Below, in pieces: positions 1 through 43,805 of a stretch of 43,805 nucleotides of DNA. The position numbers were made by a program, and so were the translations under genes. The notes under the pieces are model-generated. The model did not search any database. It was not told the DNA's origin and worked only from the letters and a program-made list of their open reading frames with translations. Source of the DNA: an uncultured Clostridia bacterium. GTDB taxonomy: Bacteria > Bacillota > Clostridia > Christensenellales > UBA1242. The stretch lies in contig CAKVEY010000001.1 of NCBI GenBank assembly GCA_934746185.1, forward strand, positions 1-43,805. The letters are read 5' to 3'. The stretch's first letter is position 1. Each line of letters begins with the position of its first letter.

Positions 1-1174
1 TTGTTGTAGCACCTGTTCGTGTAATTTCTTTTCTATCTAACATTTTAAGCAAATTTACAAAATTGTCAACTGTTAAAGTAATATTTTCTTCAAAATTTAA
101 TTCATTTTGCTTCATAAGTCTTAAAATATCGCTCATTATAAAGTTGCTAACTTGTTTTGGATTATCAAATTTTTTAATAGTTTCTTCAAAATAATCCGAA
201 ATTTGTTTATCATTTGTTAAAACTTTGGCGTCATATTCAGGTAGATTATATTTTTCAATATATTCTTTTCTTCTAACTCTTGGAAGTCTTGGAAGATTTT
301 TATAAATTTCTTCAACATAATCTTTATCAATTTTAATTGGTAATAAATCTGGGTCTGGGAAATATTTATAATCGTTACTTTCTTCTTTACTTCTTAAACT
401 AAAATTCTCACCTAATTCATCGTCCCAACGCAAAGTTTCTTGTTTTACAGTTTTGCCTTGGTTATATAAATTAATTTGTCTATTAATTTCATAATCTATT
501 GCTCGTTGAACAGCTTTAAAACTAGACATATTTTTCATTTCGGTTCTGTGATTTAACACTTTTGAACCTTTTTCTCTAACTGAAACATTAACATCGCAAC
601 GCAAACTACCTTCTTGCATTTTACAGTCCGAAACATCAATATACTTTAAAGTTTCTTTAATTGTATCTAACACTTTAACTGCTTCATCGCTTGAAGTTAT
701 ATCTGGTTCGGTTACTATTTCAATTAGTGGAACACTGCAACGGTTAAAATCAATTAAACTTGCATTTAACACTCCATCGTGAGTAAGTTTTCCTGCGTCT
801 TCTTCTAGGTGAATACGATTTAATCGAATAGATTTTTCTCCATTTTCAGTTTCAAAAGTTATTTTACCATTTAAGCAAATTGGTTTTTCTAGTTGACTTA
901 TTTGATAAGATTTAGGCAAATCTGGATAGAAATAATTTTTTCTTTCAAAAATTGCCATATCGTTAATATCACATTCAAAAGATAATCCTGCCTTTATGCA
1001 ATATTCAAACGCTTTTTTGTTTGGCACAGGAAGAGCACCCGGAAGCCCTAAACAAACTGGACAAACTTTACTATTGCTAGACGCACCGAATTTATTTTGA
1101 CAACTACAAAAGTTTTTTGTTTTTGTTTTTAATTCGCTATGAATTTCAAGCCCCATAACTGCTTCGTATTCCAT
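1..1174 (-). CDS. gatB: Asp/Glu-tRNA amidotransferase subunit B (GatB); C-terminal part cut off by the left window edge
   Basis: Absent from the ORF track because it runs off the window. Reverse-strand reading from ATG 1174-1172 gives [31 protein letters not shown]...CLGLPGALPV, a typical GatB N-terminus. The start overlaps the gatA stop (TAATG). Gene order is the canonical gatC-gatA-gatB. Confidence 0.9.
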   Translation of the reverse strand, partial: MEYEAVMGLEIHSELKTKTKNFCSCQNKFGASSNSKVCPVCLGLPGALPVPNKKAFEYCIKAGLSFECDINDMAIFERKNYFYPDLPKSYQISQLEKPICLNGKITFETENGEKSIRLNRIHLEEDAGKLTHDGVLNASLIDFNRCSVPLIEIVTEPDITSSDEAVKVLDTIKETLKYIDVSDCKMQEGSLRCDVNVSVREKGSKVLNHRTEMKNMSSFKAVQRAIDYEINRQINLYNQGKTVKQETLRWDDELGENFSLRSKEESNDYKYFPDPDLLPIKIDKDYVEEIYKNLPRLPRVRRKEYIEKYNLPEYDAKVLTNDKQISDYFEETIKKFDNPKQVSNFIMSDILRLMKQNELNFEENITLTVDNFVNLLKMLDRKEITRTGATT

Positions 1175-2613
1175 TAAAAGTTTCCCCCTTTGTTAGTTTC
1201 AAAAAATTCTGCTGTGTTTAGTAATGTTTGTTCACTAAACTTATCACCTATTAATTGTAAACCTATTGGCATACCTAATTTATCGTTTCCACAAGGAATA
1301 CTTATTGCTGGAAGTGATGCAATATTAACAGGAACAGTGAATATATCACTTAAATACATTTTAATGTGGTCATTAATTTTTTCACCTATTTTAAATGCTG
1401 TAAAAGGTGAAGTTGGAGTTAAAATAACATCAACATTTTTAAACGCTTTATCAAATTCATTTTTAATAATTTGTTGAACTTTTTTCGCTTTTTTATAATA
1501 AGCATCATAATATCCACTAGATAAAACAAAGTTGCCTAACATTATTCTTCTTTTAACTTCTTTGCCAAAGCCTTCGGTTCGGCTTTTATAATATAAATCA
1601 ATTAAATCTTTACTATCACTTGCTCTATGACCATATCTTATACCATCATATCTACCTAAGTTACTGCACGCTTCGGCACAAGCAATTGTGTAATATGTAG
1701 GTAAAGATTTATCTATTTTATCAAGTTTAATTTCGATAATTTCTGCACCGTTATCTTTAAAGAATTTTATAGACTTATCAATTGCTTTTTTAACATCTTC
1801 GTCCATTCCCATTTCTAAAAAGTTTGTTGGAACACCAATCTTTAAGCCTTTTACATTAGGATTAAGATTTTTTAAATAATCTATTTTTTCACGATTTTCA
1901 CTAGTAAATTCTTTTTCGTCATAACCAGTAATAGCGTTTAACATAATAGCACAATCTTTAACTGTTTTTGTTAATGGCCCTATTTGGTCCAAACTACTAG
2001 CATAAGCAACTAAACCATAACGAGAAACTAAACCGTAAGTAGGTTTTAATCCAACAATTCCACAAAATGATGCTGGTTGACGAATTGAACCACCAGTGTC
2101 CGAACCTAAACTAGCGTAACATAAATTTGCTTTAACACTACAAGCACTACCACCACTACTGCCACCAGGAACTCTTGAATTATCAATAGGGTTTAAAACA
2201 TTGCCAAAAGCACTATTTTCGTTAGAACTGCCCATTGCAAATTCGTCCATATTTGCTTTACCTAGAATTATAGCACCTTCATTTTGTAATTTTTCCACAA
2301 CTGTTGCATTATAAATACTTTCATAATTTTCTAGCATTTTACTACCACAAGTAGTTTTTGTGCCAATTAAATTAATATTATCTTTAATAATAATAGGAAC
2401 GCCAGTTAAATAACTTCCTTTGCCTTCATCTAAAATTTTGTCTGCGTTTTCAGCTTCTTTTAGTGCTTCATTTGTTCTAACCGAAAGTAAAGCGTTTAGA
2501 TTTTTATTTTTTTCGATATTTTCTAAACATAATTTTGTTAGCATAACGCTTGTAACTTTTCTTTCTTTTAAAAGTTTGCTAATTTCATATAAACTTAAAT
2601 TTAAGTAATCCAT
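1174..2613 (-). CDS. gatA: Asp/Glu-tRNA amidotransferase subunit A (amidase family)
   Basis: 479 aa. Amidase signature GGSSGGSA, plus the IKDNI and [12 protein letters not shown] motifs. Start and stop overlap gatC and gatB. Confidence 0.95.
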
Positions 2614-2897
2614 TATTCCACCACCCTAGGAACAACAACCATTCCCCTTGCACTTTTTTCACTATTTTTTATAACTTCTTGTACACTTAAACTTGGTTTA
2701 ACTTCATCTTCTCTTAAATTTTTTGCGTTTATAATTTTATTAAAAGTTTCAACTTCATCTGTGTTTACGCCTTGTAATTCGTCTATTTGACTTAAAGTTT
2801 TAGCAAATTCTTCTTTAAAATTTTCTATTTCATCATCGTTAAAATTTAAACGAGATAAACTCATTAAATGTTTAACTAAATCTGTTGTAATTTCCAT
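2613..2897 (-). CDS. gatC: Asp/Glu-tRNA amidotransferase subunit C
   Basis: 94 aa. Size, the [13 protein letters not shown]...L motif, and a position directly upstream of gatA with an overlapping stop/start. Confidence 0.85.
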
Positions 2898-2915
2898 AAC
2901 ATCTCCTAACTCACT

Positions 2916-2944
2916 ATTATATAATAATATTAATATTTTATCAA
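2916..2944 (-). promoter_or_regulatory. Sigma-A-type promoter for gatCAB
   Basis: Minus strand reads TTGATA (2944-2939), a 17-nt spacer, then TATAAT (2921-2916). It sits between the ligA stop and the gatC SD (AGGAG). Confidence 0.55.
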
Positions 2945-4900
2945 CTATTTATTTAATTTTTCTAATATTTCTTCTTCATTCATTGTTTTTATGCCTAATT
3001 TAGTTGCCTTATCTAGTTTACTTCCAGCGTCTTCACCTACAACAACTAAATCGGTATTTTTGCTAACACTACTAGTTACGCTAGCACCAAGTGATAATAA
3101 AATTTCAGTCAACTCTTCTCGTTTAAAGTTTTTTAGCGTTCCTGTTAAAACTATTGTTTTGTTATTAAAAAAGTTATCTTGTTGAATATTATTTTCTTTA
3201 ATTTCTTCAATTTTTACACCTTTTTCTAAAATTTTGTTTATTAAAACAATGTTTTTTTCATTTTTAAAATAATCTAAAATAGAATTTGCAACTATTTCGC
3301 CTATATCTTTGATTTTAATTAAGTCTTCACTTGTTGCATTTTTTAAGTTTTCTAAACTCTTAAATTCTTTTGCTAAATCTCTTGCTGTTTTTTTGCCAAC
3401 ATTTAAAATGCCTATTGCATATATAAATTTAGAAAGTGTAACATTTTTACTTTTTTCAATATTATTTAGTATATTTTGCGTCTTTTTCTCTTTAAAACTA
3501 TCAAGTTTAATTAAATCATCATAGGTTAAATCATATAAATCTGCAACACTTCGTAAAGACAATTTATCATAAAATAAATCAATAGTTTTATCGCTAATTC
3601 CATCAATATTCATAGCATCACGGCTAGCATAATGAACAATTCTTTCTTTTATTTGCTCTGGACAAGCATAAGTGTTATAGCAATATAAATTTGGACCTAC
3701 TGCTGTTAATTTGGCATTACAACTAGGACAATTAGTTATTTTTTCAATTTTTTCACTATTAGGTAATTTTTCAGCTAAACCTAAAATTTCAGGAATAACT
3801 TCGTTACTTCTACGAATAAAAACACGAGAATTTAACATTACTTTTTTACGCAAAATGTCTTCATAATTATTTAAAGTTGCTCTTGTTATTGTTGCACCAG
3901 CAAGTTCCACAGGCTCTAAAATTGCCCCCGGGGTTATTTTGCCTGTTCTTCCAACGGTCCAAACAATATCCTTTAAAATTGTTGATGTTTCTTCGGCTTC
4001 AAACTTAAACGCTAATGCCCATTTAGGAAATTTTATTGTGTAACCAAAAATTTCTCTATCTTTAACATTATTTAATTTTAAAACTGCCCCATCTATTAAA
4101 AAATCTAAACTATTTCGTGATACATCAATTTCTTCAAATGTTTGTTTAATTTCTTCAAAACTACCAGTCTTTTTAAAGTTTGCAACAACATAAAATTTGT
4201 TTTCTTTTAAAAAATCTTGCATTTCTTGTTGAGTTTTAAAGGTTTTACCTTCAATATAATTTACAGAGTAACAAATAACATCTAAATTTCTGCTTTTTGT
4301 AATTTTAGGGTCTAAATTTCTAAGCCCACCAGCAGCAGCATTTCGAGCATTTTTTAACAAATCGTCTGGGTGAAGTTTATTATATTTTTCAAGTGCCGAA
4401 AGTTTCATAATACATTCGCCTTGAACTACAACTGTTTGTTTATAATTAATTGTAAGTGGCACAGTTCTAATTGTTTTTACTTGTGCTAAAACATCTTCAC
4501 CAACTTGACCATTGCCACGAGTGGTTGCTTTTGTTAGTATGCCATTTTCATAGGTTAAAACGCAAGAAAGACCATCATATTTATAGTCTAAAACAAATTC
4601 TGCATTACTTACTTTGCTTTTTATATCACTAACCCATTTTTCTAAATCTTCATAATTATTTACTTTTTCAAGCGAAAAAAGTGGAACAATATGTTCTTGT
4701 TTTTTAAACCCTTTTAAAATTTCGCCACCTACTTTTTGACTAGGTGAATTAGGAAGAATAATTCCCGTTTCTTTTTCTAGTTTTAAAAGTTCATCATAAA
4801 GTTTATCCCACTCCTTATCACTTATTGTGGGATTATCTAAAACATAGTAGTTATAGTTATGTTTATTTAAAATTTCAACTAATTCGTGTAGTCTATCCAT
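2945..4900 (-). CDS. ligA: NAD-dependent DNA ligase
   Basis: 651 aa. Adenylation motif KYDGLS, a Cys4 zinc finger (CPSCNAKL...CYNTYACP), an HhH region and a C-terminal BRCT-like domain (TIVLTGTL...). Lies downstream of pcrA, as in Bacillus and Clostridium. Confidence 0.95.
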   Translation of the reverse strand: MDRLHELVEILNKHNYNYYVLDNPTISDKEWDKLYDELLKLEKETGIILPNSPSQKVGGEILKGFKKQEHIVPLFSLEKVNNYEDLEKWVSDIKSKVSNAEFVLDYKYDGLSCVLTYENGILTKATTRGNGQVGEDVLAQVKTIRTVPLTINYKQTVVVQGECIMKLSALEKYNKLHPDDLLKNARNAAAGGLRNLDPKITKSRNLDVICYSVNYIEGKTFKTQQEMQDFLKENKFYVVANFKKTGSFEEIKQTFEEIDVSRNSLDFLIDGAVLKLNNVKDREIFGYTIKFPKWALAFKFEAEETSTILKDIVWTVGRTGKITPGAILEPVELAGATITRATLNNYEDILRKKVMLNSRVFIRRSNEVIPEILGLAEKLPNSEKIEKITNCPSCNAKLTAVGPNLYCYNTYACPEQIKERIVHYASRDAMNIDGISDKTIDLFYDKLSLRSVADLYDLTYDDLIKLDSFKEKKTQNILNNIEKSKNVTLSKFIYAIGILNVGKKTARDLAKEFKSLENLKNATSEDLIKIKDIGEIVANSILDYFKNEKNIVLINKILEKGVKIEEIKENNIQQDNFFNNKTIVLTGTLKNFKREELTEILLSLGASVTSSVSKNTDLVVVGEDAGSKLDKATKLGIKTMNEEEILEKLNK

Positions 4901-4911
4901 CTTAATTCCTT

Positions 4912-7140
4912 TTATATTTTTGTTAACGGTGCTAAATTTAGCATCAATTCTTTAATACCAATTCTTTTAAAGTTAATTTTGCCCATATCACCATTTACCG
5001 ATAAAATAATTCCTTCGCCAAATTTAGTATGTAAAACTTTATCTCCCACCTTAAAATCTTTATCGTCAACAGATTTCATTTTAACTTCGGTGGCACTTTT
5101 AATAGTTTCATTTACATTATTAGGCACAGCAAAATCGTCTAATGAATTATTAAAACTTTTATAATTATTGTAAGAATTATAATTGTTTTTTTGATAGCCA
5201 TTATTGTAACTATCACTTTTTATGTAATTATTCTCATAAACTGGTTTTTCAAAACCTAAATCTTTAATATAACTAGACACTCTTTCATCGCGAGTATAGC
5301 CATACATAAATCTTCTTTTGCAACTAGATAGATATAGTCTTTCCATACCACGAGTTAAAGCAACATACATAAGTCTTCGTTCTTCTTCTTCATCGCAATC
5401 GCTATCTTGCCTATAAAGAGGAAAAATTCCATCTTCTAGCCCTATTATAAACACGCATTTAAACTCTAAGCCCTTACTTGCGTGCACTGTTGCAATAGTA
5501 ACGCAATCTTCATCTTCGTTATAACTATCCATATCGCTAACAAGAGTTACACTTTGTAAATAAGACGAAAGCGATGCGTCTTCGTTATTTTTGTAATATT
5601 CTTTAATAGATAAAACCAATTGTTCAATATTTAGCATTCGGTTTTTATCTTCTTCGTCTTTGTTTAAAAAACTTTCTAAATTTAATTTTTCAATAATATA
5701 TTCAACCAAATCGACTAAATTTAATTCATCTTTTTGCTTAATAAAATCTAAAAATAAATATTGAAGATTTAATAGTTTTGTTAAAGTTGCACCTTTTACA
5801 TCATAATTTTGTACATTTAACAAATTTTCAAGCATACTTTTAGAACTATCAAGAGCCTTTAAGTTTTCAATAGTTGCTTCACCAATATTTCGTTTAGGCC
5901 AGTTTGCAATTTTAGCAAAACTAACATCATCTTTAATGTTATTTAGCACTTTTAAATATGCTAAAAAGTTTTTAATTTCTAACCTATCATAGAACTTCAT
6001 ACCACCATATACACGATAGTTTATACCATAGTTTAAAAGTTTTTCTTCTATGTTCCTTGTAAGTGAGTTAAGTCTTACAAGCACGGCAATATCTTTATAA
6101 TTATAGTTATTAAAGTTATGTAGTGAATAAATTGTACTTGCCACATTTTCAGCTTCTTCTCTTTCATCATAGCACTTTTTATATTCAATTTGCTCACCAA
6201 GAGCATTATCTGTCCATAATTTTTTATCTATACGCTGAATATTTTTAGAAATAATTTTATTAGCGCCTTCAATAATTTTTTTAGTACTTCGATAATTTTG
6301 CTCTAACTTTATAATTTCAACATTATCAAAATCTTTTGTAAAGTTAGAAATATTTTTATAGTTTGCCCCTCTCCAACTATAAATACATTGGTCTTCATCG
6401 CCTACTACAAAAACATTGTTATCATTTCCTGCCAAAAGTTTAATAAAATCATATTGAATTTCGTTTGTATCTTGAAATTCATCTATTAAAATATGTTTAA
6501 ATTTATTTCTATAATATTTTAAAACATTTTCATTAATGCTTAAAAGCAAGTATGTTTTTTGTAGTAAATCATCAAAGTCAAAAGCGTTATTTTCACGCAT
6601 TTTATTTTCATATTTTTTTATAAACTCTATTATTTCTTCAATATCATTTTCAAAATAGTGGTCGTTTAAGTAGTTTTCTAAACTTTGAAATTTATTTTTA
6701 TAATTTGATATATGGAATAATAAATTTTTCTTAAACTTATCATCTTCAATTTTTTCATTTTTTAGTATTTCGGTTACAACTTTATTTTTATCTGCTTCGT
6801 CATAAATAGTAAAATTAGAATTATAGCCACTTAGTTTACTAGCATTTTCTCGTAAAATTCTAACACAACTAGAATGAAAAGTACTTATCCAAAGCCTTGA
6901 AACATTTAGTCCTTTTTTACTCAATCTTTCTTTCATAACACTACTTGCTTTGTTAGTAAAAGTTATTGCCAAAATATTATCGGGATTAATATATTTACAA
7001 TTTATTAAATTTAAAATTCTTTCAGTTAAAACTCTTGTTTTTCCACTACCTGCACCAGCTGTTACTAAAATATGTTTGCTATTTGATAAAACAGCAATTT
7101 TTTGCATTTCATTAAGTTTTAAATTTAAAAAATTTTCCAT
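4912..7140 (-). CDS. pcrA: ATP-dependent DNA helicase PcrA/UvrD family
   Basis: 742 aa. Walker A AGAGSGKT, DEFQDTN, the VGDEDQCIYSWRGA and TVHASKGLEF motifs, and the C-terminal KVGDKVLHTKFGEG tail typical of PcrA. Confidence 0.9.
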   Translation of the reverse strand: MENFLNLKLNEMQKIAVLSNSKHILVTAGAGSGKTRVLTERILNLINCKYINPDNILAITFTNKASSVMKERLSKKGLNVSRLWISTFHSSCVRILRENASKLSGYNSNFTIYDEADKNKVVTEILKNEKIEDDKFKKNLLFHISNYKNKFQSLENYLNDHYFENDIEEIIEFIKKYENKMRENNAFDFDDLLQKTYLLLSINENVLKYYRNKFKHILIDEFQDTNEIQYDFIKLLAGNDNNVFVVGDEDQCIYSWRGANYKNISNFTKDFDNVEIIKLEQNYRSTKKIIEGANKIISKNIQRIDKKLWTDNALGEQIEYKKCYDEREEAENVASTIYSLHNFNNYNYKDIAVLVRLNSLTRNIEEKLLNYGINYRVYGGMKFYDRLEIKNFLAYLKVLNNIKDDVSFAKIANWPKRNIGEATIENLKALDSSKSMLENLLNVQNYDVKGATLTKLLNLQYLFLDFIKQKDELNLVDLVEYIIEKLNLESFLNKDEEDKNRMLNIEQLVLSIKEYYKNNEDASLSSYLQSVTLVSDMDSYNEDEDCVTIATVHASKGLEFKCVFIIGLEDGIFPLYRQDSDCDEEEERRLMYVALTRGMERLYLSSCKRRFMYGYTRDERVSSYIKDLGFEKPVYENNYIKSDSYNNGYQKNNYNSYNNYKSFNNSLDDFAVPNNVNETIKSATEVKMKSVDDKDFKVGDKVLHTKFGEGIILSVNGDMGKINFKRIGIKELMLNLAPLTKI

Positions 7141-7205
7141 AATTTCATTATATCATAAACCCTATTATATTTTCAAATATTTAGGCTAATTTTTAAAATT
7201 TAGTA

Positions 7206-7234
7206 TTGACAATTATACTAATTTAGTTTATAGT
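7206..7234 (+). promoter_or_regulatory. Sigma-A-type promoter for the 7267 gene
   Basis: TTGACA (7206-7211), a 17-nt spacer, then TATAGT (7229-7234). An SD (AAGGA) lies about 9 nt before the ATG at 7267. Confidence 0.6.
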
Positions 7235-7266
7235 TTAATTAGAAAAAATTATAAAGGAATTTTAAA

Positions 7267-8235
7267 ATGTTAGATATTATTTATAGCAAAGTTTTAAAAT
7301 ATTTTAACGAAACAACAAAGTTGGGTTTATCAACTGAAAGTCAAGAAAAATTAGTTAACAATTATATAGCAAAAATTTATAAAAATTTTATTCCAACGCG
7401 AGATTTTTATGTAATAAGTTATGCTAATAAAGACAATTTAAAACAATATTCACAAGCATATTATGATAAATACACAAACACTTTTTTAGCACAAGATTTG
7501 CAAAAATTTAATAATGAAGAATTTAAAAAAGTTTTTGTAAGAACTGGTTTTTTAACTTTTAAAGATATTCTTATGAATCAATTAACTATTGCTTACTATA
7601 AAGAAGGCGTTAAAAGTTTAATTAAACTTTTACGAAAATGTGGTTACGACATTGAGCAAGTAAATTACTTTTTATCACAATTTAAAAATAATGATTCAAA
7701 TACTGACACTAACACAAATACAAACTCAAAGAAAAATGAAACCGAAGATAAAAAACCTGCAAGTCTTATGGACGCAGTATATAAAGATATTCGTAACTTC
7801 TTTTTACAAAATTATCTTTCAACAAGCCCTTTTAGAGTGGTTAATGTAAATCATCACAGCGAAAGCGTTTGCTATGATATTTTTACTAATGGTTATAGTG
7901 ATAGACATCTTTACGTTATTAAAGACAATATAACAAAAGAATATATGCAATGTTTTTATGATAAAAAGATAAAAAAATATATAACACAAAATTCAAGGAC
8001 ATTAGACAAAAAAGAATTTAAAAAACTATATGTTAGAAAAGGTTGTTTAAATTTTGATGAACTTAGATATAATGTTGGTTTAGAAATTTATAAGAAACAA
8101 GGTGAAGATACCTGCTTTAAATGGTTAAGAAAATGGCTAAACGAACCACAAGTTTATATTATTATAGAAAACTATAAATCAAACCTAATAGATACACCTT
8201 TAAGTGAGAATATAAACGAAGAATATACAAAATAA
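7267..8235 (+). CDS. Hypothetical protein built from two tandem copies of an unknown ~140-aa domain
   Basis: 322 aa with its own promoter and terminator. The two halves align: RDFYVISYANKDNLKQYSQAYYDKY...EEFKKVFVRTGFLTFKDIL...LLRK against RHLYVIKDNITKEYMQCFYDKK...KEFKKLYVRKGCLNFDEL...WLRK. A T/N/D-rich linker joins them. Confidence 0.7.
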   Translation: MLDIIYSKVLKYFNETTKLGLSTESQEKLVNNYIAKIYKNFIPTRDFYVISYANKDNLKQYSQAYYDKYTNTFLAQDLQKFNNEEFKKVFVRTGFLTFKDILMNQLTIAYYKEGVKSLIKLLRKCGYDIEQVNYFLSQFKNNDSNTDTNTNTNSKKNETEDKKPASLMDAVYKDIRNFFLQNYLSTSPFRVVNVNHHSESVCYDIFTNGYSDRHLYVIKDNITKEYMQCFYDKKIKKYITQNSRTLDKKEFKKLYVRKGCLNFDELRYNVGLEIYKKQGEDTCFKWLRKWLNEPQVYIIIENYKSNLIDTPLSENINEEYTK

Positions 8236-8261
8236 AAAATCGTAATTTTTACGATTTTTTT
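8234..8261. terminator. Rho-independent terminator between convergent genes
   Basis: aaaaaatcgtaa-ttt-ttacgatttttt: a hairpin flanked by an A-run and a T-run, so it can act in both directions. Confidence 0.6.
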
Positions 8262-8334
8262 ATTTTTAATTTATTTAAAATTTATATTTTTTAATTTTAT
8301 TTTATTTTTCCTTTTTTAACTTCACTTATAATTA

Positions 8335-9471
8335 TTATATATCTGCATTTATTATGCCATAACCTTCTATATTTTTATCTTTTAAAATACTTTTACAATT
8401 TGTTAATAAAATGTACTTTAATTGATTAGGGGTTATTTTAGGATATTTTTGAATTAGTAAAGCACATACGCCTGCAACTATTGGCGTTGCCACGCTAGTT
8501 CCACTCATTTTAGTAAAAAATTTGCTATTATTTTTTAAACCTTTAATGTTTACGCCACTTGCAATACAATCGGGCTTATAAAAGTTAAACGCAGGTCCAC
8601 GAGAAGAAAATTCTGCAACTTCAAAATTGCTTTCATTATAGTTTCCGTTTTCATCTCGTTTATCGTTTAACGCTCCAACCGTTATAATTTTACTTGAAAT
8701 TCCGGGGCTTTTTATTGTTTCAACTTCTGGTCCACTATTTCCTGCTGCTGCAACAACTACTATTCCACTATTCCATAATCTTTCAGCGCCAATTAATAAT
8801 GGGTCGTTACTCTTTAAAGGCGTAGCACCAAAACTCATACACACAACTTTTATATTATATTTATCCTTATTATCATAAATCCATTGCATCGCTTCTAAAA
8901 TTGTAAACGCTCCCGTTTCACCGTGATTATCTAACGCTTTTAAACTAATTATATTAGAATTTGGAGCAACACCTTTGTAATGCTTATCAATGTTGCCCTT
9001 TCCTGCAATAACGCCAGCAACAAATGTCCCGTGTCCGTTATCGTCATAAGGATAAATTTTTTCTTTAACAAAATCTTTAAAATATATTATTTTATTTTTA
9101 GGATAAACAAAATCTATATGTGGATAAATTCCCGTATCTATAACAGCAATAGTAACATTTTCTCCCGTAATATTTTCACTATGTAATTTATCAACATTAA
9201 TTATTTTTTTAGCAATATCAATTTGAGCAAATACTTTTGCTTCGCTAGTTATGTAGTCTATATGATTAAAATTTGCTAAATTATATATGTTTGTTTTATC
9301 AAGTTTTAAACCGAAAGCGTTTATAAACGGAAACTCAATAAAATTAAATTCTTTTTCTAAATATTTTTTTGTTATGTAAAAATTATTAGAATATACTAAA
9401 CATTCTAATTTTTTGTCGTTTAAACTTAATAGTTCAACTTCTTTTATTAAATTTGGGTCGATTTTCTTCAT
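8335..9471 (-). CDS. Subtilisin-like serine protease (peptidase S8) with an N-terminal propeptide-like region and no signal peptide
   Basis: 378 aa. Catalytic triad in S8 order: AVIDTGI (Asp), HGTFVAGVIAG (His), SGTSVATPIVAG (Ser). The start overlaps the stop of the upstream 92-aa ORF (TAATG). Confidence 0.85.
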   Translation of the reverse strand: MKKIDPNLIKEVELLSLNDKKLECLVYSNNFYITKKYLEKEFNFIEFPFINAFGLKLDKTNIYNLANFNHIDYITSEAKVFAQIDIAKKIINVDKLHSENITGENVTIAVIDTGIYPHIDFVYPKNKIIYFKDFVKEKIYPYDDNGHGTFVAGVIAGKGNIDKHYKGVAPNSNIISLKALDNHGETGAFTILEAMQWIYDNKDKYNIKVVCMSFGATPLKSNDPLLIGAERLWNSGIVVVAAAGNSGPEVETIKSPGISSKIITVGALNDKRDENGNYNESNFEVAEFSSRGPAFNFYKPDCIASGVNIKGLKNNSKFFTKMSGTSVATPIVAGVCALLIQKYPKITPNQLKYILLTNCKSILKDKNIEGYGIINADI

Positions 9472-9749
9472 TATTTACCTATAATTTCAATTAATTTTTT
9501 CAAATTTTCTTTCTCACTCTCATTCATCATTGGCGAAACCGTATTATAAATATTATCTAATTTCTCCTTGCTTAAATTTCCTTTTGCCTTTTCTCTACTT
9601 GCAACTTTAATTAATTCTTCATAAAGTTCACTATTAGATTTATTTTTATATTTATTAACTAGTTCATCATAATTAATATCAACCTTATTCTCCATTTGTT
9701 TTGCTTTATCTAAATTTTCATTATTTTTACAAAAATTTTCAAAATCCAC
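9471..9749 (-). CDS. Small hypothetical helical protein, translationally coupled to the S8 protease
   Basis: 92 aa, charged and helical-looking. Its stop overlaps the protease start. I recognise no family. Confidence 0.55.
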   Translation of the reverse strand: MDFENFCKNNENLDKAKQMENKVDINYDELVNKYKNKSNSELYEELIKVASREKAKGNLSKEKLDNIYNTVSPMMNESEKENLKKLIEIIGK

Positions 9750-9824
9750 AATAATTCTCCTTTTTTTATGTCTAAATTAATATATGATTTCATATATTAT
9801 AATGATAATTATTAAGGAGTTTTT

Positions 9825-10238
9825 ATGCAAAATTTATATAATAAAGGCTACAATCCTATTGTAGAAACTATGAATAACAATTATTTAAACACTTATGCTA
9901 ATATGCAAAACTATGAAGATGACTTAAATAACAATAGTAAAAACAATGAAAATAAAACACAAGAAACCTTAGATGCGACCAAAAATAACAACCAAAATAA
10001 TTTTAACAACATTAGTGGACTTTTAAATATGCTTGGTGGCAATTCTAATAATTCAATGGATTTAATGAAAAATCTAATTGGTGGAAATAACTCTTTAAAC
10101 AAAAATGACCTGATTATGAATTTATTATCAACAATGAACAACAAAACAAGCACGCAAAATTATAAAAAAACTACCACAATAAGTGATAGCGATTTTTCTA
10201 GTTTTGTATCTATTGACGATTATAATTTTGTCGATTAA
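9825..10238 (+). CDS. Asn-rich low-complexity hypothetical protein
   Basis: 137 aa. Strong SD (AAGGAG) 7 nt upstream of the ATG. The low-complexity N-rich composition lowers coding confidence. Confidence 0.5.
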   Translation: MQNLYNKGYNPIVETMNNNYLNTYANMQNYEDDLNNNSKNNENKTQETLDATKNNNQNNFNNISGLLNMLGGNSNNSMDLMKNLIGGNNSLNKNDLIMNLLSTMNNKTSTQNYKKTTTISDSDFSSFVSIDDYNFVD

Positions 10239-10242
10239 CAGA

Positions 10243-10342
<100 letters not shown>

Positions 10343-10453
10343 CTACTATAAATAAATTGTTAATTAATTGTTATAACATAGTCATAGTAATAATAATATT
10401 AACTATAAATATTTTTAAAGATTATTAGATTAAATTGCGTAAATTAAATTAGG

Positions 10454-11587
10454 TTAAATTAAGTTTAAAATAATTTGATTTAAAACTTTAAAACCTTGGT
10501 CTGTTGCAAATAAATAATTATTTTTAATATTAATAAATTTATAATTTAGTAAGATTTTAATTTCTTTTTGCTTAATTGATAATAAATCTTGATTAAATAA
10601 AAGTTTATATGTACCTAAATTTATTCCCTGTTGTTTTCGTAATCCTAACATAATAAATTCTTCTTTAATTTCGTTTAAACTTAGTTCTTGCCTATTTTTT
10701 ATAGGTTTTTTATTTTTGTCTAAATAGTTATAATAAGAGTTAAAATCTGCAAAATTTTCATACCTAATATTATCTATTTTACTATGAGAATTTAAACCAA
10801 CACCTAAATAATCGTCTAAATTCCAATAAACCAAATTATGTTTACATTCATAGTTTAATTTTGCAAAATTAGATACTTCATAACGATATAATTTATGCTT
10901 TTTTAAATATTTTAAGCAAAAATCATACATTTTAATTGTTTCGTCTTCTTCTGGAAGTTTTAAAGTGTTGTTTTTAACTAAACTATAAAGTTTTGTGTGT
11001 TCTTCTAAAATTAAACTGTAACACGAAATATGTTTAATTTTTAATTTTATTAATAATTTTAAAGTAGATTTTACATCTCTTAACCTTTGATTAGGTAACC
11101 CTAATAAAATATCTGCGTTAATATTATCAAATTGTGTTTGTTTTGCAATTTTTACTGCATTTATAAAATCTTTTTTTGTGTGAATACGATTAATTTCTTT
11201 TAACAATTTATCGTTTGCCGATTGTAAACCAAAACTTAATCTATTAATTCCACAATTTTTATATTCTTTCGCTTTTTCTAAACTAAAACTATTAGGATTA
11301 CATTCAATAGTTATTTCAGTTTTATCATCAACAATAAAACAATCTTTAACCTTATTTAATATTTTAGTTATTTCTCCAACAACTAAACAACTAGGTGTCC
11401 CCCCACCAATAAAAATAGTTTTTAAATAAGTTTTTTTATTTTTATATAATTCAATTTCTTTTAACAAATAATTAATGTATTTTTGTTTATCTTCATTTTT
11501 TGCTATGTTAGAAACAAAATTACAATAATAACATTTACTTTCGCAAAACGGAATGTGAATATATAAACTTAATGTTTTGTTTTCCAT
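10454..11587 (-). CDS. hemW: Radical SAM heme chaperone HemW / oxygen-independent coproporphyrinogen oxidase-like protein
   Basis: Radical-SAM motif CESKCYYCNF directly after LYIHIPF, and GGGTPS. I prefer the ATG at 11587 (MENKTLSLYIHIPFC) to the GTG at 11647, because homologues start a few residues before the YIHIPFC motif. Confidence 0.8.
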   Translation of the reverse strand: MENKTLSLYIHIPFCESKCYYCNFVSNIAKNEDKQKYINYLLKEIELYKNKKTYLKTIFIGGGTPSCLVVGEITKILNKVKDCFIVDDKTEITIECNPNSFSLEKAKEYKNCGINRLSFGLQSANDKLLKEINRIHTKKDFINAVKIAKQTQFDNINADILLGLPNQRLRDVKSTLKLLIKLKIKHISCYSLILEEHTKLYSLVKNNTLKLPEEDETIKMYDFCLKYLKKHKLYRYEVSNFAKLNYECKHNLVYWNLDDYLGVGLNSHSKIDNIRYENFADFNSYYNYLDKNKKPIKNRQELSLNEIKEEFIMLGLRKQQGINLGTYKLLFNQDLLSIKQKEIKILLNYKFINIKNNYLFATDQGFKVLNQIILNLI

Positions 11588-11785
11588 AATTAATATATTA
11601 TCATAAATATACAAAAAAACAAAAAAAATGAAGCAAATTTGCTCCACTTAAAACATTTAATCTTTTTTATAGTTTTGTTTTACATTATTAGTTTAGCATA
11701 AAAAAAATATAAATGCAAACGATTTTTAAAAGTTTTTTAAAAAATTTTTAAAATTATTTTACAAAAACTTAATTTTGTAAAATAA

Positions 11786-12994
11786 TTAATCATTTTTCTT
11801 TCTTAATATATCATTTTTATGTAGTATCAAATCAGTTTTTATATAAAGTGGTTGTTGAACTTTATAAGCATCTTCAACATCTGCCCCTTCTGTGTTTAAT
11901 AGTTTTGTTACTACAATTTTTTTATTAAAGTTATTGCTTGGACTTAATATTTCAAGTTCATCGCCCACTTTAAAACGATTTCTTTGTTCTATTAAAGCAT
12001 AACCATCTTTACTATCTTCTTTAACAAGTGCCATAAATTCGTGGCTTTGAATTGGAGTTGATGTTTCTAAGCACTCTTTATTGTTGCTTCCAAAATAAAA
12101 ACCTGTTGTATATCTTCTATGACTTGCTTTTTCTAATTCTAGTTTTAAATCGTTATTAAAAGGTTTATTTTCATAAAAATCATCAATCGCTCTTCTATAA
12201 GCATTTGTAACTGTTGCAACATAATAAGGACTTTTCATTCTTCCTTCAATTTTAAAACTAGTAACCCCTGCTTCGTATAACTCTTTAATATGTTCAATCA
12301 TACATAAATCTTTTGAATTTAAAATATATGTACCTTTATTGTCTTCTTGAATTTCTAAATAATTATCTCTATTTTTTTCTCGAATACAATATTCCCATCT
12401 GCACGCTTGAACGCAAGCACCCCTGTTAGAATCTCTACCTGTTAAGTAGTTAGATAGCAAGCATCTACCCGAATAACTAATGCACATAGCACCGTGAACA
12501 AAAGTTTCAATAACAATATCACTAGGAATATAATCTCTTATTTCCTTAATTTCTTTTAAACTTAATTCTCTTGCTAAAACTAACCTTTTAGCGCCATATT
12601 TTACAAATTCCATAGCAGAATATTTATTCGTAATATTTGCTTGAGTTGAAACGTGAATTTCTAAGTTTGGTGCAACCTTTTTAACAACACTCATTATTCC
12701 AATATCACTAACAATAACGGCATCTGCTTTAATTTCGTCAAGGTATTTAACATATTCTTCTAAACCATTAAAGTCACCATTATGGGCTAAAATGTTTAAT
12801 GTTATGTAGCATTTTTTGCCTAAACTATGAGCGTACTCGATACTTTCTTTTAACTCGTTTTCATCAAAGTTAGATGAAAAGGCTCTTAAACCAAATTTTT
12901 TACCTGCCATATAAACAGCATCAGCGCCAAAATAAAAGGCTGTTTTTAATTTTTCTATATCACCTGCTGGGCTTAATAACTCTATTTTTTCCAT
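11786..12994 (-). CDS. Peptidase U32 family protein
   Basis: 402 aa. N-terminus ELLSPAGD...A...GADAVY and the central cysteine-rich GRCLLSNY...R..NRG.C.Q.CR motif typical of U32 proteins. Confidence 0.85.
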   Translation of the reverse strand: MEKIELLSPAGDIEKLKTAFYFGADAVYMAGKKFGLRAFSSNFDENELKESIEYAHSLGKKCYITLNILAHNGDFNGLEEYVKYLDEIKADAVIVSDIGIMSVVKKVAPNLEIHVSTQANITNKYSAMEFVKYGAKRLVLARELSLKEIKEIRDYIPSDIVIETFVHGAMCISYSGRCLLSNYLTGRDSNRGACVQACRWEYCIREKNRDNYLEIQEDNKGTYILNSKDLCMIEHIKELYEAGVTSFKIEGRMKSPYYVATVTNAYRRAIDDFYENKPFNNDLKLELEKASHRRYTTGFYFGSNNKECLETSTPIQSHEFMALVKEDSKDGYALIEQRNRFKVGDELEILSPSNNFNKKIVVTKLLNTEGADVEDAYKVQQPLYIKTDLILHKNDILRKKND

Positions 12995-13060
12995 AGGTTT
13001 ATTATATCACAAAAGTTTAAAAATAAAAACGAATTTTAAAATATTTAGTTAAATTAAATG

Positions 13061-13708
13061 CTAAACATTAATAATATCATTAAAATCTATGTAAAAATCT
13101 TTTGTATTATTTTTGTTATAATAAACGGCAACTTTTTTATTTAGAATGTTATAATTAGTTAGTTTATTTGTTTTTTTATTAAAAAACAAAACTTCACCAT
13201 TATTGTCATAAGCACATTCAATAGTTAAAGGTGCGCCGTTTACATTATTTTGTTTAGATATATTAACTATTTTTGCATAAATTTTGTTGCCTTCGCCTGC
13301 AAGCCTTAAAAACTTACTTTTTTGCTTTAAAAATGAAATTAAAATTACGCTATCTACAATCAATAAAATTACAGCAAATACACTTGTAATAGATGGGAAA
13401 ATATACAAAAAACTTTCAGTATATGCATCATTTAAAGTAGTTGGATTATAATAAATTTTTATTTTTTGACCTTCTTTCCACCAACTAACATATTCATTTA
13501 ATCTCATTTCATAATTTTCTTCATTAACCGAAAAAGAAACATACACATCTTCGTCTTCGGTGATTCTTGTAATAGTGGATTCGACTAAAACATAGTTGTT
13601 TTTTATTGTTAATGAACGATTTAATCCTAAAATAGAAGTTACCAAACAAATAACACAAAAAAATGACACCATTATTAAACAAATTTTTTTGCTTTTACTC
13701 ATTTTCAT
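13061..13708 (-). CDS. Membrane protein, DUF3592-like
   Basis: An N-terminal TM helix, a beta-rich segment ending KIKIYYNPTT, a second TM helix, then a second soluble domain. The start is set at ATG 13708 (MKMSKSKK), preceded by GGTGAT. It overlaps the rpiB 3' end. Confidence 0.55.
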   Translation of the reverse strand: MKMSKSKKICLIMVSFFCVICLVTSILGLNRSLTIKNNYVLVESTITRITEDEDVYVSFSVNEENYEMRLNEYVSWWKEGQKIKIYYNPTTLNDAYTESFLYIFPSITSVFAVILLIVDSVILISFLKQKSKFLRLAGEGNKIYAKIVNISKQNNVNGAPLTIECAYDNNGEVLFFNKKTNKLTNYNILNKKVAVYYNKNNTKDFYIDFNDIINV

Positions 13709-14129
13709 TTTTATCACCATCTATGCTTTTTATTCTTTCTAAATGTCTTCCACCAGCAAAAGGAGTGAATAAAAAGTTTTTAACCATTTTTTTATATAAA
13801 AAACTTTTTCCTTTTAAAACAAGAACATTACAATCGTTATGCTCTCTACAAAGTTTACTTGCTTTTGGATTATAGCAAAGCCCTGCCCTTATGCCTTTAA
13901 AACGATTAGCGACAATACTCATACCTATGCCACTTTTGCAAATTAAAATACCTTTGTTTTCAGGGTCTTGTAAAACTTTTTCGCACAAAATCTTTCCAAA
14001 ATCAACATAACTAACACTTTTTAAACTATTTGTGCCTAAATCTTCATATTTTAAATTTATTTTAGACAAATATTTTTTAATTTTTTCTTTTAATAAATAA
14101 CCACCGTGGTCGCTTGCTAAATATATCAT
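13695..14129 (-). CDS. rpiB: Ribose-5-phosphate isomerase B (RpiB/LacAB family)
   Basis: 144 aa. Motifs MIYLASDHGG, ILICKSGIGMSIVANR and CREHNDCNVL. Confidence 0.9.
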   Translation of the reverse strand: MIYLASDHGGYLLKEKIKKYLSKINLKYEDLGTNSLKSVSYVDFGKILCEKVLQDPENKGILICKSGIGMSIVANRFKGIRAGLCYNPKASKLCREHNDCNVLVLKGKSFLYKKMVKNFLFTPFAGGRHLERIKSIDGDKNENE

Positions 14130-14181
14130 ATTAATATTATATTAATTTTAAAATTAATTAACAAATATTTTTTACTACTTT

Positions 14182-14211
14182 AAAAAAATTGATGAAAGAA
14201 TTTTTCACCAA
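14182..14211 (-). terminator. Rho-independent terminator closing the kinase-topoisomerase operon
   Basis: The minus-strand RNA is UUGGUGAAA-AAUUC-UUUCAUCAA followed by U7. It starts 11 nt after the A-subunit stop. Confidence 0.6.
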
Positions 14212-14221
14212 TTTTATTATT

Positions 14222-17044
14222 TTATTGTTTAATTTCAAAAATACTAGTTAATTCTATTAATTTTCGGTCTTTAATTAAAATATTTCCTTTATTAACTCTA
14301 TTAGAAACTAAAATGTTTGAAGAATCTACAATATAGTTTTTGTTTTTATTATCTGTAACAAATAAGTCAAAATCTGTGCTTAAAATAGTGGCATAAACAA
14401 TTTTGTCACCTGTGCTATCGCCTAAACTATAAACTTTAACACCTTTTCGGCTTCGAGAAAGTAGTTCAAAGTTAGATAAATCAACTTTTTTAGAATAGCC
14501 TTTATTTGTTATAACTAAAACATTTTCTTTATCTACTTGACCAGCAAACACAACAAAATCGCCATCATTCAAACTAATTCCTTTAACGCCTTGTGCTGTT
14601 TTACTAGTTAGTGGAATATCATCGCTTTTTGCATACAAACTCATTCCACAAGACGAAATAAACATTAAGTTCTTTTTGTTAAAGATTTCAATATTAATTA
14701 CTTCATCATCTTTAAGTTTAATGTAACTAGATATATTTTTAGAAATGTTAAATTCATCACCACTAGTTAGTTTAACTAAACCACCCTTTGTATAGAATAT
14801 TAAAGTTTGTTTAAACAACTTTTCATTTTCTTCAAAAACTTTAATAACTTTTTCTTCTGGGTTAAAACCTACAATCAAATCTTTTAAGAATATTCCCCTA
14901 TCTTTAAATCGTGCTTCAATAATTTTATCTACACTTAATTTATACATATTCCCTAAATTAGTGAATATTAAAATGTTTTTATCGCTTGAAGTTAATAGAA
15001 TATTTGAATGAATTTCATTTAATGTGCTTTTTTCATCAAAAATTTTAGGATATTTTAGATAAGTTTTTTCTGGAATTTTTTTGATTGCTTGTTTTTGAGT
15101 AGTTAAAACATAATATGGTTTTACAACTTTTATTATATCGTCTTCACTTATTTCACCACATTCTTTTATAATGTTAGTTTTTCGTTTAGAACCATATTTT
15201 TTCTTTATTTCTTCCATTTCTTCTTTAACAATTTTGTATTGAAGTTTATCGCTATGAACAATTTTTGTTAATTTATCAATTAATTTTAATAATTCTGCTA
15301 TTTCGGCTCTTAATTTTTCAACTTCCAAATTAGTTAATCTACTTAAACGCATATCTAAAATTGCTTGCGCTTGTCGTTCACTTAAATCGTAACGGTCTCT
15401 TAAAGTGTGTTTCGCTTCAACAGTTGATGCACTATTTTTTATTATTTTAACAATTTCATCTATGTTTTCAATAGCAATAATTAATCCGTGCAAAATATGT
15501 TCTTTTTCTTTTGCCACATTTAAGTCGTAAGTCGTTCGTTTTAAAATAATATCTTTTTGATAACGAGTGTAATAACCTAATATATCTTTTAATGTTAATA
15601 ATTTAGGTTTGCCATCGGCTATTGCCATCATATTAATACCAAAAGTTACTTGTAAATCTGTATATTTATATAAATAATTGATTATTTTTTGTGGGTCTGT
15701 GCCACCTTTTAAGGTTATAACCCCTCTTATGCCTTGTCTTCCACTTTCATCTCTAATATCTGTAATGCACGATAAAGTGTCCTTATTATTTTCTTTTAAT
15801 TCACTTATTTTGTGCAAGCATAGCGCTTTATTTACGCCATAAGGAAACTCACTTATAATTAAGTTAATTTTATCTGTTTTTGTGGTTTCTACATCAATTT
15901 TAGCACGAAGTATAACTTTTCCTTTACCTGTTTCGTACGCTTGTTTAACTTCGTTTAATCCTACAATAACACCACCAGTTGGAAAATCAGGACCTTTTAA
16001 AATTTGCATCAATTCATCAACTGTAATGTTTGGGTTATCTATATAAGCCGTGCAAGCATCAATACTTTCAGCTAAATTATGGCTAGCAAATTTAGTTGCT
16101 ATACCTACTGCTATGCCCATATTACCATTTACTAATATGTTAGGAAAACGACTAGGAAGTGTATCTGGTTCTAAAAGTTTATCATCGTAGTTTAAACTCC
16201 ATTTAACAGTATCTTTATCTATATCTCTTAAAAGTTCTAAACTTAAATCTTTTAGTTTTGCTTCTGTATAACGATAAGCTGCTGCACCATCGCCGTCCAT
16301 AGAACCAAAGTTGCCGTGTCCATAAACTAATGGTTCTCGCATATTGAAATCTTGTGCAAGTTTTACCATAGCATCATAAACAGATGTATCTCCGTGTGGG
16401 TGATATTTGCCGATGACATCACCAACTATTGTTGCCGATTTTCTAAAAGGTTTATCAGGGGTTAAACCTTGTTCGTACATATCGTAAATAATTCTTCGTT
16501 GTACTGGCTTCAAACCATCTTCAACTCGAGGTAAAGCTCTATCTAAAATAACATATTCGGAATATGGCATCATTGCTTCATTCATAACTTGTTTAATGCT
16601 TTTTAGAATATTGCCTTCGGCGTCTTTTTCAATGTTATCACTATTATTTCCGTTAAAATTGTCATCAATAGAAATAAAATCGTTATTAAACGAATTATCG
16701 CCAATTGTATTATTATTTATTTCGTTTTGCTCGTCAAAATTTAAACTTTCACTATCTACAACATATTCGTTTAAATCTTCAAGTTGTTTTTTCTTTTTAT
16801 ATTCGGTTACTCGTTTAGATACTTTTGGTGCAGAAATTTCTTTTTCAACTATTTTTTCTACTTTAATTTCTTTTTTATCACTCTTTTTACTTGTTGACGA
16901 TTTTTTAGCACTTATTTCTTTTTTTGTTTCTGTTTTAGGATTTTTACTATTTAAAACTAAATCATCAAACATCATTTGATTTTTTTGTGGAGTTTTATTA
17001 TCGTCTAAATTTTCATCATCTAAATCTCTTTCGTCAAAAATCAT
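14222..17044 (-). CDS. parC: Type IIA topoisomerase subunit A (ParC-like, no GyrA box) with a ~150-aa low-complexity N-terminal extension
   Basis: 940 aa. The conserved core starts near [27 protein letters not shown]. The catalytic region [11 protein letters not shown] is present. The C-terminal beta-pinwheel region has no QRRGGKG GyrA box. The start ATG 17044 overlaps the B-subunit TGA (ATGA) and follows a strong SD (GGAGGAG), so the extension is very likely translated. Confidence 0.88.
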
Positions 17045-19260
17045 TTTCTCTCCTCCATAAATTCATCAATTCTGTTAAAGTTTGCATTTTGTGTTATATA
17101 ATTTTTTCTTGCTTCAATATCATCGCCCATCCAAGTAGTTATAAACTTTTCAGCTTCTATTGCATCATCAATTGTAACCTTAATTAATTTTCGGTTTTTA
17201 GGGTCCATAGTAGTTTCCCATAATTGTTCTGGGTCCATTTCGCCTAATCCTTTATATCGTTGAACTTCGTAGCCTTTCCCTAATGTAGTTTTAGCATCTT
17301 CTAAATCTTGGTCTGTATAAGCATAAATCACTTTATCTTTTTTATAAACTTTATAAAGTGGTGGCATACCTAAAAACACGTGTCCCTCTTTAATAAGTTC
17401 AAGCATATATCTATAAAAGAATGTTAATAAAATGGCTTTAATGTGTCCACCATCTTGGTCGGCATCCGACAAAATTATTATTTTATGATATTTTAAACTA
17501 TTTATATCAAAATTTTCGGCAATTCCTGTGCCTAATGCACTAATTATTGTTTGTATTTCTTCGTTTTGAAGTGCTTGTTCTAGTCTTTTCTTTTCAACAT
17601 TTAGTGGTTTTCCTCTTAGTGGCAAAATTGCTTGAAAAAATCTATCACGACCTTGTTTAGCGCTACCACCAGCAGAATCGCCCTCTACTATAAACACTTC
17701 GTTAAGTTCGGCTTTTCTACCTGTACAAGCAGCAAATTTGCCTATTAAGTTAAAAGTTTCGGCGTTGTTTTTATGACGAGAAAGTTCTTTCGCTTTTTTA
17801 ACATTCTCTCTTGTTTTAGCTGCTTGCTTTGCCTTATTTATTATAATTTCAAAGTTCTTTTTGTTTTCATTTTTTACTAAAAGTTTTTCTAGTTCTGTGT
17901 AAACAATATTTTCAACTTCGGGTTTTGCTTCAGGATTACCTAATTTTGCTTTAGTTTGACCTTCAAATTGAACATTACGCATATTTATTGATAAAACTAC
18001 GGTTAAACCTTCTCTAAAATCATCTCCTAATAAATTAGGTTCTTTATCTTTTAAAAAATTGTATTTACGCGCTGTTTCATTAAAAATTCTAGTTAATGCA
18101 CTCTTAAAACCTGTTTCGTGCGTTCCACCTTCGTTTGTTGGAATGTTGTTTACAAACGAATAAAAATTTTCAACATATTCGTCTGTGTGAATAAACGATG
18201 CTTTAACTTTTACAATATCACTTTCGCCTTCTAAATAAAATGGATTAGCATATAAAGCTTTTTTGTTTGCAGTTATATCTAAAACAAAATCTTTAATGCC
18301 ACCATCAAACTTAAATTGCTTTACAAAAGTTTTTTCATCTCTTTCATCAATAAAGTTAATAATTAAGCCTTTGTTTAAATATGCTAGTTCTTTAAGTTTA
18401 TTGTAAATAACTTCTCTATTAAATGATAAATCTTTAAAAACTCGTTTATCAGGTAAAAAATGTACTTTTGTACCAGTTTCTTTTGTTTCGCCAATTTCTT
18501 TTAAATGAGTTTTTATAATACCACTTTTTATTACGCCGTTTACAACTTTACTTTCAAATTCGGCATAATATACTTTACCATCTCTTTTAACGGTTACATT
18601 AAACCATTCACTTAAAGCGTTTGCAACACTAGCACCAACGCCGTGTAATCCACCAGAATATTTATAATTATCACTTTCAAACTTACCACCAGCGTGAAGT
18701 TGAGTATAAACAACTTCTACACCACTTATTTTAAGTTTTGGGTGAATATCAACTGGAACACCACGACCATTATCTTCTACACTACAACTGCCATCTTTAT
18801 ATAAAGTTACAGTTATTTTATTGCCATAGCCATTAGAAATTTCATCAATCGAGTTATCAATAATTTCCCAAAGCAAATGATGATAACCTTTACTTCCCGT
18901 AGTTCCTATATACATACCGGGTCGCATTCTAACAGCATCTAACCCTTCTAAAACTTCTATATCTTTTGCATTATAACTTTTAGCCAAAGTATTTTCTAAA
19001 ATTTCATAATCATTTTGAGAATTTTCTCCAATTTTTTTCAAAATATCATTTCTAACCTTAACCTTATCTAAAAACTCAGTTTTAAAAAACGGAAAAATCT
19101 CTTTGCTTTTTAAGTTTTCGCTATTTGCTAAATTATATAAAATCAATCCACTAAATTTACTTAACGCTTCTTTCTCTTCTAATGAAGAATTATAGATATA
19201 TTCTCCATTTTCTCTTGTCAATATTCCAAGTTTATAATCTTTATAATATAAAACTACCAT
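17041..19260 (-). CDS. parE: Type IIA topoisomerase subunit B (ParE/GyrB family) fused to a ~95-aa N-terminal HipA-N/HipS-like domain
   Basis: 739 aa. From about aa 96 it is a canonical B subunit: [24 protein letters not shown], the GHKL ATPase ([27 protein letters not shown]) and the TOPRIM domain ([27 protein letters not shown]). Residues 1-95 ([24 protein letters not shown]...[33 protein letters not shown]) follow the HipA N-terminal pattern. The start ATG overlaps the kinase stop (TAATG) and follows an AAAGGAG SD. Confidence 0.88.
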
Positions 19261-20234
19261 TAAAACTGCTCCTTTACTTCGTCTTCAACATTTTTAATAC
19301 ATTGTTTGCATAGTTCAATGTCTAACTCTTTAATTCGTTTTTTAACAGCCATTATCATCGTTTCTTTATAAATTAACGGAAGTTCGCGTTTATAAATAGA
19401 GCACATAAATTCAATTTCTTTTTCAAAGTCTAATTCTTTAAATTTATTATATAAGTTCTGTAAAGGTTTATTTCTTAAAATTTCAGTTGCTAAATCTTTA
19501 ATTATTGCTTTATAAGGTTCGCTAGTTTTTTCTGTGTATTCTATATAAAATTTAGGTGCAAAACCTTTTTCGCACACATCAAGTTCACTATTTTCTTTAA
19601 ATGCTGTGTTAAACATATTTATACCTGCACTACTACAATCAAGGAATAAACAAAAACCATTATCAAACATAGGTGCTAATTTAATAACTTTATCATTAAC
19701 CTTGTTTTTTTCTATTAAAAATTCAATGTTATTTGCGTGTCTATCTCGTTGATATAATAAATAATCCATTAAAGCCATTTCTTTTAAATTTTGCTCTAAG
19801 TTTTTATCAATTTTTAAATTTTTTTCTTCGGCAAATTCTTTTACTAAACTAAGTGCTTCATTAACCGTGTATCCGTTTTGTTTTCTTCTGCCATAAATAG
19901 ATTTTATGCAAGAAAGCGAGATTGTTTCTTCAACATTCTTTGTTCGGTAATCTTCTATTAACGAACCATAAACTTCGGTGTCTTCAAAAACGCTTCTATG
20001 AAATATACTTTTTACAGCGTTGTAGCCAAGTAGATATGACAAATAACTTGTAAATACTTCGCCAAAATCACTATAATCATTATTAGTTGGCATTTTAAAA
20101 AGATATTTTTTATTTTTAGCATATAGCCAATATTTAGGACAAATGCCTGAAAGTCCATTTTCAATTTCTAAAACTTTTAATAATTTATTTTGTAATTTTT
20201 TAAATTCTTTTTTCAGTAAATCACTACTATTCAT
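19260..20234 (-). CDS. HipA-family serine/threonine kinase core (HipT-like; lacks the HipA N-terminal subdomain)
   Basis: 324 aa. Gly-rich loop GLSGICPKYWL..KKYLFKMP about 28 aa from the N-terminus, catalytic motif RDRHANNIEF (D-x-H-x-x-N), and LAPMFDNG (the Mg-binding DxG equivalent). No HTH (HipB-like) gene lies upstream. Confidence 0.8.
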   Translation of the reverse strand: MNSSDLLKKEFKKLQNKLLKVLEIENGLSGICPKYWLYAKNKKYLFKMPTNNDYSDFGEVFTSYLSYLLGYNAVKSIFHRSVFEDTEVYGSLIEDYRTKNVEETISLSCIKSIYGRRKQNGYTVNEALSLVKEFAEEKNLKIDKNLEQNLKEMALMDYLLYQRDRHANNIEFLIEKNKVNDKVIKLAPMFDNGFCLFLDCSSAGINMFNTAFKENSELDVCEKGFAPKFYIEYTEKTSEPYKAIIKDLATEILRNKPLQNLYNKFKELDFEKEIEFMCSIYKRELPLIYKETMIMAVKKRIKELDIELCKQCIKNVEDEVKEQF

Positions 20235-20240
20235 AGTTAT

Positions 20241-20269
20241 ATTATATATAAATAGTAAAAAATTGTCAA
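20241..20269 (-). promoter_or_regulatory. Consensus sigma-A promoter for the kinase-topoisomerase operon, with leaderless geometry
   Basis: Minus strand reads TTGACA (20269-20264), a 17-nt spacer, then TATAAT (20246-20241). Only 6 nt (ATAACT) separate the -10 from the kinase ATG at 20234, and there is no SD. Confidence 0.65.
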
Positions 20270-20330
20270 TGATAAAATTTTTTTATTTCATATAAAAACA
20301 AATTAAACATAAAATAATTATGGAGTGAGT

Positions 20331-21362
20331 ATGAAAAAAATTGTTTTTACTGGTGGTGGAACTGCTGGTCATATTATGCCGAATTTGGCAATTATAGAAG
20401 AAATAAAAAATAAAGCAAAAGTATATTATATTGGAAGCAACGGAATGGAAAAAGAATTAGTAAAAGATTATGATATTCCTTTTTATGAAATTCCTTCAAC
20501 CAAATTAAAAAGAAGTTTAAGTTTTAGTAATTTATTAATACCTTTTAAACTAATTAAAGCAATAAAAAAAGCCAAACAAATTTTAAAAGAAATTAGTCCT
20601 GATGTTATTTTTAGTAAAGGTGGATATGTTGCTTTGCCTGTTGTTTTTGCTGCCAAAAAACTTAAAATAAAAGTTATTTTGCACGAAAGCGATATGACAC
20701 TTGGATTAGCAAATAAATTATGTAAAAATAAATGCGAAACCATTTGTACAAGTTTTGAAAAAACAGCTGAGAATTTAAAAAACGGCTTGTTTACAGGTTC
20801 TCCCCTTCGCTCGCAAATTTTTAAAGGCAATAAAGAAAATGCCAAAAAACTATTTAAAAACTATAAAAATAAACCTACTATTTTGGTTGTTGGTGGAAGT
20901 CTTGGAAGCAAAATTATAAATGAAAATGTAAGAAAAAGTTTAGATAAATTAAAGGATTACAACATAATTCATTTGTGTGGAAAAAATAACCTAAGCAATA
21001 TAAAAAAAGATAATTATGTTGAACTTGAATTTGCAAATAATATAGAAGATTTATATGCACTATCAAATATAGTAATTTCTCGTGCTGGTAGTAATGTTAT
21101 TAATGAAATTTTAGCGTTAAATAAACCTAACATTTTAATTCCTTTATCTAAAAAAGCAAGTCGTGGTGACCAAATTTTAAATGCTAATTATTTTAAAGAA
21201 AAAGGATATAGCAAAGTTATTTTAGAAGAATACTTATCGCCAAATAGTTTGGTTAATTCTATAAATCAACTAAATAATGAAAAAGAAAAGTATATTCAAT
21301 CAATGCAAAAATCTAGTACAAAACTTGCAAATAAAAAAATAAGTGAACTACTTTTAAAATAA
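20331..21362 (+). CDS. murG: UDP-N-acetylglucosamine:lipid I N-acetylglucosaminyltransferase
   Basis: N-terminal GGGTAGH motif, and GGSLGS and RAG motifs in the C-terminal half. I prefer ATG 20331 (MKKIVFTGGGTAGH; GGAG 5 nt upstream) to the GTG at 20325. Confidence 0.9.
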   Translation: MKKIVFTGGGTAGHIMPNLAIIEEIKNKAKVYYIGSNGMEKELVKDYDIPFYEIPSTKLKRSLSFSNLLIPFKLIKAIKKAKQILKEISPDVIFSKGGYVALPVVFAAKKLKIKVILHESDMTLGLANKLCKNKCETICTSFEKTAENLKNGLFTGSPLRSQIFKGNKENAKKLFKNYKNKPTILVVGGSLGSKIINENVRKSLDKLKDYNIIHLCGKNNLSNIKKDNYVELEFANNIEDLYALSNIVISRAGSNVINEILALNKPNILIPLSKKASRGDQILNANYFKEKGYSKVILEEYLSPNSLVNSINQLNNEKEKYIQSMQKSSTKLANKKISELLLK

Positions 21363-21386
21363 AAAGTGCCAAATGGCACTTTTTTT
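21361..21386 (+). terminator. Rho-independent terminator of murG
   Basis: aaaaagtgcc-aaat-ggcac followed by a T-run. It is the first of four consecutive small hairpins (21361-21461). Confidence 0.65.
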
Positions 21387-21486
21387 AGTTTTTTGCCTTT
21401 GGCAAAAATAATTAGCGTAAAATTTGTGCTATTGCACAAAAAGTTTTTTACTTCGTAAAAAGTTAAGTTTGCAAACAAAGTTATTG

Positions 21487-22182
21487 TTAATACAAATCTT
21501 TCAATTTGTCTTTTATATCTTTTAAAGCTTTTGTTTCTATTCGAGAAATATAACTACGACTTATTCCTAATTTTTTGGCAACTTCTAATTGCGTTAAACT
21601 AGGTGTATTATTTAATCCATATCGCATACAAATTATTTTAAATTCCCTTTCGGTTAAGTTTTCTTTTAAAATTTTTTGCAACTGTTCGCTAATAATTTTA
21701 TTCTCAACAATATTTGCTAATTCGTCTATATCGTTACCTAATACATCTTCAAGTGTTATATCATTGCCGTCTTTATCTTGCCCTAAACTCTCTTCTAATG
21801 AATATACTCCGTTATGCTTTTTATTTAGTCTTATAAGCATTAAAATTTCGTTTTCTATACATCGTGCTGCATAAGTTGATAGTTGCGTACCTTTATTTAG
21901 TTCGTATGTATTAATCGCTTTAATTAAGCCTATTGTGCCAACACTTATTAAATCATCAGCTTCTCCTGCTTGCGAATATTTTTTTACAATGTGTGCAACT
22001 AGTCTTAAATTATGATATATGAGCCTATTTTTTGCGTCTATATCGCCGTCATTTTTAAATTTTTTTATACATTCTAATTCTTCCTCGTTTGATAACGGAT
22101 TTGGAAATCCACTACTCTTTTGTACAAATGATGTAAAACACATCACTCTATTTAAAAAATTTACAAAAGTTTCGGTTATCAT
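21487..22182 (-). CDS. sigK: Sporulation sigma factor, pro-sigma-K type (uninterrupted)
   Basis: 231 aa. The hydrophobic pro-sequence ends in SGFPNPLS (Bacillus SigK has NAFPQPLS). Also HNLRLVAHIVKKY, AARCIENEILM and GQDKDGNDITLEDVLG, which match SigK better than SigE. The ORF is continuous, with no skin-type insertion. Confidence 0.8.
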   Translation of the reverse strand: MITETFVNFLNRVMCFTSFVQKSSGFPNPLSNEEELECIKKFKNDGDIDAKNRLIYHNLRLVAHIVKKYSQAGEADDLISVGTIGLIKAINTYELNKGTQLSTYAARCIENEILMLIRLNKKHNGVYSLEESLGQDKDGNDITLEDVLGNDIDELANIVENKIISEQLQKILKENLTEREFKIICMRYGLNNTPSLTQLEVAKKLGISRSYISRIETKALKDIKDKLKDLY

Positions 22183-22296
22183 TTATCTACTCCTTACGAG
22201 TATATATATGAAGTATTTTGTCGAAATTTGCTTGTACTAATTAAAAATAAATAAAAAAATATATATAAACTAGTTATATATATCTTAAATTTTTTA

Positions 22297-22325
22297 TAAA
22301 AAAAAAGAGATAAATCTCTCTTTTT
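22297..22325 (-). terminator. Rho-independent terminator of the 82-aa membrane protein gene
   Basis: The minus-strand RNA is AAAGAGAGA-UUUA-UCUCUUU followed by a long U-run. Confidence 0.6.
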
Positions 22326-22327
22326 AA

Positions 22328-22576
22328 TTAGCCATTTAAACTTGCAAACATTAAAACTACAAAAGCAATAACAACAAATATTAAACCAACAACTTTTAAA
22401 GTAACATAAAGTTTATCGTTATCCATAACAACATTTGATTTTCTTACTGTTCTTGTAATTCTTTTAGCAAGACATATAATAGCAAAACCTATTGCACCCA
22501 AAATAATTGAAGTTAAAAATTCAGGTTTTAAAATAGTATCTAAAAATCCATTTGTAGCATTTAATAAGTGAAACAT
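22328..22576 (-). CDS. Small membrane protein (two predicted TM helices)
   Basis: 82 aa with two hydrophobic stretches (IILGAIGFAIICL and VVGLIFVVIAFVVLMF), an SD (AGGAGAG) and its own terminator. Confidence 0.55.
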   Translation of the reverse strand: MFHLLNATNGFLDTILKPEFLTSIILGAIGFAIICLAKRITRTVRKSNVVMDNDKLYVTLKVVGLIFVVIAFVVLMFASLNG

Positions 22577-22736
22577 ATTCTCTCCTAATATTTAATTTTT
22601 CATATTATAACGCAAAAAAAAATTAAAGTCAATAGTAAATTTTTATAAATTTTAAATTCTTACAACAATTTTTTATAATTTTAAATTTCACACTTTTGTT
22701 TTAATTTTAATAGAATATTTAAGTAAGGAGGAATGA

Positions 22737-23723
22737 ATGAAAAAATTTGCATTACTTATACTTTCTTTTTTTATAGCGTTTAGTGGCATTATTTGTTTTA
22801 CTGGTTGTAAAGATAAGAATGTAATAAGAATTAACGAAGTTACTCACTCTATATTTTATGCACCCCTTTATGTAGCAATAAATAACGGCTATTTTAAAGA
22901 ATATAATTATAAAATTGAGTTAGTAAATGGTGGTGGTTCGGATAATAGTATGACTGCACTATTAAGCAACAGTGCCGATATTGCTTTGCTTGGTCCTGAA
23001 ACTGGTGTTTATGTAAACGCTGGTGGAAAACAAAATGCACCAAAAGTATTTGGTCAATTAACAAAGCGTGATGGTAGTTTCTTAGTTGGCAAAGTAGACG
23101 AACCCGATTTTAAATGGGAAAATTTAAAAGGCAAACACGTAATTGCTGGTCGTAAAGGTGGTTCACCTGCTATGAGTTTACAATATGCAATCGAAAAAAA
23201 TGGATTGAATATTAATAACGATTTAAACTTCGATTTAAGTGTTGCGTTTAATATGACCGTTGGCGCTTTTACTGGTGGAACCGCTGATTATGTTACAGTT
23301 TTTGAACCAACTGCAAGTGAACTTGTTAGAGAAAATAAAGGTTATATTGTAGCATCTGTTGGTGAAGAATCTGGTGAAATACCTTTTACTTGCTTTATGG
23401 CAAATCAAGACTATATTAAAAATAACACAGCAAAATTAGAAAACTTTTTAAAAGCAATTAAAAAGGCGTACGATTTTATTATGACAAGTGATATTAATGA
23501 TGTAGTTAATAGTTTAAGACCTAGTTTTTCAACTTCAACAGACGAAAGCATTAAAGCAAGCATTTTAAGTTATAAAAAGATTGATGCTTGGTGTGCTACT
23601 CCTGTTATGACAGAAGATAGTTATACTCGTTTACTTGATATGCTACAAGGTGCTGGCGAATTAACAACGAGAGTTGAATTTAGCAAAGTTGTTGATAATC
23701 GAGTAGCAAACAAAATTAAATAA
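22737..23723 (+). CDS. Lipoprotein, NMT1/THI5-like (ThiY/SsuA-type) ABC substrate-binding protein
   Basis: 328 aa. Signal peptide with lipobox FTGC, a strong SD (AAGGAGG), and family-typical segments (FYAPLYVA...GYF, DIALLGP). No permease or ATPase gene is adjacent. Confidence 0.75.
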   Translation: MKKFALLILSFFIAFSGIICFTGCKDKNVIRINEVTHSIFYAPLYVAINNGYFKEYNYKIELVNGGGSDNSMTALLSNSADIALLGPETGVYVNAGGKQNAPKVFGQLTKRDGSFLVGKVDEPDFKWENLKGKHVIAGRKGGSPAMSLQYAIEKNGLNINNDLNFDLSVAFNMTVGAFTGGTADYVTVFEPTASELVRENKGYIVASVGEESGEIPFTCFMANQDYIKNNTAKLENFLKAIKKAYDFIMTSDINDVVNSLRPSFSTSTDESIKASILSYKKIDAWCATPVMTEDSYTRLLDMLQGAGELTTRVEFSKVVDNRVANKIK

Positions 23724-23740
23724 AAACAATCTTTCAATAA

Positions 23741-23770
23741 AAAATAGTAGGTGTAAAATCCTACTATTTT
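23741..23770. terminator. Bidirectional terminator hairpin
   Basis: aaaatagtagg-tgtaaaat-cctactatttt, between convergent genes. The right arm overlaps the stop codon of the XRE gene. Confidence 0.6.
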
Positions 23771-23884
23771 AATTTTTTTGCTAAATCAATTAACGTTTGC
23801 TTACTATCTTTTGATAGTGTTGATAATATCTCTATCAATTCTTTGTCTTTTTCATATTCATCTAAATTTGGATAGAAAAACTCA
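23762..23884. repeat. Direct repeat copy 1 (3' end of XRE paralogue 1)
   Basis: 123 nt. 119 of 123 positions are identical to 24096-24218 (offset 334 nt). Mismatches are at 23794, 23815, 23860 and 23881. Confidence 0.95.
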
Positions 23885-24078
23885 ACGCCATTTATTTCTA
23901 CTAAATCAAAAAAGTCTAACAATGTCTTTACTTTCATTTCTACAACATTTCTTTCAATTCTATTTATATAAGCATCACCTAACCCCATTCTTAAACTAGT
24001 TTCTCTTGCCGATAAATTATTTTTATTTCTAAAATATCCTATTCTATATAATAAATCTTCGTAAGTTATTTTCTTCAT
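23764..24078 (-). CDS. XRE-family HTH transcriptional regulator (paralogue 1)
   Basis: 104 aa. The N-terminal HTH (LSARETSLRMGLGDAYINRIE) is followed by a ~37-aa C-terminal tail nearly identical to that of the upstream paralogue. Confidence 0.8.
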   Translation of the reverse strand: MKKITYEDLLYRIGYFRNKNNLSARETSLRMGLGDAYINRIERNVVEMKVKTLLDFFDLVEINGVEFFYPNLDEYEKDKELIEILSTLSKDSKQTLIDLAKKLK

Positions 24079-24095
24079 ATATTTTTCCCTTAATT

Positions 24096-24218
24096 TACTA
24101 TTTTAATTTTTTTGCTAAATCAATTAATGTTTGCTTACTATCTTTTGAAAGTGTTGATAATATCTCTATCAATTCTTTGTCTTTTTCATATTCTTCTAAA
24201 TTTGGATAGAAAAATTCA
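24096..24218. repeat. Direct repeat copy 2 (3' end of XRE paralogue 2)
   Basis: See copy 1. In both copies the repeat starts 2 nt beyond the stop codon. Confidence 0.95.
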
Positions 24219-24421
24219 TTAGGCGTAGAATTACAAATTTCTATTGCTTCTAATAACACTTCGGCAGGAATACTAAAATCACCATTTTCAAATTTTGCAA
24301 TATAGGCAGGCGAATATCCTAATGTTTGAGATAATTCTCGTGCCGACATATTTGCCTTATTTCGCAAATACCCTAATCGATTTATTAAAAATTTTCGTGT
24401 ATCACTAATACTTTTATTCAT
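24098..24421 (-). CDS. XRE-family HTH transcriptional regulator (paralogue 2)
   Basis: 107 aa. HTH (MSARELSQTLGYSPAYIAKFENG), and an SD (GGAG) 9 nt upstream of the ATG. The tail FYPNLEEYEKDKELIEILSTLSKDSKQTLIDLAKKLK is shared with paralogue 1. Confidence 0.8.
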   Translation of the reverse strand: MNKSISDTRKFLINRLGYLRNKANMSARELSQTLGYSPAYIAKFENGDFSIPAEVLLEAIEICNSTPNEFFYPNLEEYEKDKELIEILSTLSKDSKQTLIDLAKKLK

Positions 24422-24573
24422 AATTTTTTCTCCATTATTAATTTTAGTATCTGTTTATTAGTTGTGTATTTAATAACATTGGTAAATTTTCTTTGACAAT
24501 TTTTAAAAATATGTTATTATGTATAATACTATTAAATATTTACCAATAACATTATTTATAAACGGAGAAATTG

Positions 24574-25092
24574 ATGAATAGCAGTAAATTTTTTAAAGTT
24601 TGTTTTACGGGTCATAGACCAAATAAACTTAGTTGGAAATATAATGAAGAATTAGATAGTTGCAAAAAGTTTAAATTTGACATTGAAAATATGCTCATAA
24701 AAGCAATTAAAAATAATTATTGCTACTTTATTAGTGGTATGGCTCTTGGAATTGATATTATTTGTGCCGAAATTGTTTTAAAATTAAAAAATATTTATAA
24801 AAATGTTAAACTTGAATGTGCTATTCCCTGCTTTAATCAAACTAAGTTTTGGAACGAAAAAGATAAAATCCGTTATGAAAATATTATAAAAAAATGCGAT
24901 AAAATAACTTATGTTTCTAGTTGTAATTATTATATAGGTTGCAATCAAAAACGAAATGTTTATATGGTAGATAATTCTAATGTTGTTATTGCTGTTTGGA
25001 ATGGTTATAGTAGTGGAACTAAAAACACAATAGATTATGCAAAACAAAAAAATTTAAAAATAAAAATTATAGATATAAATTCATATAAATAA
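24574..25092 (+). CDS. DUF1273 / YpsA-type SLOG-fold protein
   Basis: N-terminus CFTGHRPNKL, and GMALGIDIICAEIVL, typical of the DUF1273 (YpsA/YoqJ) family. I prefer ATG 24574 (GGAG 8 nt upstream) to the TTG at 24571. Confidence 0.75.
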   Translation: MNSSKFFKVCFTGHRPNKLSWKYNEELDSCKKFKFDIENMLIKAIKNNYCYFISGMALGIDIICAEIVLKLKNIYKNVKLECAIPCFNQTKFWNEKDKIRYENIIKKCDKITYVSSCNYYIGCNQKRNVYMVDNSNVVIAVWNGYSSGTKNTIDYAKQKNLKIKIIDINSYK

Positions 25093-25122
25093 AAAAAGTG
25101 ATTATCGCTAATCACTTTTTTT
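25092..25122. terminator. Bidirectional terminator between the DUF1273 gene and clpC
   Basis: aaaaaagtgatta-tcgc-taatcacttttttt. Confidence 0.7.
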
Positions 25123-25127
25123 GTTTT

Positions 25128-27551
25128 TTATTGTTTTTTATAAGTAAAAGTTAATTGATTATTTTCGGCATCTATTAAAATTAAGTCGCCATCACTAATT
25201 TTACCTGCAAGCATATCTTCGGCAATTTGGTCTTCAATTTTTTGTTCAATCAATCTTCTTAAAGGTCTTGCGCCATAGTTTGTGTTAGAACCATTTTCAA
25301 TTAAGTAGTTGACTGCGTTTTCTGTCAATTTGATTTCCAAATTTTTCTCTTTTAATCGTTTATTTAAGTTGTTAATCATAATACTTGCAATTTGTGCTAT
25401 ATCTTGTTTGGTTAATTTATGAAAAACTGTTATAACATCAATACGGTTTAAAAATTCTGGTTTGAATTTTCTTCTTAAAGCGTCCATTAAAATTTCTTTT
25501 TCTTTGGCTTCTTCCATTTCTTCATTTGTAGCGTTAAATCCTAATTGTTTTTTAACATTATTTAATTCATCAACACCACAGTTACTAGTTAATATAATAA
25601 TTGTATTTTGGAATGAAACAGTTTTTCCGTGGCTATCTGTAAGTCTGCCATCTTCTAATATTTGTAATAAAATATTAAATACATCTGGGTGTGCTTTTTC
25701 AATTTCATCAAACAAAACTACACTATATGGTTTTCTTCTTACGGCTTCGGTTAATTGTCCACCATCTTCGTGTCCAACATATCCTGGTGGCGAACCGATT
25801 AACTTACTTACTGCGTGAGATTCCATATATTCACTCATATCAAGTCTTATAATAGCGTTTTCACTATTAAACATTGCTTCGGCTAAGGCTTTACAAAGTT
25901 CAGTTTTACCAACACCAGTTGGACCTAAAAAGATAAAACTTCCTATTGGTCGTTTACTATCTTTTAAACCAACTCTTGCTCTTCTTATTGCTTTACAAAC
26001 ACTTTCAACTGCTTCATTTTGACCAACAATTCTTTCGTGCAAGATATTTTCTAAGTTTAATAGTCTATCTTTTTCTTGCATATTTAATTTAGAAACTGGA
26101 ATTTTAGTCCATTTAGAAACAACTTCGGCAATATCATCTTCGGTTATTTCTTTATAGTCTTTTCCGTCATTACTATTCTTTTTGATTTGAGCAATTTCAT
26201 CTTGTAAAGATTTAATATCATCTCTAAGTTTTGCTGCTTTTTCAAAATTTTCTTGTAGTAGTGCTTCTTTTTTACTATTTTCTAAACTTTGTAGTTCCTT
26301 TTCTTTTTGAGTTATTTCTGGTGGAACTATTGAGTTATTTACTTTTGCTTTACTACTTGCTTCATCAATTAAGTCAATCGCTTTATCTGGTAAGTTTCTA
26401 TCAGTTATATATCTATCGCTTAATTTACAAGCAGATTCTATTGCACTATCTGTAATTTTAACTTTATGGAATGCTTCAAAACTATCTCGAATACCTTTTA
26501 AAATTAAAATTGTGTCTTCAACTGATGGTGGATTTACAATAACTGGTTGAAATCTACGCTCTAATGCTTTATCTTTTTCGATAAATTTACGATATTCGTC
26601 AGTTGTTGTTGCACCAATAGTTTGTAGTTCTCCCCTTGCTAAATAAGGTTTTAACATATCGCTAGGACTTACTTCCCCCTTTTCGCTACCTGCTTGACTT
26701 AATGTATGAATTTCATCAATAAAAGTTATGATGTTTTTACTTTTAATAATTGTTTCAATAACTTCTTTTAATTTTTCTTCTAATGCTCCACGATATTTCG
26801 TGCCAGCCATTAAACCACCTAATTCTAATGAAAAGATAGTTTTGTTTTGCAATTCTTCTGGAACATTGCCTTTAACAATTCGTTGTGCTAAACCTTCAAC
26901 AATGGCACTTTTACCAACACCAGCTTCACCAATTAAAACTGGATTGTTTTTTGTTTTACGGCAAAGAATTTCAATAACTCTTTCAATTTCTTCGTCCCTA
27001 CCAATAATTGCATCAATTTTACCTTCTTTTGCTTTTAAGGTTAAATCTGTGCCCATTTCTAACAAGTTTGCTGGAAGTGTTGATGCACTTTCGTTTGTTG
27101 TGTCTTGTTTTAAGTTGTCGCCTTTTAAAATGTTTAAAACGCTTTCACGCATTTTTTCAATATTGCAACCAAAAACTTCTTGCAATAAGTTTACTGCAAC
27201 GCCATCGCTAAGAAGTATTGCTAAAAACAAATGTTCAGTTCCAACAAAACTATGATTTAATTCAACAGCCACTTCGCTTGCAACTCTAAACACTTGTTTT
27301 GCAGTTGGAGTTAAATCTACGCTATCAGCACCAAAAATTGTTTCGCCATTTTGTGCAATTAAAACTTCAAGTTTATCGCTAGTAACACCATTTTCACTTA
27401 AAACTTTGCTACTTTTACTATCAGTAAATTTACATAATCCATACAATAAATGTTCGGTTGCAATTTCACCTGAATTATATTGTTTTGCTAAACTAGAAGC
27501 ATATTTTAATACTTCGTTTACGCCTTCGGTTGCGTTAATATTATAATACAT
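25128..27551 (-). CDS. clpC: ATP-dependent Clp protease ATP-binding subunit ClpC
   Basis: 807 aa. Has the Clp N-repeat domain, two AAA+ modules (GEAGVGKS and GPTGVGKT), and a UVR-like linker (NFEKAAKLRDDIKSLQDEI). It is the last gene of the ctsR operon. Confidence 0.95.
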   Translation of the reverse strand: MYYNINATEGVNEVLKYASSLAKQYNSGEIATEHLLYGLCKFTDSKSSKVLSENGVTSDKLEVLIAQNGETIFGADSVDLTPTAKQVFRVASEVAVELNHSFVGTEHLFLAILLSDGVAVNLLQEVFGCNIEKMRESVLNILKGDNLKQDTTNESASTLPANLLEMGTDLTLKAKEGKIDAIIGRDEEIERVIEILCRKTKNNPVLIGEAGVGKSAIVEGLAQRIVKGNVPEELQNKTIFSLELGGLMAGTKYRGALEEKLKEVIETIIKSKNIITFIDEIHTLSQAGSEKGEVSPSDMLKPYLARGELQTIGATTTDEYRKFIEKDKALERRFQPVIVNPPSVEDTILILKGIRDSFEAFHKVKITDSAIESACKLSDRYITDRNLPDKAIDLIDEASSKAKVNNSIVPPEITQKEKELQSLENSKKEALLQENFEKAAKLRDDIKSLQDEIAQIKKNSNDGKDYKEITEDDIAEVVSKWTKIPVSKLNMQEKDRLLNLENILHERIVGQNEAVESVCKAIRRARVGLKDSKRPIGSFIFLGPTGVGKTELCKALAEAMFNSENAIIRLDMSEYMESHAVSKLIGSPPGYVGHEDGGQLTEAVRRKPYSVVLFDEIEKAHPDVFNILLQILEDGRLTDSHGKTVSFQNTIIILTSNCGVDELNNVKKQLGFNATNEEMEEAKEKEILMDALRRKFKPEFLNRIDVITVFHKLTKQDIAQIASIMINNLNKRLKEKNLEIKLTENAVNYLIENGSNTNYGARPLRRLIEQKIEDQIAEDMLAGKISDGDLILIDAENNQLTFTYKKQ

Positions 27552-27642
27552 ATTCTTTTCCCCCTTTTTAATTATTTTTTTTATTAATTTTAAATATTAA
27601 ACTTTAACAATTCATTTTTTTTAATAAAATATTAAAAACTAA

Positions 27643-28128
27643 TTATTTGTTATTTTTAAGTTCTTTAATTTTATCTCTTAATTTAACAGCATCTTCATAT
27701 CGTTCTTCAACAACGGCTTTTTTAAGTTGTAAATCTAATTTTTGAATTTCAAGTTTTCGTTTTTCTTCATCGCTTAATTTAATTTCTTCGGTTTTATTGT
27801 TGTTTGTTTTAACAATTTTTTTACCGTGATTTTCTTTATTTTCGTGTGATAATAATTTAGTATTAAAGAAATCATCTTCAAAATCGTTAAAGTCTAAAAA
27901 GTTATTTAATAATGGGCTTGTGAAGTAACTAAAACTAGTTTTAAAATCACTCATTATATCATCGAAGAAACTTTTTCCAAAGTTTAAACTATTAAACTCT
28001 TTATCAAAATCAAATTCCTTACTTTTTTTGGCGCACTCACTACATAAATGAGTTTCACTAACTTTGCCATTTATATTACAAACTTTATGAAAATTTGCTT
28101 CATTTGTTTTACATTTATCACATTTCAT
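27643..28128 (-). CDS. McsA-like protein (N-terminal zinc finger plus C-terminal UvrB/UvrC motif)
   Basis: 161 aa. CDKC...ANFH...NGK..ETHLCSECAKK resembles the first McsA zinc finger. The C-terminal VEERYEDAVKLRDKIKEL is a UVR motif. It sits between ctsR and clpC. Confidence 0.7.
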   Translation of the reverse strand: MKCDKCKTNEANFHKVCNINGKVSETHLCSECAKKSKEFDFDKEFNSLNFGKSFFDDIMSDFKTSFSYFTSPLLNNFLDFNDFEDDFFNTKLLSHENKENHGKKIVKTNNNKTEEIKLSDEEKRKLEIQKLDLQLKKAVVEERYEDAVKLRDKIKELKNNK

Positions 28129-28131
28129 AAT

Positions 28132-28587
28132 TTATTTCCCCCTATTTTGTAAATTTATCAAAATGTTTTTGAAAATATTATATCGCAAATTATTTTCAAT
28201 TTTAAAAGGTGAAGAAAGACTTTTTGCGTTTATTGTCGTTTTTATTAAGTCTAACTCGTTTAAAGTGATTAGATTATTTTTATATAGGTTTTCTAAAATA
28301 AAACAAGCAGTAGCATAATCTAAATTAGGATTTAAGTTTTTTATAATGTTTGTTAAATAATCGTTAGTAAAAGTAACTTTTTTAACAACAATATATCCAC
28401 CACCACCACGCTTACTTTCGGTTTGAAATCCCCTATCCAAAGTAAATCTTGTAGATAAAACATAATTTATTTGACTAGGCGAAACATTAAAAAAGTTAGC
28501 AAGTTCATTACGGCTTAAATTTAAACTTTCGTCTGCACCGATATTATCAAGAATAAATTTCTCTATAATATCACTTAAATTTTGCAT
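28132..28587 (-). CDS. ctsR: Class III stress-gene repressor CtsR
   Basis: NLSDIIEKFI..., SPSQINYVLSTRFT and ESKRGGGGYI are CtsR hallmarks. The start is set at ATG 28587 (AAGGAG 9 nt upstream). The longer track ORF would run through its own operator and promoter. Confidence 0.9.
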   Translation of the reverse strand: MQNLSDIIEKFILDNIGADESLNLSRNELANFFNVSPSQINYVLSTRFTLDRGFQTESKRGGGGYIVVKKVTFTNDYLTNIIKNLNPNLDYATACFILENLYKNNLITLNELDLIKTTINAKSLSSPFKIENNLRYNIFKNILINLQNRGK

Positions 28588-28608
28588 ATCTATCATCTCC
28601 TTAAAAGG

Positions 28609-28632
28609 TTTGACTTTCTTTGACCTTTGACT
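28609..28632 (-). promoter_or_regulatory. CtsR operator (three heptads)
   Basis: Minus strand reads AGTCAAA-GGTCAAA-GAA-AGTCAAA. The last two heptads match the published CtsR box (A/G)GTCAAA-NAN-(A/G)GTCAAA. The site lies immediately downstream of the -10. Confidence 0.85.
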
Positions 28633-28634
28633 AT

Positions 28635-28663
28635 ATTCTACTCCATTCAAACTACTTTGTCAA
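28635..28663 (-). promoter_or_regulatory. Sigma-A promoter of the ctsR operon
   Basis: Minus strand reads TTGACA (28663-28658), a 17-nt spacer, then TAGAAT (28640-28635). Confidence 0.75.
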
Positions 28664-28766
28664 CAGTTTTTTTAATATTTTTTAAATTTTTTTTATTTTT
28701 TATTTTTGAATATTAAAAATAGGATTTTAATCAAATTTAGAACTCTATTTTTATAAGTTTAACCTT

Positions 28767-28896
28767 AACTTGCAATAAAACTAGCAACTTCACTTTTTTG
28801 CGAAGCAAAACTTAACTTGCTCGTTAAAACAAACTTAACTTTTTATAAAAATTAAACTTCTGTGCTTTCAACAAAACTTCACACTTATAAAAACTT
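28767..28896 (+). repeat. Strand-biased array of nine AACTT pentamers at roughly 18-23 nt phasing
   Basis: AACTT starts at 28767, 28786, 28809, 28814, 28832, 28837, 28855, 28875 and 28892, all on the plus strand. The array lies in the intergenic region between the gpr stop and the ctsR promoter. Confidence 0.7.
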
Positions 28897-28902
28897 AAAA
28901 GT

Positions 28903-29787
28903 CTAATTCATATAATCTAATATTTCATTAAAACTCATTTTATTATGAATTGCCATATTTATGCTTGTAGCAACAATTTGTGCCGAATTTTTAACTAAAA
29001 TATCTATTTCTTTATTAGTTACAATTAAACTATCTAATTCCTTTATATCTTTATCAAAATAATCGTTTAACAAATTATTCGCAGTTATTACTAACGGAAC
29101 ACCTATTGATATAACTGGAACTTTCAAGGTACTTTCGTCTAAAACTTTTCGAGCGTTTTCCACTCCACTACCCGGAACTAATCCGTTATTACTTACCTGA
29201 AAACATTTACCTATATAATTATAACTTTTAGATAAAATACTATCAATTAAAATTATAATGTCAGGGTTCACATTTGTTACAACACCTTTAACAATGTCGT
29301 AAGTTTCTATTCCAGTTAATCCTAAAACGCTAGGAGTTAAAGCACAAACTGTTTTTAGTCTTTTGTCTAAAATATTTGGATTATTAATTTTTGCGTGCCT
29401 TGTAATTATTATTTGATTAGTAACAAGTGGACCAATACTATCACTTACATAGTTTTTATTGCCTATTCCTACAACTAAAAAAGTTTCGGCCTTTTTATTT
29501 ATTTTTAAAATATAGTCTTTTATAATTTCGCTTAAAACTTCAATACAATAGTTTTTAACATCACTATCGTAAGGATTTAATTTTTCAGTGTAAATAGAAG
29601 TGTAACTACCTATATCACGATTAAATAATTTAACACCTTTGTCATTCAAAATTTCGATATGCGTTTTTAATAAGTCAAACTTACCTAAAAAAGTTTGTTT
29701 TTTATAGCCTTCTAACGATTTCGATTTAACATTTTGTGAAATTTCAAATAATAAGTCCGAAAAATTTTCCATAAAAAAATTATTCAC
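28903..29787 (-). CDS. gpr: Germination protease GPR (peptidase A25)
   Basis: VVGIGNKNYVSDSIGP, LGLTGIETYDIVKGV and VPGSGVEN..K match Bacillus GPR blocks (GLGNWNVTPDALGP, MGITGIETSDIIKGV, HPGSGVGNKR). It is divergent from rpsT, as in B. subtilis. The start is ambiguous (GTG 29787 or ATG 29772) and neither has an SD. Confidence 0.8.
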   Translation of the reverse strand: MNNFFMENFSDLLFEISQNVKSKSLEGYKKQTFLGKFDLLKTHIEILNDKGVKLFNRDIGSYTSIYTEKLNPYDSDVKNYCIEVLSEIIKDYILKINKKAETFLVVGIGNKNYVSDSIGPLVTNQIIITRHAKINNPNILDKRLKTVCALTPSVLGLTGIETYDIVKGVVTNVNPDIIILIDSILSKSYNYIGKCFQVSNNGLVPGSGVENARKVLDESTLKVPVISIGVPLVITANNLLNDYFDKDIKELDSLIVTNKEIDILVKNSAQIVATSINMAIHNKMSFNEILDYMN

Positions 29788-29816
29788 AAAATTTTTATAA
29801 AAAAACCAAAAAATTC

Positions 29817-29845
29817 TTGATTTTTTATTTTTATTATGATATATT
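29817..29845 (+). promoter_or_regulatory. Promoter of rpsT
   Basis: TTGATT (29817-29822), a 17-nt spacer, then TATATT (29840-29845), with a TG two bases upstream of the -10 (extended -10). Confidence 0.55.
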
Positions 29846-29885
29846 ATATAAAGTTTTTACAAAAATTTGAAAAAAGGGGTACATT

Positions 29886-30146
29886 ATGCCAAATATTAAA
29901 TCAGCAATAAAAAGAGTAAGCGTTAATAAAACTAAACAAGAAAATAACAGAGTTCAAAAAAGTGAACTAGCAACATATATTAAAAAATTCCGTGCTTTAT
30001 GTGCTAGCGATGTTGAAAAAGCAAAAGCAGAATACTCTAATGTAGTTTCAGTTATCGACAGTGCTTGCAGTAAAGGTATTATTGATAAAAATAACGCAGA
30101 TAGAAAAAAAGCAAGACTTGCTCTTTTATTAAACAAAAGTTTATAA
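29886..30146 (+). CDS. rpsT: 30S ribosomal protein S20
   Basis: 86 aa. MPNIKSAIKRV...N....K... is the canonical S20 N-terminus. SD is AAGGGG. Confidence 0.95.
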   Translation: MPNIKSAIKRVSVNKTKQENNRVQKSELATYIKKFRALCASDVEKAKAEYSNVVSVIDSACSKGIIDKNNADRKKARLALLLNKSL

Positions 30147-30151
30147 TAACA

Positions 30152-30185
30152 AAAAAAATACTCACCTACTATGGTGAGTTTTTTA
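30152..30185 (+). terminator. Rho-independent terminator of rpsT
   Basis: actcacc-tactat-ggtgagt followed by TTTTT. Confidence 0.7.
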
Positions 30186-31397
30186 TATCAATTTTTTAAT
30201 TATACTATTACATAAAGTTTCTAATTTATTATAATCTTTATTTTCAACAAAATGAAAATTATTGTAAATAAGTTCCCCATTAATAATAACCGATTTAATA
30301 TCTCGATTATCTAAATTTTTTATAAAAGAATTAACGCTCATTATATTGTTATAGTTTATTAATATTAAATTTGCAAAATTATCAGTCTTAATTTCGCCCA
30401 TATTTTTTAACCCTAAAATTTTTGCGTTATTTAAAACGGCTAAATTAAGTAAGGTTTCATCATTAAAAATTTCCATAGTATTATAACTATCTTTTTCTAA
30501 ATTCCTTGCTAAAAATAATTCTAAAATATAGTCGTTATTAAAAGAAGATAATCCAACTAAATTTTGTTTATTTAGTGCATAAATATTCGCATTTTTATAT
30601 GATAAATTTAAGTTCAAACTAGGCGAAAAGATAAGTTTTGAGTTATATTCGCTTAAAATTTGATATTCGTCTTTTTCTAAAACATTGCTATTATTTATAA
30701 TGTTATCACCATCTAAAAAGCCTAATTTTTCTAGCATTATTAAATTATTATAATTAAACTCTTTAAAAATTTCGCCAGCAGTAAATAAATTTTCACTACC
30801 ATTAATTAGTAGTGGCTTATTGTATTTTCGAGAATATTTTATCATATTATTAAAATTATTTTCAGTGTTAAACAAAACACTATTTAAACTAAAAATAAAA
30901 TTTTCACCACTATTATTTAGTTTATTAATTAAACTTTCTTCTAACTCGCTTTGGCTATTTATTAACCCCAATTTATATACAAAATTTAATTTCGTTTCAA
31001 TAACTGCTTTTTTAAGTGGTAGATTAAATAAATCTTCATCACAAATTGTTACTACCCCATTTTTTATTGCATTTAACATTTGATATTTATAAATGTAATA
31101 CTTTTCTTCATCAGTTAAATTCTTTTTAAATTTTTCATAATTTTCTTCAAAGTTTTCTAAACTATTTTCTTTAAAAAATTTATAATAAAAGTTTTTTAAC
31201 AAATAACTTTGACTATTTATAAAACCATATAAAATAATACTTCCGTTGCAATCTATTATGTTTTTATCTTCAATAATAGGTAATTTATCGTTAATATCTA
31301 ATATTTTAACGATTTTTTTATTATCTATTAAAATATTTACATCTTTAAATATGTTATTTTTAAAATCAATTATTTTCCCATTTTTTAATAATTTCAT
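30183..31397 (-). CDS. Amidohydrolase-fold protein with degenerate metal-binding motifs
   Basis: 404 aa. The N-terminal beta-sandwich pattern (LLKNGKIID...ILI.N.KIV.I...IIDC.GSIILYGFIN) is that of amidohydrolases. The HxH motif reads SQS (GFINSQSY), and the later His and Asp positions are also replaced. Confidence 0.6.
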   Translation of the reverse strand: MKLLKNGKIIDFKNNIFKDVNILIDNKKIVKILDINDKLPIIEDKNIIDCNGSIILYGFINSQSYLLKNFYYKFFKENSLENFEENYEKFKKNLTDEEKYYIYKYQMLNAIKNGVVTICDEDLFNLPLKKAVIETKLNFVYKLGLINSQSELEESLINKLNNSGENFIFSLNSVLFNTENNFNNMIKYSRKYNKPLLINGSENLFTAGEIFKEFNYNNLIMLEKLGFLDGDNIINNSNVLEKDEYQILSEYNSKLIFSPSLNLNLSYKNANIYALNKQNLVGLSSFNNDYILELFLARNLEKDSYNTMEIFNDETLLNLAVLNNAKILGLKNMGEIKTDNFANLILINYNNIMSVNSFIKNLDNRDIKSVIINGELIYNNFHFVENKDYNKLETLCNSIIKKLI

Positions 31398-31954
31398 TTT
31401 ATCCCCATTAATTTATATATTTTTTCGTTTTGTAAAACTCGTTTTAAATAATTTGTAGTTTCTTTAAATGGCGTTTCATAAAGTCCATTATTTAAAGTTA
31501 ATTCATTGTTGTTTATCCAACTTTTTACTTTATTTAAACCAGCATTATAACTCATTAACACTAATTGTTTATCATTAAAAATTTCAAACAAATAATTCAA
31601 ATAATTTATTCCTAATTTTATATTTATCTCTTCATTATACAAATCATAAACACTTATATCAAAATTAAGTTTATTAGCCATTTCTTTTGCTGTTGAATAT
31701 TTTAACTGCATAAGTCCATAAGCGTCGCTATTACTTAAAGCAAACTTATTAAAATTACTTTCAGCTTTTATAACAGATAAAACCAAAGTAGTGTTTAACT
31801 CATTACTATTTAACTTTATAGAAAGTAAATTCTCTTTAATTATATTTTTATATGTTGTTTTAAATGTTATTTTTAGTAGTATAAAAGGCAAAAATATAAC
31901 GCTTAAAACAAATATTATAACAATTATAATTATTACAAAATTTTTTAATCGCAT
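31394..31954 (-). CDS. Lytic transglycosylase (SLT domain) with an N-terminal membrane anchor
   Basis: 186 aa. TM helix, then VIKAESNFN...SNSDAYGLMQL and SYNAG motifs. It overlaps the downstream gene by 4 nt. Confidence 0.8.
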   Translation of the reverse strand: MRLKNFVIIIIVIIFVLSVIFLPFILLKITFKTTYKNIIKENLLSIKLNSNELNTTLVLSVIKAESNFNKFALSNSDAYGLMQLKYSTAKEMANKLNFDISVYDLYNEEINIKLGINYLNYLFEIFNDKQLVLMSYNAGLNKVKSWINNNELTLNNGLYETPFKETTNYLKRVLQNEKIYKLMGIK

Positions 31955-32016
31955 AATTTATTTTATGCAATTTACACAATTTTTATTTTTGTATAATTAT
32001 TCATTTTATTGCATAA

Positions 32017-34569
32017 TTATTTTGCGTCGAATAGATTATCACCTACACTAACATTTACAATTAAAGGAACGTTTAATTTTACTACATTTTCCATTTTGTC
32101 TTTCAAAATATTTGTTACAATATTTACTTCATCTTCCGTGCAGTCAACAATAAGCTCGTCGTGTATTTGCAAAATTAATTTGCTTTTTAAATTTAATTTT
32201 TTAAACTCTTCACAAACATTTATCATAGCAAGTTTAATAATATCACTTGCCGTTCCTTGAAGAGGCATATTTAACGCAACGCGCTCACCGAATTGTTTTA
32301 AGTTGTAGTTATTAGAATTTAATTCATCTATCATTCTTCGTCTATTATATAGTGTTTTTACATAACCATTCGTTTTTGCAAATTCAATAGAATTTTCTAA
32401 ATAAGTTTTAACTAAAGGATAAGTTTCAAAATATTTATCAATAAATAATTTTGCTTCTTTTCTGGTTGAATGTATTGACTGGCTCAAACCATAGTCGCTA
32501 ATTCCATAAACTATTCCAAAGTTTACTGCCTTTGCCTTTCGTCGCATTTCACTATTTACAAAATCTATTGGCACATTAAATATTTCGCTAGCCGTTATTG
32601 AATGAATATCTAAGTTTTGTTTAAAAGAATTCATAAGTTTTTCGTCTTGTGAAAAATGTGCAAGAAGTCTTAATTCTATTTGAGAATAATCGGCACTAAT
32701 TATTTTTCCGTTATTAAATCTTGAAATAAAAATTTTTCTAAGTCCCCTGCCTTCGTCTGTTCTTATAGGTATATTTTGTAAATTTGGTTCAGTTGACGAA
32801 AGTCTTCCTGTATTTGTTAAAGTTTGATTAAAAATTGTATGCACTAAATGTGTGTTTTTATCCATTTTGTCTAAATAACTTTCTACATAAGTACTATTTA
32901 ATTTATATATTTTTCTATATCTTATTATTAATTCTATTATAGGGTGAACATTGTATAATTTTTCTAAAACTTCAATTCCCGTAGAACCTTTGCTTTTATT
33001 TGGCAAACCTAATTTATCAAATAATATAACTGCTAATTGTTTAGGTGAATTTATGTTAAATTTTTCGCCTGCAAGTGTAAATATTTGTTCGGTTAAAAGT
33101 TGTAGTTCACTGTTATAATTTTCGTTTAATTCTTTTAATGCTATTTCATCTAGTTTAAAGCCATATTCTTCCATTGTATATAAAACTTTAATTAGTGGTT
33201 CTTCTATATTATTAAATAAATAATTCATATCAAAATCATTTATTTTATTTGCTAATTCACTTTTAGCAAAATATAACACGCTCGCTTTGCTACTTTCATC
33301 GTAATTTAATTCTAAACAAAGTTCGCTAATATTTTTACTATGTTTTCTTCCACTTTTTGTTAAATAATCAGCAAGTAAAACATCAAAACATTTTCCTTTA
33401 ACAGAAATATTATATTCTTTTAAAAAATGTAACATATTTTTTTCATCAAAAACTATTTTTTCAATAGTTTCATCTTCTAAAACATTTTTTAATTTTAAAA
33501 TTGCATCATTATAACTAAATCCTTCAAAGTCGAGCAAATTATTTTTAATTTGAATTACATTTTCTTGATATTTACTTACAGAAATATGAATATCTTTATC
33601 AAAAACAATTGAAAAATTACGGGTATTTTTAATTGTTTCAAGTAGAGTTTCAAACTCTTCACTTGTTTTTATTATGTTAATAGTAGCAATCTTTTTCTCT
33701 TCCACTTTTACTTCATTTTCAAATAAATTAGGTTTATTTAATAAACTTTTAAACTCATAATGACGAAAAAAGTCTGCAACTTTACTATCAAATGGAAATT
33801 TATATTTTGTTTCAGTTAAACTTAAATTAATATCAACATTCGTATCTATTGTTGCAAGCGTTTTAGATAAAAAGCACATATCTTTGCCGTTTTCTAATTT
33901 TTCTTTTAATTTGCCCGAAATTTCATCTATATGATTATATAAGTTTTCAACATTCTCATAAGTAGTAAGCAAATTAATTGCAGTTTTTTCTCCTATTCCT
34001 TTAACGCCCGGAATATTATCGGAACTATCGCCCATTAACGCTTTTAAATCAATCACTTGAAGTGGTCTTAAATTATATTTTTCTTTTAAAGCCGTTTCAT
34101 CAAGTTTTTCAATTTCAGTAATACCTTTTTTAGTTAGCCAAACTTCTGTGTTATTAGAAATTAACTGCAAACTATCTCTATCACCAGTAATAATGTAGTT
34201 TTTTGTATTAAACTTTTTAGAAAGTGTGCCTATTAAATCATCTGCTTCAACGCCTTCTTTTTCTAAAATTTTAATTCCCATTAAACTTAACATATTTTTA
34301 AGTATAGGCATTTGTTTTTGAAGTTCTTCTGGCATACCTTTTCTAGTACCTTTATAGTCTGCATACAAAATATGCCTAAAAGTTGGTGCTTTTAAATCGA
34401 ACGTTACAAGCAAATTATCAACTTTATTTTCTGTAATAAGTTTTGTTAAAATATTGCAAAATCCATAAACAGCGTTAGAATATTCACCTTGCGAATTTGT
34501 TAAAAGTGGTAAAGCATAAAACGCTCTATTAATTAAACTATTCCCATCAATAATAAAAAAATTTTCCAT
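32017..34569 (-). CDS. polA: DNA polymerase I
   Basis: 850 aa. Has a 5'-3' exonuclease domain (IDGNSLINRAFYA, GDSSDNIPGVKGIGEKTA) and polymerase motifs A (DYSQIELR), B (RRKAKAVNFGIVYG) and C (QIHDEL). Confidence 0.95.
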   Translation of the reverse strand: MENFFIIDGNSLINRAFYALPLLTNSQGEYSNAVYGFCNILTKLITENKVDNLLVTFDLKAPTFRHILYADYKGTRKGMPEELQKQMPILKNMLSLMGIKILEKEGVEADDLIGTLSKKFNTKNYIITGDRDSLQLISNNTEVWLTKKGITEIEKLDETALKEKYNLRPLQVIDLKALMGDSSDNIPGVKGIGEKTAINLLTTYENVENLYNHIDEISGKLKEKLENGKDMCFLSKTLATIDTNVDINLSLTETKYKFPFDSKVADFFRHYEFKSLLNKPNLFENEVKVEEKKIATINIIKTSEEFETLLETIKNTRNFSIVFDKDIHISVSKYQENVIQIKNNLLDFEGFSYNDAILKLKNVLEDETIEKIVFDEKNMLHFLKEYNISVKGKCFDVLLADYLTKSGRKHSKNISELCLELNYDESSKASVLYFAKSELANKINDFDMNYLFNNIEEPLIKVLYTMEEYGFKLDEIALKELNENYNSELQLLTEQIFTLAGEKFNINSPKQLAVILFDKLGLPNKSKGSTGIEVLEKLYNVHPIIELIIRYRKIYKLNSTYVESYLDKMDKNTHLVHTIFNQTLTNTGRLSSTEPNLQNIPIRTDEGRGLRKIFISRFNNGKIISADYSQIELRLLAHFSQDEKLMNSFKQNLDIHSITASEIFNVPIDFVNSEMRRKAKAVNFGIVYGISDYGLSQSIHSTRKEAKLFIDKYFETYPLVKTYLENSIEFAKTNGYVKTLYNRRRMIDELNSNNYNLKQFGERVALNMPLQGTASDIIKLAMINVCEEFKKLNLKSKLILQIHDELIVDCTEDEVNIVTNILKDKMENVVKLNVPLIVNVSVGDNLFDAK

Positions 34570-34618
34570 ATAGATATTATAACCTATTTTGGAAAATTTT
34601 TCTACTAAAATTAACCTA

Positions 34619-34888
34619 TTAACTAAATAAACCAGTAATTAAACTAGGGTTGACAAATAATATAATTAACAATATTAAAACTACAACAAATAATATTAAA
34701 AACACACTCATTGCTTTTGCTAATAAATTGTTAAATGCAAACAAACTTAAAAGTATTATTGCACCATAACTTATAACAAACTTGCCAAATTCAGCAAGTG
34801 GTGGCACGCCCTTAATTAAAGCCCATATATAAAACACAAAATAGCAAATTGTAGCTAGCGATAAAATAATGTTGAAAAGTTTTTTCAT
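34619..34888 (-). CDS. Small membrane protein (three hydrophobic segments)
   Basis: 89 aa, almost entirely hydrophobic helices. I recognise no family. Confidence 0.5.
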   Translation of the reverse strand: MKKLFNIILSLATICYFVFYIWALIKGVPPLAEFGKFVISYGAIILLSLFAFNNLLAKAMSVFLILFVVVLILLIILFVNPSLITGLFS

Positions 34889-34956
34889 ATTTTTATTATA
34901 TTAAAATTCGACAAAAAAAGCAATAATAAAATCTCATTTCTTTTTTAAAAAATAAA

Positions 34957-35817
34957 TTATATTTTTGAAATGATATACTTTAAAATTTCTTTACCAACAT
35001 TTTTTCCCGTACATTTATAAATATTTACTAATTGTGCATTTGAGTTTACTTCACAAACTAATGGACCATTTTTTGATTGCAAAATGTCAACGCCACAAAA
35101 ATCACAACCCAAGCTCTTACTAGATTTTATTGCAAGTTCTTTCTCTTTTTCCGTTGGAGTGTATTTTTCCATACTTCCATTATTAGAAATATTTGCACGA
35201 AAATCATTTGCTTTTGCTTTTCTTTTCATCGTTGCAACAACCTTATCGCCTACAACATTTAATCTTATATCTTCATTACCACATTCAATATATTCTTGAA
35301 ATAGTAGTTCTTTCCCCTGTTTTTTATCTATAATTTCTTGAATTTCTTCTTTGCTAGACAATTTATAAACTTGTTGTCCCCACGAACCGAACCATTCTTT
35401 ACAAATTAAAGGCAATTTAAGGTATTCTACTAAATTATCAATATAATCTTTATAATAATCTTTATTATAATAAAAAGTCATCGGTATAACACAAGTTTTA
35501 GGTCTTGGGAGATTCGCTTTATTTAAGCACATTTCAGTCAACGCTTTACTATCACAATTTAATATTGCGTTACTAGAATTAAAAAGTTTATAGCCTAATA
35601 TTTCAAGTTTTTTTGCTAATATTATATCTTTATTATAAAATAAAACAGCATCATATTTTTCTAATTTATTATTTAATAATAAGTTATTAACTTCAAAATT
35701 AGTTTTTATAATAAGTTTACAATTCAATTCTTCTGCCGAATTAAGAAGTAGTGCATTTTGCTCCACAAATTTTTCTTGATTTAAACTTTTATTACCTATT
35801 AATAAAATTTTTTTCAT
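34957..35817 (-). CDS. RimK-type ATP-grasp ligase
   Basis: 286 aa. ATP-grasp layout (PRPKT......PLICKEWFGSWGQQVY...FQEYI..G.EDIRLNVVGDKVV...RK......FRANIS.GG......CGVDIL....GPLVCEVNSNAQ). Confidence 0.7.
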   Translation of the reverse strand: MKKILLIGNKSLNQEKFVEQNALLLNSAEELNCKLIIKTNFEVNNLLLNNKLEKYDAVLFYNKDIILAKKLEILGYKLFNSSNAILNCDSKALTEMCLNKANLPRPKTCVIPMTFYYNKDYYKDYIDNLVEYLKLPLICKEWFGSWGQQVYKLSSKEEIQEIIDKKQGKELLFQEYIECGNEDIRLNVVGDKVVATMKRKAKANDFRANISNNGSMEKYTPTEKEKELAIKSSKSLGCDFCGVDILQSKNGPLVCEVNSNAQLVNIYKCTGKNVGKEILKYIISKI

Positions 35818-36018
35818 TAATTTTATCTCCTAAAATTCAATATAATTATATCATAAAAAATTAATATTCAAATTTTATTTTATAATTCTTATAAATTTGT
35901 CTTACTATTGTTTTGTTACTATTGAATATTTTTTAAATTTTATTAACTACATTTTTAACAAAATCTATAATAAATTTAAGTTTAAAATAAATAAAATTAA
36001 AAGAAAATTAATTTTATT

Positions 36019-36046
36019 TTGCCTAAATTTTAATTCGTGCTAATAT
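36019..36046 (+). promoter_or_regulatory. Promoter of the SDR gene, with leaderless geometry
   Basis: TTGCCT (36019-36024), a 16-nt spacer, then TAATAT (36041-36046), preceded by TGc (extended -10). Only 6 nt without an SD lie before the ATG at 36053. Confidence 0.45.
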
Positions 36047-36052
36047 ATTTAT

Positions 36053-36922
36053 ATGAGCATAAAAAAATGGATAAACAAGAATTGTAAAAGATTAGATAAT
36101 AAAACAGTTCTAATTACTGGTAGCACTAGTGATTTAGCATCATATTTTACTGAATTTTTACTAGAATTTGGCGCAAACTTAATTTTTGCAAATAGGAATT
36201 TAGATAAAAGTGAAAGACAAAAAGAAAAATTATTAAAAAAATTTCCTAACGCAAAAATCAAAATTTTGCAATTAGATTTGTTTGATATAAATATTGTTAA
36301 AAAATTTACTAATGAAATAAAAAATTATAATGTTGACTACTATATTTTTAATTCAGCAATGTTTAACGAAAAAAGAGAAACATCAAATTGTGGATTTGAC
36401 AATATTTTTCAAGTAAATTTTGTGTCCCCTTACTATATAATAAAACAGTTATTGCCTTTGAATGAAAATTCTAAGATAATTGTTATTGGAAGCATTGCAC
36501 ATAATTTTACGAAAGTAGATTTTAATGATATTCAAATGTTAAAAACTAAAAATCCAAATAAAATTTATGGTAATTCTAAAAGATTTTTAATGTATTCCCT
36601 AACTAAACTTTTTGAAAATTCTCCTAAAAATCTAACAATAGTACACCCCGGAATAACACTTACACGTATGACAAGTCATTATCCAAAATCAATAAACTGG
36701 CTTGTCAAGTTAAATGAAAGAATAATATTTCAAAAGCCGAAAAAAGCATCTTTGTCAGTACTTTTAGGAATTTTTAATAACACTCAAACAAACGAGTGGA
36801 TAGGCCCTAAAATAAATAATATATGGGGTTATCCAAAAGTTCAAAAACTCAAAAATTATAGTGACGAAGAAGCAACACAAATTTTCAATATCGCCGAAGA
36901 AATATATAATAAAATCAAATAA
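36053..36922 (+). CDS. Short-chain dehydrogenase/reductase family protein
   Basis: 289 aa. Rossmann start VLITGSTSDLA, NSAM (NNAG-like), a catalytic YGNSK (YxxxK) and VHPG. Confidence 0.75.
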   Translation: MSIKKWINKNCKRLDNKTVLITGSTSDLASYFTEFLLEFGANLIFANRNLDKSERQKEKLLKKFPNAKIKILQLDLFDINIVKKFTNEIKNYNVDYYIFNSAMFNEKRETSNCGFDNIFQVNFVSPYYIIKQLLPLNENSKIIVIGSIAHNFTKVDFNDIQMLKTKNPNKIYGNSKRFLMYSLTKLFENSPKNLTIVHPGITLTRMTSHYPKSINWLVKLNERIIFQKPKKASLSVLLGIFNNTQTNEWIGPKINNIWGYPKVQKLKNYSDEEATQIFNIAEEIYNKIK

Positions 36923-36964
36923 ACTTAATTAGATTAAATTATAAATTAGTGATATATATTAATA

Positions 36965-36986
36965 AAACCCAAGTGCACTAGGGTTT
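36965..36986. terminator. Hairpin between the convergent SDR and DUF4041 genes
   Basis: aaaccc-aagtgcacta-gggttt. The central agtgcact is itself palindromic. Confidence 0.5.
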
Positions 36987-36996
36987 GAAAACTAAT

Positions 36997-38142
36997 TTAA
37001 CTATTTTTTCCTTTTCTTATCATTTCACTTGTTCTAAATTGTTCAGCTTCGGGAAGATTAACAAAATCTACAGTTTTATCATAATTTTTTTGAACGACCT
37101 CTTTTATTTCGTCCAGAGTTACTCTAAAAAATTCTTTTCTTCCATTAACAAGATTGAGTTTTTTATCTTCAAAAGCGTGGTGTAAGGCAGTTTCTAATTT
37201 TGGAGCATCATCCGAAAATATCATAGCATGAATATCAAATTTGAAAGGAACTGATGCTCCACTTAGTTCTGCAATTCTCTCTTCAGGGTCCAATCTTCTC
37301 GTCATTCCTATTTTATAAATATCTTCTCCAAATGCACCTATATTCGAAATAACATAAACATATCCAGCTCTCTTATTAGCTTCTCGATAATCCAAATCTG
37401 CCATAGCCTTATCTACGTCACTAAGATTATTTTCTATTTCATTTTTTCGTTCTAATAAAACTTGTTTTCTCTCTTCGCTTTTTTCAAATTCTATTTGTTC
37501 TTTTAATTTTTTCATTACATTTTCATAATGTAATTGTTCCTTTTCGTATTGTTTTCTTTTTTCCTCAATTTCACGTGCTACTTTTTGCTCTTCTCTTAAC
37601 ATTTCTCGCTTAATGCGAAGTTCTTCTTTTTCTTCCTTCTTTTTTTGTTGAAATTCAAACGCCAAATTAAGTTCTTCTATTTTTAATTTGTAATACTCAT
37701 AATCAATTTCTAAATTATTTGTTTCATTCAAACTATTTTGCATTTCATAGGCTTTAAAAATTCTTTCCTTACTATCTTCATAATTGTTAAATTTTACCTT
37801 ATCTATACAAATGTCACATTCTATATTAAAATTTCTAATAATTTGCTTCGAATTTTCTGCTATCAACCTTTGTCCTAATAATTCGCTACCATTAACTTTC
37901 CAATTTGTTCTAATTATAACAGCTTTTTTCTTTGCAATCATCTTTTTTTGTTTATTTCTAATTTCTTTTAGTTTGTCTTTGTATTGATCCAAATAAGCAA
38001 AGTTATATTGTGGTGTATAAACACCAAAAGATTGATAAAGAATTTCATCATCTAATTGAATAACTTCTTTTTTTAATTGATCTCTAAGGTTAGTTAGAGA
38101 AACTATTTCTTCATTTATATCTTGTAAATTTTCCTTTTCCAT
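36997..38142 (-). CDS. DUF4041 domain plus C-terminal T5orf172/MUG113 (GIY-YIG clan) domain protein
   Basis: 381 aa. The N-terminal half (ILYQSFGVYTPQYNF...) and the long coiled coil resemble DUF4041. The C-terminus (GYVYVISNIGAFGEDIYKIGMTRRLDPEERIAELSGASVPFKFDIHAMIFSDDAPKLETALHHAF......GRKEFFRV) is a textbook T5orf172 motif set. Confidence 0.8.
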   Translation of the reverse strand: MEKENLQDINEEIVSLTNLRDQLKKEVIQLDDEILYQSFGVYTPQYNFAYLDQYKDKLKEIRNKQKKMIAKKKAVIIRTNWKVNGSELLGQRLIAENSKQIIRNFNIECDICIDKVKFNNYEDSKERIFKAYEMQNSLNETNNLEIDYEYYKLKIEELNLAFEFQQKKKEEKEELRIKREMLREEQKVAREIEEKRKQYEKEQLHYENVMKKLKEQIEFEKSEERKQVLLERKNEIENNLSDVDKAMADLDYREANKRAGYVYVISNIGAFGEDIYKIGMTRRLDPEERIAELSGASVPFKFDIHAMIFSDDAPKLETALHHAFEDKKLNLVNGRKEFFRVTLDEIKEVVQKNYDKTVDFVNLPEAEQFRTSEMIRKGKNS

Positions 38143-38151
38143 TTTCCCTCT

Positions 38152-39219
38152 CTACAACAACGCTTTACGTCTTTTTTCATACTCTTCCCTTGATATTTTA
38201 TTATTTTCATATAGAGTCCTTAATTTTTTTAATTTTTGATAAGGTGTATCATTGTTATTGATATTTTCCTCCGTTTCTTTAATATTAGTACTTGTTGAAT
38301 ATATGTGCCCTTCTGTTGCTTTTTTAAATTCTTGCTCCTTTTGCTCAAGCATTATTTCCTTTTCATTTAGTTGCTTTTCTAGTCTATCAACCTCTCTTAG
38401 TCTTTTTTCTTTTAATCGTTTTTCTTCTTCAAGCCTACGTTGCTCTTCTAGTTCTAATTTTAACTTTTGCTCTTTTTCGTTTATTTCAGCATATATTTTT
38501 TTAAAACTTCTATTGTTTAAATAATAAACATTGTCCTTTTTATATGTTTTCATCCCTGCTGGAGTTGTGTAAGTTATACATAGATAAATTGCAATTTCGG
38601 TAATTGGTTTTTTTAATTTTTGTTCTTCAAATATTTTATTCTCTAATAAATTGTATGTCTGAACACTTACCCCTTTAATCGAAGACTCCTTTGAATTAAT
38701 TTTTAATTGATTATATTTTTTTAAATAATTGTTCCATTTAAGTAAATTCTTTTGCACTTTTGAGGATAAATCAATAAATTTTTCCTTGTCTTCTTGCAAG
38801 ACCTGATTTAGATAGTCTTCCAAATCTTCTTTATCAAAAGCAGTTTTACTTAAAGAATATTTATTATATTTATATAAAGCAGAAATGTCACATTCAAAAT
38901 TTTGATTGGCATTTAGATTCAAAAGGTTTTTATACATTTCGCTTGTTTCTTTAACATATTGTAGCCTTTTATTATATAAAACTTGTTCGGCTTTTTGTTT
39001 TTGTTTTATCGCTTCTTGTTTTTCTTCTTCAAGCCTGCGTTGCTCTTCTTCTTTTTTCTTTTTTATTTGAATATATATTATAAATATTACTGGAAGTATC
39101 GCAATAAAAGACGCAATTACTGTAATAATCAAGCCTGTTGGATTTGGTTCTCTTAAAAAAACACTCCATCCTCCAATAGCTAAAAGAACACAAATAATAT
39201 AAACAATTATATAAGCCAT
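38152..39219 (-). CDS. Membrane-anchored coiled-coil protein with a SHOCT-like C-terminal tail
   Basis: 355 aa. Two N-terminal TM helices, two EEQRRLEEEK coiled-coil segments flanking a globular middle region, and the tail YQKLKKLRTLYENNKISREEYEKRRKALL (SHOCT pattern). Only 9 nt separate it from the DUF4041 gene. Confidence 0.7.
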   Translation of the reverse strand: MAYIIVYIICVLLAIGGWSVFLREPNPTGLIITVIASFIAILPVIFIIYIQIKKKKEEEQRRLEEEKQEAIKQKQKAEQVLYNKRLQYVKETSEMYKNLLNLNANQNFECDISALYKYNKYSLSKTAFDKEDLEDYLNQVLQEDKEKFIDLSSKVQKNLLKWNNYLKKYNQLKINSKESSIKGVSVQTYNLLENKIFEEQKLKKPITEIAIYLCITYTTPAGMKTYKKDNVYYLNNRSFKKIYAEINEKEQKLKLELEEQRRLEEEKRLKEKRLREVDRLEKQLNEKEIMLEQKEQEFKKATEGHIYSTSTNIKETEENINNNDTPYQKLKKLRTLYENNKISREEYEKRRKALL

Positions 39220-39243
39220 TTCAACTTCTCCTTAGTTTTGAAT

Positions 39244-39272
39244 ATTATATCATATTTTTAAACATTATTAAA
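39244..39272 (-). promoter_or_regulatory. Extended -10 promoter for the SHOCT/DUF4041 cassette
   Basis: Minus strand reads TGaTATAAT (39252-39244), with a weak -35 (TTTAAT, 39272-39267). A short leader follows, with an AAGGAGAAG SD before the ATG at 39219. Confidence 0.5.
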
Positions 39273-39479
39273 CTGATATCAATTATTTTTTCTTCATTAA
39301 TAATAGAACCTACTAAAAAAATATTTTTTACTTAAAAAATAACTATTAAGAGCTAACACTTTTTAAACTAGCAGAATAAATTATAAACAATGCAAATAAA
39401 TGTAATATTACTATTTGTATAAATTTCTAACAGATTGACTAATAGTTGTTTTTTAACTTTATTTTTGTTTTATTTTTTC

Positions 39480-39508
39480 TTGCAAAATTCTATTAATAAT
39501 TTTATAAT
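39480..39508 (+). promoter_or_regulatory. Promoter of the ECF transporter operon
   Basis: TTGCAA (39480-39485), a 17-nt spacer, then TATAAT (39503-39508). The leader to the folT-like ATG is ~110 nt. Confidence 0.6.
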
Positions 39509-39622
39509 ATTAAAAAAATTTAAAGGGTAATTGCCTATGCGAAAATATATTGTTTTAATTGAACACAAATTAAAATTTGGAATTTAATACTTTTTATAAA
39601 ATAAATATAAAGGAGTATTTTT

Positions 39623-40273
39623 ATGTCAAAAACTAAAAAAATTATATTAGCAGGTTTACTTCTTGCTACAACTATTATTCTTAATAGGTTTTTATCTATC
39701 AAAACGCCCATTGTAGTTATATCATTTGCTTTTATTCCTATAATGCTTTCTGGTATGTTACTTGGTCCAATGTGGACAATGTTAATTGCAGGTCTTGCTG
39801 ACCTAATAGGTGCTTTATTATTCCCTTTTGGAGCATATTTTGTAGGATATACAATTTCTTCAACACTTTCCGGTTTAATTTATGGCCTATTTTTACAAAG
39901 AAAATATAACAAAACCAATAAAAAGTTGTTACTTAATTTAATTATTAGCAGTTTAATTGTGTTAATTGTTTGTAATGGTATATTAAATAGCGTTTGGATT
40001 TATATAACAACAAAAAAAGCAATAGCCGTAATTCTACCTACAAGACTTTTAAAACAAATTATAATGTTACCAATCAATGTAATAGTTATGTCCTCATTAA
40101 ATTTAGGTTTAGAAAAAATGGGCGCGTATAAAAAATTATTTGATGTAGAAATTGAAAACGAGAATATTGAAGCAAATGAAAAAGTTGAAACGAATATAAC
40201 AAGCGATGAAACTACAAACACAGATATAAGTATAAATAAGGAGATTAATGATGATAAAGTTCCAAAATGTTAG
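39623..40273 (+). CDS. folT: ECF transporter substrate-specific (S) component, folate (FolT) type, with an acidic C-terminal tail
   Basis: 216 aa, multi-TM. FIPIMLSGMLLGP...GLADLIGALLFPFG resembles FolT-family S components. SD is AAGGAG. The 3' end overlaps the ATPase gene. Confidence 0.65.
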   Translation: MSKTKKIILAGLLLATTIILNRFLSIKTPIVVISFAFIPIMLSGMLLGPMWTMLIAGLADLIGALLFPFGAYFVGYTISSTLSGLIYGLFLQRKYNKTNKKLLLNLIISSLIVLIVCNGILNSVWIYITTKKAIAVILPTRLLKQIIMLPINVIVMSSLNLGLEKMGAYKKLFDVEIENENIEANEKVETNITSDETTNTDISINKEINDDKVPKC

Positions 40274-41021
40274 TTTCAAATATGAAGCTTTTAAAATAGA
40301 AAACATTAATTTTGAAATAAAAAAAGGTGAAATAGTGGCAATTACTGGCAATAATGCAAGTGGAAAAACTACACTTATTAAACTAATGTCGGGGTTAATA
40401 AAGAATAAAAAAGGCGAAATTTTAATAAATAATGAGCCTATTAAAAAACATACAACAAAAATTGGAATAATATTTCAAAATCCAGATAATCAAATTATTT
40501 TTAATAATGTTTACGATGATATTTGTTTTACTTTAAAAAATCATAATATAAATAAAAATGAATTTGATGAGCGAATAGATTATGCTTTAAAAATGGTTGA
40601 TATGCAAGAATTTAAACACAAAGAGACATACACTATGTCCACAGGTCAAAAACAAAGAATAGCCATTGCAAATATGCTAGCAATAAAACCAGATATAATT
40701 ATATTTGATGAAGCAAGTGTATATTTAGACCCAACCACAAAGCAAGCTCTTTATAATTTGTTTCTAGCGTTAAAACAAAATGGAACGACTGTTGTTTTTA
40801 CTACAAATTTATTAGAAGAAATAGTTTATGCTGATAGGGTTATGTTACTTAATAATGGAAATTTAAAAGCCTTTATGCCAACAAAAGAAATATTAAAAAA
40901 TCTAGATTTATATAGAGAAAATGAAACCTATATTCCTTTAAAATTAAGAATTATTGAGAAACTTAATTTAGAAAATTATGTAAATAATGAAGCTATTCTA
41001 AATGCAATAAAAGTGAATTAA
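40248..41021 (+). CDS. ECF transporter ATPase (EcfA-like); the only ATPase gene in the operon
   Basis: 257 aa. Walker A GNNASGKTT, Q-loop FQNPDNQ, signature MSTGQKQR and Walker B IIIFDEAS. The H-loop position reads TTN instead of the usual T-H. The ATG at 40251 is an equally good start. Confidence 0.85.
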   Translation: MMIKFQNVSFKYEAFKIENINFEIKKGEIVAITGNNASGKTTLIKLMSGLIKNKKGEILINNEPIKKHTTKIGIIFQNPDNQIIFNNVYDDICFTLKNHNINKNEFDERIDYALKMVDMQEFKHKETYTMSTGQKQRIAIANMLAIKPDIIIFDEASVYLDPTTKQALYNLFLALKQNGTTVVFTTNLLEEIVYADRVMLLNNGNLKAFMPTKEILKNLDLYRENETYIPLKLRIIEKLNLENYVNNEAILNAIKVN

Positions 41022-41023
41022 CT

Positions 41024-41590
41024 ATGTTTATATTTATAATTTTATTTGTTGCGTTTTCAATATTTATATTTCTAACAAATAATATATTTGTTCTTATAGG
41101 TTTTACTATTTCTAATATTATTTTACATTTTATTTTTAAAATTTCCTTGAAAAAGACTTTAAATAATTTATTTAAAATTTTCTTTTTGCTATTAATTATA
41201 TTCTTGTTTAATTTAATTTTTGATAATTTAATTAATAGTTTAATTGTTGCATATAAAGTATTAATTGTTGCAAATGGTGCATATATTTTTTCAACTATGA
41301 TGTCGCCTACAAAACTAGCAATTGCTTTTAATCAATTATTTTTACCATTAAAAATATTTAAAATTGATACCAATAACTTATCTTTAATGATTGTAATTGC
41401 ATTAAATTTTATACCAATAATTTCTTATGATATAAACCTTTTAAAACAAACTTTAAAGGCTCGAAATGTTAAATTAAACTTAAAAACTTTATTCACTCAA
41501 AGCCATATAATATTTGTAATGTTCTTTGCCAATTTGTTTAAACGGGTTGACGATTTGGAGATGGTTATAAAAGCAAGAGGAAGTAAATAA
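41024..41590 (+). CDS. Short ECF transporter transmembrane (T) component
   Basis: 188 aa, hydrophobic. It has two coupling-helix motifs (LKARN and IKARG, the Ala-Arg-Gly type) near the C-terminus. It is ~75 aa shorter than typical EcfT proteins. Confidence 0.65.
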   Translation: MFIFIILFVAFSIFIFLTNNIFVLIGFTISNIILHFIFKISLKKTLNNLFKIFFLLLIIFLFNLIFDNLINSLIVAYKVLIVANGAYIFSTMMSPTKLAIAFNQLFLPLKIFKIDTNNLSLMIVIALNFIPIISYDINLLKQTLKARNVKLNLKTLFTQSHIIFVMFFANLFKRVDDLEMVIKARGSK

Positions 41591-41724
41591 AATCATTAAA
41601 CAACCCATCACTTCTAGTGCAAATAAAAATGCAAACATTTAGTTTTATCTTAAAATAACAATAAATGATTAAATTTATCTTTAATAATAGTGAACTAGCA
41701 AAAAACCAATTGTAAAAGAATAAC

Positions 41725-41753
41725 AAAAAACGCACTCAAATCGTGCGTTTTTT
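41725..41753. terminator. Bidirectional rho-independent terminator
   Basis: aaaaaacgcac-tcaaatc-gtgcgtttttt. Confidence 0.7.
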
Positions 41754-41980
41754 AATAAAATATGTTTTTCTTTTCAATTTTATAAATTGTGTAAAATAAA
41801 ATTAGTTATTCTTTAATTTTTAGCACAATCCCATCATTTTAACGGTTTTTTATTGGTGCACCACCTACAATGTAAGTTGAACCGAAAGGTTTGATTTACG
41901 TTATTTTCTTTGCAAAAAAATAAGGGGCAGAACAATTATGCCTGCTTTATTATGTTTGATGTTATTATTTTTAAAAGGTT

Positions 41981-42148
41981 TTAATCCCCCCAAATCACGA
42001 TTTTTCTCGCTATATCATCACACTTATTATCAATCTTTTTTAATTCTAAAACTATTTCTATTAAAAGTTCTTTTTCGGATAGGTTGCTCAATCTCTCTCT
42101 TTCGTCCTGCTCTTTTAAAACATTTCTATTAATTAATTTCTTAAACAT
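41981..42148 (-). CDS. Small hypothetical protein (55 aa), below the ORF-track size cut-off
   Basis: Hand translation gives MFKKLINRNVLKEQDERERLSNLSEKELLIEIVLELKKIDNKCDDIARKIVIWGD. It has a strong SD (AGGTGG, 7 nt spacing) and starts 19 nt after the stop of the upstream 362-aa gene. Confidence 0.45.
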   Translation of the reverse strand: MFKKLINRNVLKEQDERERLSNLSEKELLIEIVLELKKIDNKCDDIARKIVIWGD

Positions 42149-42167
42149 AATGTACCACCTTGTATTT

Positions 42168-43256
42168 TTAATAACGATTAAATGAAGGTAATTCTTTAAT
42201 TAACTTTTCAATATCACTATCTTTTACAGTGCTATCATTAACAATAATTACACATTCATAGAAATCATTATCTTTAAAACTCTTAACTCCACCTAATTCA
42301 TTGCATACATAACAGGAACTCTTATCAATTTTCGTTGCTATTTTTTTATTATACCTAATTCCAAAATTTAAAATTTCTGACGCTTGTGCTTTATATTTGT
42401 CTAAGTGTTCTAAAGCATAGTTTAAACAGTTGTTTAATATCGGGTTTATTGAATAATAAGTTAATATGTCCGTTTTTAGTTTTCTTTTAGCAATGTTTCC
42501 TAAATTTAAATCGTATTTTTTAATCTCGAATAAAGAAGCAAATATGTTTTTATTATTCAACAGTATCTCTAAATAGTCGGGCGAATAAAATATTGAATTC
42601 GTACCACCATAATGCCCGTTAGTAAAAAACATATTATAAGAATCATATATGTCATTAAACAGTTCGGCATCGCTCATACTTGCAACAAGCCTTGCAAATC
42701 CGATAGCGTTTTCAAAATTGCACCAAATTATTCCTTTTTCTTTCTTGAAATCGAAATGATTATAATACCATTTTAATGAAATTCCGTATTCGTCGTGCAA
42801 ATATCTAACACCATTTACTGCTTGGTACTCAACAACATAATCCAAAAAAGTTTTCCCAAATTCGTCGGTGTTATTCATTATAGATTTACCGTCTTTTGCT
42901 AAGAATTTATCAAATTCTTCTCTATACAAATCGGGATTATCTAAATACGCATAATATCTAAACCCTTTATTAAACGGCACATTTTCTTTTTCAACGGGAA
43001 GTTTATACGCATTCTCATCTAACATTCTGGCTAAAGAAACACCAAATATTTTTTCTAATGGAACTATAAATTCATATTTGAGCGGCCTTTGTCCTTTTAG
43101 CATTTTTGAGAAATTTGATTTTTCTTTTTCGACAAATATATATGCTTCCTTTCCGTTAATACCTAACTGATGTGCTATATCAATTAGAAGGTGGCTATAC
43201 ATCTTGATACCTTTTAATTGCATATATCGGTCTATGTTCTTCTTTAAATTACTCAT
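42168..43256 (-). CDS. HTH (XRE-like) domain protein with a ~270-aa C-terminal domain of unknown function
   Basis: The start is set at ATG 43256 (MSNLKKNIDRYMQLKG...; GGAG 8 nt upstream) because a consensus promoter lies inside the longer track ORF. The N-terminus has an XRE-type pattern (...IAHQLGI...SNFSKMLKGQRPL.....L..IFGVSLARML). I do not recognise the remainder. Confidence 0.7.
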   Translation of the reverse strand: MSNLKKNIDRYMQLKGIKMYSHLLIDIAHQLGINGKEAYIFVEKEKSNFSKMLKGQRPLKYEFIVPLEKIFGVSLARMLDENAYKLPVEKENVPFNKGFRYYAYLDNPDLYREEFDKFLAKDGKSIMNNTDEFGKTFLDYVVEYQAVNGVRYLHDEYGISLKWYYNHFDFKKEKGIIWCNFENAIGFARLVASMSDAELFNDIYDSYNMFFTNGHYGGTNSIFYSPDYLEILLNNKNIFASLFEIKKYDLNLGNIAKRKLKTDILTYYSINPILNNCLNYALEHLDKYKAQASEILNFGIRYNKKIATKIDKSSCYVCNELGGVKSFKDNDFYECVIIVNDSTVKDSDIEKLIKELPSFNRY

Positions 43257-43296
43257 TGTACAATCTCCAAATATATTTAAATTTATTTTCACATAA

Positions 43297-43325
43297 ATTA
43301 TAGCACATACTTGGAGCGATTTCAA
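43297..43325 (-). promoter_or_regulatory. Consensus promoter for the 362-aa HTH protein gene
   Basis: Minus strand reads TTGAAA (43325-43320), a 17-nt spacer, then TATAAT (43302-43297), preceded by TGc (extended -10). Confidence 0.65.
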
Positions 43326-43580
43326 ATATTTTATTGTCATTTAAGACAACTTTTGTGGTCTTTTTTGACTGTACTAAAAAAATATGACCCTTGAAAAAAC
43401 AGTCAAATATAACAACTTATTTAAAATTTATTCAAAGACAAGTATAGATAAAAAAGCAAAAAATGTTTCAAAAAATCAAGTGGACAAAGTAAAAACAATT
43501 GTTTTCTTTCTTTTTTCTGATATTATGTTTCATTTTATCTTGTTGTCAAGCGCATTCCACGGCATAAACCGCCACTAGTA

Positions 43581-43805
43581 TTAAATTGAAATATTTTCAG
43601 TAGTAATGTATTTTTTAAAAAAATCATTGTATAAAACTACTTCCTTTTTTATACTTTCTTTAGTAATTTCATGAATAGCAAATTGATTAAAAAAAGTAGG
43701 CTTTATTATGTATATTGTAAAATTAAAGTTATTGGCTTTTAAAACATATTGCCATTTTAAAGCATCAATATCTGTAGAACAATAAAATGAAAACATGCTT
43801 GGGCT
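43581..43805 (-). CDS. Hypothetical protein; probably the C-terminal part of a gene that continues beyond the right edge
   Basis: The reading frame stays open from the track ATG (43796) to the window edge. I recognise no motif. Confidence 0.3.
   Translation of the reverse strand, partial: SPSMFSFYCSTDIDALKWQYVLKANNFNFTIYIIKPTFFNQFAIHEITKESIKKEVVLYNDFFKKYITTENISI

Follow-up and report, generated by a model that had tools for sequence, protein, structure and literature searches.

A divergent split-HipA kinase module ahead of topoisomerase IV-type genes in gut Christensenellales, and its in-frame joining to parE on a single contig

Gene organization and topoisomerase subunits

The window, a stretch of 43,805 nucleotides from an uncultured Clostridia bacterium (GCA_934746185.1, CAKVEY010000001.1:1-43805), carries a group of three ORFs bracketed by a promoter and a probable terminator. 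The following features were assigned:

20241-20269, minus strand: sigma-70-type promoter, TTGACA-17-TATAAT, 12/12 consensus score
20234-19260, minus strand: kinase ORF, 324 aa
19260-20234, minus strand: HipA/CtkA-superfamily Ser/Thr kinase core (Pfam, PADLOC, PDB profile, AF2 and Foldseek)
19260-17041, minus strand: fused ORF (HipS-like part and parE), 739 aa
18994-19260, minus strand: HipS-like gene, codons 1-89 (cut short); the full-length protein of relatives has 106 aa
18988-18996, minus strand: deletion junction, a retained GAAAA copy and a remnant of the parE spacer, read as Asn-Thr
17041-18987, minus strand: parE-type B subunit proper, 648 aa in relatives (domains and PRK05644)
17044-14222, minus strand: parC-type A subunit ORF, 940 aa
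16610-17044, minus strand: clade-specific N-terminal tail of ParC, about 145 aa, absent from outgroup ParC
14182-14214, minus strand: AU-rich hairpin and U-run, probable intrinsic terminator at the operon end (RNA folding)

The kinase gene overlaps the 739-aa ORF by TAATG, and the latter overlaps parC by ATGA. The promoter, the terminator, the three ORFs and both overlaps had been described in the initial annotation, as had the strong Shine-Dalgarno sequence AAAGGAG, the ribosome-binding site ahead of the 739-aa ORF, and all of these elements were found to be present. The terminator consists of a 13-bp hairpin followed by U7 (ΔG −17.2 kcal/mol, z = −4.0 by RNA folding); a GC-biased pattern scan had missed it because its stem is AU-rich. 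This layout supports the earlier proposal that the kinase gene and the HipS-like gene share one operon with parE and parC, so that all four are probably co-transcribed. Rfam searches revealed no known RNA within 13500-21500. The neighbours of the locus are housekeeping genes (murG, a sigma factor gene, rpiB, ligA, pcrA, polA).

As the −10 box ends 6 nt from the kinase ATG and no ribosome-binding site is present, the kinase mRNA is probably leaderless. The same promoter geometry is kept in the related loci L001, L007, L009-L012, L014 and L015. A leaderless start was rejected as a special feature of the kinase, since the TATAAT-6 nt-ATG layout precedes 5-6 of the 36 ORFs in the window and thus seems to be a habit of the lineage.

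The B subunit contains the domains HATPase_c, DNA_gyraseB, Toprim and GyrB_C and matched the NCBIfam model PRK05644 with 855 bits, while the A subunit contains DNA_topoisoIV and GyrA_C. The B subunit scores below the equivalog cut-off with both the gyrB and the parE model, and the assignment to topoisomerase IV rather than to a second gyrase therefore rests on the GyrA box, a pattern that was not found in the A subunit. According to the domain sets and the lacking GyrA box, parE-parC are predicted to encode an enzyme of the topoisomerase IV type. The ParC tail is a unique feature of one gut Christensenellales (Clostridia) clade that had not been described in the initial annotation. Its first 16 residues are invariant, as is its MIFDERDL motif. 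Outgroup ParC loci lack the tail, and a kinase or small gene was present in 0 of 80 of them; this outgroup was obtained by a ParE-based scan of metagenome contigs with a best identity of 62%, and the clade itself is therefore unsampled in it.

The core kinase and the HipS-like small protein

The first gene had been described as a HipA-type core without the N-terminal subdomain, and this description holds. The 324-aa protein has its Gly-rich loop near the N-terminus, lacks N-subdomain 1 and contains the motifs GLSGICPKY, RDRHANNIEF and LAPMFDNG. Residues G30, K34, K47, Q162, D164, R165, N169 and D191-N192 are invariant in 28/28 family sequences; the Gly-rich loop, the catalytic D-x-x-x-x-N motif and the Mg-binding Asp are all conserved in this set, and no conserved Ser/Thr adjoins the Gly-rich loop in the 28 sequences. 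Pfam HipA_C (PF07804) was matched with 24.7 bits (E 2e-5), which is below the gathering cut-off of 30.5. More distant family members reached 20-29 bits, and a precomputed PF07804 match exists for 11 of the 28 family representatives. The PADLOC model PDC-M03A was matched nearly end to end (E 7e-17), and a kinase profile retrieved CtkA from the PDB sequences (E 2.4e-4). NCBIfam gave no match for either the kinase or the N-terminal extension of the B subunit, and PHROGs yielded weak matches only, to families of unknown function. With the AF2 model (pLDDT 87) Foldseek returned CtkA (E 9e-10, TM 0.56-0.65), HipA (E 3e-7) and HipT (E 4e-6), each with a probability of 1.00. By family and fold, gene 1 is a core kinase of the HipA/CtkA superfamily.

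The extension of the B subunit comprises 91 residues, 89 of them from the small gene and 2 from the former spacer. Its homologues are stand-alone proteins of 104-106 aa, one of which (P0001) is 99% identical to the window. The extension matched Couple_hipA (PF13657) over profile positions 4-90 of 99 with 15.6-16.9 bits (E 0.009-0.023), missing the gathering cut-off of 22.5, and at E < 1 this match was obtained for 1 of 16 small-protein family members. The profile searches proposed in the initial annotation thus retrieved both HipA_C and Couple_hipA, in both cases below the gathering cut-off. An AF2 model of the small protein (pLDDT 90) was compared to 350,542 PDB chains by Foldseek. Ranks 1 and 2 were occupied by the HipS chains of 7ab3, as remote matches (probability 0.90 and 0.38, TM 0.39-0.53, E 0.1-0.5), and rank 4 by Shewanella HipA. 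An alignment to HipA residues 2-93 by hhalign was colinear over 87 columns (E 0.0015) with a probability of only 17%. Small-protein profiles built from 16 and from 109 sequences matched neither HipS nor HipA among the PDB sequences, so that homology to HipS is beyond proof by sequence alone. Longer or more distant members of the small-protein family showed no Couple_hipA, HIRAN or HipA_C domain in Pfam searches and were only occasionally fused to unrelated domains. Taken together, the structural model with its Foldseek ranking, the sub-threshold Couple_hipA match and the colinear hhalign alignment make the small protein look HipS-like, as had been suggested, and point to a remote homologue of HipS/HipA-N. 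Wherever the pair is complete (L001-L022, L028-L032), the small gene adjoins a core kinase without N-subdomain 1. As stated in the initial annotation, the HipS-like gene follows the kinase gene and no HTH gene is adjacent; the interval from murG to the kinase gene contains no HTH/HipB gene.

Gene order in relatives and the 60-nt deletion

The order kinase, small protein, parE, parC is the normal one in at least 20 related loci, and strains of the same species with about 99% DNA identity to the window share it. In L001-L015 and L028-L032 murG precedes these four genes, and the small protein is a separate ORF of 104-122 aa, followed by a ribosome-binding site and then by parE, the gap of 12-24 nt including this site. 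In these loci the identity to the window is 68-99% for MurG, 78-100% for ParE and 36-100% for the kinase. The closest loci (L001-L006) encode a kinase of 324 aa, a small protein of 106 aa, a ParE of 648 aa and a ParC of 940 aa. Thus, in the gut Christensenellales clade the pair heads the parEC operon and is passed on stably and vertically, which had not been noted before.

The pair also occurs apart from the topoisomerase genes. In L016-L022 one or more kinase genes and the small gene are found without parEC. A terminator hairpin directly follows the small gene in L017, L019 and L020; an unrelated hydrolase gene (Pfam) lies 3′ of it in L016, and an ORF of similar size in L018 and L021. Kinase and small protein therefore constitute an autonomous two-gene module, which elsewhere forms a self-contained operon. 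Kinase-like genes of L023 and L025, located a few kb away from parC, were considered as a second, independent linkage and rejected: they belong to a more distant family, lack a small partner and are encoded on the opposite strand, and their position is thus regarded as coincidence.

Alignment revealed that the window lacks exactly 60 nt which are present in L001-L003 and L007, and the missing 60-mer could be reconstructed exactly. The deletion is flanked by a 5-nt GAAAA repeat, and the rest of the DNA is about 99% identical to that of same-species strains. Through this deletion the small gene has lost its stop codon together with the 17 codons before it, and parE has lost its AGGAGG ribosome-binding site. 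In relatives parE starts at a TTG behind AGGAGG, and this TTG corresponds to Leu92 of the 739-aa ORF. The reading frame across the junction is continuous in this sequence, which is known from one contig. Since the deletion is in frame, translation from the start of the small gene would still yield ParE, now as a HipS(1-89)-ParE chimera. Such a loss between two GAAAA repeats is typical of replication slippage. The deletion also cuts the HipS-like fold: half of helix 84-93, the confidently predicted strand 101-105 and the nearly invariant L103 are gone.

The B subunit belongs to a 90%-identity cluster of 18 members. Among those listed, the 739-aa product comes from one contig only; the 14 others have 648 aa (13 members) or 628 aa (one), and each of 8 small-protein variants has 106 aa. 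A search of other assemblies for exactly this 739-aa product gave no result, and the fused form is absent from 20 related loci and from 37 word-index matches. An exhaustive profile search for the small protein yielded 161 cluster representatives, the best 150 of which range from 43 to 399 aa and include no protein of the size of a topoisomerase. The fusion is private to one strain or assembly and does not represent an evolved domain architecture.

The initial annotation had proposed a B subunit that evolved a built-in HipS-like antitoxin, serving as guard or docking device, and had suggested a search of related genomes for the same fusion. Indeed, the frame is open in the window behind a strong ribosome-binding site, and an in-frame deletion is what a viable variant needs once the parE ribosome-binding site is lost. 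Nevertheless, this search found none in the 20 related loci or among the best 150 of the 161 representatives, the HipS-like fold is truncated and the junction bears the signature of a microhomology deletion. An evolved fusion is therefore highly improbable, and the guard and docking models depend on this private in-frame 60-nt deletion. One may also ask if any cell contains the fusion, as the contig was assembled from a metagenome and the gap could be an assembly or consensus artefact. The single contig without a second observation fits such an error, and so does a kinase that is unchanged despite the damage to its presumed inhibitor: it shows zero private substitutions compared to the relatives, and hence no compensatory mutations. 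On the other hand, a clean in-frame loss of 60 nt at a 5-nt repeat within colinear, 99%-identical DNA is typical of replication slippage, would be atypical of de Bruijn or long-read assembly errors, and has the phase that a living variant would require. We regard an artefact as rather improbable. An unchanged kinase beside a truncated partner implies that the truncated, tethered partner still works, that the kinase is non-toxic, or that the deletion arose very recently or is an artefact.

Relation to known systems and possible function

The pair matches the predicted layout of the hipJS modules, which consist of a short core kinase without N-subdomain 1 and a downstream gene for a HipS-like putative antitoxin, without an HTH gene (PMC8262856). 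As in hipJS, the Gly-rich loop lies near the N-terminus of the kinase, the HipS-like gene follows the kinase gene and an HTH partner is lacking (PMC8262856). In contrast to hipJS, the kinase resembles CtkA more than HipA or HipT in sequence and fold, it has no conserved Ser/Thr by the Gly-rich loop, and the module is fixed to the parEC operon and vertically inherited. The pair matches in part PDC-M03, a multi-gene phage defence candidate of PADLOC-DB v2 (10.1101/2024.01.29.577857). Here the kinase is clearly similar to PDC-M03A, as given above, while the small protein matched PDC-M03B weakly (E 0.013, positions 21-76 of the 245-position model) and is, with 106 aa, much shorter than the approximately 245 aa that this model covers. 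PDC systems are defence candidates picked by their embedding in defence loci (10.1101/2024.01.29.577857), whereas the locus described here lies among housekeeping genes.

HipBST of E. coli O127:H6 and Legionella pneumophila shares the split of HipA into a kinase and a protein of about 100 aa that resembles N-subdomain 1 (PMC10627512, PMC9325769). The structural matches of the small protein to HipS and of the kinase to HipT reflect this likeness. The order hipB-hipS-hipT is reversed here, the kinase preceding the small protein; furthermore, the sequence similarity of the small protein is sub-threshold and no Trp65-type plug was identified in it. CtkA (JHP0940) of Helicobacter pylori, the best profile and fold match of the kinase, has a similar length (about 325 aa) and about 19% identity to it. 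CtkA has been described as a secreted pro-inflammatory kinase. We know of no HipS-like partner of CtkA, and the literature searched contained nothing relevant on a CtkA antitoxin. Two other systems offer partial parallels. The mazEF genes upstream of the sigB operon of S. aureus are a toxin-antitoxin pair co-transcribed with core genes, and FicT toxins adenylylate GyrB and ParE, thereby inactivating type IIA topoisomerases post-translationally. The enzyme families of both differ from that of the kinase.

The best explanation, which we hold to be fairly probable, is an autonomous module of the hipJS/PDC-M03 type that heads the parEC operon, with a private deletion causing the fusion in the window. 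A single consensus promoter would give rise to a leaderless kinase message followed by the small gene with its strong ribosome-binding site, parE and parC. We propose that the small protein is made in excess of the kinase owing to its ribosome-binding site, which a leaderless kinase mRNA would lack. By analogy to the action of HipS on HipT (PMC10627512), the small protein may dock at the position of N-subdomain 1 of HipA and keep the kinase inactive. If the inhibitor was lost or overwhelmed, the kinase would phosphorylate an essential target and cause growth arrest; toxicity of the kinase and its inhibition by the small protein are suggested by this analogy.

Instead of a selfish toxin-antitoxin system, kinase and HipS-like protein may represent a domesticated switch of topoisomerase IV that phosphorylates ParE or ParC, for instance at the ParC tail, and tunes decatenation or stops it during stress or phage attack; in that case the natural fusion would only tether partners that meet anyway. 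We consider such a switch possible, though on balance unlikely. The four genes stay in order throughout the clade while kinase identity falls to 36-55% with invariant catalytic residues, and the 12-24 nt with a ribosome-binding site before parE leave no room for a separate promoter. The ParC tail with MIFDERDL occurs in the same clade, outgroup loci lacking the tail as well as the kinase and small genes (0/80), and tethering is tolerated by the window strain, whose kinase is unchanged. Typical toxin-antitoxin and defence modules are patchy and mobile; strict synteny in a housekeeping region and divergence of the kinase to 36% fit a domesticated role better. Nevertheless, the same pair is also found without parEC as a self-terminated operon, and the kinase matches a phage-defence candidate family. 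Module and tail each arose once, so that their co-occurrence counts as a single phylogenetic observation, and retention could just reflect that the module holds the sole promoter of essential genes. Moreover, the characterised Hip kinases target aminoacyl-tRNA synthetases (PMC8262856). The literature searched revealed no link between a Hip-family kinase and a topoisomerase, in agreement with the statement of the initial annotation that no such arrangement had been described. A functional link between kinase and topoisomerase IV is possible. Its more specific form, a lineage-specific regulator in which the kinase phosphorylates ParE or the ParC tail with the HipS-like protein as brake, appears quite unlikely. 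If true, a Hip-family kinase would for the first time be seen to act on DNA topology instead of translation, and the HipS′-ParE chimera would show that the partners tolerate tethering.

Apart from the fusion, the finding that remains is a very divergent split-HipA module kept between the promoter and the topoisomerase IV-type genes throughout the clade. As a natural experiment, the fused allele could show whether truncation and tethering leave a HipS-like domain able to restrain the kinase. The locus is a tractable case for asking if a module of the hipJS/PDC-M03 type acts as toxin, defence or persistence switch, and if such a module can be recruited to regulate an essential enzyme acting on DNA.

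Organization of the operon in the window

The operon comprises three ORFs, which overlap at TAATG and then at ATGA and are preceded by a consensus promoter. AAAGGAG constitutes the ribosome-binding site 5′ of the 739-aa ORF, and an AU-rich hairpin followed by U7 is located 3′ of ORF 3 (−17.2 kcal/mol, z = −4). These elements had been described accurately in the initial annotation. RNA folding supports the terminator; the terminator scan, which is GC-biased, did not pick up this AU-rich hairpin. An Rfam search of the operon region found no Rfam families.

Features of the operon region
20269-20241, minus strand: promoter TTGACA-17-TATAAT, 12/12 consensus
20234-19260, minus strand: ORF 1, kinase, 324 aa
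19260-17041, minus strand: ORF 2, chimera, 739 aa
17044-14222, minus strand: ORF 3, parC, 940 aa
16610-17044, minus strand: ParC N-terminal tail, also present at the parC starts of the related loci L010, L011-L014, L028 and L031
7140, 12994, 14129, 20234, 34569 (and 31954), minus strand: leaderless-type starts (pcrA, U32 peptidase, rpiB, kinase, polA)

The neighbouring genes have housekeeping functions, including murG (divergent), a sigma factor gene, rpiB, ligA, pcrA, a clpC-like gene and polA. A predicted membrane protein of 219 aa without Pfam match (13061-13720, minus strand) overlaps the 3′ end of rpiB (13695-14129, minus strand) by 26 nt.

The kinase ATG is located 6 nt after the −10 box without a ribosome-binding site, which points to a leaderless kinase mRNA. 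Promoter and spacing (6–7 nt), again without a ribosome-binding site, are kept in the related loci L001, L007, L009-L012, L014 and L015. A TATAAT exactly 6 nt before the ATG and no ribosome-binding site were found for 5–6 of the 36 window ORFs. According to this, the geometry is a habit of the organism and not peculiar to the kinase gene, which suggests that first genes are often transcribed without a leader in this organism.

A separate small gene and its truncation by a 60-nt deletion

The 739-aa chimera consists of a HipS-like part (residues 1–89) and ParE, and was initially considered a topoisomerase B subunit that had evolved with a built-in HipS-like domain. The related loci contradict this. 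The order sigma factor gene, murG (divergent), kinase, small gene, parE, parC and rpiB is found across 20 loci, retrieved by genome and assembly searches (L001-L015) or from the most divergent kinases (L028-L032), in metagenome assemblies labelled Christensenellales, Christensenella, Catabacter or uncultured Clostridia. The small gene is separate in all 20, encoding 104–112 aa by our own ORF calls and 105–110 aa by the collection gene calls, and is followed by parE with its own ribosome-binding site wherever downstream sequence is present. In L028, a run of Ns and apparent frameshifts lie within the ParC tail region of the scaffold (5213-6400), so the two ORFs called there between parE and parC (67 and 254 aa) are probably artefacts.

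Identity of proteins from the related loci to the window
MurG: 68–99%
ParE: 78–100%
ParC: 67–99%
Small protein: 36–100%
Kinase: 36–100%

A sequence search with the 101-residue extension revealed stand-alone proteins of 104–106 aa only, one of which shares 99% identity with residues 1–89, after which it reads ...EKLCKLNFDKFNFWLSNI-stop. Six conspecific contigs that stem from independent samples encode a kinase of 324 aa, a small protein of 106 aa, ParE of 648 aa, starting 12 nt after the small gene, and ParC of 940 aa. DNA alignment showed that 60 nt present in all other aligned strains are absent from the window. This segment, ATTATG...GGAGGAAAA, is bounded by a 5-nt GAAAA repeat, and the surrounding DNA is colinear with and about 99% identical to that of the relatives. 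The last 17 codons and the stop codon of the small gene are lost together with the AGGAGG of parE, while the TTG start of parE is kept in frame and read as Leu92 of the chimera.

The window's own contig is the only one for which the protein collection lists the 739-aa product, and exact look-up found the chimera nowhere else. Within the 90%-identity cluster of ParE (18 members), 13 of the 14 other listed members have 648 aa and one has 628 aa; the small protein is represented by eight sequence variants, all of 106 aa. A word-index profile search for the small protein yielded 37 clusters, all of 100–151 aa, and an exhaustive HMMER search yielded 161 matches in 1.84 billion cluster representatives. 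Nearly all of the best 150 of these 161 have 100–150 aa, and none of these 150 is of topoisomerase size. As judged from the compared sequences, the window carries a one-off deletion allele private to its contig.

A few relatives among the best 150 of 161 carry unrelated fusions. Tpt1/KptA RNA 2′-phosphotransferase and Sel1 repeat domains are located N-terminal to the small-protein domain in P0228 (309 aa) and P0211 (399 aa), respectively, and P0174 (269 aa) and P0187 (299 aa) have C-terminal extensions in which known domains were not found.

The deletion cuts helix 84–93 of the small protein and eliminates terminal strand 101–105, which is predicted with confidence, together with the nearly invariant L103, thus the HipS-like domain of the chimera is incomplete. 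Since the parE ribosome-binding site is gone, ParE would be translated only if the deletion is in frame. The in-frame deletion fits a viable variant; a priori, though, one deletion in three would be in frame. Every substitution in the window's kinase also occurs in other strains, so there is no sign of compensatory inactivation. An intact kinase beside a truncated partner could mean that the tethered partner works, that the kinase is non-toxic, that the allele is very recent or that the chimera is an assembly artefact.

Identity of the kinase and the small protein

The kinase matched Pfam HipA_C below the cut-off (24.7 bits against 30.5, E 2e-5), and this match was seen again for distant kinases and for 11 of the 28 cluster representatives. 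A profile of the 28 kinases retrieved CtkA from the PDB (E 2.4e-4). The AF2 model (pLDDT 87) matched CtkA (E 9e-10, TM 0.56–0.65), E. coli HipA (3e-7) and HipT of E. coli and Legionella (4e-6 to 1e-5) in Foldseek, each with probability 1.00. The glycine of the Gly-rich loop, K47, Q162-D164-R165, N169 and D191-N192 are invariant in the 28 kinases. PADLOC assigned the kinase to PDC-M03A (E 7e-17); PDC-M03 is a phage-defence candidate from a 'guilt-by-embedding' approach (bioRxiv 10.1101/2024.01.29.577857).

For the small protein, Couple_hipA was matched over almost the whole profile and below the cut-off (E 0.009–0.023), in one of 16 members. For the AF2 model (pLDDT 90), Foldseek ranked HipS first and second among 350,542 PDB chains, both chains being from the crystal structure of E. 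coli HipBST. The better match has probability 0.90, TM 0.51–0.53 and an E-value of only 0.1, and Shewanella HipA ranks fourth. A 109-sequence profile is colinear with E. coli HipA residues 2–93 over 87 columns (E 0.0015, probability 17%; HipA sequence verified against PDB entries), including the motif S..LF.FF / TSDAVFNFF. PDC-M03B matched weakly (E 0.013), and two profile searches for HipS or HipA in PDB sequences were negative. Taking fold and profile evidence together, and given that its partner is always a core kinase lacking N-subdomain 1, the small protein is quite probably HipS-like by homology. The first interpretation is partly supported: its kinase and HipS-like assignments hold up, but an evolved fusion is not borne out.

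Kinase and small gene form a divergent split-HipA module that resembles hipJS and PDC-M03. Its gene layout matches that of hipJS modules, in which a short core kinase is followed by a HipS-like putative antitoxin without an HTH partner (Gerdes et al. 2021, PMC8262856). In HipBST, HipS occupies the site of HipA N-subdomain 1 (PMC10627512); HipBST differs from the window module in gene order and in the presence of HipB. As a working model, the small protein would restrain the kinase as HipS does in HipBST.

Distant homologues without parEC nearby (L016-L022) consist of one to three kinases (369–573 aa) followed by one small protein (107–108 aa), and a canonical terminator hairpin lies directly 3′ of the small gene in L017, L019 and L020. 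These three carry two to three tandem long kinase paralogues (493–573 aa) with extra C-terminal regions (L017 4274-7751, L019 5974-9489, L020 2298-7239), a multi-kinase version with a single small gene and terminator. An alpha/beta hydrolase gene (Hydrolase_4-type, Pfam) lies 3′ of the module in L016 (7363-8250), and an ORF of similar size occupies this position in L018 and L021. A 40% identical hydrolase is encoded between murG and parE in the outgroup locus L036 (2153-3067), which is devoid of the module; this may be a relic of a gene neighbourhood once shared, or a coincidence. No small partner was detectable beside more distant kinases of 359–408 aa (L023 5407-6507, L024 5488-6714, L025 3550-4629), of which those of L023 and L025 are encoded on the strand opposite to parC, at a distance of 3–5 kb.

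Possible relation of the module to topoisomerase IV

A dedicated link between the module and topoisomerase IV is favoured by synteny remaining strict while the kinase falls to 36% identity with its catalytic residues kept, and the gap between the small gene and parE is too short for a promoter. In addition, about 145 aa at the ParC N-terminus form a tail specific to this clade. Kinase and small gene are absent within 3.5 kb in 80 outgroup loci (ParE 47–62% identical), and the 20 outgroup ParC proteins listed align only from query residue 107–153, so they miss the tail. L036, for example, has the order murG, hydrolase, parE, parC, with a ParC of 815 aa without tail. The tail has an invariant MIFDERD(L/I)..P.KNQ(M/L).F(D/E)D start followed by a variable charged (K/E/N-rich) linker, and resembles a short linear motif on a tether.

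Nevertheless, we regard a dedicated link as unlikely. Elsewhere, the module occurs on its own, and it has the look of a toxin-antitoxin or defence cassette. Because module and tail have one origin each, finding them together counts as one observation. Moreover, the module separates essential genes from their only promoter and is hard to lose without cell death, which alone could explain its retention. A Hip-family kinase linked to a topoisomerase operon was not found in the searchable literature. What is unusual here is that a split-HipA module is stably inherited at the head of a parEC operon.

Follow-up and report, generated by a model that had tools for sequence, protein, structure and literature searches.

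A probable two-gene form of the SNIPE/PD-lambda-1 anti-phage nuclease with a separately encoded candidate membrane anchor in an uncultured Clostridia bacterium

SNIPE nucleases that lack a transmembrane (TM) segment, about a third of the homologues, raise the question of how the chromosome is spared. SNIPE is the same protein as PD-lambda-1, which was first found by Vassallo et al. (2022), and is a single-protein, membrane-anchored GIY-YIG nuclease that cuts phage DNA during injection (Saxton et al., Nature 2026, PMC13190303). The anchor of E. coli SNIPE confines the nuclease to the inner membrane, clear of the chromosome, and deletion of the TM segment renders the protein toxic through its nuclease activity; membrane anchoring prevents autoimmunity, and self/non-self discrimination rests on membrane tethering (PMC13190303). 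The E414A substitution abolishes both defence and toxicity (PMC13190303). SNIPE protects against siphoviruses, and its defence is direct, not abortive, with infected cells surviving (PMC13190303). Here we analysed a two-gene cassette in a 43,805-nt stretch of DNA from an uncultured Clostridia bacterium (the window), a locus that points to a separate, co-translated anchor gene in a large gut-associated clade.

The cassette and its elements lie on the minus strand. Gene 1 (38152–39219) is a 355-aa open reading frame (ORF) that, from the ORF list, its homologues and an AlphaFold2 model, is predicted to encode a membrane partner that tethers the TM-less SNIPE nuclease or serves as its adaptor. Gene 2 (36997–38142) encodes a 381-aa TM-less SNIPE/PD-lambda-1 homologue, assigned with PADLOC, PHROGs, Pfam, alignment and AlphaFold2. 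As the first-pass annotation had described, the two genes are co-oriented and 9 nt apart. The stop codon of gene 1, TAG, is followed by the junction AGAGGGAAA (38143–38151), a purine-rich, Shine-Dalgarno-like sequence, and then by the ATG of gene 2. This layout, a short gap with a Shine-Dalgarno-like sequence, suggests translational coupling. A Shine-Dalgarno sequence, AAGGAG (39228–39233), can also be read 8 nt before the ATG of gene 1. Upstream of it is an operon promoter-like site (39244–39271) composed of a -35-like TTAATA (39266–39271), a 16-nt spacer and a TG-extended -10 element, TGaTATAAT (39244–39252). The site includes the TG motif and agrees with the consensus at 10 of 12 positions. 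The extended -10 sequence claimed for the cassette is therefore present, but such sites are not enriched in the AT-rich DNA here (21 observed vs 17.2 ± 4.0 in shuffles), and a promoter at this position is plausible while statistically not distinctive. The hairpin that had also been noted after gene 2 did not hold up as a terminator of the cassette. It (about 36958–36996; inner stem AAACCC/GGGUUU, then UUUAUU) is weak, with a folding energy of -7.6 kcal/mol and z = -1.4; 17 of 200 shuffles folded equally well, and a terminator scan did not detect it. No riboswitch or other RNA was found in the region at Rfam gathering thresholds.

Domain scans annotated the flanking neighbours, both on the plus strand, as an SDR gene (36053–36922) and an ECF S-component gene (39623–40273), in agreement with the earlier description. 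The cassette had been called inserted between them. The one basis for this wording is that the genes flanking the pair differ in every locus compared; the composition of the cassette is normal, with a GC content of 0.26–0.28 vs ~0.25 for the window and thus no local deviation or compositional island, and a look-up with the exact SDR protein returned no empty site, only another contig with the same arrangement.

Gene 2 is a member of the SNIPE/PD-lambda-1 family. It matched the PADLOC PD-Lambda-1 models PDLC03976 (E = 8e-143, 474.8 bits) and PDLC03977 (3.9e-133) and the PHROGs family phrog_1847 (1.1e-141), and it is 40% identical to the characterised 500-aa E. coli SNIPE over residues ~97–480. 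Its domains are arranged in the order N-terminal helix, DUF4041, long helical linker and GIY-YIG/T5orf172 nuclease. The DUF4041 core (PF13250, named 'SNIPE' in gene tables; aa 99–154, 37681–37848; Pfam E = 1.2e-15) covers all 56 profile positions, and the T5orf172/MUG113 nuclease domain of the GIY-YIG clan (aa 260–352, 37087–37365) was matched at 4.1e-18 and 6e-21, respectively. E317 (codon GAA, 37192–37194) corresponds in the alignment to E414, the catalytic residue of E. coli SNIPE, a numbering that was checked on seven residues named in the SNIPE paper. This residue is invariant in 33 homologues, and the GIY, YIG and Arg motifs are conserved too. The DUF4041 of E. coli SNIPE binds DNA and the phage tape-measure protein (PMC13190303). 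The AlphaFold2 model of gene 2 was of moderate confidence (pLDDT 72.8); its Foldseek comparison with the PDB was uninformative, the sole GIY-YIG match being Slx1 at E = 2, and no PDB sequence relative was found. Both Pfam domains had been named in the first-pass annotation, which missed the known family. Its reading of the cassette as a defence locus turns out to be stronger than it claimed, since gene 2 is homologous to an experimentally characterised anti-phage protein.

T5orf172 domains also occur in phage homing endonucleases, and the cassette lies among housekeeping or core genes, including polA, gyrase-like genes, clp and ligA, with no defence island. On these grounds gene 2 could encode a homing or selfish endonuclease of the T5orf172 type, or an enzyme of housekeeping DNA processing, and the membrane protein next to it would be unrelated. 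However, gene 2 matches the PD-Lambda-1 defence models over its full length, beyond the nuclease domain, the flanking genes that differ at every locus mark it as accessory and not core, and its fused relatives occupy accessory-gene positions in prophages. A role outside defence is therefore very unlikely. Assignment as a phage homing endonuclease of the T5orf172 type was likewise rejected, in view of the DUF4041 domain, the chromosomal housekeeping context and the lack of a close phage copy.

Gene 2 has no TM segment. Its PADLOC match spans profile positions 101–476 of 491, with the first ~100 positions, those of the TM anchor, absent. A Kyte-Doolittle scan revealed no hydrophobic or TM segment, and the AlphaFold2 model opens with a soluble helix (residues 2–36). 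Because SNIPE is toxic through its nuclease when the TM segment is deleted, the gene 2 product would need another tether or an inhibitor. It might instead be self-sufficient and find the membrane or the entry site by itself, with gene 1 acting not as an anchor but as an auxiliary factor for specificity or sensing, which might recognise, for instance, an entry component of the host or the phage. In support of this, 34% of SNIPE homologues are without a TM segment, and PH-like or DivIVA-like N-termini have been proposed to reach the membrane (Saxton et al., PMC13190303); by analogy, the N-terminal helix of gene 2 might itself target the membrane. On the other hand, Pfam found no PH, DUF4428 or DivIVA match in gene 2 at E ≤ 0.1, and the 36-residue helix is all that precedes the DUF4041 region.

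We then turned to gene 1, in which two TM helices, two EEQRRLEEEK segments with repeated DNA and a SHOCT tail had been reported, all of which were confirmed. The TM helices (about aa 4–22 and 30–50) are followed by a KKKK cluster (39070–39210). They were called with a simple hydropathy scan and AlphaFold2 helices, not a dedicated predictor: Kyte-Doolittle gave hydrophobic helices at aa 4–22 and 30–48, and the AlphaFold2 model (mean pLDDT 84.7) gave helices 2–23 and 27–92. By the positive-inside rule, the KKKK cluster predicts a cytoplasmic C-terminal body, and the alignment and the AlphaFold2 model leave almost no extracellular portion. The latter speaks against gene 1 as a sensing factor. Family alignments, an HMM search and a Pfam scan of relatives delimited an unannotated central alpha/beta domain (about aa 93–235, 38515–38943) with the conserved motif C-x-x-YT(S/T)PxG(R/M)(N/K)xY. 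Next comes a long cytoplasmic coiled-coil helix (about aa 236–302, 38314–38514), seen as AlphaFold2 helix 236–302 and in invariant alignment columns, which includes the conserved stretch EEKRxKEKRLRE...ATxxHIY. The C-terminus is a SHOCT domain (about aa 323–355, 38155–38253; AlphaFold2 helices 326–338 and 344–354). Scanned alone, the last 34 aa matched Pfam SHOCT with 28.6 bits against a gathering cutoff of 27 bits (E = 1.1e-6); in the full-length scan the match was suppressed and went unreported.

No full-length match to gene 1 was obtained in Pfam, PADLOC, NCBIfam or PHROGs. The central domain was unmatched in NCBIfam, PHROGs and PADLOC, had no Pfam match when isolated and none in an HMM search of PDB sequences, and Foldseek against the PDB and BFVD returned nothing at E < 0.2. 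The DNA repeat is a 32-nt direct repeat whose two copies are 97% identical and encode one EEQRRLEEEK segment each. Copy 1 (38418–38449) lies in the conserved coiled coil and copy 2 (39018–39049) within a 14-aa insert of gene 1. Since this insert is an alignment gap in the closest gene 1 homologue (P0002), copy 2 represents a recent intragenic duplication.

Conservation differs along both proteins. The mean pairwise identity of gene 1 homologues rises from 0.24 in the TM part through 0.36 in the central domain and 0.44 in the coil to 0.54 in SHOCT, the best conserved part. Within the gene 2 family, the N-terminal helix is lowest (0.50 vs 0.72–0.82 elsewhere). These gradients fit an adaptor role for gene 1, although fast-evolving N-terminal and central parts would also be expected of a specificity determinant. 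Fused SNIPEs have a variable N-terminal 'adaptor' region (PMC13190303), which the low conservation of the gene 2 helix mirrors.

The gene 1 module recurs in fusion with other nucleases. An exhaustive HMM search yielded 883 relatives of gene 1, of which the best 149–150 were scanned with Pfam. SHOCT was found in 33 of the 149 top representatives. In the same set, the TM and central-domain module was fused within one polypeptide to HNH in 48 proteins, to Mrr_cat in two, and in one, which also has a weak PD-(D/E)xK match below the cutoff, to a UvrD-like helicase. The TM segment of the HNH class was N-terminal of the conserved motif in 41 of 41 proteins. These HNH (about 275 aa) and Mrr_cat proteins, for example P0204, P0209 and P0271, are uncharacterised. 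They share with gene 1 the N-terminal TM helix, the central alpha/beta domain and the conserved motif, at E-values down to 1e-32 with the gene 1 family profile. Unlike gene 1, they have the nuclease on the same chain and neither a coiled coil nor a SHOCT tail; in gene 1 these two elements stand where the nuclease stands in the fusions. Neither of their nuclease folds, HNH and PD-(D/E)xK, is related to the GIY-YIG fold of gene 2, and PADLOC, Pfam, NCBIfam and PHROGs recognised their nuclease domains alone. One such fusion occupies an accessory-gene position in a prophage. Tentatively, membrane-tethered nucleases that share the TM helix and 'YTSPxGRN' domain may form a broad superfamily, so far unannotated, in which this membrane-proximal module would carry interchangeable DNA-cutting effectors. 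On the same chain these would be HNH or Mrr nucleases (and in one protein a helicase, the PD-(D/E)xK match being weak); the separately encoded ones would be the GIY-YIG SNIPE nuclease or a giant helicase-nuclease. If this doubtful but possible reading were true, DNA cutting at the entry point would be a general modular immune strategy, not the peculiarity of one protein, and SHOCT would gain its first function, as the docking element for a nuclease encoded by another gene.

Next, the distribution of the pair was examined. The co-occurrence of gene 1 and TM-less SNIPE was strict and exclusive, and the junctions were tight. In 19 of 19 distinct loci, a gene 1 homologue preceded a 376–382-aa TM-less SNIPE on the same strand, at a distance of 0–18 nt. 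Beside longer SNIPEs (412–584 aa, ≤59% identical to gene 2), it was found in 0 of 45 loci, with flanks of up to 5 kb per side examined. Many of the longer SNIPEs, including most of those on viral contigs, have their own N-terminal TM segment. These counts support the earlier logic of a membrane partner combined with a nuclease effector. The complementarity between a TM-less nuclease and the presence of the partner is what is expected for an anchor, and a self-sufficient gene 2 with a non-anchoring gene 1 is accordingly improbable. The examples of the pair were all in metagenome-assembled genomes of uncultured bacteria, either Clostridia-like or Gastranaerophilales. The two proteins have correlated identity matrices (Mantel r = 0.66, a value that 1 of 5000 permutations reached), and judged by this correlation the pair is inherited as one unit.

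In the window, the two ORFs share a frame (39219 − 38142 = 1077 = 359 × 3) and are separated by TAG and three codons, as would result if a single ancestral 740-aa gene had been broken by a nonsense mutation, or if the stop codon were read through. This explanation is effectively refuted by the other loci. The split is kept in 18 of them, with partners 26–47% identical. All 18 junctions examined measured 0–18 nt, only 4 of 18 were in frame, and most gaps were 1 nt or 8 nt. Every nuclease gene begins at a start codon of its own, in most cases closely preceded by a Shine-Dalgarno-like sequence, and no fused partner-SNIPE protein was present among the best 150 of the 883 gene 1 relatives. Because the junction reading frame varies among loci, the arrangement is a conserved split and not a pseudogene. 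Simple gene fission was also rejected. An HMM of the partner family (17 partners) did not match the N-terminal extensions of fused SNIPEs, and profile-profile comparison of the partner and SNIPE families gave 14.6% probability over 16 columns. With no detectable homology to these N-terminal regions, the partner is not a detached SNIPE N-terminus, and this could mean that its role is other than tethering. For the split form, an origin in phages or other viruses was rejected as well: gene 1 had no match in 50,697 phage records or in IMG/VR, and the SNIPEs on viral contigs are of the fused type. Phage matches to gene 2 were all below 60% identity and all of the fused SNIPE type, with no close phage copy.

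Taken together, we consider it probable that the pair is a two-component ('split') SNIPE/PD-lambda-1 anti-phage system, with gene 1 as the membrane tether of the nuclease. Gene 1, translated from the same mRNA just upstream, would supply the membrane anchor in trans. Its two TM helices would sit in the membrane, with the cytoplasmic alpha/beta domain adjoining it, and its coiled coil and SHOCT tail would dock the nuclease, probably via the N-terminal helix of gene 2. The tethered complex would cleave phage DNA on cell entry, and the tether would prevent self-cleavage by the nuclease. We infer the physical interaction of the two proteins, the membrane localisation of the gene 2 nuclease, and the anti-phage activity and its timing.

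The same pairing might instead be a toxin-antitoxin or abortive-infection module, in which gene 1 would sequester or inhibit the nuclease and release it on sensing infection at the membrane, so that host and phage DNA are degraded and the cell is killed or arrested. The toxicity of TM-less SNIPE through its nuclease makes a neutralising partner plausible; the strict co-occurrence and the tight translational coupling with the partner first, as in antitoxin-toxin operons, also agree with it. By contrast, characterised SNIPE defends directly. Moreover, HNH and Mrr nucleases are joined covalently to the TM and central module, an arrangement in which tethering is possible and release is not, and gene 2 retains DUF4041, in SNIPE a tape-measure-binding domain at the entry site. 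PADLOC and Pfam matched neither gene to any known family of toxin-antitoxin or abortive-infection proteins. We therefore regard this alternative as unlikely, and abortive infection, one of the two modes originally suggested, is disfavoured because infected cells survive with the characterised relative.

No description of a two-gene form of SNIPE was found in the SNIPE paper, later reviews or the searchable literature, where SNIPE is treated as a single protein; to that extent, the earlier remark that the pairing lacks a characterised function holds. Defence annotation that takes PD-Lambda-1 for a single gene would overlook the gene 1 partner, and a nuclease cloned without gene 1 could be toxic or inactive. 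The gene 1 module on HNH and Mrr nucleases hints that DNA cleavage at the entry site is wider and more modular than one family. The locus offers testable candidates, as well as a functional context for SHOCT, so far without one.

SHOCT (PF09851) is typically C-terminal, is associated with membrane proteins and coiled coils, and is without an established function; in one experiment, self-oligomerisation found no support (Eberhardt et al. 2013, PMC3581485). The gene 1 tail passes the Pfam threshold and has the typical C-terminal position, and its context suggests a role in nuclease docking. That paper contains 0 mentions of DUF4041 or T5orf172 and does not list the architecture or the neighbour of gene 1 (PMC3581485). 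The concept of a membrane component acting where phage DNA enters, with a separate cytoplasmic DNA-targeting effector, is shared with Kiwa (the membrane sensor KwaA and the DNA-binding effector KwaB) and Zorya (the ZorAB membrane complex with the nuclease-helicase effectors ZorC/ZorD). Neither system is related in sequence to the pair, gene 1 having no PADLOC match, and both differ from our proposal: Kiwa blocks late transcription with no DNA cleavage, and Zorya uses a proton-driven motor. The relationship to SNIPE is closer. Gene 2 retains the whole cytoplasmic architecture of SNIPE (DUF4041, alpha-helical linker and GIY-YIG/T5orf172 nuclease) together with the catalytic Glu, but lacks the TM segment and profile positions 1–100. 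Whereas SNIPE is a single gene, the gene 2 clade is always accompanied by a separate upstream gene for a partner with two TM helices, a coiled coil and SHOCT.

Gene 2, the downstream ORF of the cassette (window 36997-38142, minus strand, 381 aa), was searched against profile databases. Both domains assigned by the first-pass annotation were recovered with Pfam HMMs, DUF4041 (PF13250) at aa 99-154 and T5orf172/MUG113 at aa 260-352. The decisive match was to the PADLOC profile PD-Lambda-1 (E=8e-143; profile positions 101-476 of 491 aligned), and phrog_1847 was matched at E 1e-141. PD-lambda-1 has been renamed SNIPE (Saxton et al., Nature 2026, PMC13190303). [quoted passage not shown] A 500-aa protein of E. 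coli phage PhiR26_1 labelled 'PD-lambda-1' was used as the reference, because its residues 223, 250, 253, 257, 264, 305, and 414 are exactly the seven that Saxton et al. name. Gene 2 was 40% identical to this reference from approximately residue 97 to the end, and its E317, invariant among 33 close homologues, occupies the position of the catalytic E414. Gene 2 has no counterpart of reference residues 5-24, which form the TM helix, or of the initial portion of the stalk. No TM segment was found in gene 2 by hydropathy scan, and in its AlphaFold2 model (pLDDT 72.8) residues 2-36 form a soluble helix at the N-terminus (aa 1-36, window 38142-38035). These results indicate that gene 2, judged by its sequence, is a SNIPE homologue from which the TM segment has been lost. 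It has the sequence-defined features of SNIPE and lacks two architectural ones, a membrane-targeting N-terminus of its own and a single-gene organization. The position aligned with SNIPE E223 is K125 in gene 2; in E. coli SNIPE, E223K strongly enhances defence against phage Bas14, and the change is frequent in homologues (Saxton et al., PMC13190303).

Gene 1 (window 38152-39219, minus strand, 355 aa) lies directly upstream. The two minus-strand ORFs were found exactly as first described, with a 9-nt gap read as TAG-AGAGGGAAA-ATG. Gene 1 is preceded by a canonical ribosome-binding site (AAGGAG), a -35-like TTAATA, and a TG-extended -10 element (TGaTATAAT, 39244-39252). The cassette had been credited with its own promoter on the basis of the latter element, which is present; since promoter-like matches in this AT-rich DNA were not enriched over shuffles (21 versus 17.2 +/- 4.0), the promoter is a plausible candidate. 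Likewise, the hairpin described after gene 2 exists but is weak (-7.6 kcal/mol, z = -1.4). The flanking genes encode an SDR and an ECF S-component, in agreement with the annotated neighbours. Riboswitches often control ECF vitamin transporters; no Rfam riboswitch was detected at gathering thresholds in the ~400-bp AT-rich gap between gene 1 and the divergent ECF S-component gene (window 39273-39622). The window is, overall, a piece of the core chromosome, encoding gyrase- or topoisomerase-IV-type subunits, Clp ATPase, PcrA, LigA, PolA, and a germination protease, and a check for local compositional deviation gave the same GC content for the cassette as for the remainder of the window. The host is a spore-forming, Bacillota-like bacterium. 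The germination protease gene (window 28903-29787; Peptidase_A25, E=1.5e-56) marks it as an endospore former, the GC content of the window is ~25%, and the nearest relatives of the cassette are in Clostridia metagenome-assembled genomes; on these three grounds the contig belongs with uncultured Clostridia-like Bacillota.

The structure of gene 1 was modelled with AlphaFold2 from a 16-sequence alignment (pLDDT 84.7). The model contains the two TM helices noted previously, TM calls being based here on hydropathy and AlphaFold2 helices rather than on a dedicated predictor. The second helix is predicted to run on to residue 92, followed by an alpha/beta domain at approximately 94-234, a 67-residue helix (236-302), a disordered linker, and two short C-terminal helices. 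A lysine cluster past the second TM helix predicts, by the positive-inside rule, that the portion after the TM helices is cytoplasmic. When the last 34 residues were scanned alone, they passed the Pfam SHOCT threshold (28.6 versus 27 bits), bearing out the SHOCT-like tail. Outside this tail, gene 1 had no match in Pfam, PADLOC, NCBIfam, or PHROGs, and no structural neighbour was found by searching with the model or by HMM search of PDB sequences. The repeated DNA in gene 1 was confirmed as a 32-nt direct repeat (97% identical) at 38418-38449 and 39018-39049. The first copy of the encoded EEQRRLEEEK segment (aa 57-68) lies within a 14-aa insert absent from the closest homologue (P0002, 47% identical), and the second lies inside a coiled coil conserved family-wide; for this reason the repeat looks, from sequence, as if a segment had recently been duplicated within the gene and placed in the membrane-proximal stalk, an event that would make the stalk longer by some two helical turns.

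Next, the conservation of the pair was investigated. All six further gene 1 homologues from an indexed search (29-47% identity) were directly upstream of a 378-382-aa PF13250/T5orf172 protein, with different flanking genes each time. A scan with gene 2 of one genome per species gave 41 loci. Where SNIPE was at least 65% identical to gene 2 (10/10 loci), it was a TM-less protein of 376-381 aa, preceded on the same strand by a gene 1 homologue (301-464 aa, E 1e-18 to 1e-49) that had one to three TM helices near its N-terminus and ended in a SHOCT-like tail. By contrast, complete SNIPE ORFs at most 58% identical to gene 2 were all longer (412-584 aa), with N-terminal extensions, and none of these loci had a gene-1-type neighbour. 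The pair was also present in two more independent metagenome loci. By six-frame HMM search, the partner occurred in 18/18 split loci versus 0/45 loci of the fused type (some from phages and IMG/VR; flanks of at most 5 kb a side searched), in a sample of tens rather than thousands of loci, with every example from uncultured organisms. Furthermore, the partner and nuclease identity matrices were correlated (Mantel r = 0.66, matched by 1 of 5000 permutations). These results indicate that co-occurrence of the two genes is exclusive and their coupling tight. Sequence change has been much faster in the partner than in the nuclease (47% versus 87% identity at locus L001), with partner conservation rising from the TM region (0.24) through the central domain (0.36) and coil (0.44) to SHOCT (0.54); the least conserved part of the nuclease is its N-terminal helix (0.50). 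Junctions in split loci were 0-18 nt, with the nuclease Shine-Dalgarno in or right after the final codons of the partner in most. Neither a nonsense mutation of recent date nor read-through conserved across the loci can explain the split, because just 4 of the 18 junctions were in frame, although the ORFs of the window share a frame.

Some split loci carried additional genes. In a subfamily with a one-TM partner of ~300 aa, a YpsA/SLOG-like protein (155-183 aa; Pfam 23.6-28 bits, near the cutoff) and a divergent HTH regulator were encoded directly upstream of the partner (L003:5075-5913, L005:5086-5927, L009:5084-5928, and L010:1999-3022), and these may form a four-gene cassette with the partner and SNIPE; the window has no such equivalent. 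One partner-SNIPE protein pair was found in two downstream contexts (L008:5035-9008 and L007:8871-11399), one copy adjoining polA and the other a small-gene block with a Zot-family (PF05707) protein that resembles filamentous phage.

When 1.84 billion representative proteins were searched exhaustively by profile, 883 relatives of gene 1 were recovered at E<=1e-3, of which 559 reached E<=1e-10. One group matched along the full length and comprised SNIPE partners; the other contained many proteins of ~200-290 aa whose match was confined to the TM helix and the central domain, hereafter the module. The motif C-x-x-YTSPxGRNxY was seen in every relative inspected. Among the best 149 of the 883, Pfam detected HNH in 48, SHOCT in 33, and Mrr_cat in 2, and one further protein combined a UvrD-like helicase with a PD-(D/E)xK match that was weak and fell below the cutoff. 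In the HNH class, the TM helix was N-terminal of the motif in 41/41. PADLOC, NCBIfam, and PHROGs recognised nothing in the module-nuclease fusions beyond the nuclease parts. One Mrr fusion (P0271, 459 aa, TM-central-domain-Mrr_cat; L053:4075-8849) lay between serine recombinase and terminase/portal genes on a prophage-like contig, a position typical of accessory genes that hints at superinfection exclusion; one HNH fusion stands solitary in a chromosome. At L075:1-6327, the start of a 200-aa module-only protein coincides with the stop codon of the gene for a 2057-aa helicase-nuclease (DUF4011/AAA_11/AAA_12/MTES_1575/DUF3320), with an Eco57I-family gene slightly further downstream. This context looks like a defence island, and the arrangement would be a further pairing of the module with a separately encoded nuclease. 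These results indicate that the gene 1 module recurs as a nuclease carrier. They also bear on the main competing explanation, that gene 1 acts like an antitoxin or as part of an abortive-infection module, first holding the nuclease in check and later releasing it: the covalent HNH and Mrr fusions favour tethering over release. In a second alternative, gene 1 would confer specificity as an accessory factor and would not be the anchor.

The best-supported reading of the locus is a two-component SNIPE. Gene 1 would be anchored in the membrane, and its coiled coil and SHOCT tail, both conserved, would bind gene 2 and keep the nuclease at the membrane, where it could cleave phage DNA on entry and would be held away from the chromosome. 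The cassette would accordingly be anti-phage, its defence probably direct rather than abortive. SNIPE without its TM segment is toxic via nuclease activity on host DNA, and the segment is missing in 34% of SNIPE homologues, for which intrinsic membrane-targeting N-termini have been proposed; the neighbouring genes of TM-less SNIPEs were not analysed in that study (Saxton et al., PMC13190303). No paper linking SHOCT with SNIPE or DUF4041 was found in the searchable literature, and SNIPE is handled as a single protein in reviews published through August 2026. Because gene 2 agrees with SNIPE in sequence and departs from it in architecture, and the literature describes one protein, we classify the proposed two-gene SNIPE as a variant of a known defence system. 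More broadly, and more tentatively, membrane-tethered nucleases may form a modular superfamily. E. coli SNIPE carries its own TM anchor in a single gene, whereas gene 2 has no TM segment and is accompanied by a separate gene 1 upstream.
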